NCBI GenBank assembly: GCA_026770705.1 | Contig: JANJGN010000049.1 | Span: 1,302,001-1,366,000 of the forward strand | Reading direction: 5' to 3' | DNA: 64,000 bases | Source of the DNA: Isurus oxyrinchus | Taxonomy: Eukaryota | Shown: positions 1 through 64,000 of the stretch, piece by piece | How the letters are laid out: each line of letters begins with the position of its first letter | Position numbering within the stretch: the first letter of the stretch is position 1 | The notes under the pieces: generated by a model | Told to the model about the DNA's origin: nothing | Seen by the model: only the letters and a program-made list of their open reading frames with translations | Database searches by the model: none | Translations under genes and position numbers: made by a program

Positions 1-379
1 GACACAATTGACTGCATATTACTGTTGCACGTCAATGGAAGGTTCTGCACCCGGTGTTCAGCTGTGTCCCAACTTCCAGAATCGCCATCAGTGCACACAT
101 AATAGCATGGTAACTGCAAACAGTTAGCGCCCAGGATGGGTTACAGAGCGTCATCCTGCCAAATGAGAGGTGAAGGGAGGCATGTCCGGTCTCTGAGGCT
201 GCAGATCATGACCCAAAATAAAATAAGGTCCAGCACGCTGAAGGGCCCCTTGGCACGGATCAGTGTCAACTAAACTATCAGATGGTCTCCCAAGTGCATC
301 TTTTGTATCTGATGAAGATTTGTGCATTTTCCAGTCTGGAAAGATAAGCCAATTTAATTTATGTCTAAAGTAAAAGTGA

Positions 380-2025
380 AATACTGTGGACGCTGGAAAT
401 CTGAAATTTAAAAACAAAATCAGGAAATACTTGAAAAAGCTCAGCAGGTCTGGCAGCATTTGTGGAGGTCGAATCAGAGAACGTTTCGAGATCCTGTGAC
501 TCTTCTTCAGAACTAAATAGCGGTAGAAATACGATGGGTTTTACACTGTTGAAGCGAGGGGGTGGAGCAAAGTAGAATCCGGAGATAGTGGGGATCACAA
601 GAGAGATTTGACAAAGATGCCATGTACAGAAGCCAATGGTAGTGCTAAAGACTAAGCCCGGTGCCAATAGTGGCATAAATGTCAGATAGCAGAATGTGAT
701 GACAGCAGAACAAGGTTCTGTGCTATGTGAAAGCAAAACATAGGAACACGTTAGAGACGGCCCTCATAAAAGGGCAGGTGGTGGGTGTGGTAACAGTATC
801 AAAATAGAGGGCAGAGTGCATGGTCTGAAGTTGTTGAACTCAATGTTAAATCCAGGAGCCTTTAAAGTGCCTAATCAGAAGATAAGGCTTACAATTAGGT
901 GCTTTACAGGCTTCTGGACTTAACACTAAGTTCATGGCTTCAGACCTGCATGTTGATTTCTTTCCCCAACCATATCCTCCCACAGGGCAAGTCTGTAACT
1001 TGTTCTTTTGCTTTGCTTTCACAGACGCTGACCTGTCAGTAACACATTCTGCCATCTGACCTTTACGTCAGCATTAACACCTACCTTAGACTTTATCACT
1101 ATCATTACCACTCTGTCTTAGGAACATAGTAACAGGAAAAGGCCATTCAGCCCGTCGAGCCTGCTTCGCCATTCAATATGATCATGGTTGAACGAACAGT
1201 TCAATGGCTTTTACCCACACTTTCTTCACAACATTTTATGTTATTATTAATGAGAAATCTGTCAATCTCTACCTTAAGCATATGGAATTGCTATGGTTTC
1301 ACGACCCGCTGGGGTAGAGAAATCCAAAGATTTCCAACCCTCTGAACAAAGAAATTTTCCCTCATCTCATTCCTAAGCGGCATCCCCCTAATTTCGAATT
1401 TGTGACCGCTGGTTCTACGCTCAACAACCAGGGAAATATCTTATCTGCATCTACCCTGTCTATACATTTAAGAATTTTGTAGGTTTCAATGAAATCACCT
1501 CTCATTCTTCGAAACTCTAGAGAATACAAGCCCAGTTTCCTCAACCTCTCTTCATCAGACAGTCCCCCCAACCCAGGAGGAAGCCTGGCGAATCTTCGTT
1601 GCACTCCCTCTATGGCAATAATACCCATCCTAAGGTAAGCGGACCAAAACTGCAAACAGCACTCTAGTTGCGGTCTAACCAAGCTTCTATACAATTGAAG
1701 CAAGACTTCAATACTTCTGCACTCATATTCTCTTATGGTAAAGGTCGACATTCCATTAGCCTTCCTATGTGTTTGCTGCACCTGTATGTGTTGTGTGCAT
1801 GGCATTTTGTCATTTCTCGTCTGAGCTCCCAGCTATCCCTGACCTTCTATTTTGCTCCACCTGTCCCACCCCTCTCTTCCGCAGTGGAAACAAACACATT
1901 ACTACCTCTCTTCACCTCTGAAGAAGAGTCATACGGACCACAAACGTTAACACTGTTTCTCTCTTCACTGATGCTACCAGACGTACAGAGATTTTCCAGC
2001 TTTTTCAGTTCTCATATTAATTTTG
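380..2025. mobile_element. Old palindromic Penelope-derived element interrupted by a CR1 LINE
   Basis: Left arm (minus, 380-888) and right arm (plus, 889-1120 and about 1810-2025) each carry the GIY-YIG C-terminal remnant and the CTGAAGAAGAGTC..AAACGTT pLTR motif. Confidence 0.7.
1121..1790 (-). mobile_element. CR1 LINE 3' fragment
   Basis: LQLYRSLVRPQLECCLQFWS..IEGVQRRFARL..LGLYSLEFRRMRGDFIETYKIL plus the typical 3' UTR. Confidence 0.9.
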
Positions 2026-2059
2026 GCTAATCTCCACCAATCGTGTAAATCTGCATAGG

Positions 2060-3395
2060 TGGCAGAATTTTAAAACATCAATAAGTCTCTCACTTTCTGT
2101 CAATGATCTGTCAACATTTATCGCATATTTCCATCCATAGATGTCTGCGCCATCGGAGCGAGGGAAATGGGTTTTATCAAGAGGAAAGCTTCCCCCAGGT
2201 TCGATGAGGCCAGTCTCGATCCCCACCTGCATGCAGCATGTGATCGAGGTGATCGGCTCATGCCCAGTGGTGGGAAGACGGGAAGCCCAAGCAGACTCGT
2301 GCTTCATGGGAGGAGGTGGTCCACGAGGTCAACGGTGCTAACGTGGCAATGAGAACTTGCCCCAGTACCACAAAAAACTCAATGGCGTCATGAGATCAGT
2401 TGCAGGTAGATACATCTGTGCCTGTAAACCCTTGGGGCGGCATAAGCTCCTCTGCACCGCCTCTGAGGGGGCTGAATTTTACGCTCCCAGATTGGAGGCG
2501 TTTATTGCTTGATTGATCATATGAGGGGGCGTGATGACGTCTGACACTGTTTATGACGTCACCAAGCCGGTTTCCGGGAGCACTGCACCCGGCGGGTCAA
2601 AATTCGGGACCCCACCCGCATCACTGAAATATGAATGTAAAAGGCAATTCAGCCGTTAACTACCCATCTCACTGCTATAATGCGGTCAGGAGGCAATTTT
2701 ACGCTTTCAGGGCCAGGCTTTGCACAGTTGGGAAAACCTTTCTTTTTAAGATGATACTTGTTTGGGCGGGTTTTAAAGCTGCAGCACCTCAGCTTTACAG
2801 TTCAAATTCTATTGACTTCAGGAAGTGCTCATTTGAGTGAAGAGGGAAACCTTTGGGATATTTGACATGAGGAGAACTCTCCTCTAATGCAGAGGCGCCT
2901 TTTGATGTAATATTTTCAGTCCATTAACAAGGGGTGTGGGGTGAAAAGTGTCAAAGACAGATGCGGATTATTGCCTCAGTTAGTGAGTCAACCTCCAGTG
3001 AGGAGGAGGAGAGAAGGAATAGGAGGAGGAGGGGAGATGGAGAACAGAACACGGGGAGGTTCAGGTTGCTGTAGTTCCGTGAAGGAACTAGACCAGGGCT
3101 GGACCACAACGGTCAGAAATAACCCAAAATACTTAGCGAAGGCATAGGCAAACCTCTGCCTCCCCAAGTGTGTAAGGCTGAGATTTAACTACCCGCATCA
3201 GATCTCACGAAGTCGTTGATCCTTTTATGGCACTGGGCCAAGTCCTCCTCACCAGGTAAACACTGTTGACCCCATCGGTCATCTCCAATGCAGCATGATT
3301 CTGCGTGGGCTTCATCCTTTTCCCAGCGCTCGACATAAACTGACCACATCTATCATATCTGCACAGAGAAGGGCATTAAGGGTGGCCTCGATGAA
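2060..3395 (-). mobile_element. PIF/Harbinger-like DNA transposon remnants
   Basis: Myb/SANT-like fragment (VNSV..VRRTW/QCHKRINDFVRS, about 3280-3200), PRVYRHRCIYLQL (about 2440-2400) and a GGGGCTGAATTTT terminus-like motif at 2468. Confidence 0.5.
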
Positions 3396-3399
3396 GGGG

Positions 3400-3750
3400 A
3401 GGCGGTAGCATAGTGGTCCTGCAGTTGCCCCCGTGTAATGCTCTGGAGACTCTGCTTAAAATCCTGCGGGGCCGATGGTGAAATTTGTATTCAATAAAGA
3501 AAATCTGAAATTATATGCCTCAAGGTGACCATGAAGCCATTGCTGATTGCTGTAAAAACCCATGTGATTCACTAATGTCCTTTAGGGGAGCAGATCTGCT
3601 GTCCTTGCCTGGTCTGGCCTACATGTGACCCCAGACCCATAGCAATGCGTTTGACTCTTAAATTCCCCCTGAACAAGGGCAATTAGGGTTCAGCAATCAA
3701 TGCTTGCATAGCCACTGACTTCCACACCCCATGAAGGTGTAAAAATAAAA
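3400..3750 (+). mobile_element. tRNA-derived SINE (SacSINE1/DeuSINE-like)
   Basis: tRNA-like head, central domain (GTAAAAACCCAT..TTCACTAATGTCCTTTAGGG), LINE-derived tail AAGGGCAATTAGGG and an A-rich end. Partial copies lie near 4580-4905(-), 54745-54875(-) and 55060-55220(-). Confidence 0.7.
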
Positions 3751-3934
3751 CAGGGGGCAGCTTTGCCCCTTCTAGAACGCCTCTCCTCTCCCTGCGATGG
3801 GGCAGATATCTATGCATGGAAACATGTGATAAACGTCCAGCTCCCCAATGATAAATGGTGGGAGACTTGCTGATCCCTGAAAGTTCTGCCATTTATGAAA
3901 AATAACGTAATTGATAGAGATTATCTAAAGTATA

Positions 3935-4440
3935 TAAGAAAACAAAAAATGCTGCAAACACTCAGCCAGCCTGGCAGTTTCTGTAGAGACAGAAAGAGAG
4001 TTAACTGTTCAGGCCCAACCAACTATTCAGAGCTGAATAGAGGTAGAAATGTGGTTAGTTTTACGTTGTTGAAGAGAGTGGGTGAAGCACGTGGAACAAA
4101 ATAGAAGGTCTGGAATAACAGGGAGATCAGCTGAGATTTGTCAAAGGTGTCATGGACTCAAAACAACGAAGATAGTAATGATAGTGTTAAAGTGCTGTTC
4201 CTTTCGGTTGGATTGGGGAACTGGAGGAACAACACCTCATCTTCCGATTCAGCACTTTGCAGCCTTCTGGATCCAACACTGAATTCAAGAAGTTCAGATT
4301 ATAAACTCTGTCATGCTCAACCCACCTCCTCCCACAGGGCCAAACTGTAACTTGTTCTTATGTTTTGATTTTAGAGAGTACTGATCCTTGTTGTGCTTTT
4401 AGCAAATTCTGCTACCTGACTATTATGCCACTGTTAGGAG
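3935..4440. mobile_element. Old Penelope fragment with inverted pLTR
   Basis: Minus-strand pLTR arm followed by the plus-strand LEEQHLIFRFSTLQPSGSNTEFKKF remnant. Confidence 0.65.
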
Positions 4441-6754
4441 CTGATGAAGGTTTAAAATACATAACTGCCATCCTCGTTGTCTTGCTACATGACATTTTCA
4501 TCATCTCCGCTACATAATTGGATGCCAGGTGTTCCAGCCTGTTGTATTCCCTTTTCACTTTCTTGTAACAGCTTGATCCGACTTCATGGTTTCCTGGGTC
4601 ACTTCAGAGGGAATTTCAGATTCAACCACATTGCTGTGGATTTGAAGCTGCATCTAGGTCAGAACAGGTATGGACGGTTAATTCCCTCCCTTACATAACA
4701 TTACATAACCAGAAGTTTTCTTTTTATGGCAATACTGACATAAGTACGGAGATGAGTTTCAATTATTTTTTCTGTTTATTAAATAATTGAATTGAAATTC
4801 CACCAGCCACCTGTGGTGGGCTTTGACCCCGTGCTCCCTAAGCATCAGTATGGCGTTCGGTATTAATGGTTCACTTTTTTACATTTCCACTCCACCACCA
4901 TTTCCCCAAATCCCAGTGACTCGAGACACCAAACCAGATTCATTGTGCTTTGTGACAGGGTGGTGAGCGTTTGTGTTTCTATCTTATTTTGTAGCCCAGT
5001 CATTGCCTTATTGTAAGGTTTGAGCTGAAATTTTTGACGTGAAGCGCCTTGAGCAACTTAAAGGTTCTGAATAGGGTGAGTTGGTGACACCTGTCACAGA
5101 AATTGAACGAATAAAAATTAAAATGATTGTTATTTGATAGAAAATGCTATAATAGTCTGTTTTAGGTTTTTCAAAAGTTTTCTTTGTGAGAATGGTAACA
5201 CTGATTAAGACAATTTTTCAATTACATCATTTAACATTAAGGGAACAGGGCAGTTGTTCCCTTAGGAGTTCTTTAGAAAAATGACGAAGTCAACCAGATC
5301 TTCTCATGAACGCCTTTAAGGCAAGAAGTGCTCATTTCTGAGTAATCTTTACATGGTGTAACCATAAAATCGCCTTACTCAATGAAATTATTAGATATGA
5401 ATGAAATCAATAGCAATATTGCCAAAAAAAAATTCAATCACTCTTAACTCCAGCAATGGTGGGGGCAAATAAATGACAATAAATGATTGTGTTTTTTTTT
5501 CCACAATAAAATCACACCCTCTGCTGTTGTATTATATGATCTGAAATGAATGATTATTTACAGGACCGGGAATTAAGTAATGGAAAATCACGGGAAAGTG
5601 TGGTAAATTGCTGGATCAGGAACCCACGCATTAACAACGTGGAAATACTTGGAACCTCTGTGACAACATTACAAATTGAAAGGTAGATATTCCAATCATC
5701 GAAGACTAAAGGAAATCATACCGAAATCAGGGAAAAGATAAGCCAGAGACATTCATGGATAAATATATAAAATTAAAGAATAGAAAATATATGACAGTGC
5801 TCTTTCAGGATGCAGTGTACAAAGGGGAATATCCAGCAACTCTATCTATCAGGAAAATCAGGGATTGTATCAGAGATTATGTCAGAGCTTGTGCAAGAGA
5901 GCATGTACTGGAGTTCCATCTATCAGGAGATCAGAGATTGGGGAATAGAGGATGTCCAGGAGTTCCATCTATCGGGAAGCGGTCGAGGTCGCAGCTGGAG
6001 GAGTTCTATGCGTCTGGACCAGGTGAGTTTTTTCATCCATACCTGCCCCACCCCTCCTAAATTTAAATTCGTTTCAAAATGGAACAGAATAGTTCTACTG
6101 GTTTCAATTGATTTGAAGTGAGGACGGAATAATAACATTATAGGAAGTCATAGGGTATGTAAAAATTGTGCATTGTTTGGTACAACGCAATTATTTGAAA
6201 GACTTGAATGACAATGTACCCAAGCAGTCGCAAATCTCTAGGGCATAATGAGGGGTGAGAGATGACAGTTCTGAAAAGACTTAACAGGATTTGTTTTTCA
6301 TTAGAGGTCTGGAACTGATAAAGGTGAAAAAATGGACATTCAATATCTATAAGGTTTTTAAGAAAGAAAACAAATGTGGTTTGGTTTCTCTGATCTGCTA
6401 CGGGAGGGAAGCTTCGTGCCACTGTTCAGGATAATTTAATGCAATATTAAGATCAAATAATTTTAGGGTCTGGGGGTTGATGAAATGGTTGTGGAGATGT
6501 GTTAACAGAGGATCAACTGAATCTGTTATTAGTCAGAGTGCATGAATTAATTTAACAAAAGAGATTTAGGTTAGTTGGTTTTGGGAAGCAGGACATTCAA
6601 AGGTTTCATTCGAGAAATTGCCTTAGGTTCCATGGTGCTCTTGTGGTTGTGGAGCCACTGAGAGGACATGTTCGATTCTCGGTCAGCTGAGCGCAACTCG
6701 GCTCAAGAAGATATTTGGAATCTTTCTCTTTGTTAGACGAAGCATATAATGTAA

Positions 6755-7335
6755 GATAGAAGGGTAAATACTCGAACTGTATAAAGCATTCTTTAGGCCA
6801 CAAGTTGAGAACTGTGTGCAGTTCGGGCCACGTCATTGCAGAAAGGGTATAATTGCACTAGAGAGAGTCCAGGGGAGATTTATGAGGATGTTGTGAAGAC
6901 TCTAAAACATGCAACTAAGAGGAAATGTTTGATAGGCTAAGATTTTTCTCAATGAAACAAGGAAGGCTGAGGGGAGGTTTGATTGAGATGTACAAAATTG
7001 TGCAGGATCTTGATAGAGTGCATAGGGAGAGCATATTTACCTTAGCAGAGAGCTAAGTGACGAGAGGACGTACCTTTGAAGCAATTGGCAGAAGGATTAG
7101 AGGGGAGTATAATGAATTTCTAAAACCAGAGGTTAGTGGTGATATGGAAATCACTGTCTGAAAGGGTAGTAGATGCAAGGGCCCTCAATTCATTTGAATG
7201 GTGCCTGGATATGCACATCAAGCACTGTAACCTGCAGGGCTACGGGCCAAATGCTGGGAAGTGGGATTAGGATGGATGGCTCATTTTTTTGGCCGGAGCA
7301 AACACGATTTCTGTGCTATAAATTTTCTGCGATTT
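6755..7335 (+). mobile_element. CR1 LINE 3' fragment
   Basis: Decayed LYK-L-RPQ-E-CVQF / LERVQ-RF / RLRG-LIEMYKI motifs and 3' UTR. Confidence 0.8.
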
Positions 7336-7999
7336 GATGAAAAATACTAGTTTTTGAGCAGAAACATGCTGTTCTTTCATGCTTGTCCCATTGATGCCAG
7401 GCTCGTCAAGGCCAAATACATCTTGTGATAAATAGGCAATTTGACTTTCTAATATTGTGCATTTTGATTGATAGGTACAAACATGTTAATGAGAATAATT
7501 CTATTATTTTATTGGGACCAACTGATTTGCTCTCACGGGGCCTGTGGGACCACATTGTTTCCTTCGATGTTATATCAATTTTATTCCATGACAAAATTAC
7601 AACATGGATTTCCAATTCAGCATTGGAAATGCAGCGTTTCCCCTTAGTTTTGGTAAATTCACGGGGGTAGAATGACTTGCTTCAAGATTGTGTATCTCTA
7701 ACTCTGAGGCAGTGAAGCGCAAAGTCTTCCCACTTGTCTGTATTGAAGAGGGAATAAGAAGTACATTCTAATCGAAGAGGCACAGGGGGGAAGGAGAGGA
7801 GGAGAGCGGCGTTGGGGGGCGGGGGGTGGCGGGGAACGTGGTGTTGCAGTTGGGCGGGGAGGAGTTCGTGGAAGGGGAAAGGCTGCTCTGTTGCTTCTGT
7901 GCAGTGGTGCCCTCAAGAGATTCGACACTTCAACCTAGCGATGTAGCGATGATTGAAATTTCCCTTATTATCCAAAACTCGCTCATTATTTTCACAGAA

Positions 8000-8350
8000 T
8001 CACAGAATAACACAAAGCAGAACAGGCCTTTCGGCACATAGAGTCTGCACCGACATGAGATACAACTGACCAACCTACTTAATCCCATTTTCCAGCACTT
8101 ATCCCATAGCCTTGAATGCTATGACGTGCCAAGTGCTCATGCATGTACTTTTTAAAGGCTGTTAGGCAACTCGCCTCCACCACACTCCCAGGTAGTGCAT
8201 TCCAGATCGTCACCACACTATAGGTAAAAAGGTTTTTCCACACAACCTCCACCCGTCCCCCCCTAAACCTCCTGCCCTTCACCTTGAACTCATGTCCCCT
8301 CGTGACTCACCTTTCAACTAAGGGGAACAGCTACTCCCTATTCACCTTGG
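8000..8350 (-). mobile_element. CR1 LINE 3' end
   Basis: FTYSVVTIWNALPGSVVEASCLTAFKKYMHEHL. Confidence 0.8.
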
Positions 8351-8776
8351 TTTGTTTGTATAATATAATGTCCAGAACTAAGAAAGGAAAATGTCGATGA
8401 AGGTTCCCCAGAATCATTGGGCACCTTAGGGCAGAGATTCAGTTTCAATATAGGAATGCAAATAATTCAGGTTACTTCAAGGGACGAGAAAGCATAAGTT
8501 TCATGCTAAAGCTGAGAAATATTGATGCTGGCAGTTTAATCGCTTTCTAATTGAACATAATTTAAGCAATCGAACCCCATTCGTTTGAAAGACTCGGTTA
8601 CAATTCGCATGCAGAGGAAGAAACAATCATCGGCATCTTAAATATACAACAGGTTATTCTCACTTTGGTTATTGTTCGAGAAAATTAAAAAGCAATTCTA
8701 AAATGTATAATTCCTGCTGTTTACAATGTCACAAATAGTTAGCCAGGAAATTAAAACTTCGTGCCGGTCAGATACA

Positions 8777-8782
8777 TTTATT
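8777..8782 (-). terminator. Polyadenylation signal of the VJ-C1 gene
   Basis: AATAAA about 80 nt downstream of the ancestral C1 stop codon. Confidence 0.6.
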
Positions 8783-8859
8783 AAATCTGCCGAGATTACC
8801 GCCACGTTTCGCTTTGAAATTAAACTCAGGAGTTATTGCCTTGAGCTAATAGCCGGTCT

Positions 8860-9184
8860 TTAGCGATTGCAGGTGTCCAGGCTGATGGATTTCTGAACGA
8901 AAGTGTCCTGAGACTTGTATCTGAACAGACACGAGTAGTGATCCTTCGATTTCCAAGAGCTGACAGGGACCCTCAGCTGATGCTGTAGCTGTTGTCAGCC
9001 TCAAGATTAGGTAGATTTGTGGACACTCCGCTCTGCGTCTCAATGCCCCGCACTTTCCACAGAATGTCCACGAAAGCTGGGTAGAAGCCCCGAGTCAGAC
9101 AGCTCAGGGTCACTGTTTCAGCTGAACTTAGTTCCTGGCGCGAAGGCGGAAACAATTCCAGTGATGGCACCTGTAGTTGACGAT
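8860..9184 (-). CDS. Ig C1-set constant exon, light-chain type, frameshifted near 8975
   Basis: Phase-1 acceptor TTGCAG. Reads DRQLQVPSLELFPPSRQELSSAETVTLSCLTRGFYPAFVDILWKV...DNSYSIS then TGA at 8975-8973. The shifted frame continues LRVPVSSWKSKDHYSCLFRYKSQDTFVQKSISLDTCNR*, ending in a light-chain-like terminal Cys with no TM segment. Confidence 0.9.
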
Positions 9185-12100
9185 CTGCAACAGATGGTAC
9201 ATAGATGACATGGACTGTCACTGTAAGAGGCATTATTATTGTAGCTTAACGGTATGGTTATCATAGAACCCTCGGAAAATACCGCACAGAATGAGGCGTC
9301 CATCAGTGCCTCTGCCGGCTTTTCAAATAATTATTCATCTTGTCTCAGTCATGTACCCTTTTCCCTTAGCCCCGTAATAGTGTCCACTCAAATATACATC
9401 CCATTCCCGTTTGAAAGTTATTATTGAATCTGTTTTCACCGTCCTCCCATCCGTGCCCTCCAGATCACAACAAACCGTTGCATAAAAAGAAAAAGAAATC
9501 CCGCATGGCCGCTCTGGTTCTTCTTCCATTCGCTTTATATCTGTATTCCGTGAATACCGACTTTCCTGTCGCTATTGAAGTCCTTAATGGTTTGAATACC
9601 TGCATTAAGTTACCCCATAAACGTCGCTGCTCTAAGGAAACAACCCCAGGATTTACAGTCTGTCCACAGAACTCCCGTCCTGCTTCTCTGGTGGGCTTAG
9701 TTATGGGCTTATGATCACACCATTACAATTTCAGGAATTGAATTCAATTGCGCTGGAGGCAAACAAGCTTCCGGATTGTTGTAATAAGCAAGTGGCTCAC
9801 AGGAAATGGACCAACCCCATTCCTACCCGCCGTGTCGACATGTGACTCAGTCCCACACTGCATAGGTAAATTTTGGTTCATTGAGGGCGAATACTAATAG
9901 GCCACCTTCGCTCTGTAGCCCACTATGTTCAAAACTAAATTATTTTAAAATGCTACGACGCCATTATTTACTATCACCGCGTAACATTTTCGCCAATATC
10001 TTTTAGTTTTCACAATAGTTTGATGGAAAATTCCTCGAATTGCTTGGTGTGAACAATTTGCTAAATAAAAGGGGAACTTTCCATTTTCTGTTATATATTG
10101 GGGAACTCCCAAACAGATATTCCAAATATCTGCCAGCAATACAAACAAGCAGAGTCATCGCCGCTGTCACATTTATTTGTTCTACAAAACGTATTCCACC
10201 TAATGTGCTTCTGATTCTGCTCCACTCCAGTTGAAAGCGCAGCCGTTCGGTGTGTTGTAGATCAGTGCACACTAAGCCTTGTGCATTTTTGTAAAAATGG
10301 ATTCGTGTAATATCCTCAGCTGCTATCTTTTATTCAGGAGGAACGCCTTTATTTTTTTGTAAACGTACCTACAGCCAGTGGCCAAAATGTGAATCATTAA
10401 AAGAAGCATTGCCTGTATTTATTTTCCCTGAAATTGATTACATTGTATTTCTCTATCGCGGAAAATTAGATCATTTCTAATCTGCAACTCCGACATTCAA
10501 ACCGACAAATACAGCACTTTATTGTTGGAAAGATCGAAACCTTTGCACTAACCACATTAAAATTATCATGCGCCAACTTTAAAAAACTAACCAGAAGTGA
10601 GATCTCCAGCGCAAGATCCAACTGATTGACCTACACTTCAGTATCAAAATGTCTTGCAATGATTTTGGCTATAAATTCGCCCCAGGCGGCGGAACAATAC
10701 AGACGGCATTGATTCTACCGGCCTTTCTACACAGCGCCTAATATTCTTGTCGATGCAGTTAGTGGAGCTGAGTATCGGGAGCTGTTTGAATGATGGCCGA
10801 CAATGACTATTTTCTTGCACTTATCAGTAGCATGAGGAACAACTGAAAGAAAAATAAAATTTCAGCAATATTATAAATGCTTTGAACTGTGGGGGAAGTA
10901 ATTGCACGGGTCACTTTTTGAATTAAAATAGGAAATGCACCCCAGAATATGTTCCCTGCTTTGCATTCAAAGACAAGTTGGGCATTCACTGGGCTTTGAA
11001 TTGCCATGGATCGAAGGAAAAGGCATCTATATCCCATCTATATCCCACCACCCTGCACTGAAATGAGAGCAATTCTTCCCAGTCGGAACAAATAACAATC
11101 GGTGGCAATTTGAAACCTTTTTTTTCTTTTCGGAATCATTGTCCTTTTCTGAAATTAATTCTATTGATGATGATGTTCATACGTGGAACATTGAACATTC
11201 TTATTTGAACGTTTCTTTGCCTCGGAGCTCCGCTCTAAACTAATGGTTTATGGTTTAAAATAAAATAATACATGGCAGCTCCAAACTAAATACCTTTTTT
11301 TCTCAATATTGTACTGTAGGAAATATAAACCCACAACTTTCTGACTCAAACGCCAGAGTGCTACCACTAAACCATGGCTGACACAACAGAAATGATACCA
11401 AGAGGAAGTGTAACGGCCCTCTGTGTAAACATTAACATCATACTCAGTGTTCCATTCCAATAATATCACAATTAAATTATTTCATTCTTACACTGTCCCA
11501 CTGTCTTAACCTGCAACTTAAAGTGCAATAACGTCTAGGTTTTTTCTTTAATAAATACTGATTGACACGAATGAGCTTTTCCAATGATCATGGCAGAGGT
11601 CTGCAGTTTCATTTAATATTTGCCACGAAGGTCAATGTTCTCGATGAGCTTATACCAGAAAAATGGCGCCGAAATACAAGTTCAGAACAGAAGTAAAAAA
11701 TGAAATTTTAAATCCTATAACTTACTGACAACTAATGTTTTTTTTAATTATGCTTCATGCTTAACATGTCTGGATATTTAGACATTGAATTATACGGTTT
11801 GCCAATAAATTAAAGATCGGGTGATTTAATATTTGGTAGCTGTACCTGTTCAGATTTAAAGATTCTATTGTTCTGATCAATTTCGGTTTATTCTATGGTA
11901 TACGCTTTTAGTTATTCGAGCCAATGCATTAATATGGAAGTGACGGAAAATACATTCATTGAAGGAATTGTGATTGTTGGTTATGCACCGTTCAGCCATA
12001 AAACAATAACTGCCCCCTCACGCCGCTGGCACTACGCCCCAGAGCAATAATGCATATGGCTGTGTGAGCATAAATAAATGTAGAATTGAAGAGTGGTGGT

Positions 12101-12792
12101 AATAAGATAGATTGCTCAGGCGTTGAGGAAATAAATATCCTGTAACAGCAAGTGTCACTCAATGTTAAAATATGGTCCAGTTTTAACCAGTTTCACACGG
12201 CAATACCAACTAGCTCCCAGAAATAACAAAGATCGTCCAATAATAATGAATAGAGATTAGCACCATCAAACATCGCCTACTATTCACCACAATGCACGGT
12301 AAGGATAGGTATCCGCCTTGGCAGTGGCGCAAATCAGGCCGTATCGGTGAGGCCGCTGGATCAGTGCAGCCCCTGACATTTAGTTCCATTGGCTACAAGG
12401 CAACTGACTATTGGCCGCTGGGAAAAAGGCGCGGCCTATCTGATACAGTCCGTTTCCGCCACCACCTAAGGCGATTTTTACCCCATGGAATCCAAAGAAT
12501 TTCGGACACTCTGTTTCGTATCCCGCGAAGTTGAGAATGCTCCTGCATTCCTGACAATAATTTTTATTGGAGCAACATTAACGCTTAGCCTCGTCTCAGC
12601 TGAACGATCACCGAGTTCACCTTTTTTCAACTAATAAAATACCAACGGCCAGTATGTTAAGCACTAAAGGAAATGTCATTGCCGTCGTGTCGGGCTTGTG
12701 AAGTTTTTTCACAATGACTGTTGCAACATTGTGTAATATTTTGCAATCTAAAATCTTCCCTCAACACAAGCACGGTCTTAATATTTACTTAC

Positions 12793-13150
12793 CCACTACG
12801 TGTAAATCTGTACCTTTGCCAAAATACTGTCCAGAATCAAAAAACGAGCAGTAGTAGACAGCCGAGTCCTTCAGCTCCACGTGATTGACGGTGAGGGAGA
12901 AACTGTTCTTTGCGTCGTCTCTAGAATGGGCGAAGCGGTCGGTGAACCCTGAGCCTCGGAGCAGGGCGCCTCCATCATTGGTGCTTCTATGGGTCAGGAT
13001 CCATACCGGTGTCTTCCCCGGCGTCTGTCGGAACCAACGGAGCCATCTATTCCCCATATCTCTGTTCTTTACTGAGCAGCTTAAGGTGACGGACCCTCCT
13101 GGGACGGCAGAGGCAGTTTCGGCTTGGAGCAGTTCGGGAAGTGTAAGAAT
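12793..13150 (-). CDS. Germline-joined VJ exon (Ig V-set domain with FGxG J motif)
   Basis: ILTLPELLQAETASAVPGGSVTLSCSVKNRDMGNRWLRWFRQTPGKTPVWILTHRSTNDGGALLRGSGFTDRFAHSRDDAKNSFSLTVNHVELKDSAVYYCSFFDSGQYFGKGTDLHVV. Canonical Cys/Trp/Cys; acceptor TTACAG and donor GTAAGT. At 358 nt it is out of frame with the phase-1 leader. Confidence 0.92.
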
Positions 13151-13274
13151 CTGTAAGAATCAGAGTAAAAGTCATGAGTTCAGGCCTAAGGTTAAGTATA
13201 AAGGCAGCATGGAACGTTTTGGGTCAATACACTTTTAAATCTTTACAGCAAAATCAGCTCAACGTTATACTCAC

Positions 13275-13320
13275 TGGAGAAACACATTAGCAAGAGCAGC
13301 ATCATATAAACTGTGTCCAT
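13275..13320 (-). CDS. Leader (signal peptide) exon of the VJ-C1 gene
   Basis: ATG at 13320, 15 hydrophobic codons plus 1 nt (phase 1), then consensus donor GTGAGT. Confidence 0.85.
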
Positions 13321-13406
13321 GGTTACACTGAGGCACGCGCAGCGATTGACAAGCTGGGCCTGAGATTCTTACTGTCAGTGCAAAGGCAAAAGTTGGGTGC
13401 GACCCA

Positions 13407-13467
13407 TTTATATCCCAAACTAAGGATTCTTATTGGCTGTCGGCAACACGCCTTCAAAAATGCAATT
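13407..13467 (-). promoter_or_regulatory. Ig-light-chain-like promoter: octamer-like, CCAAT and TATA elements
   Basis: On the minus strand: AATTGCAT (7/8 match to ATTTGCAT) at 13467-13460, CCAAT at 13436-13432 and TATAAA at 13412-13407, about 90 nt upstream of the ATG. Confidence 0.6.
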
Positions 13468-14029
13468 CATTTGATGGGAAGAGAACTGGACAACAGACCG
13501 AAACCCGTGGACACTTGGAAATTAAAATTTATACCGATTGTGAAAATAGCAATTGCTGCCGCAATGTCTGGGAGCAATCCAACACTCGTGTGTTTGGTAA
13601 CATCAGCAGTCTTAACTGCTCCCTTTGTGAATCCTTCACAATATGTACATCTTCATGATCTATCTCCCCTTCACTATGCTAAGGCTATGCTCCCTTACTG
13701 TACAGTCAGTGAGTATTCTAGTTTTTCTTTAAAGTTGTATTTTACCATCCAGCCTGGAAGTTGCCATTGCTTCTGTGAATTGAGGACCTTCCGTATTCTA
13801 GTGAAACGCCCAAAAGCCGCTGTTACACTCCTAAAAGCAGCAGAAAACTGTTTGGTACAGCGAGATGTTAATGTAGCTGGTGCTTGACATTATCAACTTA
13901 TCTTTGGCCTGAAGTAACTCACTAGCCCTTACCAAGTCAAATAGAGCATCATTCAGCATTTATACCTCAGCACAACGCAACAACACAATTATGAACAAAT
14001 AGAAGTTCTCTGCTGCAGTTTGCCTTCTA

Positions 14030-14500
14030 GTCTATTGAATAGAATTATCAAAATATACTATGAGGAAGGAAGACGCTCTTTCTACCTTTGTGTGCTCTAT
14101 AAGATCTGTTGAATTTATCCTCGCTCTTTCCCAGTAGACCTGCAAAAATACCCTTCCATTTATATTTTCAAATTCCCTATTGAAATTCATTATTAAATCT
14201 GTTTCCACCATCCTCTGAAGGGTGCATTCCAGATCATGAACGAATAAAATAAAATAATTAAAACCTGCTGCACGCCCTTCCCAAGGCCCTGACATTCTTC
14301 CTAAAGTGTGGCGCACACAATTGACGATAATACTCCAACTGTGCTGGAAATAGTGCTCTATTAAGATTTAACATGAATTCCCTTGTTACCTTTTTGTCTT
14401 TGCATTCAAAGTCAAGGCCTGTATGTGTCTTTTGTGCAGCCTTCTCAAATCCACCTGCCAATTTCGGAAATTTGTTCGCACGTACCCTCCAGTCTGTCCC
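14030..14500 (-). mobile_element. CR1 LINE 3' fragment
   Basis: MLNLNRALFPAQLEYYRQLCAPHFRKNVRAL. A similar decayed copy lies at about 9330-9675(-), inside the J-C intron. Confidence 0.7.
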
Positions 14501-15759
14501 TTTAAGGGATTACCTGGCTATTTGATTTGTTAATTTATTTAATTTGTATTAATTTAATTCCCTTTAATTTGCTTTATTTGCTAATTGTTCCAATCAAGAA
14601 AATATACCATCCTGCCTTAAAAATGACCATTTACCACAACTACCTGCTTGCAGTCCCCCAACCAATATCTACGCTGCCATGGGCTTCACTTTTGAAACAA
14701 ATTGATTCTTAATTCTCAGTAACAGTGTTTGTAGAGATTGGATGACAATGGAGAAAATCAATTCTGTCTCTCACTGAACGCTAAGAGGTGTAGAGTTGTT
14801 TGTAGAGGATTACTCCTGTTCTGTAATGTGCCAGATAGTACTTCTGCTTTAATGAAAGATATTGCGATAGCAAAACGACGTTTTCCCCAATATATTTGCA
14901 ATAGAGAGTAGAGTTCTTCACCACAGGCAGCAACTGAGGTGGATATTAATGCACCTTTCAATCCATTTTTAAACAAAGTAAGATGAGGAGACTGAGCAGT
15001 ACTCGGGGTCACTTTACTTTTCTCCAGGAGAGCGCGCACACGATGGGCCAAAAAGTTTCCTTCCTTTTGTAAACGTGTTTGTTTATATCGTTTGACCAAT
15101 CGAATTACATTTCTTTCCCTGGACCTGATAGTTCGGTTAGTTTTGCAGATTAACGTGGTATTTACATTATTATTTGACAAACTACAACAAAAAAACAATC
15201 AAACTATATGTTTTTTTCCAAGTGTGGTTTGTCTGCCATCCCGATCAGTTGTAAAAGATATAAGTCAGTAAAATCAACTTGCTAACACTCTAGCTGCACT
15301 CAGGAAAGCTGCTAATACACAAACACGACAGATCTGCCTGGGCATGTGAGCTTACTGAGGCGGCAGCCGTATAACTGGTTCAGCGCTAAAAGCTGAGCTT
15401 GATGCTGACAGTGAATGAAAACTATTACATTATTGCGTTCATTTCTAACACTCTGGGCAAAAAAACGACTCAGGTTATTTTCAGAAGTATTTCTTAGCAG
15501 CACTGCTGCTGTAAAAATAAAGCACGAGGAAATGGCCAACTTTCAAATCATTTATGAAAATTTTCAAGTGGGAAGCATACATACATGTTCACTCAAAACC
15601 AAACAGGGTGATTCCAATTTCCACACCTATCTTTTACGAATAAAAGACATCTCGAGGAATACGACAAGCAAACACAAAACAGACTCTTAAAAGAGCAATG
15701 AATGTTATTAACTTTACATGTAATAATCGGTTAATGCTCTTGGAATGTAAGGAATATGT

Positions 15760-17270
15760 CACAATGAATGATTATTATTCATTTCATCTATGATACCTTA
15801 CAACACTGGGATATTTCCCATTCAGTGTGAAGTATATCAGAAAAGATGATAATTTACTATTCGTTTGACGTGAGGGATAATAAAGTGACAAGAAATTATT
15901 AGCTTCTTATAGTAATGAATTATTGTTCATTTAATGTGAGGGGTGTTACAGATATATAATTAAATCCTGTTATGTGAGCTGTACTCCAGCAATGGAATGT
16001 TGTTAAATAAAGTGTGCTTTAATACAGAAATGGGTTATTATTCACTTAATATGATGCACCTGAAACTAATGGACTAATGTTCAAGTACTTTGAGGTATAC
16101 AACAGCAATGCATCAGTGTTCATTTAATTTGGAGGATATTTCAATCATAGAGTGTTGCTTGTTTAACGCAAGGGATATCAAATATATACATTACTTTTCA
16201 TTTCATATGACATACATTACAGAAATTGATTATTTTCAGTTATTATAAGGGATATTTGAGCAATAGATCAGTGTGCATTTAATATGTTGCATATTGAAGA
16301 AATGAAGCAATGTTCATTCCATTTCAGGGATATTACAGTGATTGCTCCTTTGGAGTGAGTTTATTAAAGGAATAGATTACTATTCAGTTCAGGTAATGGG
16401 TATCACAGCACTAGATTGTTGTTCGTTTCATGCATTGCAGCAATGAATCAGGATTACTTTAAAGCCTTGTACATTATGGCAAGGAATTAGTGTTCGTTTA
16501 ATTTGGGGAATATTACAGGAGTGGATTATTGATCAATTAATGTAAGCTGCCTCGGAGCAATGGATTATTCATCATTTAAAATGAGTTATATTGCAGCAAC
16601 ACATTATTGTTTTAAATGTGAGGGATACTACAACACTGGATTATTTTTCCTTTACCGTCTGATATGTGACAACAATTGATCAGTATTAATTGCATGTCAA
16701 GATTATGGCAGAAATGGATTATTGAATATTTGTTGTGAGTTATATTAAATATAAAGATTATTATTCATTGCATTGTGACTCTGCAGTAATGGCATGCATT
16801 TTCATTTAATATGAGGAGTATTGCAGCATTGGAACGTTGTTCCTCTAAAGTGAGACATATCAGAGCAATATATTATTGTTCATTTCTTGTGAGTTACAGA
16901 GTTACAATGAATTACCGTTCATTTAATGTGATTGATATTACCTTTATGGATTATTCTTTATTTAATTTGAGATATATTATTGCTAGGAAGCATTATTAAT
17001 TTAATGTGAAAAGTATGAAAAATGGATTATTGCTCAATTATTGCGAGTTATATTACAGTGATTGGAATTTGTTCATTTGAAACGTGATATATTTCACCAA
17101 TGAATTATTTGTCATTTAAAGTGAGGGATATAACATCAATGGGACATTGCTTATTTGCTCTGAGGTAAGTTAAATAATTGGATTTTTGGTCACTTAAAGT
17201 GAATTTTATTAAGTGATGGAGTCTTGATATTTAATTTGAGGGCTATTACAGGAATACATTACTGTTGCTA
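15760..17270. repeat. Degenerate AT-rich minisatellite, about 39-bp unit
   Basis: Approximate consensus ATGGATTATTGTTCATTTAATGTGAGGGATATTACAGCA; the ATTATT-like anchor recurs at 16564, 16603, 16640, 16679 and 16718. Confidence 0.8.
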
Positions 17271-18960
17271 TCTATATGTATATGATACAGAGTGGGCCGT
17301 GGTGCCCTCTTGCAAACACTGAAATTATATTCTTACTTTTAAGCCATTTTTTGCTCCATTAAAAATTGAGACTCAGGATCAGATTGGATATTAAATAAAT
17401 CTCATGGAGCACTGGATTAGCCCTTCAGTCTACATTTCCTCTCCGTTCACCTCCAGCAACGGCATCTCGTCTGTTATTACTGTAATTACCCAATTTCTCT
17501 TGTAAGTGTCCCCCTAAAACCTCCTCAGGAATTTCACCTTCAGGAATGTTTTCACTTCTTTCTCCTAAGTCAATGAAATCCCCTCTTTAATGGACACCTG
17601 CCCCCATGAAAATTATTGTGGGACATTTGAATCGATATGCTGATCGAGATAGCTGGATAAGATGAAGCTGATGGCCATGAATGAACGAACACGTTGCACT
17701 GATGACAGTGTAATACACTTTCTTCGCCAGCAGAGTGTGGCAATGTCCATAGTAAAACAGACCAGCTCTGCTCCCTTCTGCTGTAATGTCCCTAATTCCT
17801 ACGACTTCCCGAGTCAGCAGGTCATTGATGTTTTGATGTGATCGGGCACATGGGGAGTTTGGTTGTTTTTATTATGGGATATCATGATCTCCTGGAGTTC
17901 GCTTAGTTAACATCCAGCCCGGAAATTTCAGTTTTGGGGCTGGGAACAAACAAAGATATTTTGTACCCCGAAGTCATGGTTCACCACCTATTAAAATTAA
18001 TGATAACTTCATGACCTGGCGATGTACAGTTTCCAGACAGATATAGTAGCTATTCATTCCCACCATCTTTATATGTTTCACGTTAAATTCAGCTTTGATT
18101 GCGCGGGGAGGGGGTGTGTTGGGGGGTCGTGGAGTGAAGTTGAGGCAGGCCGTGGGATATCAGGCGGTATTGAATGGGTCACCAGTTATCTAAAACCACC
18201 CCATTTCCTCTGTATGGAATTCCACAGGGTGGAAAATTGACCGGTGTATAATCGCCATCAATCGCGTAATGACGGATTCACCTCTACCGAAGTCGATTTT
18301 CAACCTCAAAGGGCTGTTTGGACAAAAAGCAGAGAAAAGTGTCCTAAGTGTGGGGTTTCGTGCCCATAACATGAAGTTACAGATAACACGGGGGGACAGA
18401 AAAGCAGGTGGAGTCATATCTGCAAAGACAAAAGGTAGTGTTGCAGAAAGACATCGAAATAATAATCTAGAAATCCCATCTGTGGAAATAATAAACTAAA
18501 ATCGAAGACAGTAAATTACATTTTGCTTTCTCAATTTAAAGTTATTTTTAACCAATTTAGAACAAATGGGATATGAACTCAATTGAAATATTTGGTACAG
18601 GGATGTGACAATAAGTTAAAGGGCAGAGAGATAAAAGTAGAAATAGACAGAGAACTGGTGTACACTGAGCGTCAGGTAGATGGTTAAAGAGAGGATCAGA
18701 AACATAGATAGAGCTACCTAGCGAGGAAGAAAAGACAGAAATAGCAGTTTGGATGCAGAACGAGAGAAAGGGATGAAAATCAGTAGAGAGATTACTAACA
18801 GAAAGATAGAAAGAAAAGAGGACGAAAGCAGAGCTAGAGGCAAGGAGAGATAGAATACGAGAGATGGGAGAAAATATTGACAGAGTGAGAAACCGACCGC
18901 AAGACAGAGGTAAAGATAGTTAGGGAGATAGATAGATTGATTGATTGATAGGGAGATAGA

Positions 18961-19092
18961 NNNNNNNNNNNNNNNNNNNNNNNNNNNNNNNNNNNNNNNN
19001 NNNNNNNNNNNNNNNNNNNNNNNNNNNNNNNNNNNNNNNNNNNNNNNNNNNNNNNNNNNNNNNNNNNNNNNNNNNNNNNNNNNNNNNNNNNN
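18961..19092. other. Assembly gap (132 N) within GATA/GACA-rich simple repeats
   Basis: Run of N flanked by (GATA)n- and (GATT)n-like sequence. Confidence 0.98.
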
Positions 19093-21944
19093 GTGGCGGC
19101 AGATAGTGAGGCAGAGAGATAGACAGGAGATTGTGTTAGACTGTCGATGCAAGCAGAAGCAAAGAGGAACAAAAGACAGAGGGACCTGAAGAATGAGAAC
19201 GGCGGGGACTTTGTCATTTGCTGAGACCCAAAACAGTTCCGTTCATTTTCAATGCTACAAATCATCTTCATATTGTTAATTCTGACATAAAATGACAGAC
19301 GTACACTTCAGCACATAGCTTTCCAGGCCGGTGCTGCGTGCTGCCAGGTGCAGGCTGCAACCGGTAGATAAAGCTCTGTGTATTGATTTACTGCAGGACA
19401 CGCTGCCTGTGGTTCTGCACAGCAGCAGAAAAACAGGCTGTTGGCTGAATAAAATTAGAAACAAGGCAGCGCAGTTACGTTTTTAGCCTGAATTAATTCG
19501 CTGCCTCTGCTCCATCTCAAACCCAGAAAATATTGTTCACTTTTATTTAATTGAAGATTATTTCGAATTTGAGAAATATAAACAGGCATTTAATTGTATG
19601 TGTAGAAATAGATAACCGGGGATCTTAGACTAAAAAACATCCCTGGGAAATGATAAGGAGGTGATCGAAGGAGATTACAGAGAACATCTCCAGCTGATCT
19701 CGCACTGTCACAGACCGAGTAACCCAATCACTTCACATTTAACTCTAATTACCAATATTCTTTAATGTACATTGGGTTATTTCCCTTTAATATTTCTCGG
19801 GGTCAATAAGTACAATAACCCTTCTAAGCCTGTTTTGTGGTAGTCCACAAGGTTTTGCTAGGACGGTTCTACCTGGCAGTCAGAAGGAAGTGAGTCCGAT
19901 TCAAAGCCTAACTTCACAGAGTTCATACTGCCGATTATCCGGCTGCATTGCAACAAATGTCTTGAGTGACAAATAGTAATTAAGGAGAACCTGGTCGGCT
20001 TAGTCGTTTGTGCAGAAATTAAATATCCTACCGAACGATCTGCTAAAGAATAGAATGCTCCTTGTTGCCCAGGACCATCTGTCTGCTCCAAGCCGTGGGA
20101 GAACAGGTTTATACGAGATGGCAGCATGGATATTACTGACTGAGTGGAGGCTGGACAATGGCAGCGAGGGTTTGGATGATGGGTAAGAAACTAGGCGACT
20201 AAAGAGGAGCATGAAGAATTTGAGAGAGCTCTGGATTATGGCAGCGTACAGTTGAGCGGAGACCCTGAGTGTCAGACTTATTTTTGGAGGCAGAAATGAT
20301 TCTGAGTGATCAGCGCCTTGAAAGCAGTAACAATACCACAATGTTTAGAGTTAATATAATTGTAGAAGTTAGTGAAATAAAGTGCTCCTAGGAAGGGAAA
20401 ATGGACCTTAGAGAAAAGAATACTAATCGGCCTGTGTGGCACGACAGAGATACTTTACTCATGAGGCTCCAGGTACGACGATAATTCGAGGAGATTCGCT
20501 TTTGGGGGCGAATTGTGATAATAAATCGTATGAATGATATTGGAGAACTTAGTGACTGGTAACAAAAAGGATTCCTTGTGTTACCAATGTGGGAGGCTTC
20601 ATGGTGAAGGAGGTTGATGTTGAAGGCTGGGGTTATTCATGATGAGCTCTCTGAGTAATGAGAAGGTGGGGCAGCCGAGGGGTGATTTATCTGGGTGGTG
20701 ATGTTTGAGATTAGCGATCAGAGCTCTGGGTGATGGAAGTGCGGGGATACGATGGTGGGCGTTTTGGATGCTGGGAGTTCGGGATCAGCAATAGTGAGGA
20801 TTCTGGATGTTGTGAGTGTGGAGTTACTGATAGTGACGATTATTGATGATTGGAGTGTGGGCTTAGTGATCGTGAAGGTTCTTGATGTTGGGAATGGGGT
20901 TAGTGATAATGAGGGCGCTGAATTTGGGAATAGGGTTAGTGATAGTGAGGACTTTGAATTTTAGGAATGTGGGGTTAGTGATAGTGAGGATTCTGGATGC
21001 TGGGAATGTGCGGTTAGTGATAGTGAGTATTTTGAATGTTGGGAATGTTGGTTTAATGACAGTGAAGATTCTGGATATAGGGAATGCAGTTAGTGTTAGA
21101 GATGATTCTGGGTGATGGGATTGCCGGGTTAGTGATAGTGAGGAGGCTGGATATTGGGAAAGTAGGGCTAGTGATGCTGAGGGCTTTGATGTTGGGAGTG
21201 TGTGGTTAATGATAGAGAGGGTTCTGGATGTTGGCAGCGTTGGGTTTGTGATAGTGAGGATTCTGAATGTGGGGAGTATGGTTTACTGATAGTGAGGAGT
21301 GTGGATGTTGGGAGTCTTCGTTAGCGATCGTGAGGCATTCTGGGCATTGGGAATGTGGGGACAGTGATGGAGGGGATTCTAGAATTTGGCAGCGTGGGGT
21401 TATTGATTATGAGCATTCTGGATGTAGGGAATGTGGGGTTAGTGATAGTAAGGATCCTGCATGTGAGGAGGGTGGTTTAGTAACAGTGAGAATTCTGTAT
21501 GTTGGGAGTTCGTCAGTGATAGTGAGGGTCCTGGATGTTGGGAATGTGGGATTAGGTATTTTGAGAATTCTGGATGTTGGAAGTGCGGTTTGGTGATACT
21601 GAGGATTCTAGATGTGGGTAATGTGATGCTCGTGCTAGTGAGATTCTGGATGTTGGGAATGTGGGGTTAGTGATAGTGAGGGTTCTGCATGTGGGGAGTG
21701 TGGTTTAGTAATAATGAGAATTCTGGATGTTGAGAAAGTGGAGTTAGTGATTTTGAGAATTCTGGATGTTGGAAGTGTGGTTTGGTGATAGTGAGGATTC
21801 CACATATTGGGAACATGAAGTTAGTGATAGTGAGGACTCTGGAAGTTGGAAGACGGGTTAGCAAGAGACTGGATTCTGGATGTTGGGATTGTTGGATTAG
21901 TGATAGCGAGGATACTGGAAGTTGGGAAAGTGGGGTTAGTGTGT

Positions 21945-22905
21945 AATTTCAGAGGCCCAACTGTCTTAAGCACTTTCATCAATGATCTTCCTTCTATCAT
22001 AAGATCCGAAGTGAAAATGATCACTTATGATTTTGCAATGTTCAGAGCCAAATCGCGAGTTCTCGGGTACTGAAGCAGCACATGAACAATTGCAACTAGA
22101 TCTGGACTGAGCTGACAGGTGGAAAGCAACCGTCGCACCACGCAAGTGCCAAACAATGACTTTCTCTGATAAGAATGAATCTAACCATGCTGCTTGGCAT
22201 TCAACGACAGTATAATCACCGAATTCCTCGCTCCAGCATCCTGGGGGTTACCATTGATCAGAAACTGAGCTGGAATTGACAGAGAACTACAGTGGTGATA
22301 AGAGCAGGCCATGGGCTAGGAATCCTGCGACCAGTAACTCACCTCCTTACTCCAAAAAAGCCTGTCCACCATCTACAAACACAAGTAAGGAATGTGATGG
22401 GATACTCTCCACTTGCCTGGTTGAGTGAAGCTCCAACAATACTTGAGAAGCTGGACTCGATCCAAGACAAAACAGGCAACTTGACTGGCACAGCATCCAG
22501 AAACATTCAGTCCATCCACCACCGACTCACATTGACAGCACTGTGTACCATCTGCAAGATGCACTGCAGGAACTCAACAAGGCTCCTTCGACAGCAGCTT
22601 CCAAGCACATGGCCGCTACCATACAGAAAGGCAAGCGCAGCAGACATATGGGGATACCAGCACCTGGACATCCCAACTCAAGCCACTCACCATTCTGACT
22701 TGGAAAAATATATCGCCGTTCCTTAAATGTCTCTAGGTCAAAATCCTTGGAGTCCCTTGCTAACAGTTCTCCGGGTGTACCGAAATCACATGGACTACAG
22801 CAGTTCAATGAGGCAGATCACCACCACCATCTCAAGGGCAATTAGGGTTGGTTAATGAATGCAGGCCTAGTCACCAATGACCAAATGCAATGAATGAATA
22901 ATAAT
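21945..22905 (+). mobile_element. Non-LTR retrotransposon 3' fragment (CR1/Zenon-like), copy 1 in the minisatellite
   Basis: FINDLPSIIRSEVKM; QTQVRNVMGYSPLAWLSEAPTILEKLDSIQDK; tail AAGGGCAATTAGGG..ATGAATGAATAA. Confidence 0.8.
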
Positions 22906-23439
22906 AAATAAAAATAGTGACAGTGAGAATTCTGGATGTTGGGAATGATGTTAGTGATGGTGAGTATTCTGGAAGTTGGGAATGGGGCTAGTGATAGTGA
23001 GGTTTCAGAATGTTGGGAGTGTGGTTTATTGATAGTGAGGATTCTGGATACTGGAAATGTGGTGTTAGTGATAGTGAGGCTTGCGGATATTGGCAATGGG
23101 ATTCGTGAGAGTGAGGATTCTGTACATTGGAAATGAGGTTACTGAGAGTGAGGATTCTATATATTGGCAATAAGGTTAGTGATATTGAGGATTCTGACTT
23201 TTGGGAATGGGGCTAGTGATAGAGAGTTGAGAGTGTGGTTTATTGATAGTGAGATTTCTGGATACTGGGAATGTGGCTTTAGTGATAGTGAGCATTCTGA
23301 ATGTTGGGAATGTGGGGTTAGTGATAGTGAGGACTCTGGAAGTTGGCAGTGTGGGGTTAGTGATAGGGCGGATTCTGAATTTTAGGGATGTGTGGTTAGC
23401 ATAAGGGAGGAATCTGGAAGTTGGGAAAGCGGGGTTAGT

Positions 23440-24385
23440 GGAGAACTCCCGAGGCACAGTCACCTTCAACTCTTTCATCAATGAAGTTCCTTCCATCATA
23501 AGGTGAGAAGTGAGAATGCTCGCTTATGATTGTGCAATATTCAGAACCAAATCGCAACTCCTCAAGTACTGAAGCAGCCCTGAACAAATGCAACTAGATC
23601 TGGACTGGGCTGACAAGTAGCAAGCAACCTTCACACCACACAAGTTCCAGGCAATCACTGTCTCTAACAAGAGATAATCTAAAGATGCCCTTTGACATTC
23701 TGCTTTACCATCACCCAATCCCGCACTATCGACAACCTGGGAGTTATCATTGACCAGAAACTGAACTGGAATTGACATAGAACTACAATGGCGATGACAG
23801 CAGCTCTGGAGCTAGGAATCCTGTGGCGAATAACTCACCTCCTGACTCCACAAAAGCCTGTCCACCATCAACAAACACGTCAGGTCTGTGATGGGATACT
23901 TTCCACTTGCCTGGCTGAGTGAAACTCCAACAACAATTAAGAAGATCGGACTGATCCAAGATCCAGGCCACTTGATTAGTACAACATCCACAAGCATTCA
24001 CTGCATTCCACCAACGACGCACAGGCGCAGTGTATCATCTACAAGATGCACTGCAGGAATTTGCCAATGCTCATTCGACAGCTATCATCCAGAGGGACAA
24101 GGGCAGCAGGCACATGGGAACACCATGATCCGGAAGTTCCCGCTCAAGCCGTTCACTATTCTGACTTGGAATTATATCACCGTTCCTTCACTGTTGCTCA
24201 GTCAAAATCCTTGGACTCCCTCCCTAACAGCTCTGTGTGTGTACCTACACAACATGGACTGCAGCGGTTCAATGAGGCATTTCATCAACCACCTTCTCAA
24301 GTGTGATGCGGGATGGTTAATGAATGCTGGCCTAGACAGCGGCGCCCCAAATGACATGAATGAATATAACAAAACAAAAAAATAT
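23440..24385 (+). mobile_element. Non-LTR retrotransposon 3' fragment (CR1/Zenon-like), copy 2 in the minisatellite
   Basis: Colinear with copy 1, with the same 5' truncation point and the same flanking unit. Confidence 0.8.
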
Positions 24386-26299
24386 AGTGATATTGAGAAT
24401 TCTGAATGCTGGCAATGGGGTTAGTGAGGGTGAGGATGCTGGATGCTGGGAATCAGTTTAGTGATAGAGAGGATGTTGGATGTTTGCAATAGAGTTAGTG
24501 ATAGTGAAGTTTCTAGATGTTGCGAATGTGGGTCTGTGACAGTGAGGATTCTGGATGTTGGAAATGGACCTAGTGATCGTGAGGATCCTGAATGTTGGGA
24601 ATGTATTCAATGATAAGTGAGGAACCTAGATGCTGGGATTGTCGTTACTAATAGTCAGGATTTTGGATGTTTGGGTTGTGGGTCAGTGATAGTGAGTTTT
24701 CTGGATGTTGGGAATGGAGTTACTGATAATGCAGATTCTGAATGTTGGGAATATATTCAATGATAAGTTAGGAGCCTAGATGCTGGTATTGTCGATGTAG
24801 TAGTGAGGTCTGTGATGATGTTGTTTCTGGTTTTAGGTTGTGGGATCAGTGATGATGAGGTTTCTGGATTTCAGGTTGTGGGATCAGTGATGGTGAGGTT
24901 TCTCGATTTTGGGAATACTGGGTTAGTGATAGTGAGAATGCTGTATTTTGGGAAATACGTTCGTATTTTGAGGGTTCTGGATGTTGGAAATGTGGATTCA
25001 GTGCTAGTGGAGATTTGGATGTTGGGAATGGGGTTAGTGATAGTGAGGAACTTGGATGTTTCAATTGGAGTTTGTGATTGTGAGGATTCTGGATGTTGAG
25101 AGTGTTGGGTTAGTGATAGTGAGAATTCTGAAAGTTGGGAATAGAGTTCTTGACAGTGAGAATCCTGGAATGTGGATACATGATAGTGAGGATTCCGGAT
25201 ATTTGGAATGGGGTTCGTGACAATGAGAATTCCAGATGTTAGGAATATGGGGCTAATGATAGTGATGATTCGGGATGTAGCAAATTTCCTTCATAATGTT
25301 TAGGATTCCTCATATTGGGAATAGAATTTTTTATTCTGAGGGTTCTGGATGTTGGGAATGGGGTCAGTGATAGTGACGATTCTGGATGTTGGGAATGGGG
25401 TTAATGATAGTGAGGAATCTGGATCTTGGGAAAGGTGTTAGTGATCATGAGGAATATGGAAGTTGTGAATGTGGTCAGCAATCGTGAAGAATCTAGATGT
25501 TGGGAATGGGGTTAGCAATAGTGAGGATCCTGAAATTTGGGAATAGGTTTAGTGCAGTGCAGATTCCGGATTTTGAGAATGGTGTTAGTGATAGTGAGGA
25601 TTCTGGATGTTGGGAATGGGGTCAGTGATAGTAGCGATTCTGGATGTTTGGAATGGGGTTAGTGTAAGTGAGGAATCTGGATGTTGTGAGTGGGGTTAAT
25701 GATAATGAGGAATCTGGATTTTGGGAACGATGTAAATGGGAATGAAGAAGCTGGATGTTGTAAATGGGTTTAGTGATAATGAGCATTCTGAATGTTGGGA
25801 ATAAGTTTAGTTCTACTGCAGATTCCAGATTTTGAGGACGGTGTTAGTAATAGTGAGGAGTCTCGTTGTTGTGAATGGGATTAGTCATAGTGAGAATTCG
25901 GAAAGTTGGTAACATGGTTAATTACTGTGAGGATTCTAGATGTTTGGAATGGAGTTAGTGATAGCGACGATTCTGAATGTTGAGAAAGTGGGGTCAATGA
26001 AATTTATGTTTCTGGATGTTGGGATTTTCAGGTTAATGATAGGTATGTGGGAATAATGGTAGTGTGGATTCTGGATGTTCGGGATGTGGGGTTAATGATA
26101 GTGAGGATTCTGGATGTTATGGATGTGGGTTTAATGATATTTATGGTTCTGGATGTTGGAGTTGTGGGGTATTGATATTTACTGATCTGGATGTTGGGTT
26201 TTTCGGGTTAGTGATTGTTTTTATTCTGAATGCAGTGAGTACTAACGTTTCATCCGAACGAAATTCCTTCTCCCTAAATAATTCTAGTAAGTTTCATCA

Positions 26300-27400
26300 G
26301 CACCATCTCTAAGTTCTTGTCATTCGCCCTGAAGAATGGTGTCCAGAATTGGACGCAATATGACAGCTAAGGCCTACGCAATTGTTTCTGAACATTTTTC
26401 ATAACTTCCTTGCTTCTGTTTTGTAATCCCTTATTAAATAAAATAAAAGATCCCATAAGCTATTCATGTCTTTCCAATTGCCCAGTCCTGTTAAAGGATC
26501 TGTGTCTGTACACCACCTCTGTCTTTTGAACTCCTTAAATTTATACTATTTAATTAATATTGCCTTTCTTCATTCGACCGACCAAAATGTGCCACTATAT
26601 ACGCTTAACTATATTAACTTTTACATGTCACATGTTTGCTCACCTGACAAGTCAAAATTCACATGAAGACTCTTACAATCCTCATGCTTTACCACATTTT
26701 TGAGTCAGTATGATTTGCTAACTTTCAAGTTATTCCCTGAATGCCTAAGTCCAGCCTATTTATAGGCATCAGAATAGCAGTGGACCTGATATAGACCACT
26801 ACAGATCAGCCGTTTATACTGCTCTCTAGTCTGAAAAAATTAACTGCTCACCAGTACCCTATTACCCAACTTTGGAAAGTTCTGTTTCCATGTTTCTTTA
26901 ACATCATAAGTTTTTATTTTGATAATGTTTCACTTGTAAACAACGTTTGCAAGTTCATGCAGACAACATGAACCAGATTGTCCTTATCAAAGCTTATTAC
27001 GCCTTCACCAAAAGCACAGCATTCGAGTCAGTTAGACAGAATTCCATTTATTTGCCCAGAATTCTTTTTCAAATATGAATTATTTTTGTCCCGGACAATT
27101 GCCTTTAAACATTTTCTACACCAACATTAGGATCCTTAGCCTGCAATTACTTTGTTCACCCCTCTCCCCTATATATAAACAGGGGTGTAACATTTGCAGT
27201 CCTGAAGCCATGCGGCACCATCCCCATAGACAAGGAGGATTGTCAGCTTCAGGTCAGAAACTCCACAGTGTCCTCCCCTACTTCTTAGGTAACTCAAGGT
27301 GCCACTGATTTAGGTTGGTGGCTTTCCAGGTTTGACTATGGACAATCTTGAAGTACCTTCGCTTTCTCTATTCTTATACAATGAAATGTAGCTTCCATCT
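26300..27400 (-). mobile_element. Highly decayed CR1 LINE RT fragment
   Basis: Remnant LRPILDTILQG-type segment near 26360-26325 and decayed RT motifs. Confidence 0.5.
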
Positions 27401-28409
27401 TTATGTCTGCATTGGCAACATTTGCTACTCAAATAAAGATGCAAAGTAGACATTTAGTGCTTGAGCTTTGTTTTCTGCCTCTACAAAAAGGTCTGAATCT
27501 TGACATAATGGGCCCAAACATCCTTTGATGCCCTGCTGCTGATAGAAGGGGTTTGCTTCATTGTTATGTCAGCAGCAAATCTATTTTAATGATATATTTT
27601 CACTGCTCTAAACTATCCGCAACTCCAATCCCCCCTTCCATCCTCACCAACTCCCTCTCACCCCCGCCACACTGCCCTGAAATTCATGTTTTCAGATTAC
27701 CCCTACATTCTTTTTGATTCAGCTTGGTTTTCTATTGTGATATGAAAAGAACATTGTCAAAAACTGCCTTTTTCTCATTTCATTTTAACCTCTATATATC
27801 TACTTATTTACGAAACTCTGCCTTTGAATTCCCTTGTTTTCCACCTCATAAAAATGTGCCTCCAATTTCCCAGAATCGTCTTCGCTTTGAAGTCCTCCAA
27901 TTCCACAATTACCCTTTTGCTGCCAGTTTTTGTTTTCACTCCAACGCACCAGGATCAAATCCCCACTGAACTCACTAATGTTTATCTTTGTTTTGCGCTT
28001 TATTGAGTTTGTCCCCTTTCCATAACCTCTCTAAACTTGACATTTTGGTCATTCTTTCACAAAGCTTTACCCACTGAAATATGCTCCAGTTGCCTCACTT
28101 CATTCCCAGACACAGATCCAGCACTGTTTTCATACTGAATGGGCGAGGGAACAAAGACACTGATTATGTGCAATGTGCCGCCAGGAAGTCTGGTGAAGGC
28201 AGATTCAATAGAAGTATTCAAGAGAATATTAGATGATTATTTGAATAGAAACAATGTGAAGGAGTACGGGGATGGCAGGGCAATGACACTAGGTCATAAT
28301 GCTCACTTGGCGAGCCAGCACGGAAACAGTGGGCCGAATGGCCTCCTTCTGCGCCTGTGAAGTCGTGCTTGCGTTCACTTCAAAATATTACCCCTTCTCT
28401 TAGCCGGTA

Positions 28410-28800
28410 GTATAGATCATATCCCAGTCTAAATTAGGATAATTGAAGGTTCCCATTATCAACACTCTGTACTTTTTTCTTCTTTTTTAAAGTAATAACA
28501 TACAGATATCCTCCTTTATCTAAGATACACATAAATGCTACGGATGCTGGAAATCTGAAACAAAAGCAGTAAATGCTGGAAAAACTCTGCAGGTCTAGCA
28601 AAATCTGTGGAGAGAGAGAAGGAGTTAACGTTTCGAGTCCGTATGGCTCTTCTTCAGTGCTGCTGAGTTTTTCCAGCATTTTCTGTTTTTGCTCTTGTAT
28701 CTCCTTGCAACAATTTGGCGGTCTGAAGTATACATCCTAGCATAGTAGCTCCTCTTTTGCTCCTTAACGTTAACCAAATGGAATCCATCTTTGAGCACGC
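28410..28800 (-). mobile_element. CR1 APE endonuclease fragment with a nested pLTR-only Penelope mini-element (about 28530-28695)
   Basis: DSIWLTLRSKRGA../YFRPPN../IMGTFNYPNLDW. The nested inverted repeats AAATGCTGGAAAAACTC..GAGTTTTTCCAGCATTT surround CTGAAGAAGAGCCATACGGACTCGAAACGTTAAC. Confidence 0.7.
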
Positions 28801-29909
28801 AATGATATCATCCCCCACCGTCCCCGCACCACCCCACCCCCACAACCCGCCGCCACCTCTCCCCGCCCCCCAGCGCTTTAACATTTTATTTGACCAACAT
28901 TGCTTCTTTATTCCATTCCCCATCATTGCTGATACATAATGGAAATGACTATTAAGTTTTTAATCCAAGCCGGTATTGAATCAGTTCCCTGTTCCTTCCA
29001 CCATAGCAGAACCCAACATGGCGATTTTGTCTGCAGTCAAACTCCATTCATCACTACGTGCACTTGCACACGTGCTCTGCCAAACATTTCAAAATATCTT
29101 GGAATTTGCCTCCAGTCTGTTTCCTCCTGTTTCTCAACTATTCTTAACTCTGCTGCTATTTGCCTCTCCTGGTGTTATGTGCACCATGTTTTTCCTCTCA
29201 TCCTGTAGCTCACTTATTATTTGAAAAGAAATAATACCTCAACTCAAAGGCACTAGTCCCTTTCTTGAATCAATTCACCGACCGGCACTTATAACAATAA
29301 TTACGCTGGAATCTGTTTGTGTTCATGGCGAGCAGCTGCGATTTTCCTAAAATAGATAAATATGAGGCAACACAAATAAGCAGATGGCAGAAAACTCGCA
29401 GCATAACAAGCCGGATATTTATGTAAATTAGCACAGAAATAGGGCCACAACAGAGAGCTTAGAGACACAAGAGTAACCAGAAATTCCCCACCAACCAAAA
29501 CAGATTCATAATGATCAATGAATGCAAATATTACAAAAGAGGAACACAGATTGCTTCAGTATTTGTTGATTCAATGTTTTTCTTTCCCATTAGTAAAAAT
29601 GAAAAAAAATGCAGGATTCTACACGGTGATAAGAGCAAAGATTCTTCTGCCAAGCACGCAGTTCGACAAAACAAAAAAACTTTTTTCTACAAAAACATAC
29701 CATTTCCAACATTTCTACTTAAACTGTAAGCATATTTCTGTGAATGGCCTATTTTTAATTTTACAAGAGGTAGCAAAAACTCTATTTACACATTGATTTA
29801 CTGTTTGTAGCATATAAATGATTTTTTTAAACCCTGTGTTCTCCAGATTTAAAATATTTCTGGTGCTACCAATTAATTATCTGTTTTTCGTTCCCTCTTC
29901 TATTCAACC

Positions 29910-30850
29910 ATCTTCTGTTGGTACATCAATGACCTTCCTTTCATCCTCAGGTCAGAAGTGGAGATGTTCGCTGATTGCACAATGTTCAGCACCATTCGCT
30001 ACTCCTCAGGTACTGAAGCAGTCCATGACCAAATGCAGCAAGACCTGGACAATATCCAGACTTGGGCTGACATTTGGCAATTAACATCCCCACCACACAA
30101 GTGAGAGGTAATAACCATCTCCAACAACTGAGTATCTAACCGTTGCCCTTTGACGTTCAATGCATTGCCATCGTTGAAATCCCCAAGGTCAAATACCTTG
30201 GGGTTACCTTTAACAAGAAACTGAATTGGGCGAGCCATACACAATGTGTGACTACAAGAGCAAGTCAGAGGGTATGAATCCTGTGGCGAGTAACTCACCT
30301 TCTGACTCCCCAAAGCCTGTTCACCACCTACAAGGTACAGGTTAGGAGTGTCCCCACTTGCTGGATGAGTGCAGCTCCAACAATACTCACGAGGCTTGAC
30401 ACCATCTAGGCCAAAAATGCCTCTTGATTTTAATTACATCCGCAAACATTTACTCTCTCCACCACCAACGCAATGTGGCAGCAGTGTGTACCAGCTACAA
30501 GATGCTCTGCAGGAATTCACCAAGGCTCCTGAGACAGAACCTTCCAAACCCACGACCGCTACCATCTATAAAACAAGGACAGCGGACACATTGGGACACT
30601 AGCAACTGGGAGTTGCCCTTCAAGCAACTCATCATCCTGACTTGGAAGTATATTGCTGCTCCTTCGTGTGGCTGGGTCAAAATCCTGGAATTCCCTCCCT
30701 CACAGTCCTCTGGGTGTACCTACACCCCATGAACTGCAACAATTCATGAAGGCAGCTCACCAGCACATTAGCAAGGGCAATCAGCAATAGGCAATAAATT
30801 CTGGCCTAACCAGAGAGGCCCATACCTCATGAATGAATAACAAAAAGCCT
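29910..30850 (+). mobile_element. Non-LTR retrotransposon 3' fragment (CR1/Zenon-like)
   Basis: INDLPFILRSEVEMFAD; same family and tail as the 21.9-kb and 23.4-kb copies. Confidence 0.8.
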
Positions 30851-33059
30851 TCCTTTTCCTGCCTTTCCCTCTTCAATTCAAGACGGTTATTCCGACTTCC
30901 CTTCCCCTCTCTGCCAGTCTTCAATTCAGCAATTCAATTCCCTCTCCCTTTCATTCCATGATCCATTTATGAATATAAGTCACTTTTCTCTCTTTCCCAC
31001 TTCAATTGAACAAATTACCTTTTTTTTCTATTTCTAACCGTTTTACTTTTCTATTCCATTGATGAGAGTTAGATCTCTTTGTCATATCTCAGTCAGAACT
31101 TCCTTCCACAATCAGTTAACATGTTTGACCACACATCAACAGACTCGCACTCTTAGGCTCTCTGTCGACCCACCAATCGGTCTAGCTGAAACCATTCAGC
31201 ATGGCCTCCTATCAATGATTACCCTTTTCACCCATCACAATGCCCCTGCAGGATTCTTTAAGCAGTTGCTCACCCTTTCTCTTATTGAAGTACCTCCTTT
31301 CCCGCATCTATTGCTATCCCTGGCCTTTGGATAACACTTCTGTCGAAATTAGTTTGAGAACAATTTAATCTGCCTCTTCCACTGAGATTTCAGCCCTTTG
31401 TTGCCGTTGAGAATTCTGATAGATTGTTCTCCCTAAAAGTTAACTAATTGGCCAGCACCAAAGTTGACCGTTTGTGGCAGGGACTTATTCTGATCTGATT
31501 TGTTCTGTTTATTACGTAAAACATTTTTATTTTCAGCTTACACTTGCAGTAACATGGTGAAGTTTCATGTACATCAGGCCTTTATACATATTGCCTTCTA
31601 CATGCACTATTCAACTATGGACTGAAGAATATGGGGTATGTCACCCATTTGTGTACAGATTGTGGATCTACTTAATCGTGCTGCAAATGAATGCACACAG
31701 CACCTGATGATGCACAATCTGGACCGTCAGAACTCCCGCACATAACATGGCGAAGGTGAAAAATGCAGGTTGTAAGGAGACGTCGAAAATGGAAAAGCAA
31801 TCATTTCATCCTCAGAACTATTCACTGGCCACAGTTGCAAAATGCCAATGCAGTGGCTGAAACGGATAGGTTTATGACAAAATATTTCAATCCAGTCATT
31901 TCCTCGGGTTAGCCCATCAGCTGAGGCAGGCCCGGTCTAACATTATAAAGACTGGTTCAGAATGCTGGCTCAGATGTGGCGGCAATACAGAACAGCACTT
32001 GATCCTATCAGCCTTTCCACTAAAGGCTGTTCCACTTGTTAGAACACATATTCGATGATGCAATGGGCGTAGATTGTGCTCATGTGGAAGTTTCCATTTT
32101 CTCGTTGAAAACGAAACAACGGGGTTTATGGAATCTGGAGCCGGAAGACAAATAGCTGAGGACCACGGCAGGCCTGGTGCCAATTCAGATGGTCGTGTGT
32201 TGGCAATGATGGGACACTTGTATAGATGGCGATGAGGAGCCTGCTTATTGACTATCTGTCAAATGAGCATAATTTACATTATATAATATGGGAAATGGGG
32301 CTGAAACATATGATAGCAGATAATTCCACTTGAAGAGATTGCGCCAGCGTGTTCTAGTGAAATAGCGACCCCATGTGGCTATGAGTGATATAACTCGAAC
32401 GTTGCACGAACATAACTGTATTGTTCTGGAATTTATTTTCCTTAGCAACACAACACTGTGAGACTAAATTGTAATGAAGCAACTTCCCAATGCATTCACT
32501 TCCAAGACTTTCCCCGTTTCTGTTCTGAGTCAGATGGAATTCAAACTGAGGACCCTAGGGAAGCTCATGCTTTGCTGTTGTGGAAAATTAATCGATAATT
32601 GTAAAATTCTTTACTTAGATAATCAATAATCCTAACTGCTAAAAATCAAATACCAAATCTTTAAGTGTAAATTTGCCTGGTATAAGTCCCAGAAAGTATT
32701 TGAGTGTAAGTTACGGGGTTTAACTGCAATTCATCAACTAATTCATTCCATTAATGGAATTACCATTATTTCCATTAATGCCATAATCTCCCACTTCAGA
32801 TTCCTGGGGCATTGGGATGATTTTGGAGAAAGAAAGACCTTCAAATGCCGATGGGCTGCAACTCAAAGGCTCCAAAATAAATATCCTGGCATGATTGTTT
32901 GCTGGTGTTTTTGGAAATGGTTTTAATTATCTTGGCCGGACGATGAGAATCTGAACGTCCACTTGGATTGGATAGAAGCACAGCTTGAAATGTTAGGCAG
33001 ATAATTAAAAGGCCCTAACGATAGACAGGGGAAGCAAAGATTTGAATTTAGGCAACACG

Positions 33060-33720
33060 ATCGAAAGAAATGGGAGCAGGAGTGGGCCATTTGCTCTCGA
33101 GCCTACTCGGCCATTTAACAAGATCATGGCTGACCTGATTGTGACATTAACTCTACTTTCCCGCCTGCCGTCATAACCTGTGGCTCCCTTGTAGATCAAA
33201 ATTCTGTCTCATTCAGCCTTGAACATATTCAATTACCCAACCCCCACCTCTCCCTGGGGAAAATAATTCCAAAGACTGACGACCATCTGAGAGAAGAATT
33301 TCTTTTCCACCCGTCCTAAAAGGGTGAGCCCTTATTATTGTACAATGACAATACTAAAATACTAAAAGGGAAAGGCAGGGTAGATGCAGGTCAGATGTTG
33401 GTCCACGCTGGGGAGTCTAGAACCAGGAACACAAGTTCAAAATAAGGTAGAATCCACTTAGGACAGATGAGGGTTGCTTTTTTTTTCCCAGAGGTTTGTG
33501 AATCTTTGGGATTCTCTAACCCAGAGGGCTGTAGAAGCTTAGCCATTGAGTATGTTTAAAGTAGAGGTCGACATATCTCTAAATACCAATGACATAAAAG
33601 GGATTTGGGAATAATGTGGGGAAAGGCATTGAAGTAGATGACCAGACACGATAGTATTGCATGGTGGGGCAGGCTGGACATGAGCAATGGTTCACTCCCC
33701 CTCTTATGTTCCTGTGGATC
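33060..33720. mobile_element. Two oppositely oriented CR1 3' fragments (about 33060-33340 minus, 33370-33720 plus)
   Basis: CR1 3' UTR motifs (GGCCATT..CTCGAGCCT; CCCAGAGG..GTGAATCTTTGG). Confidence 0.65.
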
Positions 33721-34789
33721 CTCTCTCTCTCTCTGCTTCATGCCCTCTGACAATCTCTTCCTCAACTGACTGATTATCAGCCCAGGGATTTCTCTCCATC
33801 CCCTTCATCTTCACGTCAGAGATCCCTTCAGAGTCTCCAGGTTATGGGAATAGCAACATATTTCTGTTCACATTCCAGGATCTTCCAAAATTATATCTCT
33901 GGTGCGCAGTCACTTTCCTACGAAGCAAACTAGAGTAAAGGCTCAAGGTCATTTATTATTGAATATCATAACATAAAGGGAGGGAATAATTAACAACCCT
34001 TCTGAAATCCTCAGACTTATATGCAGCAATTCGTGTTGGTGTCTTAACTCTTTCTCTGTCCCAATCTCCCCACCACCACCGCTCCCTATCACGTTACTGT
34101 TGAGGACGAGCTTCCTCCCTAATCAGCTTTCGTGCTTAACCACTGCCTCAGTTCTTTCCAGTTTCCCTGCCCTTTATAGCGTTGGACAGACTCACTACCA
34201 TTGAGATGCCAAGGGCTCTCTCCCTCGGGGTCATAACCCTGAGTCAGGAGTCACAGGCGGAACAAACTTCACCACTGTACAGAGGTTGGAACCGGCCATG
34301 ATCCCTGCTCCTGAATCAATGCAGGTAACAACCAAGCACAGTGATGTGACGTCATCAATGCAGGGTCAATCAGCGACAGGCACGTCTCTGTGACGTCAAA
34401 GTCCTGCCCATACCTGCCGTTTATTGTAAAGAGCAGCTCGATTGAAACTGACTTCAATTCTCATCAAAATCCTCATTCCTCAATCCTCATTTAATGTTAA
34501 CACTCATTGGACCATGAAATGCAATGACTCTGCCAGTTTACTTTGTTTGTTTCCTGTGTCTTAGCACCTCAATTTGTATATAGTCCTTGTTCTTCATACA
34601 CCATTGTATGCGGCGTAGCTTCATGACAGAAAGATATTTCCTGAAAGCTGCAGCTCTCATCAGTGGCACCGATGAATTGGCAGCTCTGTAAGTTTAAGCA
34701 AAGATGGGGGACCTCAAATGGAATTATTTCTTGGGAGATATCAAATGGAAACTGCGACTGTAAATTAAAATATTGACAAATATGCCTGG

Positions 34790-36100
34790 GTTATCATCAG
34801 TAAAGTGTTGGAAGGGGTCATCAACAGTGCAAACAAAAGGCACTTATTTATCAATAACCCGCTCCCTGAGGCTCAGTTTCGGTTCCGCCAGTGTCGCTCA
34901 GCTCATGATCTCATTACAGCCTTAGTTCAAATATGGTCAATACAGCTGAACTCCCGAGTTGATGTGAGATTGACTGCCCATGAGGTTAAGGACGCATTTG
35001 ACCGAGTGTTGCATCAAGCAGCCCAAGCAAAGCTTGAATCAATGGGATCGGGGGAAAAACACTTCACTGGTTGCAGTCATAACGAGCACAAAGGAAGAAG
35101 ATTGTGGTTGTTTGACATCAATCATCTCAGTTCCAGGATATCACTGCAGGAGCTCGTCAGGATCCTGCCTTAGTCCCAACCATCTTCAGCTGCTCCATCA
35201 ATGACCTTCCTTCCATCATAAGATCAGAAGTGGAGATGTTTCCTGATCATTGCACAATGCCCAGCATCATTCATGACTCCTCAGATACTAAAGCAGTCCA
35301 TATCCAAATGCAGCAGGGCCTGGACAATATCCTGGCTTGGGCTGACAAGTGGTAAGGAACACTCACACCACGGAATTACCATCTCCAACAAGAAAAAATC
35401 TAAATATCGCTCCTTGACAATCCACCCACCCCACCCCACCTCCCACCGTCAATATCCTGGGGGTTACCGTTGGCCAGAAACTGAACCAGAGTAGACATAT
35501 AAATGCTGTGGCTACAAGGGCACGTCAGGCGCTAGGAATCCTACGGCAAGTAACTCACTTCCTGACTCCCTAAAGCCTGCCTACCATCTACAAAGCCCAA
35601 GTCAGGAATGTGACGGTGTACTCTCCCCTTGCCTGGATGAGTGTGTAGCTCCAACAAGGCCCAGGAAGATAAACAATATGCAGGAAAAAGCAGCTAGTAT
35701 GATTGGCAACTCACCCACAAACATTCATTCCCTCCACTACCAACGCACAGCAGTAGTGTGTATCATCTTCAAAATGCATTTCAGAAACTCACCAATGTTC
35801 CTTAGACAACACGCTCCAAATCCACAACCTCTAGCAAGGGCATCAGATAGATGGGGGTGCCATGGCCGGAGAGATCCCCTCCAATCTACTTACCATCCTA
35901 ACTTGGAAATATATCGCTGTTCCTTCACTGTCGTTGGGTCAAATTCCTGGAACTCCCTCCCTAGCCACACTGTTGCCACATCACAGGAAGTGCAGCAGTT
36001 CAAGAAGGCTACTCACCACCACCCTCTCAAGGCCAATTAGGGATGGGCAATAAATGCTGGCCCAGCCAGCGAAGCCCACATCCCATAAATCAACAATAAA
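34790..36100 (+). mobile_element. Non-LTR retrotransposon RT fragment (CR1/Zenon-like)
   Basis: LEGVINS..AQFRFRQCRSAHDLITALVQ..KDAFDRVLH; YKAQVRNV; tail GGCCAATTAGGGATGGGCAATAAATGCTGGCC. Confidence 0.85.
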
Positions 36101-36419
36101 ACTGATTATGGTGTTATTGTTTTGATTTTATTATTGCTGCAACTGATGCCCTTTGGCTGCGGTGTCTATGTAATATTGTTTTTGAGATTATTTGGCTCTG
36201 TTTTTTTTTCGAATGCCCAAGTCACAACCTTTTCGGTGAAACAGATGGACTTCACTTAAATAATTTCACAATGATGAGGCTCGGCTGTTGGTTTCATCAG
36301 AATAAAGTGTTGCGATATTACTAATTATCAAATAATGGAACCAAAAATGATTAAGTCTGTAAATTAAGGGTGATTAATATTTTGTTATTGAAGGTTAGTC
36401 AGCATTTTGGGTCAAACGT

Positions 36420-36805
36420 GGTTATGTGTGTTTTTTGTGTGTGTTTCTGTGTGTGTGTGTGTGCATGTGTGTTTGTGTTTACTTGTACATATCTGTGCAT
36501 ATGTGTGTGTCTGTATACATCTTTGTTTCTGTGCGTGCGTGTCTATGCGTATGTGTCTGTTTGTGTACGCAAGCATAGGCTTCCGTGTGTGTGCATGTGT
36601 GTTTGTGTTTGTGTGTGTTTATCCATGTATGTGCTTCCGTGTTTGTGTGTGCGCACGCGGGCGCACGTGTGCTAGTGTGTACCTGCATATTTGTGAGCAT
36701 ACGTGCATGTCTGTGTTTGTGTGTATAAGTGCATCTGTGTTTGTGTGACTGTGTCTGTGCTTTCGTGTGTGCCTTTGTGTCTTTGTGTACATCTGTGTTT
36801 GTGTG
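36420..36805. repeat. Degenerate (TG)n low-complexity tract
   Basis: Interrupted GT dinucleotide repeats; these explain the Cys/Val-rich ORFs. Confidence 0.9.
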
Positions 36806-39109
36806 GTCCTCAGTTTGATTTCCAACAGATCGCCGTATCAATCAAGCCTATCAATCTGGAACAACGTGAGATACATACCGTGGAAAATCACCCTTAACAG
36901 TGTCCCGCAAACCCCTCCAGTTCAGATACGTAACTGAAGAGAGACAGAGTAAAGCTACCTTCACACTTTACATTGAAAGATTCCAAGTTCAGGCAGGTCA
37001 CCGACAAAATGCACCGTTCTGGATCGATCAGGAGTCATTTCGCCTGAAAATGGGTAATAGATCAGCATTCACTTCGGAATAATGAGATATTATTTCATTT
37101 CATTAAATTACTCTGGCCAGTTATTTCACGTTATCTTTATATTTCCTTGGTGTCACACTCATTTCTCAAATCGATGTGTTATTTGTCTCTTTTGTCCGAT
37201 GAAAAGTGAATTCTTGTGCATTCTCCTCACGTCTTCCTTCTACCACTTGTCTCTAGACTGTAGCACAGCACAACATCGGACAGCCAATTCTTGTTAATAG
37301 GGGATTTTTGACACGGCCTACAGGTACTTCGACACTTCCTTTCAACTCATCCCTGAATGTGGAAAAGCGATTCTTAGGTGTGGCTGTTTTGAGGCTTGAC
37401 TGGAGAGTTACCTGCACTGGAACAGAAGGTAATTTAAAAGAAATGCGAAATAGCGTTGTCATTCCTCTTCATGATGCATTAGTATCTAAAATTAAGCCAC
37501 ATCACAGGGGCAGTTGGCAGAGTAAGAAGATAATTAACATAATGATATGTACGAGGGGAATTACATGTATTATTTGTAGATATAGATGGCATCAATAAAT
37601 TTATCAGTCTATCTGTCTATCCATTGATCGATCTATCGGACTTCTGTCTGTCCATCCATCCATCAACTCTCGCTGCACTCTGATTCTGAAAGTTCCTCGA
37701 CCTAAAATATTAACACTGTTCGTATCCCCACAAACGCTGCCTGGACTATTGTTTCAAGATAATTGCGAATGTCTGTCCTGTTGAGCATTTCCGCATTTTA
37801 TGTTTTTGATTCATTTACCTGCTGTGGCCACAGGATGGCGCACCAGCATCCCAGTCTTGTTAAAACCCGCGGACCTGCCGGTTCAATGGCTTCACAGGTG
37901 ACAGGTGGGATTTCAGGAAACACAACGGTGTCCTAAAATCTTGCACGGTGGCTTGTTTAGGGCAGGAAACTATTAATAAGTTTAAGTGTCACGTTATGGA
38001 AAAATGTGACATTAAAATCTCGGGTAGATTGCATTGCATGGTCCAATCTGTTGTCCGTAAAAAGAATAAAACATCCTCAATCCAAAATGATTTTTTAACG
38101 TCTCATTAATAGACAGACAGAAAATTGCTTCTAGCTTTCATGAGTGGATGTTATTATAAGCATTGACCACACAATGAAATTTTCTATAAACAGCTTGGAC
38201 GTCCAAATTCCTTCACCATTACACAAGACTCAGTGTGATAACATTTCCGGCCAGGAAAGAAGCATTCTTGTCTCCTCTGTGTGAAGGCAATAAAAAGGAA
38301 GATAATATTTCTGTTCGATTTCAAATAGGTAGCCTTACACGTGTGAAAAATACGCGATAAGCAATCCAATACAGAAACACACCACAGAAAACAACATGGA
38401 GAAACTGCCAAAATTTTAAATAGTGCAGGCTTGACGCACACCGGAACCTTTTTTATTTTCCCTTTAGGAATCATGTTCAAGAACGAGGTATTAGGAAGGT
38501 TGCAGAATTTGGTCAAGAAATTGTATTATAACATTACAACGTGCTAGGCCATTCGGCAATTGTACCGAGTCCGGATCTTTGAAACAGCTGTCAAATTAGT
38601 CCCGATTCTTGCCTTTTCTCCCATTACCCTGCAATTCTCTCGTTCAAGCAATTATACAATTCTCCATTGAAACTCGTGAGTTAAGAAAAAAACGTTATGG
38701 ACAGGTGTGCAGGAGCCTTTGCAGTTTCGATGTGCTTGATATTTGATGGAGTTCCCCTACCCAAAAACACTGGAAGTTCAATTCGGGATTCTGAATCCGT
38801 CTTGAAAATTTATTATTGTAGAACTGATTCCCAATCGAATTTGATCAATATTTATTCCGATCAAACAAGGCCTTGCTTTACTGAGTCGTTTCACATTAAC
38901 TATGAAATCGGACACTATCGGGCTGTATGAGTTGCGGAACGTTTTGCTACAGCTATAGAAAACTGGGTTAGATTACATCGGTTCGATACACACAGTAGAA
39001 AAACTGAAAATCTTTATTATAAGCATAAACAGAGAAAGCTCGAAATTGTAGCAATCAACAAAATTCTATGGATTTTGGAATGGCCCCAGCGTGTAGGAAA
39101 ACCAGAAAA

Positions 39110-40295
39110 GTAGAAAGCAGGACGATAGCTCTGTTCGACTAACATCTGTCACAGGGAAAATGCTTGAGACATTATTCAGCAGACAACATCAGGGCATACA
39201 GAAACTCATAATACAACCAGCCAAAGTCAAAAATGTTTTGTGAAAGGGTCATAAAGGTGCTTGACCAAAGTATTCAAGGTCCTTGAGGAGGTAAAAAGCA
39301 GGATGTATAATGGAGAATGAATAGATACTGTGTATTTAGGTTTCCAAAAAGGCAGTCGAAAAGGTGCCACCGAAAGTCTTGCTAAGCAAGGTAGGAGATA
39401 CTGAGGGTAACATATTAAACTGGATACAGGACTGCTTACCTAACAGTAAGCAGCGAGCCGGCAAAAAGGGTCACTTTCAGGATGACAAACTAACTAAAGG
39501 AGTGCAACGGGTCTCAGTGCTGGGGTATGAACTCTTTATATGTATCAATGACCTGGAGGGAGGGACTGAGAATATGGTGACTAAATTTGCTGACGACACA
39601 AAAATATCCGGGATAGCAAGTTGTGAGCAGCACAGCAAAAGCCTGTAAAAAGATATGCATAGTTAGTGGGCAGAAAAGTGACAGGCGGAGAATAATGTAG
39701 GAAATAGTGATATTGACCACTTTGGCAGGAACAAAGGAAAAGCAGATTAGGATATAAATGGAGAGTCTGCAGCAATCTGTGTTAGAGAACAATATGGGTT
39801 TATTGTTACATGAATCACTAAAAGCTGGTTTGCAGATGCAGTAAGTATTTGGGCAGTTAAATGGAAAGTTGACATTTATTGGATAGGGAGTGAGCCGTAT
39901 AATGAAGGCAATGTTTCAACAAATATACAGGCCCTTAGTGAGACCGCATTTTGAGCATTGTGTGCAGTTTTGACCTCCTGACTTAAGGAGTGATATAATC
40001 ACTTTGGAAGGAGTTGAGAGAAGGTTCACGAGGCTGATTCCTGAGGTCAAGTGTTTGCCAGATCAGAAAAGCTTGAGAAGGTTTGGCCTTTAAGCGTTAG
40101 AGTTTAGCAGAATGAAAGGTGACCTTATTGAAACATAAAAGATTCTTTGAGGCTTTGGCCCGGTGCATCCAGGGAGTACGTTTCCCTTTATAATGGAGTC
40201 AAGGACTAGGGGGTGCATAGTTAAAATTGGGGTTTCCAATTTGAGATGAATATGAGGAGGTTCAGTAGACTTTGGAATTCTCTTCTCCGGGAAAA
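39110..40295 (+). mobile_element. CR1 LINE RT fragment
   Basis: ILNWIQDCL..KQR..KGVQRVSVLG..FICINDLEGG..VTKFADDTKISG; YRPLVRPHFEHCVQF. Confidence 0.88.
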
Positions 40296-40399
40296 GAGAG
40301 GCAGCTGGGGCATTGATTTGGAAATGGAACTGGTAAAACAGCTATTTCCTGTAATTTATGCAAACAGGAAATGCACAATATCTGTCAACTCCTGCAGGG

Positions 40400-41290
40400 G
40401 AATACTGCCTGACATGGAGGAGAGTAGAAAAATAGACTTGCTGTGGTTGCCCATCTCTGGGTCAAACTGATTCTCTCCATTTCTGTAGGATCAGAGTGTG
40501 CTGTGGGATCTACTTGCCAGTAGAATTTTTCTGACTGTCACAGTATCGAGCAGTAAAATCAGGAGGAAGAAGAGGCATGGAGTTAGAATACAATCCAGCC
40601 AGTCAAACATTCTCCATGGAACTGAAATATAAAAGGCCAATGTTATGCTCCAGTGACAGACTACATTATTAAAGATATACATAGGTTCATTTATGAAATA
40701 AAAAGTGATGTTTATCAAAGAAACCAGCATCCAGACCATTGCTCAAATTACAGCTGCTGTTTTTTCAGTGCAGCATTTCATTTTCAACTCCACGTGACAA
40801 ATGGCTAGAAAGCGGTAAAAGGCGAAAGCCAAAGTTAACCAGAGGGAGCAGACTCTGGAAGGGAAGCTTAGAGCAACAATAAGGCGACAGGTGAGAGTGA
40901 TGGACATAAAACTGACTGGAAAATAAACAGTCAGAAATGGCTTAATACCAGTGTATTGATAATCACAAGGAGATCTGTCACCGCCATGGATACCAGATAC
41001 TGGGCATCTGGAGAGACTACATCGTCCTCGGAAAGGGTCATGATCGTGAGAAAGTTAGCTGTAAGACAGAGAGAGAGAGAGAGTTGGAGAGAGAAGGATG
41101 GAATTAGTGCTGAAATTCCTAGCTACAACATCAGTTTGGTGGTATGGCGGAATGATATGGAATATGGATCATCAATACTTGATTCAACAGTGGAACTGAT
41201 AAGTTTACCAATGTACAGATAGTACAGTAGGCTACAGAGACAAGACACTTGCCCCCTGTAAAAGCCATTACCCAGACAAGCAACCACAGA
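40400..41290 (-). pseudogene. GPR139/GPR142-like rhodopsin-family GPCR pseudogene, 3'-truncated
   Basis: Acceptor before 41058, then ANFLTIMTLS../QYLVSMAVTDLLVII../SLWLTLAFAFYRFLAIC../KCCTEKTAAV../MFDWLDCILTPCLFFLLILLLDTVTVRKILLASR../NGENQFDPEMGNHSKSIFLLSSMSGS, with stops and frameshifts. A phase-compatible donor lies near 41208. Confidence 0.8.
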
Positions 41291-41956
41291 GACATAGCTC
41301 GACCATCTTGAGGACACAAAGGGTTGAGTTCTGAGAGAATTCCTTTTAAAAGTTAAGAGAAAGGCACACTATACTATTAAGAAATTGTACTGGATCGTAA
41401 GTACTTAACTTCTTCAAATCAATATTTGTTCAAAAATCAAGATTGTTCAATAACATGGATTTAAAATTTTATACTAATTCACTTATTCATAAGTAATTAA
41501 TCAAAAGCTGTCGCCTCACACTGAAATCCTCACAAACCCACATATTGATAACAATATTTACCCTAGAATAAGCAAGCTCTTCTAAGTGCTGGTAGTGGTA
41601 AACTTGAAAAGAGCTTCTTTCACACAATAATATGCCTGTTGTTATATTCTACTCTGATCTAATTTTACTGGTTCGACAACTCCTAGAAGTGAAGCTATTT
41701 AATTTCAGGACAGAGCTTTTAGTAGGTAAAGTTGACTAGGTTATTTTAACGAACTTTTTCTCTTAGTTGATGTTATAAGCTAAAATTAAGTTTGAGTGGG
41801 TAGATTTACCTTTCCATGTGGAAAAGATCGTATAATCATAAACAGATAGGCATAAAACCTCCTGCCAATTTCTTAATAATCTACTTTACTTCATCCTCCA
41901 GTGTCAATATCTGCTTCATTAATTCTTCCTAAAGATACGGTTCTAACTGGAGCTGA

Positions 41957-41995
41957 GGTTTTTGTACGGCGCTGTCGCTCCTTACTACACGTGTG
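41957..41995 (-). promoter_or_regulatory. Recombination signal sequence with 23-bp spacer
   Basis: CACACGT + 23 nt + perfect nonamer ACAAAAACC, immediately 3' of the V coding end. Confidence 0.8.
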
Positions 41996-42254
41996 TACAG
42001 CACAGAAGTGTCTGTGAGACTCAAAGCTGAGATAGTCAGGGGGCTGCTTTTATCCAAGCTTCAACTGATGGCTCTAAATCGACCTTTTTGTTCACCGTTT
42101 GTCGACGCCATTATCAGCAACTTTGGGCTCTGGTTTGGAGGCTTAACGTACCAACATATCACAGGGAATGGGATGGTTGTGCGGCAGTGTATCAATATCA
42201 TTTTCTGTTCAGCTGGAGTCTCTGATGGATAAGTTTGTATAACGTCTGTTTAAC
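41996..42254 (-). pseudogene. T-cell receptor alpha/delta-like V segment pseudogene
   Basis: Acceptor TTGCAG, phase 1: G*TDVIQTYPSETPAEQKMILIHCRTTIPFPVICWYVKPPNQSPKLLIMASTNGEQKGRFRAIS*SLDKSSPLTISALSLTDTSV. Two stops; the YYC codons are apparently deleted; an RSS follows directly. Confidence 0.8.
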
Positions 42255-43727
42255 CTGCAAGACACAAAGTGAGCACTAGAGCAAAGCCACCAGCTCCAAT
42301 CATTCCCAACAGGTAACTCCGAAACATAGGAGCAGGTGGATGACTTTCAACTCTTCAGCCCTGCTCCAAATTCATTTAGTTCTCATTTGGTCTGAAGCCT
42401 AAATTTATTTATCCTCCTTAGCCCAATATACCATGATACAATTGTGCTTAGCTAAGGAACATCTTGAAAATATAGTGAAAAGGTACAAAGAGCACAAACA
42501 TATATAATAATGAGGCAAGATACCCCTTGAAAAATTAGAGTCTAAATGTGGCAGGGAACAAGGGGGTCTACAGTGACCGGTGCAAGTTCCATAGCGACAG
42601 AGTTTATCCACGCAATTTGACACACACAACAAAAACTGAGTTTCATTTCGAAAGGGAGGAAACTGAAAATCAGAAAAGTTGCATGACTGTTACATTGAAC
42701 CCCGTTGGATCACACGTGAGAATCTCCAACCACAGTTCTAGTCTTCATTTCGATAAATTTGTTTTTACTCGCATGACAAGAAATTTGAGATCATAATGGC
42801 TAGATATCTTGCAGACGCTGTGTCTCTTATCTCGAGAAATGAGTGAAGTGGGTTACACCCTGATAAATATTTTTGGGTTACAGAAGTGTTTGTTAAAATA
42901 TATATAGGGCAAACGTATCAACTTGTGGGAATTACTAGAAGTGGTTGTATCAATATAAGATAGATGAAGAGTTATTGGGGCATTCTCCTGCTTAGCGTAA
43001 TCAGCCGCACAGACCTGCTGGGCTGAGTGCCCTGTTTCTGTGCTGTATATCCTGTAATTCTACTTAATGCTTTGAATGAATCAAATCCAAATACTTTGGA
43101 GGCAAGAGCTTCGGATTCATAACCCTCGGCATGGAAGAAATTCAGTTTCTCCTCAAATATAGCCTACTTCTAATTGTAATATTATACGCCCTCATCCTTT
43201 ATTCTCCGAAAGAAGAATTATTTTTTCTGTCAAATAGTTTAACACTAAGTCACCTCGAACAGACCTCCTTTCAATATTCTACAGTCAATGGAATAAACTG
43301 ACAATTCTGCAACATCTCCCCACAATTTAATATTCTGTCCCTTGTATCCTGCTGGTCAATCTGTGCTGTATTAACTCGGAAGCAAATTTATGTTGCCTGT
43401 GGTGAGGAGCACTGAGCTGAATGCATTCATGTAGATACCGTCTGACCAGATTACTGATGCCTAACTTTTGCCGCTACCTGTCCCAGTTATCTTCCAATAA
43501 GGACTTACCTCCTTTCGCCATTCCGATTGTATTTTCTCCCCCTCTACTCGATTTCAATGATTGTAAAAGAGGACAATTAAGTATCATTAAAATCCTTCCT
43601 TTCTCCGTGGTTAAAGTTTGAAGATTCAGGGTGAATGCCCTCACACCTGCCCACAGTAAACTCAATCTGCCACATTGTCTCTATTCATTTATTTTATCAA
43701 CTTCCTTCTTACATCTACATACATAAT

Positions 43728-44262
43728 TGTTGTGGAAAAACAGAGCGAACACTCAGACCCAGGAGGTTTGTCTTGGAAGCCTTTTATTATAATCGTGATA
43801 TCACAGAGAGCCCAACAGCATAGAGCAGAGCTAGCCGGCACTCTAACTAACACCGCTTTACACACATAACTATAGCAAAAGGTTCGTGACAGAAACTTGG
43901 GCAATTACAATAGTTTCAAATGGTTTCAAAGGATAGCGATCAGTGTTAATGATTTAACGTTTAGACACGACAATGTCAATGGTTTAGCAAATAGAAAGGA
44001 CAACGTCGATGGTTCAACAAATACATAGTGTTAATGGTTACATATTCTGGACAATGCACACACAATAGTTTTTTTCTCTTAGATTTTGCCACCGTATCTG
44101 ACATCCGGAGCCCCTTAGTCTGGGAAGGTAGCACTGGCTCTTTGATTTGCTAATTTATGTGCTGGCTGTGTGACTGTTTGGGGACATTCTACAGTAATTT
44201 CATTATACCTGTATTTTTAGTTTTTTTCTCTCACAAGTATAGATGTATTTTATTCTTCAACA
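43728..44262 (-). repeat. ERV 3' LTR (about 535 bp)
   Basis: TGTTG...CAACA termini; preceded on the minus strand by the purine tract AACAAGGAGGGGT; its end matches 53698-53735. Confidence 0.85.
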
Positions 44263-44279
44263 ACCCCTCCTTGTTAATC

Positions 44280-45287
44280 TTTTAGATTAATCACATCTTC
44301 ATCATCAAAAGGGGGCTCATAACCATAAGGAAAAGGCCAATCACTGGCAGGGTAAACTTTTTCTCCCCACCAGTGGGTTTCACTGGGGCCAGTGCGTATC
44401 AATTGAGGGACAAAGGGAGCTCCTCCTAATCCAGTGGTGACTCCAGTCATAGCTCCATTAATACACTGGATACAGCAAATCCTCATAGTAGCACATGCAC
44501 AACACCCTATAACACCTAATAAAACTAACCCAATTAAAACATACAGCAGCTAACTTTCCCAACTGGAGAACCACTCCGTTACTGTAGCCCGCCAGGAATC
44601 CTTGTTATAAACACTGCTCAACCTTTCCCCAACTTTCTTTATTTCTCACACTTTATCCATAACATGCTGTTCCAGGTCAGTAATATTCTCAGAAACATCA
44701 GGCACATAGGCGCAGCATTCTGAGCCTATTATGGCACAAGTGACACCTTTTTCAGCTAGGAGGAAATAAAGGGCCATTCTATTTTGTAGAGCTGTCAGGC
44801 ATAGGGCTAACATTTCAGCAGTGGTGGCTGAAATCTGTTTCTGGGTCTCAATAAAAGCATCAGCTGTCGAATTGGCAAATTTTTCAAGCGCAGCTGCCAG
44901 GTTGATAACCTCTCGGGAGTTACGCACAGTTCCATAAGAGGGGATAGCAATCATCCAGCATTGTTTAGATTTTGAGATGTCACGGCGATGGAGACGCAGA
45001 TGCTGGTGAATATCTGATGCTATAGGGCTGCCGGACGAGTGACTTGGACCCAATCTTCCTTCCCTTTAATCTTCAGGGCTGTACAAGTTGTTAGCAGCAC
45101 AAGATAGGGTCCTTTCCACTCTCTCATGCAATCCAGCTGTTGTTTTGCATTGAGGAAAATGAGTACAAATCCAACATTCAGTCCGATGAACTTGCAAGGC
45201 TACGGCCTGTATTCGTTGAACCACAGAATTGGTATTCCATGCCCCTGCAAGGACCACGCAGGACAGGATCCAAATCAGAGTCAGCAT
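44280..45287 (-). pseudogene. env: Gamma-type retroviral env with an internal SU deletion
   Basis: Signal peptide MLTLIWILSCVVLAGA, CWIC motif, furin-like RLHRR, immunosuppressive domain LQNRMALYFLLAEKGVTC, CX6CC (CAIIGSECC) and a hydrophobic TM segment near 44560-44490. Confidence 0.9.
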
Positions 45288-45333
45288 TCCGATGGCTCAG
45301 TTAAAGTTCTTGCACAAGCACTTCCGTCCGAGG

Positions 45334-45990
45334 TCAGCGTCTGTTTGACATGCGATGTGTGGATCCACAAGTGCATCCTTCAAGCTTCACGGCTGTATGG
45401 GTGGTGAGCTGGACTTGGAAAGGTTCTTCCCATCGAGGTTCCAAACAGTTCTTTCTACTGAAGGTCTTTACCAGGACTAGGTCCCCGGGCTGGTATTGAT
45501 GGCAGTCTTCAGTGGTGGGCTTTTTCTGAGCTTCTACTACCTGTATATGCGAGCTCTTGAGATAGTTAGTATGAGAGCGCATAGTCATGAGCGCCAAGGG
45601 TAGAGCTTCAGGCCCTTTCAAACTGGTTTCTTCACATAATTTAGCTAGTTTGTTTTTCAGAATACCATTTTGTCCTGCCATCGCTCCAGTAGACCGGGGG
45701 TGGTATGGGCAGGAAAGGTGATGGTTGCATTGTAAGACCTTCAACAGTTCCTTTATCACGTCAGCAGTAAAAGGAACAACAATTTTACAACAACAGCATC
45801 ATTGCGTTGGGTGGGATATGCCTCCACCCATCGCAAGAACAAACACACTAGAATTAAAACATAATTATATCCCGTACATTTAGGCATTTGTATAAAGTCC
45901 ATTTGTAGGTGTGCAAATGGGCCCCAAGGCTGGGGTCCCGTACCAGCAGTCACGGTGGGCGTCTTACCTGGGTTATGTCCTTGACATAGG
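45334..45990 (-). pseudogene. pol: Epsilon/gamma-like retroviral integrase fragment
   Basis: CQGHNPGK, PWGPFAHLQMDFIQMP, RWVEAYPT, CPYHPRSTG..QNGILKNKLAK, PGDLVLVKTF..LEPRWEEPFQV..TTHTAVK; internal deletions and frameshifts. Confidence 0.88.
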
Positions 45991-46326
45991 TATGACAGGT
46001 ATTACTAATATAATTACCTGGAAAAACTCAGCAGGTCTGGCAGCATCGGCGGAGAAGAAAAGAGTTGACGTTTCGAGTCCTCATGACCCCTCGACAGAAC
46101 TTGAGTTCGAGTCCAAGAAAGAGTTGAAATATAAGCTGGTTTAAGGTGTGTGTGTGGGGGGCAGAGAGAGAGAGAGAGAGAGGTGGAGTGGGGGTGTGGT
46201 TATATGGACAAACAAGCAGTGATAGAAGCAGATCATCAAAAGATGTCAACAACAATAGAACAAAAGAACACATAGGTGTTAAAGTTAAAGTTGGTGATAT
46301 TATCTAAATGAATGTGCTAATTAAGA

Positions 46327-48828
46327 ATGGATTTCTCGGACTGCTGTTCCCGTCACATTCTGAAATCCACACTCAGTGCCATGTGCCGCCATATGAACAC
46401 ACTCGACCTCTCCCTCCAGCAGCACCGCCGTACCCTTTTTCAAAGCTGCGCGTGCCCCCAGTTTCATTTTATCCTTCGGCTCATCCAACGCCTCAACAAG
46501 AAACTTTTTCTCTTTCTCTCAAATACTAAGGAACGCAAGCTCCAACAACTCATCGACACCAACACCCATCTAGGACCCTCCACCCCGGCCTGTCCCTCCG
46601 TCCCCACCTCATCTTCCAATCCCAACCCCAGCTGTGTATTCACTATACCCCCTGACCTTCCCCTCTCCAATGCTGAACGTTCAGTGCTCAGCAAAGGACT
46701 TAGTTTCATACCCTTACGCCCTCAACTCAATGAATTTCGGGCTCGGCATGATACTGAACTCTTCTTCCGCCGTCTTCGTCTCCGGGCTCACTTCTTTGAT
46801 CAGGAGTCCTCTCCCAGTTCAACGGATCCTTTTACCCATCTCCAATATTCTCCCTCCACCTGGACCCCTCCCTCTGGATTCTTACCTTCTCTTGATCTTT
46901 TCATTGAGAACTGTCGGCGCGACATTAGTCGTCTCAATTTCTCTGCTCCTCTCACCCATTCTAACCTGTCTCTCTCTGAACTTACTGCACAACATTCTCT
47001 CAGGTCCAACCCTGACATTGTCATCAAACCCGCTGACAAGGGTGGTGCTATTGTTGTCTGGCGCACTGACCTCTACCTCGCGCAGGCTGAGCGTCAACTC
47101 GCAGACACTTCCTCCTACCTCTCCCTGGACCATGACCCCAACACTGAACATCAAGCCATTGTTTCCAGGACTGTCACTGACCTCATCTCCTCTGGGGATC
47201 TCCCTCCCACAGCTTCCAACCTGATAGTCGCCCAACCTCGGACGGCCCGCTTCTATATCCTACCCAAAATCCACAAACAGAACTGCCCCGGTAGACCGAT
47301 CGTCTCAGCTTGCTCCTGCCCCACAGAACTCATTTCTCGTTATCTTGACTCCCTTCTCTCTCCCCTTGTCCAGTCCCTTCCCACCTACATCCGTGATTCC
47401 TCTGACACCTTACGTCACATCAACAATTTCCAGTTCCCTGGCCCCAACCGCTTCCTCTTCACCATGGACGTCCAATCCCTCTACACCTCCAACCCCCACC
47501 AGGATGGTCTAAGGGCCCTTAGCTTCTTCCTCGAACAGAGGCCCGAACAATCCCCATCCACCACTACTCTCCTCCGTCTGGCTGAACTTGTTCTCACGCT
47601 GAACAATTTCTCCTTCAACTCCTCTCACTTCATCCAAATAAAAGGTGTGGCTATGGGTACCCGCATGGGCCCCAGCTATGCCAGTCTCTTTATGGGGTAT
47701 GTGGAACATTCCTTGTTCCAGTCCTACTCTGGCCCCCTTCCACAACTTTTTCTCCGGTACATCGATGATTACTTCGGTGCCGCTTCATGCTCTCGTCGGG
47801 ACTTGGAAAAATTTATTAATTTTGCTTCCAATCTCCACCCCTCCATCATTTTCACGTGGTCCATCTCTGACACTTCCCTTCCCTTCCTTGACCTCTCTGT
47901 CTCAATCTCTGGTGATAGACTGTCCACCAATATCCATTACAAACCCACCGACTCCCACAGCTATCTCGACTACAGCTCCTCACACCCCGCTTCCTGTAAG
48001 GACTCCATCCCATTCTCTCAGTTACTTCACCTCCGTCACATCTGTTCCGATGATGCTACCTTCAAAAACAGTCCTTCTGACATGTCCTCCTTCTTCCTTA
48101 ACCGAGGTTTTCCACCCACGGTCGTTGACAGGGCCCTCAACCGTGTCCGGCCCATCTCCCGCGCATCCGCCCTCACGCCTTCTCCTCCCTCCCAGAAACA
48201 TGATAGGGTCCCCCTTGTCCTCACTTATCACCCCACCAGCCTCCGCATTCAAAGGATCATCCTCCGCCATTTCCACCAACTCCAGCATGATGCCACCACC
48301 AAACACATCTTCCCTTCACCCCCACTATCGGCATTCCGTAGGGATCGCTCCCTCCGGGACACCCTGGTCCACTCCACCATCACCCCCTACTCCTCAACCC
48401 CCTCCTATGGCACCACCCCATGCCCACGCAAAAGATGCAACACCTGCCCCTTCACTTCCTCTCTCCTCACCGTCCAAGGACCCAAACACTCCTTTCAAGT
48501 GAAGCAGCATTTCACTTGCATTTCCCCCAACTTAGTCTACTGCATTCGTTGCTCCCAATGTGGTCTCCTCTACATTGGAGAGACCAAATGTAAACTGGGC
48601 GACTGCTTTGCAGAACACCTGCAGTCTGTCCGCAAGAATGACCCAAATCTCCCTGTCGCTTGCCATTTTAACACTCCACCCTGCTCTCTTGCCCACATGT
48701 CTGTCCTTGGCTTGCTGCATTGTTCCAGTGAAGCCCAACGCAAACTGGAGGAACAACACCTCATCTTCCGACTAGGCACTTTACAGCCATCCGGACTTAA
48801 TATTGAATTCAACAACTTTGGGTCATGA
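46327..48828 (+). CDS. Penelope-like reverse transcriptase plus GIY-YIG endonuclease (833 aa, probably 5'-truncated)
   Basis: IKPADKGG, FYILPKIHK, GRPIVS, FTMDVQSLYT, GVAMGTRMGP, RYIDD, PFLDL; Cys-rich linker; NLVYCIRCSQCGLLYIGET; C-terminal LGTLQPSGLN. Confidence 0.93.
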   Translation: MDFSDCCSRHILKSTLSAMCRHMNTLDLSLQQHRRTLFQSCACPQFHFILRLIQRLNKKLFLFLSNTKERKLQQLIDTNTHLGPSTPACPSVPTSSSNPNPSCVFTIPPDLPLSNAERSVLSKGLSFIPLRPQLNEFRARHDTELFFRRLRLRAHFFDQESSPSSTDPFTHLQYSPSTWTPPSGFLPSLDLFIENCRRDISRLNFSAPLTHSNLSLSELTAQHSLRSNPDIVIKPADKGGAIVVWRTDLYLAQAERQLADTSSYLSLDHDPNTEHQAIVSRTVTDLISSGDLPPTASNLIVAQPRTARFYILPKIHKQNCPGRPIVSACSCPTELISRYLDSLLSPLVQSLPTYIRDSSDTLRHINNFQFPGPNRFLFTMDVQSLYTSNPHQDGLRALSFFLEQRPEQSPSTTTLLRLAELVLTLNNFSFNSSHFIQIKGVAMGTRMGPSYASLFMGYVEHSLFQSYSGPLPQLFLRYIDDYFGAASCSRRDLEKFINFASNLHPSIIFTWSISDTSLPFLDLSVSISGDRLSTNIHYKPTDSHSYLDYSSSHPASCKDSIPFSQLLHLRHICSDDATFKNSPSDMSSFFLNRGFPPTVVDRALNRVRPISRASALTPSPPSQKHDRVPLVLTYHPTSLRIQRIILRHFHQLQHDATTKHIFPSPPLSAFRRDRSLRDTLVHSTITPYSSTPSYGTTPCPRKRCNTCPFTSSLLTVQGPKHSFQVKQHFTCISPNLVYCIRCSQCGLLYIGETKCKLGDCFAEHLQSVRKNDPNLPVACHFNTPPCSLAHMSVLGLLHCSSEAQRKLEEQHLIFRLGTLQPSGLNIEFNNFGS

Positions 48829-49222
48829 GCTCCATCCCCCATCCCCACCCCCTTTCTGTTTCCCCCTTCCTTTTCTTTTTTTTCCAATAAATTATATAGA
48901 TTTTCCTTTTCCCACCTATTTCCATTATAAAAAAAATAAAAAAATCTCCCCACCCCCACTAGAGCTATACCTTGAGTGCCCTACCATCCATTCTTAATTA
49001 GCACATTCGTTTAGATAATATCACCAACTTTAACTTTAACACCTGTGTGTTCTTTTGTACTATTGTTGTTGACATCTTTTGATGATCTGCTTCTATCACT
49101 GCTTGTTGGTCTCTACAACCACACTCCCACTCCACCTCTCTCTCTCTCTCTCTCTCTCTCCGCCCCCCCACCCAACACCTTAAACCAGCTTATATTTCAA
49201 CTCTTTCTTGGACTCGAACTCA

Positions 49223-49261
49223 AGTTCTGTCGAAGGGTCATGAGGACTCGAAACGTCAACT
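49223..49261 (+). ncRNA. Minimal type I hammerhead ribozyme-like motif in the Penelope pLTR (variant core)
   Basis: AGTT-CTGTCGA-AGGGTC atgag GACTC-GAAAC-GTC-AACT: stem I AGTT/AACT, stem II, GAAA and palindromic ACGT. Related copies carry the canonical CTGAAGA or CTGATGA core. Confidence 0.55.
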
Positions 49262-49341
49262 CTTTTCTTCTCCGCCGATGCTGCCAGACCTGCTGAGTTT
49301 TTCCAGGTAATTCTGTTTTTGTTTTTGATTACTAATATAAT

Positions 49342-50245
49342 GCCTATTAGCATATTACTATTTACTATACATTCTCAACATTCATTCTAAATACACGTGT
49401 TAAACTCTTGATCTGGCAAGCGGTCAAGTCATGATTCCTGTGTTGTGAGAGATTCAATAAATGCTTATTAGTTACCCATAAAGGGACAACCCCATTTTTA
49501 GTCTGTCTTAAATTTTCCCGGGCTTGTTCCAGTGCCCAAGATCCATAGGTGTTGTATACATCATTTCTGCTCGCTTCGTCTGAAATATTTTTCGCTATTT
49601 CAATTAATTTATTGATAGTCCCCGCATGACTTTCGACCATGGTAGCAAGGCTTTGGATTAATCAATGATGTCCCTATATTGATCATTGTAGCGGCATCAT
49701 TTATCAGGCTGCACTTAATGCGGTTCCCTCCCAAGCCTGATCGCATCTCGCCACTGAACTGAACTGCTTCAGTCATCAACTGGCGCGTCAGAGCCGTATA
49801 GACTGCTTGGGTATGGGTTGAGCACCACTGGGGCAAGATTACACCGGATACATTCAAAACTACGGGTACCGGCTCATGGTGTACATTATCATACAAAATT
49901 TCTGATTAACCAGTACCAAACCAATCGTCGGTCCTGGATGCATAGTCAGACAAGCTGGATCAGTTGGTGTGGTTTAAGGGGCTGCAATTATCTCTACTCG
50001 GACTGTGAAAGTAGGGGTGGGAGGTGGCTGGGTAGTGGCGGACCTCCCACGCTCGATCTGAAGCAAACCCTTACTACAATTTGAAAGCACTTGTTCTCCT
50101 ACTGTTACATTTATCATTCCCCATTGCGTGTTGCATTCGGCACTGTCCATGCTGTACCAAAGTTCCTCCTGTGGTGCAGGATGAGCAGTGATGATCCCCG
50201 ACCTTGTTGCCAGTACTGACACGCCCACGACCTGGATCATAGATC
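49342..50245 (-). pseudogene. Second, non-gamma env-like (class I fusion protein-like) gene, 5' portion
   Basis: ORFs 50240-49974, 49896-49609 and 49640-49365 join across stops and frameshifts. They show an N-terminal hydrophobic start, N-glycosylation sequons, a decayed furin site RIK[C<R] followed by fusion-peptide-like SLINDAATMINIGTSLIN, a helical region, GVVPLWV and LIGIILVIPVI. Located directly after an integrase C-terminus. Confidence 0.6.
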
Positions 50246-50299
50246 TGTGGAGATATTAACATTGGCTCCCTTTCTGTGGGTTACCGCTTGGTCAATTGT

Positions 50300-51450
50300 C
50301 ATGTATCTTTAACTGTGTGTAATGCCTCCGTTTACTTCCTGTTCTCATATCTACAAGCGCGCGTGTATCACCTGGCATAATTACCTGGTATGGTCCTTGT
50401 TGCTCCGAGTTCACCCTAGCCATCACCTTATTTCCCCACTTGGGGGGTCCTTTGTTGCTCCTTGGATTTGCCTGTTTCCATATCGTTAATAATCTGTCAG
50501 TCTCTAACTTCCTCTCTCAACTCATGTAATTGCCGACTTAATTCCCTTACATTGTCCTGTATTTTTCCCTTCAGTGGCCCTACACCTCCTATAATGCCTT
50601 CAGGTAATCGCATGATCCTTACCTGTTATCATTTCAAATGGGGTGAACCTGTCGGTCCTGCTTGGGGTAGCCCACAGTTTATTATAATATCGGGCTGTTC
50701 CCTGTCTCTTGATTGATGTTTTTTTTTAAAGTTCAGTTCATCCTTTCCACCATCCCTGGACTCTGGGGGTGGTAAGGAATATGGAATTTCTGTTTAATCT
50801 CCATAAAATTACACACTTCTTTAATGACTCTCCCTGTGAAGTTAGTTCCCTGATCTGAACCCATTTGGATAGGCACCCCCACTCCTTCCAGTTTACTCTC
50901 TCCTGCTGCTGTCTCATGTCAGACCTCAATTCCTTAAACAACTCTACAGTGCACCTTCTTATCCTATCTTTCAATGGCTCAGTATCTTCGCTTCCAGTGA
51001 TGGTTCTCTCTGGGAACCGCTTAACTCTGCCTGTCATCAAGGTGTTAATCCTATGGTTTTACTCTTTGTAGCTTGCAGGCACATTAATATAATCAGTAAT
51101 ACATCTATTTAGCCTTTTTCCAGCTTTCCATTTACCTGTATCCATCTTGTGGTAAATTGTTGTTAAGTATTATTTCTCCTTACATTTCAATTCCTGAACT
51201 ACAGATTCCTCATAGTTTTACCTCTAACTTTTCTTTCCTGACCATGATCATCCTAAGGTTCTCTTGAGTTCAGTTTCTCTATTGACTTGATTGTTTAAAA
51301 TGGTTCCTTACTCTTTAAGCCATATTAACTATTCAGTTTCAACGGGGATCTCTGTCTCTAGATCTTTGCTTATCTCCCCCTGTGCAGTTCCAATGCCTCA
51401 GTTGATGGCCAGATTATCAAATTCATTTCCCTTAAAACAGTTTGTACATT
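50300..51450 (-). pseudogene. pol: Degenerate pol remnants: RNase H end plus two divergent integrase C-terminal segments
   Basis: GNEFDNLA near 51420; IDVLLIILMCLQATKSKTIGLTP/LMTGRVKRFPE near 51110-51010; KLWATPSRTDRFTPFEMITG/RIMRLPEG near 50680-50590; QGPYQVIM..RRHYTQLK near 50400-50305. Confidence 0.7.
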
Positions 51451-52759
51451 ATGTCCTCGTTCACTAACTCATTCTCCTACTTGCCTCATACCATATTACA
51501 CTTGCAACAGCTACCATCTTATCTTGTTCAGGTTGCCTGGAGAGACTTTAAAATGAATAAAACATTCTCATAACAGCTTTAAAAACAGAAATCAGGTATT
51601 GATATGTTTTGCTTCCTTTTCTTCTTCTCAAAGATTTTATTGTATTAAAAGTAACCCACTAAGTTGTGTCTGACCCTTTTCTTTTAGAATTATCCCAGAT
51701 TCATTAACTCGGACAAAAATTGGATTTCTGCCAAACTTTGTCAAGGTCTTGAGCTTAGCTTCATATTTTGGGAACAGACTTATAAATACAAAAGCTTGCA
51801 GCATTTGAATCAGTGCCAATTGTTGTCAGACCTTTTAAAATGAAAATTCCCTTTTTGAGAACTTTATCTAGAACCAAACCTCAAATTTTTAAACTTTGTA
51901 AGAACTGTAATTTACACTATCAAAATTAAAACAACCTCTTTTTCATGTGTAATGATTTGCATCCAAGTTATAATTTCCGTATGTTTATCGACACTTCTTT
52001 ATCTTAGATAGCATCCTAGTGATTCAAAAGTAACCTGTTAAATTACAGTGCACTTTACATCTCAAGATTGTCCCAAATTCAAATTACAGTGCTTTTGGAA
52101 TGCAGATTTCCTTTAATATTTAATTCTTCCCTTCATAAGAAACCCCTTTTTATCCACTGGAACCACCTAGACCTTGTGTTTATGTCTTTTCATTTTCCTA
52201 GAATCCTTTTGAATTTCAAGTAATTTCCTTTTTCTCAGAATTTTAGAATACTAGCTCGTATGTATTAATCCCAGTCAGCTTGGAACCTGATGATGAGGGT
52301 TATTCCCTACTAGTCTGCAAGGGGGTGGTACAAGGGTTGGTTCATCTCAAACAAAGGCAAGCCCTGTTTTATCTTTACACTACCTTCAAATTACAATTTT
52401 TGCCAGAAATCTCAACTCAAACCTTATACTCAAAACTTTGGAATGTTTGAATAAACTTTACCTTTAATCTAATATGGGGCTTTCAACTCTAAAGTGCTCA
52501 ACTACACACACAAAAGGCAATTCAGGTAAGAAAACATGTTAAATCTCACATGCAAATGCTTCATTGCACACAAACAAACACATAGATAAAGGTATGTATC
52601 AATACTCCTATAATATTGATCTTAACTTTAAACGAAGCTTCGAGTAGCAGTGGGAGAACAAAGGGATCTTGAAGGCTCCACCTAGAGGGACCTTCAAACT
52701 GACAAAAGCTCACATTTTCTCTGCTGCTGCTTGTCAATTGCTTATTAACCCCTTGAGGT

Positions 52760-52790
<31 letters not shown>

Positions 52791-53676
52791 TCAGCACAAA
52801 CAGCTCTTGTAACTTAGCTTAATTCATTTTTTTAAGTTATAGAAAATTCAGTAGCGTTCTACCTACTTCCCTTAAAACATATTATAAGCACTCAAATCTG
52901 TTCTGATTAAAAGTTCCAGCTGGTGGGAAGCTCTCTCCTTTACTTTGAGTCCATTGAACCCAATAAGAAACATATTGGAAAATTTCAGGACCATAATGGA
53001 CAAACATATAAGCATTTGGCGTTCCCTTCAAAGGGGGAACCTGGGGTTTCTTTGATGTCATATTTCACATTTTATTTAATAATATACACAAAAGAAAACA
53101 CAGAAATTACTTACTTTTCACCTCCAGGGGACTCGAACCCCTGGATATACTACTACTGCTTTTTTCGTTTTCTTACCCATCTTCAAAGTTCCTAATTGAA
53201 GCTCCGGTTTCACTGGTTTCAGTTTGTTCTTAGTACTTTGAGAAGCGGGGGGAGTGGCAGGGCCCGCTCTGCTGTTGTGACCTCCCATTTTTCTGAAAAG
53301 AAAACAAAATTAACAGCGTGGCGCGTTTTGCTACCCTATGCGCTCACCGGTGTTTAAGAGTTCCTTAACAAGTCCTCCAGTTCCTTGGGTTTTTTTGAGT
53401 CCGATCGGTAGATACCCATTTTCAAGCAATCCTCCTTTCAGCTAGGATGCTTTTCGTCCCCATTTCACCTCTCCAACTTAAGAGGTAGCTGGGATGCTAT
53501 TTAACTGCACTCCCCCTTTCAGCTAGGATACAGTTCGTACTCTCCCCAACTTAGGAGAGTCTCTCCCTTTCTCCGCGAGGGTTCTTTTTCAGAGATCTGA
53601 CGGTCCAAGTTTTCAATTACCTCTCCAACTTAAGAGGTTACCTCTCCAACTTCAGAGGTCACAGGACCTCAGTCGG

Positions 53677-53735
53677 AACCCACCTTCGTCACCAAATTGT
53701 TGCGGAAAAACAGAGTGAACACTCAGATCCAGGAG
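53677..53735 (-). promoter_or_regulatory. ERV primer-binding site (tRNA-Ser GCT-like) and U5 end of the truncated 5' LTR
   Basis: TGGTGACGAAGGTGGGTT lies 3 nt after the LTR-terminal CAACA. It is complementary at 16/18 to the vertebrate tRNA-Ser(GCT) 3' end as I recall it (ATCCCACCTTCGTCGCCA). Confidence 0.75.
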
Positions 53736-54740
53736 AAAAACAGAATTACCTGGAAAAGCTCAGCAGGTCTGGCAGCATCAGCAAAGAAGAAAAGAGTTGA
53801 CGTTTCGAATCCTCATGACCCTTCAACAAAACTAGGTGAATTCAAGGAGAGGGGTTAAATATAAGCTGGTTTAAGGTGGGGAGGGGGGGTGGGTTTGGTG
53901 GGGGGGGGTGGGGAGAACTGCAGGGGGGTGGTGTGATTGTAGTGAAGCAGCATTTCACTTGCATTTCTCCCAACTTAACCTAATGTATTCGTTGCTCCCA
54001 ATGCAGTCTCCTCTACATTGGAGAGACCAAACGTAAACTGGGCGACCGCTTTGCAGAACACCTGTGGTCTGTCCGCAAGAATGACCCAAACCTCCCTGTC
54101 GCTTGCCATTTTAACACTCCACCCTGCTCTCTTGCCCACATGTCTGTCCTTGGCTTGCTGCATTGTTCCAGTGAAGCCCAACGCAAACTGGAGGAACAGC
54201 ACCTCATCTTCCGACAAGCACTTTACAGCCTTCCACACTGAATATTGAATTCAACAACTTTAGGTCTTGACCTCCCTCATCCATCCCCACCCCCTTTCTG
54301 TTTCTTCCCCCTTCCTTTTGTTTTTTCCAATAATTTATATGGACTTTTCTTTTCCCACCTAGTTCCATTATTTTTAAATCTTTTATGCCCCTCCACCACC
54401 ACTAGAGCTATACTTTGGGTGCCCTACCATCCATTCTTAATTAGCACATTCGTTTAGATAATATCACCAACCTCAACACCTCTGTGTTCTTTTGTTCTTA
54501 AGTCTGTGACATCTTTTGATTATCTGCTCCTATCACTGCTTGTTTGTCCCTACAACCACACCCCCCCTCCACTTCTCCCCCCACCCCCCCCCACCTTAAA
54601 CCAGCTTATATTTCACCCCTCTTCTTGGATTCAACCAGTACTGCTGAAGGGTCACGAGGACGCGAAACGTCAACTCTTTTCTTCTCTGTCAATGCTGCCA
54701 GACCTGCTGAGTTTTTCCAGGTAATTCTGTTATTGTTTAG
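53736..54740 (+). mobile_element. 5'-truncated Penelope copy with inverted pLTR, truncating the ERV 5' LTR
   Basis: Inverted arm 53736-53941, then the GIY-YIG C-terminus (LYIGETKRKLGDRFAEH) and pLTR, closely similar to 48498-49320. Confidence 0.88.
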
Positions 54741-55279
54741 CATTTATTACCCATCCCCAGGTAAGGGCAGCAGGTTTCCCTCCGTAAAGGACATTAGTGA
54801 CCCAGATGGGTTTTTACAACAATCTCGAATAGTTTCATGGTCACCATTGGACTTTTAATTCCAGATTTTTTATTACATTCAAAATCAATAACATTGTGGA
54901 TCCTGTCAAAGTCCTGGTTCAGTTGTAAATATATAAAATCCCTCTCCTTCCTCCTGCACTTCCCACCCACTCCCCACTCACCCCCCACCCCCCGCCACCC
55001 CCTCCACCGCCCACCCACAGCCTCCCTCTCTCTCTCTCTGCCTCTCTACATAGAGGCCAGGGTCTCGTGTAGGCCTTGACTGGGTTGCAGGTTCCCTTCC
55101 CTGAAGGACATTAGTGTACCAGCTGCTTATTTATGACAATCCAGCAGTTTCATGGTCACTTTTTCCTCATGCTGGCCCCACAAATGACCAGATTCATTCA
55201 GCTCAATTTCACAACCTGTCTTTGTGTTTTTGTGGGTTCTCTCTCACTCCCTTTTTTCTGTTTTAAATCAATTTCACAG

Positions 55280-56252
<973 letters not shown>

Positions 56253-56439
56253 TTGGGCTTTTCTCTTAATCTGGGATTAATCACATCCAGGACTGAGCCA
56301 TGTTCATTAGGTCGGTTTCTGTTGATCTTAATAAATCCCAGCCCACTTATAGGGGGTAATTTATGTTATTGAAGCGCTTTGTGTTAAACAGCATATTGAA
56401 TTTTCTTAGTATCTCTGATACAAGTTAGTGTCCTTCGAA

Positions 56440-57570
56440 GGGCTCTCCCTCTCCCCTGTCTCCTCCATCCTCACCTCCAACAACAAGTGTGAGGAGCTCA
56501 TGGAGCTTCTTTGTCACTAAGATTGAGACAATCTGATCAGCTGCCTCTGCTGCTTCCCTCCCTCCCACTAGCCCACCCAGACAAACTGTCTCTAAAGATC
56601 TGCCCTCTCATCTTGAACTCACACCTTCCTTTAGGTTTTTCTCCATTAAACCATTCCCCCCGCCTCCGTCTTCTCAATGCTCACCTTGTCCATGAGACCT
56701 GCTCTATTGACCCTATTTCCAAAAAACTGCTAGCAGTGAGAAGAATGTTGGATGAAGGTTTATGAAGGGTGGAAGATGGGGGACCAGCCAGAGGAGCATA
56801 GGAATAGTCGACTCTGGAGGTAAGAGAGGCATGGATGAGGATTTCAGCAGGAAATGCACTAAAGGGTGTTGGGGAGAACTGATATTCCAGAGGTGGATGG
56901 AGGTGATCTCCTTCATGGAGAGAATGTGTAGTCAGTAACTCAGCCCTCAGTTTAGGGTCAAATAGGAAACTAAGGCTGCAATTGGTCTGGATTAGCCACA
57001 GACCGTGGCCAGGGAGAGGGGTGGAGTCAGTGATGAAAGAAACAAAGTTTGTGATGGGGAGATTTGTGATCTGGATCATTAATCCATCTCCTTGACTGTA
57101 GTTGTGTGGACCTGAGCATTAATTAACCTCTGCCGTAAAGAACTACATGACAGAAACAGCCATTCAATTCAATCCCAATGTGTTCATGAAAATTTCCACT
57201 CACCAATTGGACTTTCAAGGATGATGATAATTTTCCACGTGACAGAATGTGCCCTGTCAATGCCCACAGGAGCCCAGTGAGCATGTGCGGCACCGGGTTG
57301 TCCTCTGAGCATGTGCAGTGGGGGAGATGAGCAGCATTGCAGAGAGGAAAATGGAGAAGAGGATTGGTGAGATTTCACAGCCTCATTTGACCCCACTTTT
57401 CACTGAGATAGGGAGGATGGTTCTTTTAGCAATTTCAGCGGACATGGGAAAGTTGGATGGTCAGCATTGAGTAGGAATAGGGTGGATGGAGCAGGAGTTG
57501 GGTCCCATGGGCAAGATCAGCCCTGACAGGGCAGGAGGGAGATTGGAGAGAAACTAAAGGAAGATATGGG
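56440..57570. mobile_element. L2 LINE fragments in both orientations
   Basis: Plus-strand piece at about 56440-56735. Minus-strand AEILIHASLTSRVDYSYAPLAG..STLHK at about 57060-56750. A further minus piece at about 57570-57400. Confidence 0.65.
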
Positions 57571-58859
57571 TTCACGTGGATGTGGAACATGAAGATCAGG
57601 AGCCAGTAGAAGATTTTTTATTGAATAACAGAGAATATAAAGTCCGGAATAAGACCATTTTGTTCAACGAGTTTGTGCTGGTGTTTACATTTCACCCACG
57701 TTTCCTTCCATTCCATCTGCCTCCTCCCAGCCTTTCAGCTTCTCCACCTCATCCCTTTTCTCTCATTCACTCATCCCGTTTCCTTTTGAAAACATCGAAG
57801 CTATTTCACCTCACCCACTTCCTGTGGCAGTGCATTTCACATTTACTCTGAGTAAAGACACTTCCCATCGTTTCCCTGTTGGATTTAGTAGCAACTATCC
57901 TGTATTTATGGCCCTAGGTTTTGATTCTCCCACAAGTGGAAACATTGGCTTCACATCTACCATATACATTCCATCATCATTGAAAAGGCCTCTTTATATC
58001 ACCTCTAAATCTTCTCTTTTCAAAAGAGAAAAGTCCCAACCAGTTCAATCTTTCCCAATAACTGTAATCTCTCATTTGTGATATCATCCTTGTCTATCGT
58101 GTATCCTTGCATCATGTAAATCACCATTGCAAAGTTTATTGCACTTTCGCCAGTGATTATACAGAGCTCAGAGCTTTGCACTGACTCCGATACACATGAA
58201 CATAATTTTACTGTTTCTGAATTCCATTCTCGTAATAAAACCCAGTCCTTTGAGTATTTTAGTTGAATTGTTGATTTGCCATCATTTTTAACATTATTTG
58301 TTCATGATATCCTGAGGTTGCCTTGCTTTCCTACCCCATTCATTTTCTTTTTCTCTAAGGTGTAGGAGATGTTTGTCCTCCTCATAGCAAAGTACATCAT
58401 TGCACTTTATCCATGTTAAAGTTTATTTACCACTTGACTGCCCAGTATGCAGGTTTTCTAATGTTGTTTTGTATTATGTTCATCCTTCCTCAGTGTTAGA
58501 TATACAGCCTCCAGTTTGTTATCAGCTAAAAATTCACATTGAGTCCCAATCATGAATGAACATTATGACTAACAGTGGACCCAGCACTGATCCTTATGGA
58601 TCACCACTTTCAACCTGTTTCCAATCTGGAATTGGGGAGGGGCGGGAGTGAATTGCATGGAATTCGAATCAGGAAATGAATAAAATAGATACACTTCAGG
58701 GGAAAATAGACAAGTCTATGAGGAAGAAGGTTACATTGGTAGATGTAGCTCAAAAGATGGGAGAAGGCTCGAGTGGAGTGTAAACACCAGCTAGACTGAT
58801 TGGGCAGAATGACCTGATTCTGTGCTGTATATCCCCTTTGTAATCTAACTCTAAATCCA

Positions 58860-59275
58860 CGGTATTATTTCTGTCTGGAAGCAACATTGCATTAAAACTA
58901 AAATCAAACTTTACCAGGCCATTGTCCTGAGCACCCTGCTGTATGGAGCAGAATCCTGGGTCTGCTCTTGCAGCCACATTAAAGCTCTGGAACACTTCCA
59001 CCAAAGACACTCGAGGTCCAGCCTGAGAATTAGATGGCAGGACAACAATCACAAATAACGAGGTTCTCCGTCACGCTGGGTTCAACAGCTTGGAGACCAC
59101 CCTCCAGAAAGTTCAGCTCCGATGGCCAGGCCATGTTTCCCATATGGACAATCACAGAATTCCCAAGCTGATCTTCCATGGGGAACTGTCTCAGGACAAA
59201 CAACATCAAGGTGGTCAGTACAACCAATACAAGGACACCCTAAAAATGAGCCTCACAAACTTCTGCATTGCAGAC
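58860..59275 (+). mobile_element. RTE (BovB-like) LINE fragment
   Basis: TKIKLYQAIVLSTLLYGAESW..LEHFHQR..IRWQD..QLRWPGHVSHMDNHRIPKLIFHGEL..GGQ..YKDTLK. Confidence 0.85.
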
Positions 59276-59289
59276 CGCCTCTCCTCGGA

Positions 59290-62200
59290 AAACACTGCAG
59301 TCGGCCGGCTGAGTTCTGGTCACCATATCATAGGAAGGATGTGATAGCACTGGAGAGGGTGCAGAGGAGATTTACCAGGATACAGCCCGGGCTGGAGTGT
59401 CTTAGCTATGAGGAAAGATTGGATAGGCTGGGTTTTATTTCCTTCGAGTAGCAAAAGGGACCTGATAGGTCTGGTATAAGATTATGAGGAGCAGTAGTAG
59501 GGTGGATAGGAAGGCACTTTTTCCATTAGTAGAGGGGTCAATTAACTAGGAGGGGGAGGGCAGGGGGTGGGGGCATAGATTTAAGGTATGAGGTAGAAGG
59601 CTAAGAGGGGAGTTAAGGAGAATTGATTTTTTTTTTCACTCAGAGGGTGGTGGGAGCCTGGAACTCGCGGCCTGAAAGGGTGGTTGTGTCAGAAACGCTT
59701 GTAACATTTAAGAAGTGTTTAGATATTCACTTGCATTGCTTTAGCCTCCAGGGCTTTGGGCCAAGCACTGGAAAATGGGATTGGTGTAGTCAGATCTTTG
59801 TGAGCAGCATGGGCACAATGGGCTGAATGGCCTTCTCCTGTGCTGTAAATATCTATGAGTGTAGAAGTGGAGGCAAGCACTGAAATTTTATTCAGTGTGT
59901 TTTGAGGACCATCTACATAAAACTCAACATCTGAAATGCCCAGAGGAAGGTCAGAGGTGGTACAGATGCAGAAGTTCACCCAAGCACCACCAACAACAAT
60001 ATGAAAGGCCAGTTCTGTGGACGTTCATGTCAATCTCACACCGAGCTCTTCAGTCAGGACAGGATCCACAGAAAATGATTAAATCATTTACAGTTTGGAC
60101 ACAATCGAACAATGAGGAGTTTATCACAATATTATCCGTTCTCCAGATCAGGGGACGATATTTGTCTGTATTATTGCAGTGCTGTTAGTAAAATCAGTGT
60201 GAGACAATCTTTTGTTGTGAGATTGATTATCTGGTGTCACAAACTACAAGATTCAACATTTAGAGTCAACAAGATGAACAAGGGAACACCAATTGTCCAG
60301 CTCAATGTTCACAGGAGAAAGCCTGCTTTCTAATACCTCGAGTGGACAGAACAGAGAAAGATTCCAACCGTAAGAAACCCTCGAATCATTTGTAAATATC
60401 TTTCAAATGTTGACAAGTTTCAGCTGTCAGTCTCCATTACATTGAAGTTAATGGTAGGTGAGAGAATAGTTATTCAAGAGCTATAAAAAACACTAGTTAG
60501 AGCACAGCTAGAGTACTGAGTCCAGTTCTAGTCAGCAAATTACAGGAAGGATGTGATCACACAGGAGAGGGCACAGAAGAGATTTATCTGGATGCTGCCA
60601 GGACTGAAGAATTTTAACTCTGAGGAAAGATCGGATCAGCTGGGGCTGTTTTCTTAGGGACAGGGGAGGAAGAGAGGAGATTTAACTGAGGTATATAAAA
60701 TTATGAGGGACCCAGGTAGAGTGGATAAGATGGACCTATGTCATTTACAGAGCGGTCAGAACCAAGAGGACAGAGATTTAAAGTAATTAGTGGAAGGCTT
60801 AGAGGGGAATTCAATAATGCTTTTACTCAGAGGGTGCTGGGTCTTGGAACTCACTGACTGAAAGGGTGGTGGAGGCAGAAATACACAGATTTAAAAAGTA
60901 CTGGGATGTACACTGGATGTGCTGTAACCTACAGGATTACGCACCAAGAGCTGGAAAGTGGATTAGACTGGATTGCTCATTTTCGGCTGGTAGACACATG
61001 ATGGGCTGAATGGCCTCCTGCTGTAAATTTCTATGATTCTGTGGTGACAAGTGGTCCTTGTGTTTTTACCCGAGACAGACCTCAGCTCAGTCATTTGCTC
61101 CAAGTGTTGATGTGATGGATGAAGCTAAGAGGTGCCAAGTATTGGTAGCAGCAGGATGAGTAAATAAAATCGAGGCGTCTGTAAATACTGATATAGTTTC
61201 TGTATCTAGTTCCATTTTTATATCTTCTGTTGAATGTGGCCCTCACCCAGTGTCAGGATATTGGATCAGAGCTACCACAGAAATTGAATTTGACACCAGT
61301 GAGATAGACAATGTCAACTGGATCCTCAGCAACTCTGCAACCTCTTCCAGTCCCACAACCCTCTGTGTAAATACAAGGTGCTGTTGTTGGATTACACCCT
61401 GAAGATAGACATTGTAAATATTTTTTAACTTTTACTCTTCAGGTGAAGTATCTTTATTCAGGCTGTTTTCAAGGTTTTGCAAGATGTAACCAAACAGTGA
61501 TTTACTTGTACTTCTTGCAGTTTAGTTACTATATTCACTGCTCATGATGCGATCTGCTTTACATCGGGGAGACCAAACACAGATTGGGTGATGACTTTGT
61601 GGAACAACCTCCGTTCAGTCTGTGAGCTTGACCCTGAGCTTCTGGTCACTTGTCATTTTAATTCTCCGCCTCAGTCCCACTCTGACCTCTCTGTCCTCGG
61701 CCTCCTGCACTGGTCCAATGAAGCTCGATGGGGGCTTGAGGAACAGCAGCTCATCTTTTGATTTGACACTTTACAACCTTCCGCACTCAACATCGAGTTC
61801 AGCAGTTTCTGCATCAACAGAGAGTTGTCAGGATCTGGAACATTCTCCCTGAAAAGGTGCTGGAACCTGATTCTATCAGGGATTTTAAAAGGAAGTTGAC
61901 TGGGATTTGAGATTGAGGAACTTACAGGGTTACGAACAGGGACTAAACACAACTGCTCTTTCAAAGAGACAGCACAAGCACAAAGTGTTGAATGGCCTCC
62001 TTCTGTGCTGTAAGTTTCTATGATTCCAGGAGTTGGCCATTTAGCCCCTCGAGCCTATCCCTCCATGCAATCAGATCACGGCTGATCTGTGACCCTTTGT
62101 CTCATGTGCCTTAATTTATACCTTGAGTTAGCAAAAATCTATCAATGTCAGATTGAAACTGAATATTGATCAAGCATGAACTGCCAATTCAGGAAGAGAA

Positions 62201-63200
62201 TTCCAAACTTCTCCCAACTTTACCTGGAGAAGGTTTTCCTAATCTCACTCCTGAAAGGTCTGGCTCTAATTTTTAGACTATGTTCCTCAGTCCTGGATTT
62301 CCCAACCAATGGAAATTGTTCCCCTCTATCTACCACACCATTTCCAATTAATATCATGAAAACTTCGAGAAAATCCTCCTCAATTTTCTAAATTCCAGGG
62401 AATGTAACCCTCACAGTGAGATGATGAATACTAGCAGAAGGAATAGGGAGAGGCAATAGATACTTAATGGTACAGCCCCAAAGAGTGTGCAGGGATAGGG
62501 GGACCTGGGGGTTGATATGCACAGACATTTGAAGGTGACAGGACATATTGAGAGAGCAGTTAGCAAAATATCTGGGATCATGGGCTTCATAAGCAGATTT
62601 AACGTGCATGAAAGCAGGGAAAAATAAGACGACCCGTTATAAAGCTCTGGTTAGGTCACAATAGGAGTATTGCATCCAGTTCTGGTCTCCACACTTTAGG
62701 AAACATGTGAGGGTCCTCGAGAGGCTGCGGAGAAGATTTGCCAGAATGGTTCCAGGAAAACAGGAATTCAGTTACAAGGTTAGATTGGAGAAGCTGGAGT
62801 TGTTCTTGGAATAATGGAGTTGAGAGGAGATTTGATAGAGGTGGACAAGATTGTGACAGGTTTAGATAAGATGGACAAAGAAAAAGTTGTATCCACTAGG
62901 TGATGAAACAAGGATTAGAAGGACACAGACTGAAGGTTATGGGCAATAGATACAGGGCAAATGCAGGGAAGAATATTTTACACAACAAGTGGTAATAACC
63001 CAGAACTCTCTGCCTACGAGCAGGCTGGAAGCAGACATGATCAATGATTTAAAATTAAATTGGACCAACATTTAAGAGAAATAAATATGCAGGGAGTTGA
63101 AGACACAGCGGGGCAATGAGACAGACTGGATTGCTCTACCGAGAGCTGGCATGGACTCAATGGGCTGAATGGCCTCTTTCTGTGCTGCAATGACTCTGAC
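59290..63200 (+). mobile_element. Cluster of CR1 3' fragments (about 59290-59860, 60470-61040, 61830-62400, 62420-63200) with a Penelope GIY-YIG fragment (about 61520-61810)
   Basis: EFWSPYHRKDVIALERVQRRFTR and FTQRVVGAWNS repeated; LYIGETKHRLGD..CHFNS..LSVLGLLH..LEEQQLIF. Confidence 0.8.
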
Positions 63201-63479
63201 ACATTTGTTTGACCTTTCCTCATAATTTAACCCTTGGAATCCAAGTGTTATTCAGGTACATCTGCACTGCTCTCCCACTAAGGCCAATGTAGTTAATCCT
63301 TCCTAAGGTGCTGCCCAGAACTGAACACAGTATTCCTGTTCTGATGAAAGGTCATGTTGACCTGAAATGTTAACTATGTTTCTCTCCACAAATGCTGCCA
63401 GACCTGCTGAGTGCTTCCAGCATTTTCAATTTTTATGACAGTGGTTTAGGTGCAGTCTAACCAGGATTTTGAAAATTTT

Positions 63480-64000
63480 GGTGCTTTTCCCACAAACAGA
63501 ACAGACAAACCTTTTTCCTTCCACAGTCAAAGTCATTTAGATCCTGATGACTCGAGTGACTCTGTCAGACCTTGACGTGATGTTTGGTTTGAGTTTCTCC
63601 ATCTGCAAATCCTTCCCATTGGAAATCCTGTAAAAAAGAGATTTAAAAAAAACCCATCCCTGTCAGTCCAGGGTAGAAATTAAGAGACAAACATTTCTCT
63701 TGGTTTGAGTTTACTGTGTGTAAATTCTCCCCTTCTAACCCTCTGGAAAAGGAGTTTCCAAACACTCGGTATAAACTCAGCTCCGGGAGTTTCTAATCCG
63801 GGTGTGGAGTCCTAGCACCGGGTGTTTGTGAACCCTCCCAGTCCATCCTCAAGCTCCATTCCGGCTCCATTCCTCTCCTTCATTCCGCCCTTTCTCACCA
63901 GCTGGATTTTCAACCCGACCACCTTCATCCCGATCCTCACCCGCAATACGCATGCTCCAATTCAAGTCCACCACGCCCCTCATTCACTCCGATTGGTCGG
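63480..64000 (-). pseudogene. 5' part of a second C2H2 zinc-finger gene, truncated after the first half-finger
   Basis: TTTTACAG|GATTTCCAATGGGAAGGATTTGCAGATGGAGAAACTCAAACCAAACATCAC parallels 55271-55340. It is followed by EGKRFVCSVCGK, with a GC-richer CCAAT-containing region at the window end. Confidence 0.6.

Follow-up and report, generated by a model that had tools for sequence, protein, structure and literature searches.

A frameshifted copy of a germline-joined VJ-C1 gene in Isurus oxyrinchus and its family, a probable sigma-2-related light chain of sharks

The window analysed here, a stretch of 64,000 nucleotides of Isurus oxyrinchus DNA, carries an antigen-receptor-like gene on its minus strand, the strand of every feature described below. 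The coding part of the leader exon (13275..13320) begins with the ATG at 13320 and ends at a phase-1 donor, GTGAGT, a junction that is also present in spliced contigs, and the leader intron runs in phase 1 from GT at 13274 to AG at 13151. V and J follow as a single germline-joined exon (12793..13150) in which CDR1 has the length seen in the sigma-2 isotype, CDR2 is three residues longer than in sigma-2, and CDR3 consists of eight residues, SFFDSGQY, leading into FGKG. A J-C intron of 3608 bp (9185..12792, GTAAGT..AG) separates this exon from the coding part of a single C1 exon (8860..9184), which in the intact frame ends Cys-Asn-Arg-stop at 8860 without a transmembrane (TM) segment. Pfam recognizes a V-set domain (E=3.4e-19) and a C1-set domain (E=8.7e-11). 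An RSS scan of the 64 kb gave, at the thresholds used, a sole match at 36753, and none at or near the gene. The original prediction had described just this arrangement: V and J in one exon without an RSS, a long CDR2 (as quoted there), a short CDR3, and one C1 exon ending in Cys with no TM segment.

It had also described two frameshifts within an intact regulatory scaffold. Comparison with the intact paralogue, L051, bears out both frameshifts. The first, where exon 2 begins (13144..13150), is a replacement with a net loss of 2 bp that repeats the acceptor sequence; the product of canonical splicing stops after 49 codons, and a cryptic AG past the lesion (exon start 13122) is in frame but would cost the domain its strand A. 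The second is a 7-bp deletion between 8976 and 8975 with an immediate premature TGA (8973..8976). The scaffold is only partly preserved. The TATA box (TATAAA, 13407..13412), the CCAAT box (13432..13436), the splice-site dinucleotides and the proximal AATAAA (8777..8782) are retained, but the Ig octamer (13460..13467) reads AATTGCAT, a 1-bp deletion from ATTTGCAT, and the distal polyA signal (~8499..8504) is destroyed. The octamer ATTTGCAT is kept in 12 of the 15 copies in the genome, broken in two and not scored in one; the octamer-TATA promoter is kept in the intact copy and 11 others and broken in the window copy. Likewise, the distal AATAAA is present in all five paralogues with an anchor match (L051, L052, L054, L055 and L057). 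In spliced contigs of the intact copy the sequence continues past the proximal AATAAA; provided that the overhang of these contigs is colinear, they stop about 15 nt beyond the distal one, so that the signal lost in the window copy is likely the one that transcripts use. A second copy, L054, shares the 7-bp deletion as well as the lesion of the octamer, so neither is a read error; as the third lesion is a templated replacement, assembly or read error was ruled out as their source.

The gene is one of 15 near-identical family copies in the genome, most of which lie among IgM/IgNAR clusters. A search for intact paralogues and transcripts, suggested with the original prediction, yielded only one intact copy (G000:C326) and spliced contigs of intact alleles. 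In the synteny check suggested alongside, PSMB5-like exons proved to lie on a contig (C88) that holds no family member, and the family could not be linked to PSMB5, TCR-alpha/delta or MHC. An intact orthologue in bamboo shark (Chiloscyllium, P0001) encodes 245 aa, like L051, with 73% identity in V and 72% in C, and an orthologue in Mustelus (P0003) has 80% identity in C; counting these two further orders, the family is conserved across three shark orders.

Is the intact gene expressed? Two contigs from one sample of unspecified tissue, X1 and X2, contain leader, VJ and C1 joined at the exon ends, and are presumed to derive from RNA. Both carry intact alleles at the two lesion sites and run into 3' UTR after the C1 stop, with no second C1 domain and no TM segment; X1 is identical to the L051 exons. 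A processed pseudogene was ruled out as the source of the spliced form, since no intronless version occurs among the 15 DNA matches. X7, X8 and X9 were not used as evidence (X7 lacks exon cover, X8 gave nothing, and X9 gave one 154-nt piece at the C/3' UTR end). The VJ exon of X2 differs by five changes; four of these form two tandem pairs, and the combination is found in 0 of the 15 genomic copies; among four young copies tandem changes make up 1.5-6% of changes. Synonymous and nonsynonymous counts among the young copies were too few for use. X2 also has one C-region change that is common to paralogues. Tandem mutation is described as a mark of shark Ig hypermutation in the available text of PMC5931798, and the X2 substitutions, in one contig at a depth of 6.5 that may instead be an allele or a mosaic, suggest such a process.

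Four light-chain isotypes are recognized in sharks. The family has the light-chain build of split leader, VJ, single C1 and no TM segment, and outside the family the best matches of V are to sigma-2 (44-46%) and those of C to sigma-2 or lambda (40-45%). Its identity to the rearranging sigma-2 of its own genome is 44-46% in V and C, compared with 72-80% to orthologues in other shark orders. The CDR1 Cys-Trp spacing of 13 equals that of all five shark sigma-2 rows compared. In sigma-2, CDR1 length is 8 and CDR2 has 7 residues in all species (PMC5985310), a fixed length that the family exceeds by three. Kappa has a short CDR2 where the family has a long one, and tree position also speaks against kappa; the CDR2 of IgL sigma (9-10) fits in length, but CDR1 length and C do not. 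The octamer lies 145 bp upstream of the ATG; the corresponding distance in the rearranging sigma-2 cluster is 126 bp. Divergent C1 F and G strands had been offered as a reason to favour a receptor of VC1/VJC1/PRARP type. The segment is as quoted, with Tyr in place of the usual His in the F-G turn, but it has the length and Cys-x-x ending of sigma-2, is conserved in the three orders, and is not part of the interface predicted with CH1; such a receptor is therefore not favoured.

The usual antibody pattern is a framework more conserved than the binding loops. The family shows the reverse: CDR1 and CDR2 are identical at 24 of 27 positions and the frameworks at 47 of 71 (p=0.025, a post hoc test on one pair). 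This conservation gives some support to the term invariant, but CDR3 is identical at only one of eight positions.

In phylogenetic trees the family forms a branch by itself (100/99-100) that belongs to none of canonical shark sigma-2, kappa, lambda or sigma and lies outside the kappa/lambda clade (96/96). It falls loosely in a broad sigma-2 group in the V (87/76), C (36/58), V+C (68/93) and VJC (84/94) trees, with an SH-aLRT of 95 in a quick search under a mixture model, a placement starred in none of the careful trees; canonical sigma-2 is a starred clade that excludes the family, as is sigma. In AU tests on the 38-row V+C set a kappa sister was rejected (p=0.0008), and TCR (0.081) and sigma (0.053) sisters were not; in the VJC set TCR-gamma was rejected (0.014), while sigma (0.20), kappa+lambda (0.075) and a position outside all sigma-2 (0.13) were not. 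Firm nesting of both domains inside an ordinary isotype, named with the original prediction as the mark of a routine joined pseudogene, is not seen, although the family's own branch does lie near sigma-2. From these comparisons the family is likely a distinct branch related to sigma-2 that fits none of the four isotypes cleanly.

A structural model is consistent with pairing. The C domain modelled with the genome's IgM CH1 scored 0.72 against 0.03 for the best control, a mark that 51 of 78 solved pairs attained and 2 of 108 mismatched ones, none of them antibodies, and one that a textbook pair can pass by likeness. Agreement between runs covers at least 90% of the contacts, the partner has a pLDDT of at least 85, and the terminal Cys108 and CH1 Cys15 lie in the modelled interface. 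The AlphaFold model, which was based on an alignment of light chains and has a pLDDT of 90.9, and its Foldseek matches, antibody Fab chains at 33-38% identity, point only to an ordinary two-domain Ig fold; a PDB sequence search was swamped by multi-domain constructs.

We propose that the gene in the window arose by duplication of a germline-joined VJ-C1 gene and was then frameshifted; the single intact copy of that gene, which is spliced, probably encodes an invariant sigma-2-related light chain that would pair with heavy chains without RAG rearrangement. V and J would have been fused in a single germ-line event predating the divergence of these sharks, and the extra copies would have arisen when segments of the IgM/IgNAR region were duplicated, and then decayed. 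The octamer-TATA promoter would drive B-cell expression; the C-terminal Cys would bond to CH1; and the conserved CDR1 and CDR2 may form a fixed binding surface, possibly adjusted by hypermutation. Of the two readings originally offered, the divergent germline-joined light chain is thus favoured by the sigma-2 and lambda matches and the promoter, and the preference for a VC1/VJC1/PRARP-type receptor is not. More speculatively, galeomorph sharks might keep an ancient invariant light chain with a single functional copy, on a separate branch beside sigma-2 and with CDR1 and CDR2 fixed by selection, either as the surrogate light chain missing from fish or as a hard-wired chain of natural antibody for one conserved ligand. 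On this reading a second branch of the kind, the C783 gene with relatives in sharpnose sevengill shark and coelacanth, would suggest that sigma-2 comprises several old invariant lineages.

Two other readings seem to us about equally unlikely. The intact gene could encode a surrogate-like chain and not one of serum antibody, its invariant product serving, as VpreB/lambda5 does, to test newly made heavy chains in developing B cells, with the window copy dead all the same. The single intact copy, the lack of rearrangement, the loops more conserved than frameworks and the CH1 interface kept in the model would suit such a role, and no such chain is reported in fish in the available part of PMC5192425; the ordinary single-chain V-J-C build and the X2 tandem changes, which suggest antigen-driven mutation in mature B cells, argue against it. 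Alternatively, the family could be a primordial non-rearranging VJ-C1 receptor, secreted and homodimeric, kin to VJC1, PRARP or UrIg, that never had an RSS. It has no RSS relic and a long branch of its own, and lies in an IgH-linked region, as UrIg2 does (PMC12227049, in the part available). A PRARP-like sister was not rejected in the V+C set (p=0.15), the type being represented by a stand-in (L079) and not by named PRARP/VJC1 sequences; this gene is not sister to the family in the best trees but, under the mixture model, joins its clade with a very long branch. NKp30-like V domains also fall inside the sigma-2-like group of the V tree, and therefore non-light-chains can sit there. However, the best matches are light chains, the octamer promoter is of IgL type, and the FGxG J and Cys-x-x end are those of light chains. 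Moreover, the genome's UrIg-like genes form a separate clade, and a UrIg-like sister, not rejected in the V+C set (p=0.083), was rejected in the VJC set (p=0.021). That the family is simply a recently joined canonical sigma-2 (NS5), and the window copy a routine pseudogene, is very improbable: joined NS5 genes are known and a sister position to canonical sigma-2 was not rejected (p=0.45 for V+C, 0.21 for VJC), but the low identity to the genome's own sigma-2 and the starred clade that excludes the family weigh against it.

The window copy is itself a pseudogene, and its importance lies in its family, a conserved lineage that fits none of the four isotypes cleanly. Because only one gene works, questions about an invariant chain can be tested directly: which heavy chain it pairs with, which ligand it binds, and whether it acts in neonates or in the quality control of pre-B cells. 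The family is also relevant to the question whether joined VJ genes are relics or were made by RAG acting in the germ line.

How does the family compare with known systems? PRARP and VJC1, reportedly described by Fu and by Ohta in 2019 as membrane receptors with a TM segment and signalling tail, share a non-rearranging VJ and C1; in the family a stop follows C1 in both genome and contigs, with no TM segment or tail. UrIg and UrIg2, according to the accessible text of PMC12227049, share a single-exon VJ, a split leader, an occurrence in sharks and, for UrIg2, IgH linkage, but have three C1 domains (UrIg) or nine and a TM segment (UrIg2), form homodimers and, for UrIg, are expressed in liver, whereas the family stops in the first C1. 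Rows of Table S1 in the same source, 'IgL sigmaprime' (great white LOC121270612) and 'IgLsigma' (catshark), possibly represent the family or the C783 gene. The closest system is sigma-2 (sigma-cart, NS5, type I; horn shark WKK30312.1), with which the family shares the leader-VJ-C1 cluster build, the octamer-TATA promoter, CDR1 length, the C motifs TL[ST]CL and SSYLRVP, the Cys-x-x end, the joined state and an IgH-linked position. Joined sigma-2 lies next to IgH in gar and is also found in coelacanth and turtle (PMC5985310). In contrast, the family forms a separate branch at about 45% identity, with its longer CDR2, a CDR3 fixed at 8, the Tyr for His substitution, and CDR1 and CDR2 conserved between shark orders. 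Finally, the germline-joined NS5 of nurse shark, one of four NS5 loci there and the partner of neonatal IgM1gj, is likened to the family by description only, from the available portions of PMC4279169 and PMC5192425: in both, a pre-joined chain of sigma-2 type would give a predetermined binding site.

What kind of gene occupies the minus strand of the window? A leader exon (ATG at 13320, to 13275) is followed by a 124-bp leader intron, a single exon in which V and J are fused (13150-12793), a 3608-bp J-C intron and a single C1 exon (9184 to a stop at 8860). Pfam identifies V-set (E = 3.4e-19) and C1-set (E = 8.7e-11) domains in these exons, and no RSS was found within or near the gene; the exon map and domain matches bear out the original prediction of a fused VJ exon without an RSS and a single C1. 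Canonical splicing yields a product of only 49 codons. If a cryptic acceptor were used, V would stay in frame, yet the stop at the C1 deletion would remain; both routes terminate early, and the window copy therefore cannot encode a full chain. The gene was also thought to have an intact regulatory scaffold. TATA, CCAAT and splice sites are indeed retained, but this claim was overstated because the octamer (whole in 12 of 15 copies) has lost one base and the distal AATAAA present in paralogues is destroyed. Elsewhere in the window, an 835-codon open frame on the plus strand (46321-48828; weak RVT_1 match, E = 3.9e-5, below the cut-off) is probably a young retroelement, minus-strand endogenous retrovirus remnants occupy 44646-45798 (integrase C-terminal, E = 2.8e-11; env-like match below the cut-off), and a C2H2 zinc-finger array fragment lies at 55568-56005 (plus strand).

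The window gene is a pseudogene, and we propose that it belongs to a light-chain lineage that is conserved, expressed, related to sigma-2 and probably invariant. In the shark's own genome a DNA-level search matched 15 of 15 candidates at 88-100%, and the window copy was compared with all 14 others. The genome's lambda gene, judged by inspection, almost matches a Carcharodon protein, pointing to a mackerel shark as the probable host. The search for an intact paralogue was rewarded once: L051 (G000:C326) alone among the 15 has leader, VJ, C1 and splice sites intact, and it encodes 245 aa. An 11-bp C1 deletion recurs in eight copies, whereas a 7-bp deletion and the lesion in the octamer are common to the window copy and L054. 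V is frameshifted in two older copies on C26, one of which, L052, shows about 9% intron divergence. At the acceptor of exon 2 (13150 in the window), the two C49 copies, the window gene and L054, bear different lesions. No C exon was found for three copies within the stretch examined for each, and assembly duplicates may be included. Most copies lie on contigs bearing IgM VH or IgNAR-like clusters (C49, the window's contig, and C38, C42, C100 and C26). On C49, two copies (1.31 and 3.13 Mb) are interleaved with VH at 0.53, 0.68, 2.46, 2.63 and 4.29 Mb, an alternation suggesting that the copies hitch-hiked on segmental duplications; no VH was found on C326 among the best 40 of 71 candidates. The J-C intron of L051 is interrupted at 5027-5272 by an inserted high-copy repeat, about 250 bp long, that is missing from the window copy.

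Is the intact gene expressed? Two contigs from one sample, X1 and X2 (presumed RNA), cover exons only, connect leader, VJ and C1 exactly at the genomic exon ends and bear intact alleles at both window lesion sites. X1 equals L051 in all exon pieces. X2 differs from L051 by five letters in VJ, four of them forming two adjacent pairs, and by one in C, and its VJ pattern is absent from all 15 genomic copies. When L051 is compared with four young copies, 1.5-6% of the differences are tandem changes, and shark Ig hypermutation is described as typically showing tandem mutation (PMC5931798). The tandem changes of X2, a single low-depth contig, are suggestive of hypermutation. Coverage is flat along the entire gene in X3, a DNA-like run from a second organism.

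Word-based searches and a profile search of 1.84 billion representatives returned only two orthologues, an intact 245-aa protein of Chiloscyllium punctatum (P0001) and a partial gene model of Mustelus asterias (P0003), both automatically named 'lambda-1-like'. P0001 is 73% (V) and 72% (C) identical to L051, and P0003 is 80% identical in C. The C1 F/G sequence flagged as divergent in the original prediction is kept in all three, as is a CDR3 length of 8 residues. Between L051 and P0001, 24/27 CDR1 and CDR2 residues are identical against 47/71 framework residues (p = 0.025 by Fisher's test, applied post hoc to this one pair), the opposite of canonical sigma-2 pairs (9/24 versus 56/72 and 13/24 versus 62/72; multigene members). 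Only 1/8 CDR3 residues are identical.

Where does the family belong? Its closest outside relatives in V are sigma-2 domains (44-46%), among them one from a horn shark protein that bears the name Ig sigma-2; in C they are sigma-2 and lambda (40-45%). Sigma-2 and lambda rows were labelled from named proteins, while the kappa, sigma, TCR, UrIg-like, NKp30-like and PRARP-like labels are our own assignments from tree position and architecture. Turtle and caecilian rows resemble, by eye, ropefish sigma-2 in a supplement of PMC5985310. Separate V and C phylogenies give the family its own branch near sigma-2, but the union is weak in C. In the V tree (51/58 rows, 7 redundant ones dropped) the family (100/100) falls within an 18-row sigma-2-like group (87/76) that also contains NKp30-like V; in the C tree (48/63 rows) the family (100/99) and canonical sigma-2 (100/99) unite at only 36/58. 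The NKp30-like joined V domains L078 (C2) and L083 (C507) lie beside canonical shark sigma-2 (84/81). A V+C tree (38 rows) recovers a broad sigma-2 group (68/93), and a reduced VJC tree (29 rows, 9 long or redundant ones removed) supports the sigma-2 placement at 84/94. Among alternative sisters, AU tests retain sigma in both data sets (0.053 and 0.20), and the reduced set keeps a position outside all sigma-2 (0.13) and kappa+lambda (0.075). A PRARP-like sister, represented by L079 (C36), which appears PRARP-like, is kept by V+C (0.15), and a quick mixture-model search of VJC gives a 13-row clade (SH-aLRT 95) that takes in this long-branched gene; in architecture, the family lacks the TM that PRARP carries. 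UrIg-like and TCR sisters, kept by V+C (0.083 and 0.081), are rejected in the reduced set (UrIg-like 0.021, TCR-gamma 0.014), and UrIg or UrIg2 identity is ruled out by one C1 and no TM, given the account in PMC12227049. Kappa alone is rejected by V+C (p = 0.0008).

Other non-rearranging genes also occur in the genome. L068 (G000:C783:146.6-148.8 kb) is likewise a VJ-joined light-chain gene of sigma-2-like type; its V and C exons are open, and it is the orthologue of Heptranchias P0150 (100/99-100) and a loose sister of coelacanth P0283, with which it shares the CDR2 motif HWA.G.IDR. Two UrIg-like genes (L082, L094, L095; G000:C8, 68.0 Mb) have joined VJ with extra cysteines and then several C1 exons; another lies on C21 (L085, L089), and UrIg2-like C domains are repeated on C530 and C5136. 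L079 (G000:C36, 677 kb) and L070 (C30, 1.74 Mb) are additional non-rearranging VJ(-C1) genes.

We predict that the intact gene functions as germline-joined light chains do, needing no RAG step. Its octamer lies 145 bp upstream of the ATG, against 126 bp for the rearranging sigma-2, and would likely drive B-cell transcription. The chain retains FR2 Gln and Pro, the FGxG motif, the CL ABED face and the terminal Cys, and a heavy-chain partner is predicted via CH1. The modelled complex with the genome's IgM CH1 scores 0.72 (best control, 0.03), on a scale whose mark is reached by 51/78 solved and 2/108 mismatched pairs and which a textbook pair like this one can pass by likeness. In this model both cysteines sit within the interface, and the divergent F/G stretch lies away from it.

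The reviews consulted list four shark light-chain isotypes, and no description of this lineage was found in the literature searched, several key papers on the subject lying outside that search. A single 'sigmaprime' IgL, placed near PSMB5 in Table S1 of PMC12227049, may correspond either to the gene described here or to the one on C783. We do not class the family as plain sigma-2 because its CDR2 departs from the sigma-2 length and the trees are not firm. Joined sigma-2 genes are reported to flank gar IgH (PMC5985310), germ-line RAG activity can yield joined shark light chains (PMC2193156), and neonatal IgM1gj is partnered by a joined sigma-2 chain (PMC4279169, PMC5192425).

Follow-up and report, generated by a model that had tools for sequence, protein, structure and literature searches.

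A nested mosaic family of endogenous retroviruses, with parts of several retroviral lineages, in the shark Isurus oxyrinchus

An endogenous retrovirus (ERV) occupies the minus strand at 43728–53735 of a 64,000-nucleotide stretch of the Isurus oxyrinchus genome (contig JANJGN010000049.1, positions 1,302,001–1,366,000; hereafter the window). The original prediction, made from the letters alone, described it as a chimera with two unrelated env types and three integrase segments between matching LTRs. The locus raises the question of whether this is a single unit built by recombination between distant retroviral lineages or an accident of one site, and of how such a unit was assembled.

Layout of the element in the window

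Separate families in the same genome matched parts of the element: the RT-bearing families P0, P2 and P3, an RT-less precursor, P1, and an intermediate, S1, with the structure P2[P1]P2. At the 5′ end, a P3-type U5 stub of the 5′ LTR (53698–53735), recognized by its match to the 3′ LTR end and by the flank structure, was followed by a tRNA-Ser(GCT)-type primer-binding site (PBS) of P3 (53694–53677); the predicted PBS-Ser was borne out, with 14/18 matching positions in this copy and a full match in several copies of the family. The predicted long leader turned out to be composite. It consisted of the P3 leader with the start of the first ORF (53160–53676; 64–82% nucleotide identity to P3 loci), which stopped approximately 33 nt short of the P3 splice donor as positioned from locus L096, a P2 leader unit with the start of gag-MA (52863–53163; 81–87% to P2 loci), and 1.7 kb of decayed AT-rich DNA, which we call core X (51118–52856; approximately 80–86% shared with P1). 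Core X gave no Pfam or tblastx match, and no candidate donor was found for it among the best 150 of 6607 candidates scored, all 78–100% identical. The predicted RNase H remnant was not supported, as its tblastn E value was 0.14 and its profile score of −4.5 lay within those of shuffled sequences (median −2.8, maximum 4.1).

Integrase piece A lay upstream of, and separate from, a piece B ending in GPY, as predicted. IN-A (50897–51117) was a post-core segment with 32–59% amino acid identity to P0 integrase and no match to P2 or P3 integrase. IN-B (50292–50879) ran from the core half to the GPY tail (Pfam rve, 1.7e-5), and its reading was broken by stops and frameshifts; its core was 50–70% identical to P0 at the amino acid level versus 35–56% to P2 and P3, and this identity and the tree placed it in a P0-related lineage, as with IN-A. 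We rejected the idea that the two are one broken integrase, because A is a post-core part and yet lies upstream of the core of B; no DNA similarity was detected between them. The 5′ part of env1, of P0/P1 type and predicted to be F-like, followed at 49328–50243 and resumed at 46000–45981, with two internal deletions and a truncation. The predicted class I integrase, IN-C (45989–45337), was of P2 type (84–92% nucleotide identity; Pfam rve and MLVIN_C) and had two internal deletions. It was followed by a P2-derived env2 start of 45 codons (45153–45287), with only the signal peptide and CWIC, and by a P3 integrase tail, IN-D (45152–45035; MLVIN_C, 3.9e-9). P3 env3 (44274–45018) contained the furin site, ISD, CX6CC, transmembrane (TM) segment and tail, and was followed by the polypurine tract (44263–44273, identified by sequence) and a P3-type 3′ LTR of 535 bp with TG...CA ends (43728–44262).

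The env-like gene 1, ISD, CX6CC and polypurine tract of the original prediction were thus all present, and its three integrase segments were recovered together with a fourth, IN-D. CWIC, ISD and CX6CC had been assigned to one gamma-type env; the motifs are real, but CWIC belongs to env2 of P2 and ISD and CX6CC to env3 of P3. Accordingly, the element has four integrase segments and three env starts rather than two env types, in the nested order P3[P2[X-P0env]P2]P3.

Some features were private to this locus. A Penelope-like insertion of 3.3 kb (46014–49327, plus strand) had an inverted terminal piece, a 13-bp target-site duplication (TSD) and a single 835-aa frame with RT and GIY-YIG parts (46321–48828), although the domain matches (RVT_1, 3.9e-5; GIY-YIG, 0.29) were both below curated cut-offs. 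Since this element sits inside the ERV, an RT is present in the span but is not the ERV's own: the predicted lack of a recognizable RT core held for retroviral RT, but the Penelope-like RT frame had been missed. Outside the ERV (53736–54745), the LTR stub abutted two terminal pieces of Penelope, both older and in opposite orientation. The LTR ends did match at 35/38 positions, as predicted, but only a 38-bp stub of the 5′ LTR remained, so that LTR pairing and TSD could not be checked at this locus. Since its integration, the window copy has acquired the Penelope element, been stripped of all but the stub of its 5′ LTR, and been multiplied by segmental duplication.

Genome-wide copies, donors and intermediates

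The window copy is one dead member of a family of approximately 100 copies. Among 36 mosaic loci, junctions J1, J2 and J4 were present in 32, 33 and 32, respectively, and J3 was adjacent in 29 and Penelope-split in 4 more; J1, J2 and J4 were found in none of 52 donor or precursor loci and J3 in none of the 37 tested, the loci being top matches, not a random sample, with group labels taken from the same BLAST data. The copies all lay in sense, dispersed on many contigs with different flanks. In eight complete copies the LTR pairs were 92–98% identical, and a 5-bp TSD was perfect in seven and matched at 4/5 positions in one, with unrelated flanks. The TSD result rests on these hand-checked copies because the automatic LTR/PBS finder failed at 17 of 35 mosaic loci. 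These are integrase-type target-site duplications, and the whole mosaic integrated independently. Neither the window element nor any of the mosaic loci contained a match to retroviral RT (one at L022 lay in the flank), and 31–35 of the 36 copies shared deletions. With no RT of its own and common lesions, the mosaic family is a non-autonomous ERV. The prediction of a single non-autonomous unit from distant-lineage recombination was therefore supported by paired LTRs, TSDs and internal junctions common to 29–33 of 36 dispersed copies.

That the window merely holds a locus-specific pile-up or a misassembly, as the private damage at this site (the inserted Penelope element and the truncated 5′ LTR) might suggest, is refuted to near certainty by the recurrence of the identical junctions at dozens of sites spread over many contigs; the J4 motif gave 129 genome matches versus 1 for the control. 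In addition, contigs from independent sequencing runs crossed both the join left by the surface-subunit (SU) deletion and the 45120–45153 region. A 1.1-kb stretch had no spanning contig among the matches listed, support for the two 5′ junctions consists of assembly copies, and no RNA run was among the sequencing runs listed as matching. The mosaic is a genuine family, neither a one-off nor a misassembly.

The donor families matched the window in complementary parts. Matches to P2, which had RT in 15 of 16 loci, were restricted to the gag-MA and IN-C/env2 stretches, and those to P3 loci to the LTR, leader, IN-D and env3. P1 matched 52856–45981 and then continued into a full env1; P0 had RT together with LTR, gag and env1 of P1 type. 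The intermediate was found at five loci, one of which, L068, had a clean LTR pair of P2 type. L068 and P2 had a Gln-type PBS and P1 a third sequence; LTR and primer site were thus replaced at each capture step. Shared lesions followed the same series. The IN-A|B join was present in 10/12 P1, 5/5 S1 and 34/36 mosaic loci, the second env1 deletion in 0/12, 2/5 and 35/36, and the IN-C deletions in 0/5 S1 versus 31–33/36 mosaic loci. Single-sided recombinants also occurred: L050 joined a P1 5′ end to a mosaic 3′ end, and L070 lacked J2.

The RT of the core lineage was 26–34% identical to the helper RTs. P2 RT scored 282 bits to MLV versus 121 to foamy virus, P3 RT was placed only by its 42–49% identity to P2, and the MLV-type integrase C-terminus occurred in both IN-C and IN-D, which indicated that the P2 and P3 pol genes are class I (gamma/epsilon-like), in the case of P3 RT via P2 alone. 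P0 RT was not clearly class I because it scored equally to MLV (84 bits) and foamy virus (82 bits). By these comparisons the donors appear to be distant retroviral lineages.

Envelope genes and the intron-like gap

A word-indexed protein search found no relatives of env1 and a PDB sequence search gave chance matches only; a full HMMER scan found 42 relatives, and the homologs carried names from sharks, rays and frogs. Classification of env1 as gamma-type was not supported, as a 727-aa relative had no Pfam env match. In a structural model (pLDDT 62), all 40 PDB rows among the matches listed were paramyxovirus or pneumovirus F proteins (best 1.9e-11), and the env of walleye epidermal hyperplasia virus likewise matched the model. 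An RXKR site, a fusion peptide, a coiled coil and a TM segment were present, features of F-like Env that are not specific to a clade. We therefore predict that env1, donated by P0, is F-like. Env2 and env3 are gamma-type: full-length env2 matched TLV_coat (3.4e-8), and env3 matched TLV_coat (6.6e-7) and syncytin-1 (2.5e-8), with CXXC in SU and ISD and CX6CC in TM all present in longer copies such as L015.

Env1 and env2 were truncated in every mosaic copy examined. In the env1 tree, the intermediate and mosaic copies formed a single branch (support 94/86; branch not starred), and the third-position share of shared changes fell from 0.62 in P0 and 0.59 in P1 to 0.36 in the mosaic, a borderline drop (Fisher p=0.063). 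Before tree building, rows under 80% cover were left out (3 for env1, 4 for IN2/env2 and 10 for env3). Mosaic env3 kept its third-position bias (0.68, n=16, p=4e-4), and several copies had frames of 290–350 codons; this bias may come by inheritance from P3 swaps or from env3 being in use. For gag-MA, IN-B and IN-C, the number of sites was too small for codon-position tests to distinguish the groups. Mosaic env3 tails were interleaved with P3 subfamilies and a single origin was rejected (p-AU 0.002), which indicated that env3 has been exchanged repeatedly with P3.

IN-D contained a 104-nt intron-like gap at 45120|45119, the end of which coincided with the P3 env splice acceptor. On the 5′ side of the gap, GT was found in four of the six P3 copies examined and AT in two. 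In L096, and in a single contig from a sequencing run that we guess to be RNA, the P3 leader likewise connects to the polypyrimidine-AG found on the 3′ side. The mosaic itself lacks the P3 leader donor and the P3 env acceptor. With 3 nt of flanking homology, RT slippage could mimic such a gap; together with the repeated env3 exchange, the gap points to RNA passage and co-packaging.

Assembly of the mosaic and its implications

We consider it likely that the structure P3[P2[X-P0env]P2]P3 arose as an RT-less RNA, co-packaged with helpers, went through a double template switch twice in succession. At each switch, the middle of the RT-less RNA would be kept, and the helper would supply its 5′ end (LTR, primer site and leader) and its 3′ end (integrase tail, env, polypurine tract and LTR). 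The joins would form during reverse transcription, and the captured ends would be selected, as only the cis signals of the current helper permit packaging, priming and integration. P1 may have arisen by the same route, as P0[X]P0. Each earlier 3′ end, not under selection, would then survive as the leftover integrase and env stubs, and the two inner envs would be passengers. The original prediction had read the element as a record of co-packaging or env exchange; the structure is not an env exchange but corresponds to two nested double-end captures over an older layer. We infer co-packaging from the sequences, with the best support for the last helper.

The same nested layout would result if each layer formed first in DNA, with an older element in or beside a helper provirus, inner LTRs removed by deletions and RNA copying only later. 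We judge this unlikely. The microhomologies of 0–5 nt at the joins are short enough for end-joining, and the mechanism of the first join is ambiguous because DNA repair, too, can produce joins with microhomology; in the available text of the recKoRV paper (PMC6112702) a non-virion route is left open, and the single-sided recombinants L050 and L070 are compatible with such events. However, a DNA origin requires each of two layers to have undergone two well-placed deletions, and no P1 or P2 LTR remnant was found in the window or in any of 18 mosaic copies. Each join lies just inside the helper leader or gag and in the helper integrase tail, and the P3 exchange happened repeatedly. Less probable still is that the mosaic was kept and spread as a trans supplier of a working gamma-type env3, or briefly of two envelopes, not as a passenger only. 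The env3 frames and their third-position share fit this idea, which was also proposed for Harlequin in PMC4724089, as excerpted, but the bias may have come down from P3, the leader donor and env acceptor of P3 are missing, the two other envs are cut short, and the env3 sublineage lacking SU, to which the window copy belongs, still reached at least six sites.

Under assembly by template switching, the shark mosaic operates, by its sequence organization, like two known systems. For human Harlequin (LTR2-HERVE-MER57I-LTR8-MER4I-HERVI-HERVE-LTR2), Vargiu et al. 2016 (PMC4724089) invoked copackaging and jumps of the polymerase, and most such recombinants are described in that source, as excerpted, as joining retroviruses that are related to each other, within either class I or class II. 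Like Harlequin, the shark family is a multi-donor mosaic with the LTRs and ends of one family around other ERVs, and it proliferated after recombination; its same-sense copies, different flanks, identical end LTRs and lack of a third internal LTR correspond to what the excerpted PMC4724089 uses to recognize mosaic ERVs. In contrast to Harlequin, its core lineage is distant from its helpers in RT, it retains no inner LTR, and its donors and intermediates fall into an order. Koala recKoRV1, as described in PMC6112702, has the helper 5′ LTR and gag leader, an older degraded element, and the helper env end and LTR. The shark mosaic shares with it helper ends around a degraded element, microhomology breakpoints, TSDs and many copies; recKoRV1 records one capture, whereas the shark mosaic stacks two such steps and probably a third, changes PBS at every step and bears an intron-like scar. 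What is new is the distant-lineage join and the preserved ladder.

Lokiretroviruses have Env proteins similar to paramyxovirus and pneumovirus F (Wang and Han, PMC7947760), and P0 env1 resembles them, a likeness that lies in a predicted fold and in a clade-nonspecific feature; the hosts given in the available text of that paper do not include cartilaginous fish, the host group of P0. The elephant-shark CmiERV work places both snakehead-like and epsilon-like ERVs in cartilaginous fish (PMC4422223), and env-pol recombination is frequent among anamniote ERVs with gamma-type env (bioRxiv 2021.11.23.469661). In the excerpts of both, these are single env swaps in pol-bearing elements, unlike the non-autonomous, multi-env shark mosaic. 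None of the papers listed in full-text literature searches described the family; an earlier description may exist in subscription papers, Repbase/Dfam or supplements.

For known multi-donor mosaics such as Harlequin, the route of assembly has been deduced from the finished product. In this genome, three donors, a precursor and an intermediate have survived together, so that the order of steps and the switch positions are directly readable. Annotation of such elements by LTR, by pol remnant or by env gives three different answers. If co-packaging is correct, retroviruses whose RTs are approximately 30% identical and whose envelopes belong to different classes can have their RNAs packaged in one particle and recombined, and a defective element can change helper by swapping cis signals, which would be a route for env genes and other cargo between distant retroviral lineages. 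It is an evenly balanced proposal that one parasitic RNA core outlived three successive helpers by re-skinning itself with the LTR, primer site and leader of each, moved out of a lineage that has an F-like envelope and is not class I, entered two class I lineages, and shed the env splice signals of its last helper, thereby staying a full-length packaging substrate. If so, the stacked integrase-env stubs would be an ordered stratigraphy of helper turnover and of past retroviral activity in cartilaginous fish.

A dispersed mosaic family and its segmental duplicates

In the chimeric endogenous retrovirus (ERV) at 43728..53735 of the window, read on the minus strand, a 38-bp LTR end and a PBS precede 4.4 kb of internal sequence. 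A 3.3-kb Penelope-like element separates this part from a further 1.7 kb of internal sequence, which is followed by a PPT and a 535-bp LTR. The original prediction had named the LTR ends, PBS, PPT, and LTR correctly, and its match of 35/38 between the 38-bp 5' end and the 3' LTR was obtained again; the Penelope-like element, which carries an 835-aa RT and GIY-YIG frame and a 13-bp TSD, was missing from its list. Beyond the 38-bp stub the 5' LTR was absent, and Penelope fragments lay next to the stub. The window sits on contig C49 of the Isurus oxyrinchus assembly, and a frameshifted C2H2 zinc-finger exon (55400-56240, plus strand) adjoins the ERV.

Searches of the shark's own genome gave 507 first-look candidates for the LTR and 1452 and 396 for the two internal halves, with 40 scored from each, and 40 loci were fetched for comparison. 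Eight were segmental duplicates of the window insertion with flanks in common, and 32 were dispersed copies with approximately 85-93% identity to the window element, in which both internal halves were contiguous or parted only by the copies' own Penelope pieces. A 22-nt motif spanning J4, the 3'-most of the four internal junctions (J1-J4) between donor segments, had 129 genome matches versus one for the reversed control. Among the matches listed, 27/100 lay on contigs holding segmental duplicates; subtraction of these contigs left at least roughly 100 dispersed copies. In eight complete copies with unrelated flanks, the LTR pairs were 92-98% identical and a 5-bp TSD was perfect in seven and 4/5 in one. 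The window mosaic is thus a member of a family, and misassembly and a private pile-up of insertions are excluded. Because the copies have disabling lesions in common, the family spread while already defective.

Approximately 27 duplicates of the window insertion were present beside the zinc-finger exon. One, on C49, was 99-100% identical, and the other seven fetched (L032-L038; contigs C38, C42, C100, C131, and C146) wholly lacked the 5' half of the ERV. In five profiled duplicates, identity to the inner Penelope copy climbed from approximately 85% to 95% after 500 bp, as expected if the flanking Penelope copy had recombined with the inner one; the 5' half was apparently lost in this way, and the form without it was later duplicated approximately 25 times together with the zinc-finger region. 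The env1 site (46001-46013/49328-49340) was struck by Penelope elements of differing length and orientation in five independent ERV copies (the window, L012, L015, L025, and L026), and other recurrent sites lay at approximately 51520 (L018, L026, and L039) and 53000 (L019 and L029), which suggests a sequence-specific target preference.

Donor families and the order of the joins

Another 56 loci were reached by protein searches that used the gag-MA stub and the three env genes (env1, env2, and env3) as queries, and 10 more by an RT search. The P2 family (16 loci, RT in 15) carried gag, pro, pol, and env, an LTR of its own (455 bp), and a tRNA-Gln PBS, and its similarity to the window was restricted to 53163-52863 and 45989-45153. 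P3 agreed with the window element in its LTR type, its Ser(GCT) PBS, and its leader; after these came its own pol, then the integrase tail (45152-45035) and env3. P1 (12 loci) had no RT in the element; it matched the window at 52856-45981, beyond which it had the whole of env1 and an LTR of a third type, and its PBS was likewise a third sequence, presumably of the Ser(AGA/TGA) type. P0, which has an RT, had its LTR, gag, and env1 in common with P1 at 77-91% nucleotide identity and lacked the P1 middle (X). X contained the integrase segments IN-A and IN-B, each nearest to P0, and 1.7 kb of it matched nothing among the sequences compared. Five loci had the layout P2[P1]P2 (intermediate S1), and the window's family (S2) has the layout P3[P2[X-P0env]P2]P3. 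As separate observations, L083 and L105 were P2 and P3 copies with internal deletions, L050 was a mosaic 3' end carrying a P1 5' end, L070 was an S1 copy without J2, and in some copies of P2 and S1 (L071, L072, L081, and L069) the P2 leader unit forming J1 was expanded into long tandem arrays of approximately 45 bp.

In 36 mosaic loci, J1, J2, and J4 were spanned in 32, 33, and 32, respectively, and J3 was adjacent in 29 and parted by Penelope in four. Among donor and precursor loci, J1, J2, and J4 were found in 0/52 and J3 in 0/37 tested. The lesions that copies have in common form a nested series across P1, S1, and S2: the IN-A/IN-B join (10/12, 5/5, and 34/36, respectively), the first env1 deletion (8/12, 5/5, and 35/36), the second env1 deletion with a trimmed J3 (2/5 S1 and nearly all S2), and the IN-C deletions (0/5 S1 and 31-33/36 S2, one of them also scored in 1/16 P2). 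Loss of the env3 SU was seen in 5/36 mosaic loci and the window. The env1 tree united S1 and S2 on a single branch (94/86, not starred), in which S1 was basal, and the third-position share of shared env1 changes was 59-62% in P0 and P1 versus 36% in S2 (Fisher p=0.063).

The proposal of distant retroviral donors was borne out by the RTs, since that of P0 was 26-34% identical to those of P2 or P3; P2 and P3 were 42-49% identical. Against MLV and foamy virus, respectively, the P2 RT scored 282 and 121 bits and the P0 RT 84 and 82 bits. The env2 and env3 genes were gamma-type. For env1 there was no Pfam match, and a HMMER scan gave 42 relatives, of which the 10 looked up came, where named, from sharks, rays, and frogs. 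The structural model (pLDDT 62) of a natural 727-codon relative, L051 (80-87% nucleotide identity to the window stub), matched F proteins of paramyxoviruses and pneumoviruses (best E 1.9e-11), as well as baculovirus F and a walleye retrovirus env. L051 (contig C40, oriented 5960-8140) is a P0-type element whose RT is frameshifted and whose terminal repeats are only 82% alike, and which kept its 727-codon env frame. Its private changes were 59% third-position, versus 15-39% in 17/18 other copies; the remaining copy, the most divergent of them, had 48%. L051 possibly has a host-maintained F-like env, and another possible explanation is that it diverged while still a virus. Sequence of the env1 family also occurred inside the predicted shark proteins P0008 and P0031, whose annotations are FBXO15 and a cadherin-related gene; this may reflect gene-model artefacts or exonisation.

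Replacement of ends and probable passage through RNA

S1 had P2-type and S2 P3-type LTRs, and the three LTR types had no similarity when compared with one another; LTR and PBS were replaced at each capture. The 5' joins lay just within the helper's leader or the beginning of its gag, and those on the 3' side within its integrase, with microhomology of 0-5 nt. In retroviruses generally, such end regions hold the cis signals that a helper's Gag, RT, and integrase require, and dependence on them would account for the turnover of both ends with inner stubs piling up.

A P3 segment that runs exactly from a GT to a polypyrimidine-AG was missing from 32/36 mosaic copies. Its 5' edge was GT in four of six P3 copies examined and AT in two, and the three bases of homology flanking it would allow its loss by RT slippage, a possible alternative to splicing. 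In L096, as well as in one contig of a run guessed to be RNA, this polypyrimidine-AG acceptor follows the P3 leader with the sequence between them missing. L096 (contig C21) held tandem P3-derived units with the leader joined to the env acceptor, and these units correspond to copies of a spliced env RNA. The mosaic env3 tails were interleaved with several P3 subfamilies in the tree and their single origin was rejected (p-AU 0.002), so the mosaic continued to swap its 3' end with that of P3. Interleaving with P2 was likewise seen for three of five S1 copies. The GT...AG-bounded gap and the repeated env3 exchange point to the involvement of RNA. Of the recombination by co-packaging originally proposed, passage through RNA is favored, and the first joins could have arisen either in particles or in chromosomal DNA.

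LTR-pair identities of P1 (92-96%), P2 (87-96%), and S1 (96.5%, one pair) overlapped with those of S2, which is consistent with what co-activity would require. The shark rate in PMC4422223 that would turn these identities into dates is an assumption. A family stretch was found at an equal share (approximately 0.35) in sequencing runs under two organism labels, and the family may be older than a species split.

Relation to known mosaics

The layout is that of a reintegrated mosaic in the sense of PMC4724089, in which Harlequin is the nearest known case, and it repeats the recKoRV1 design (PMC6112702). Recombination of env is reviewed in PMC10536682, and exchange between env and pol is reported to be frequent in anamniotes (bioRxiv 2021.11.23.469661). 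F-like envs are described in PMC7947760, and snakehead-like and epsilon-like ERVs of sharks in PMC4422223. Among the articles listed in full-text literature searches, none gave an account of the S2 family. Multi-donor mosaic ERVs are already known as a kind; new in S2 are the join across approximately 30% RT identity, the stacking of captures, the switching of the PBS, and the preserved ladder of forms.
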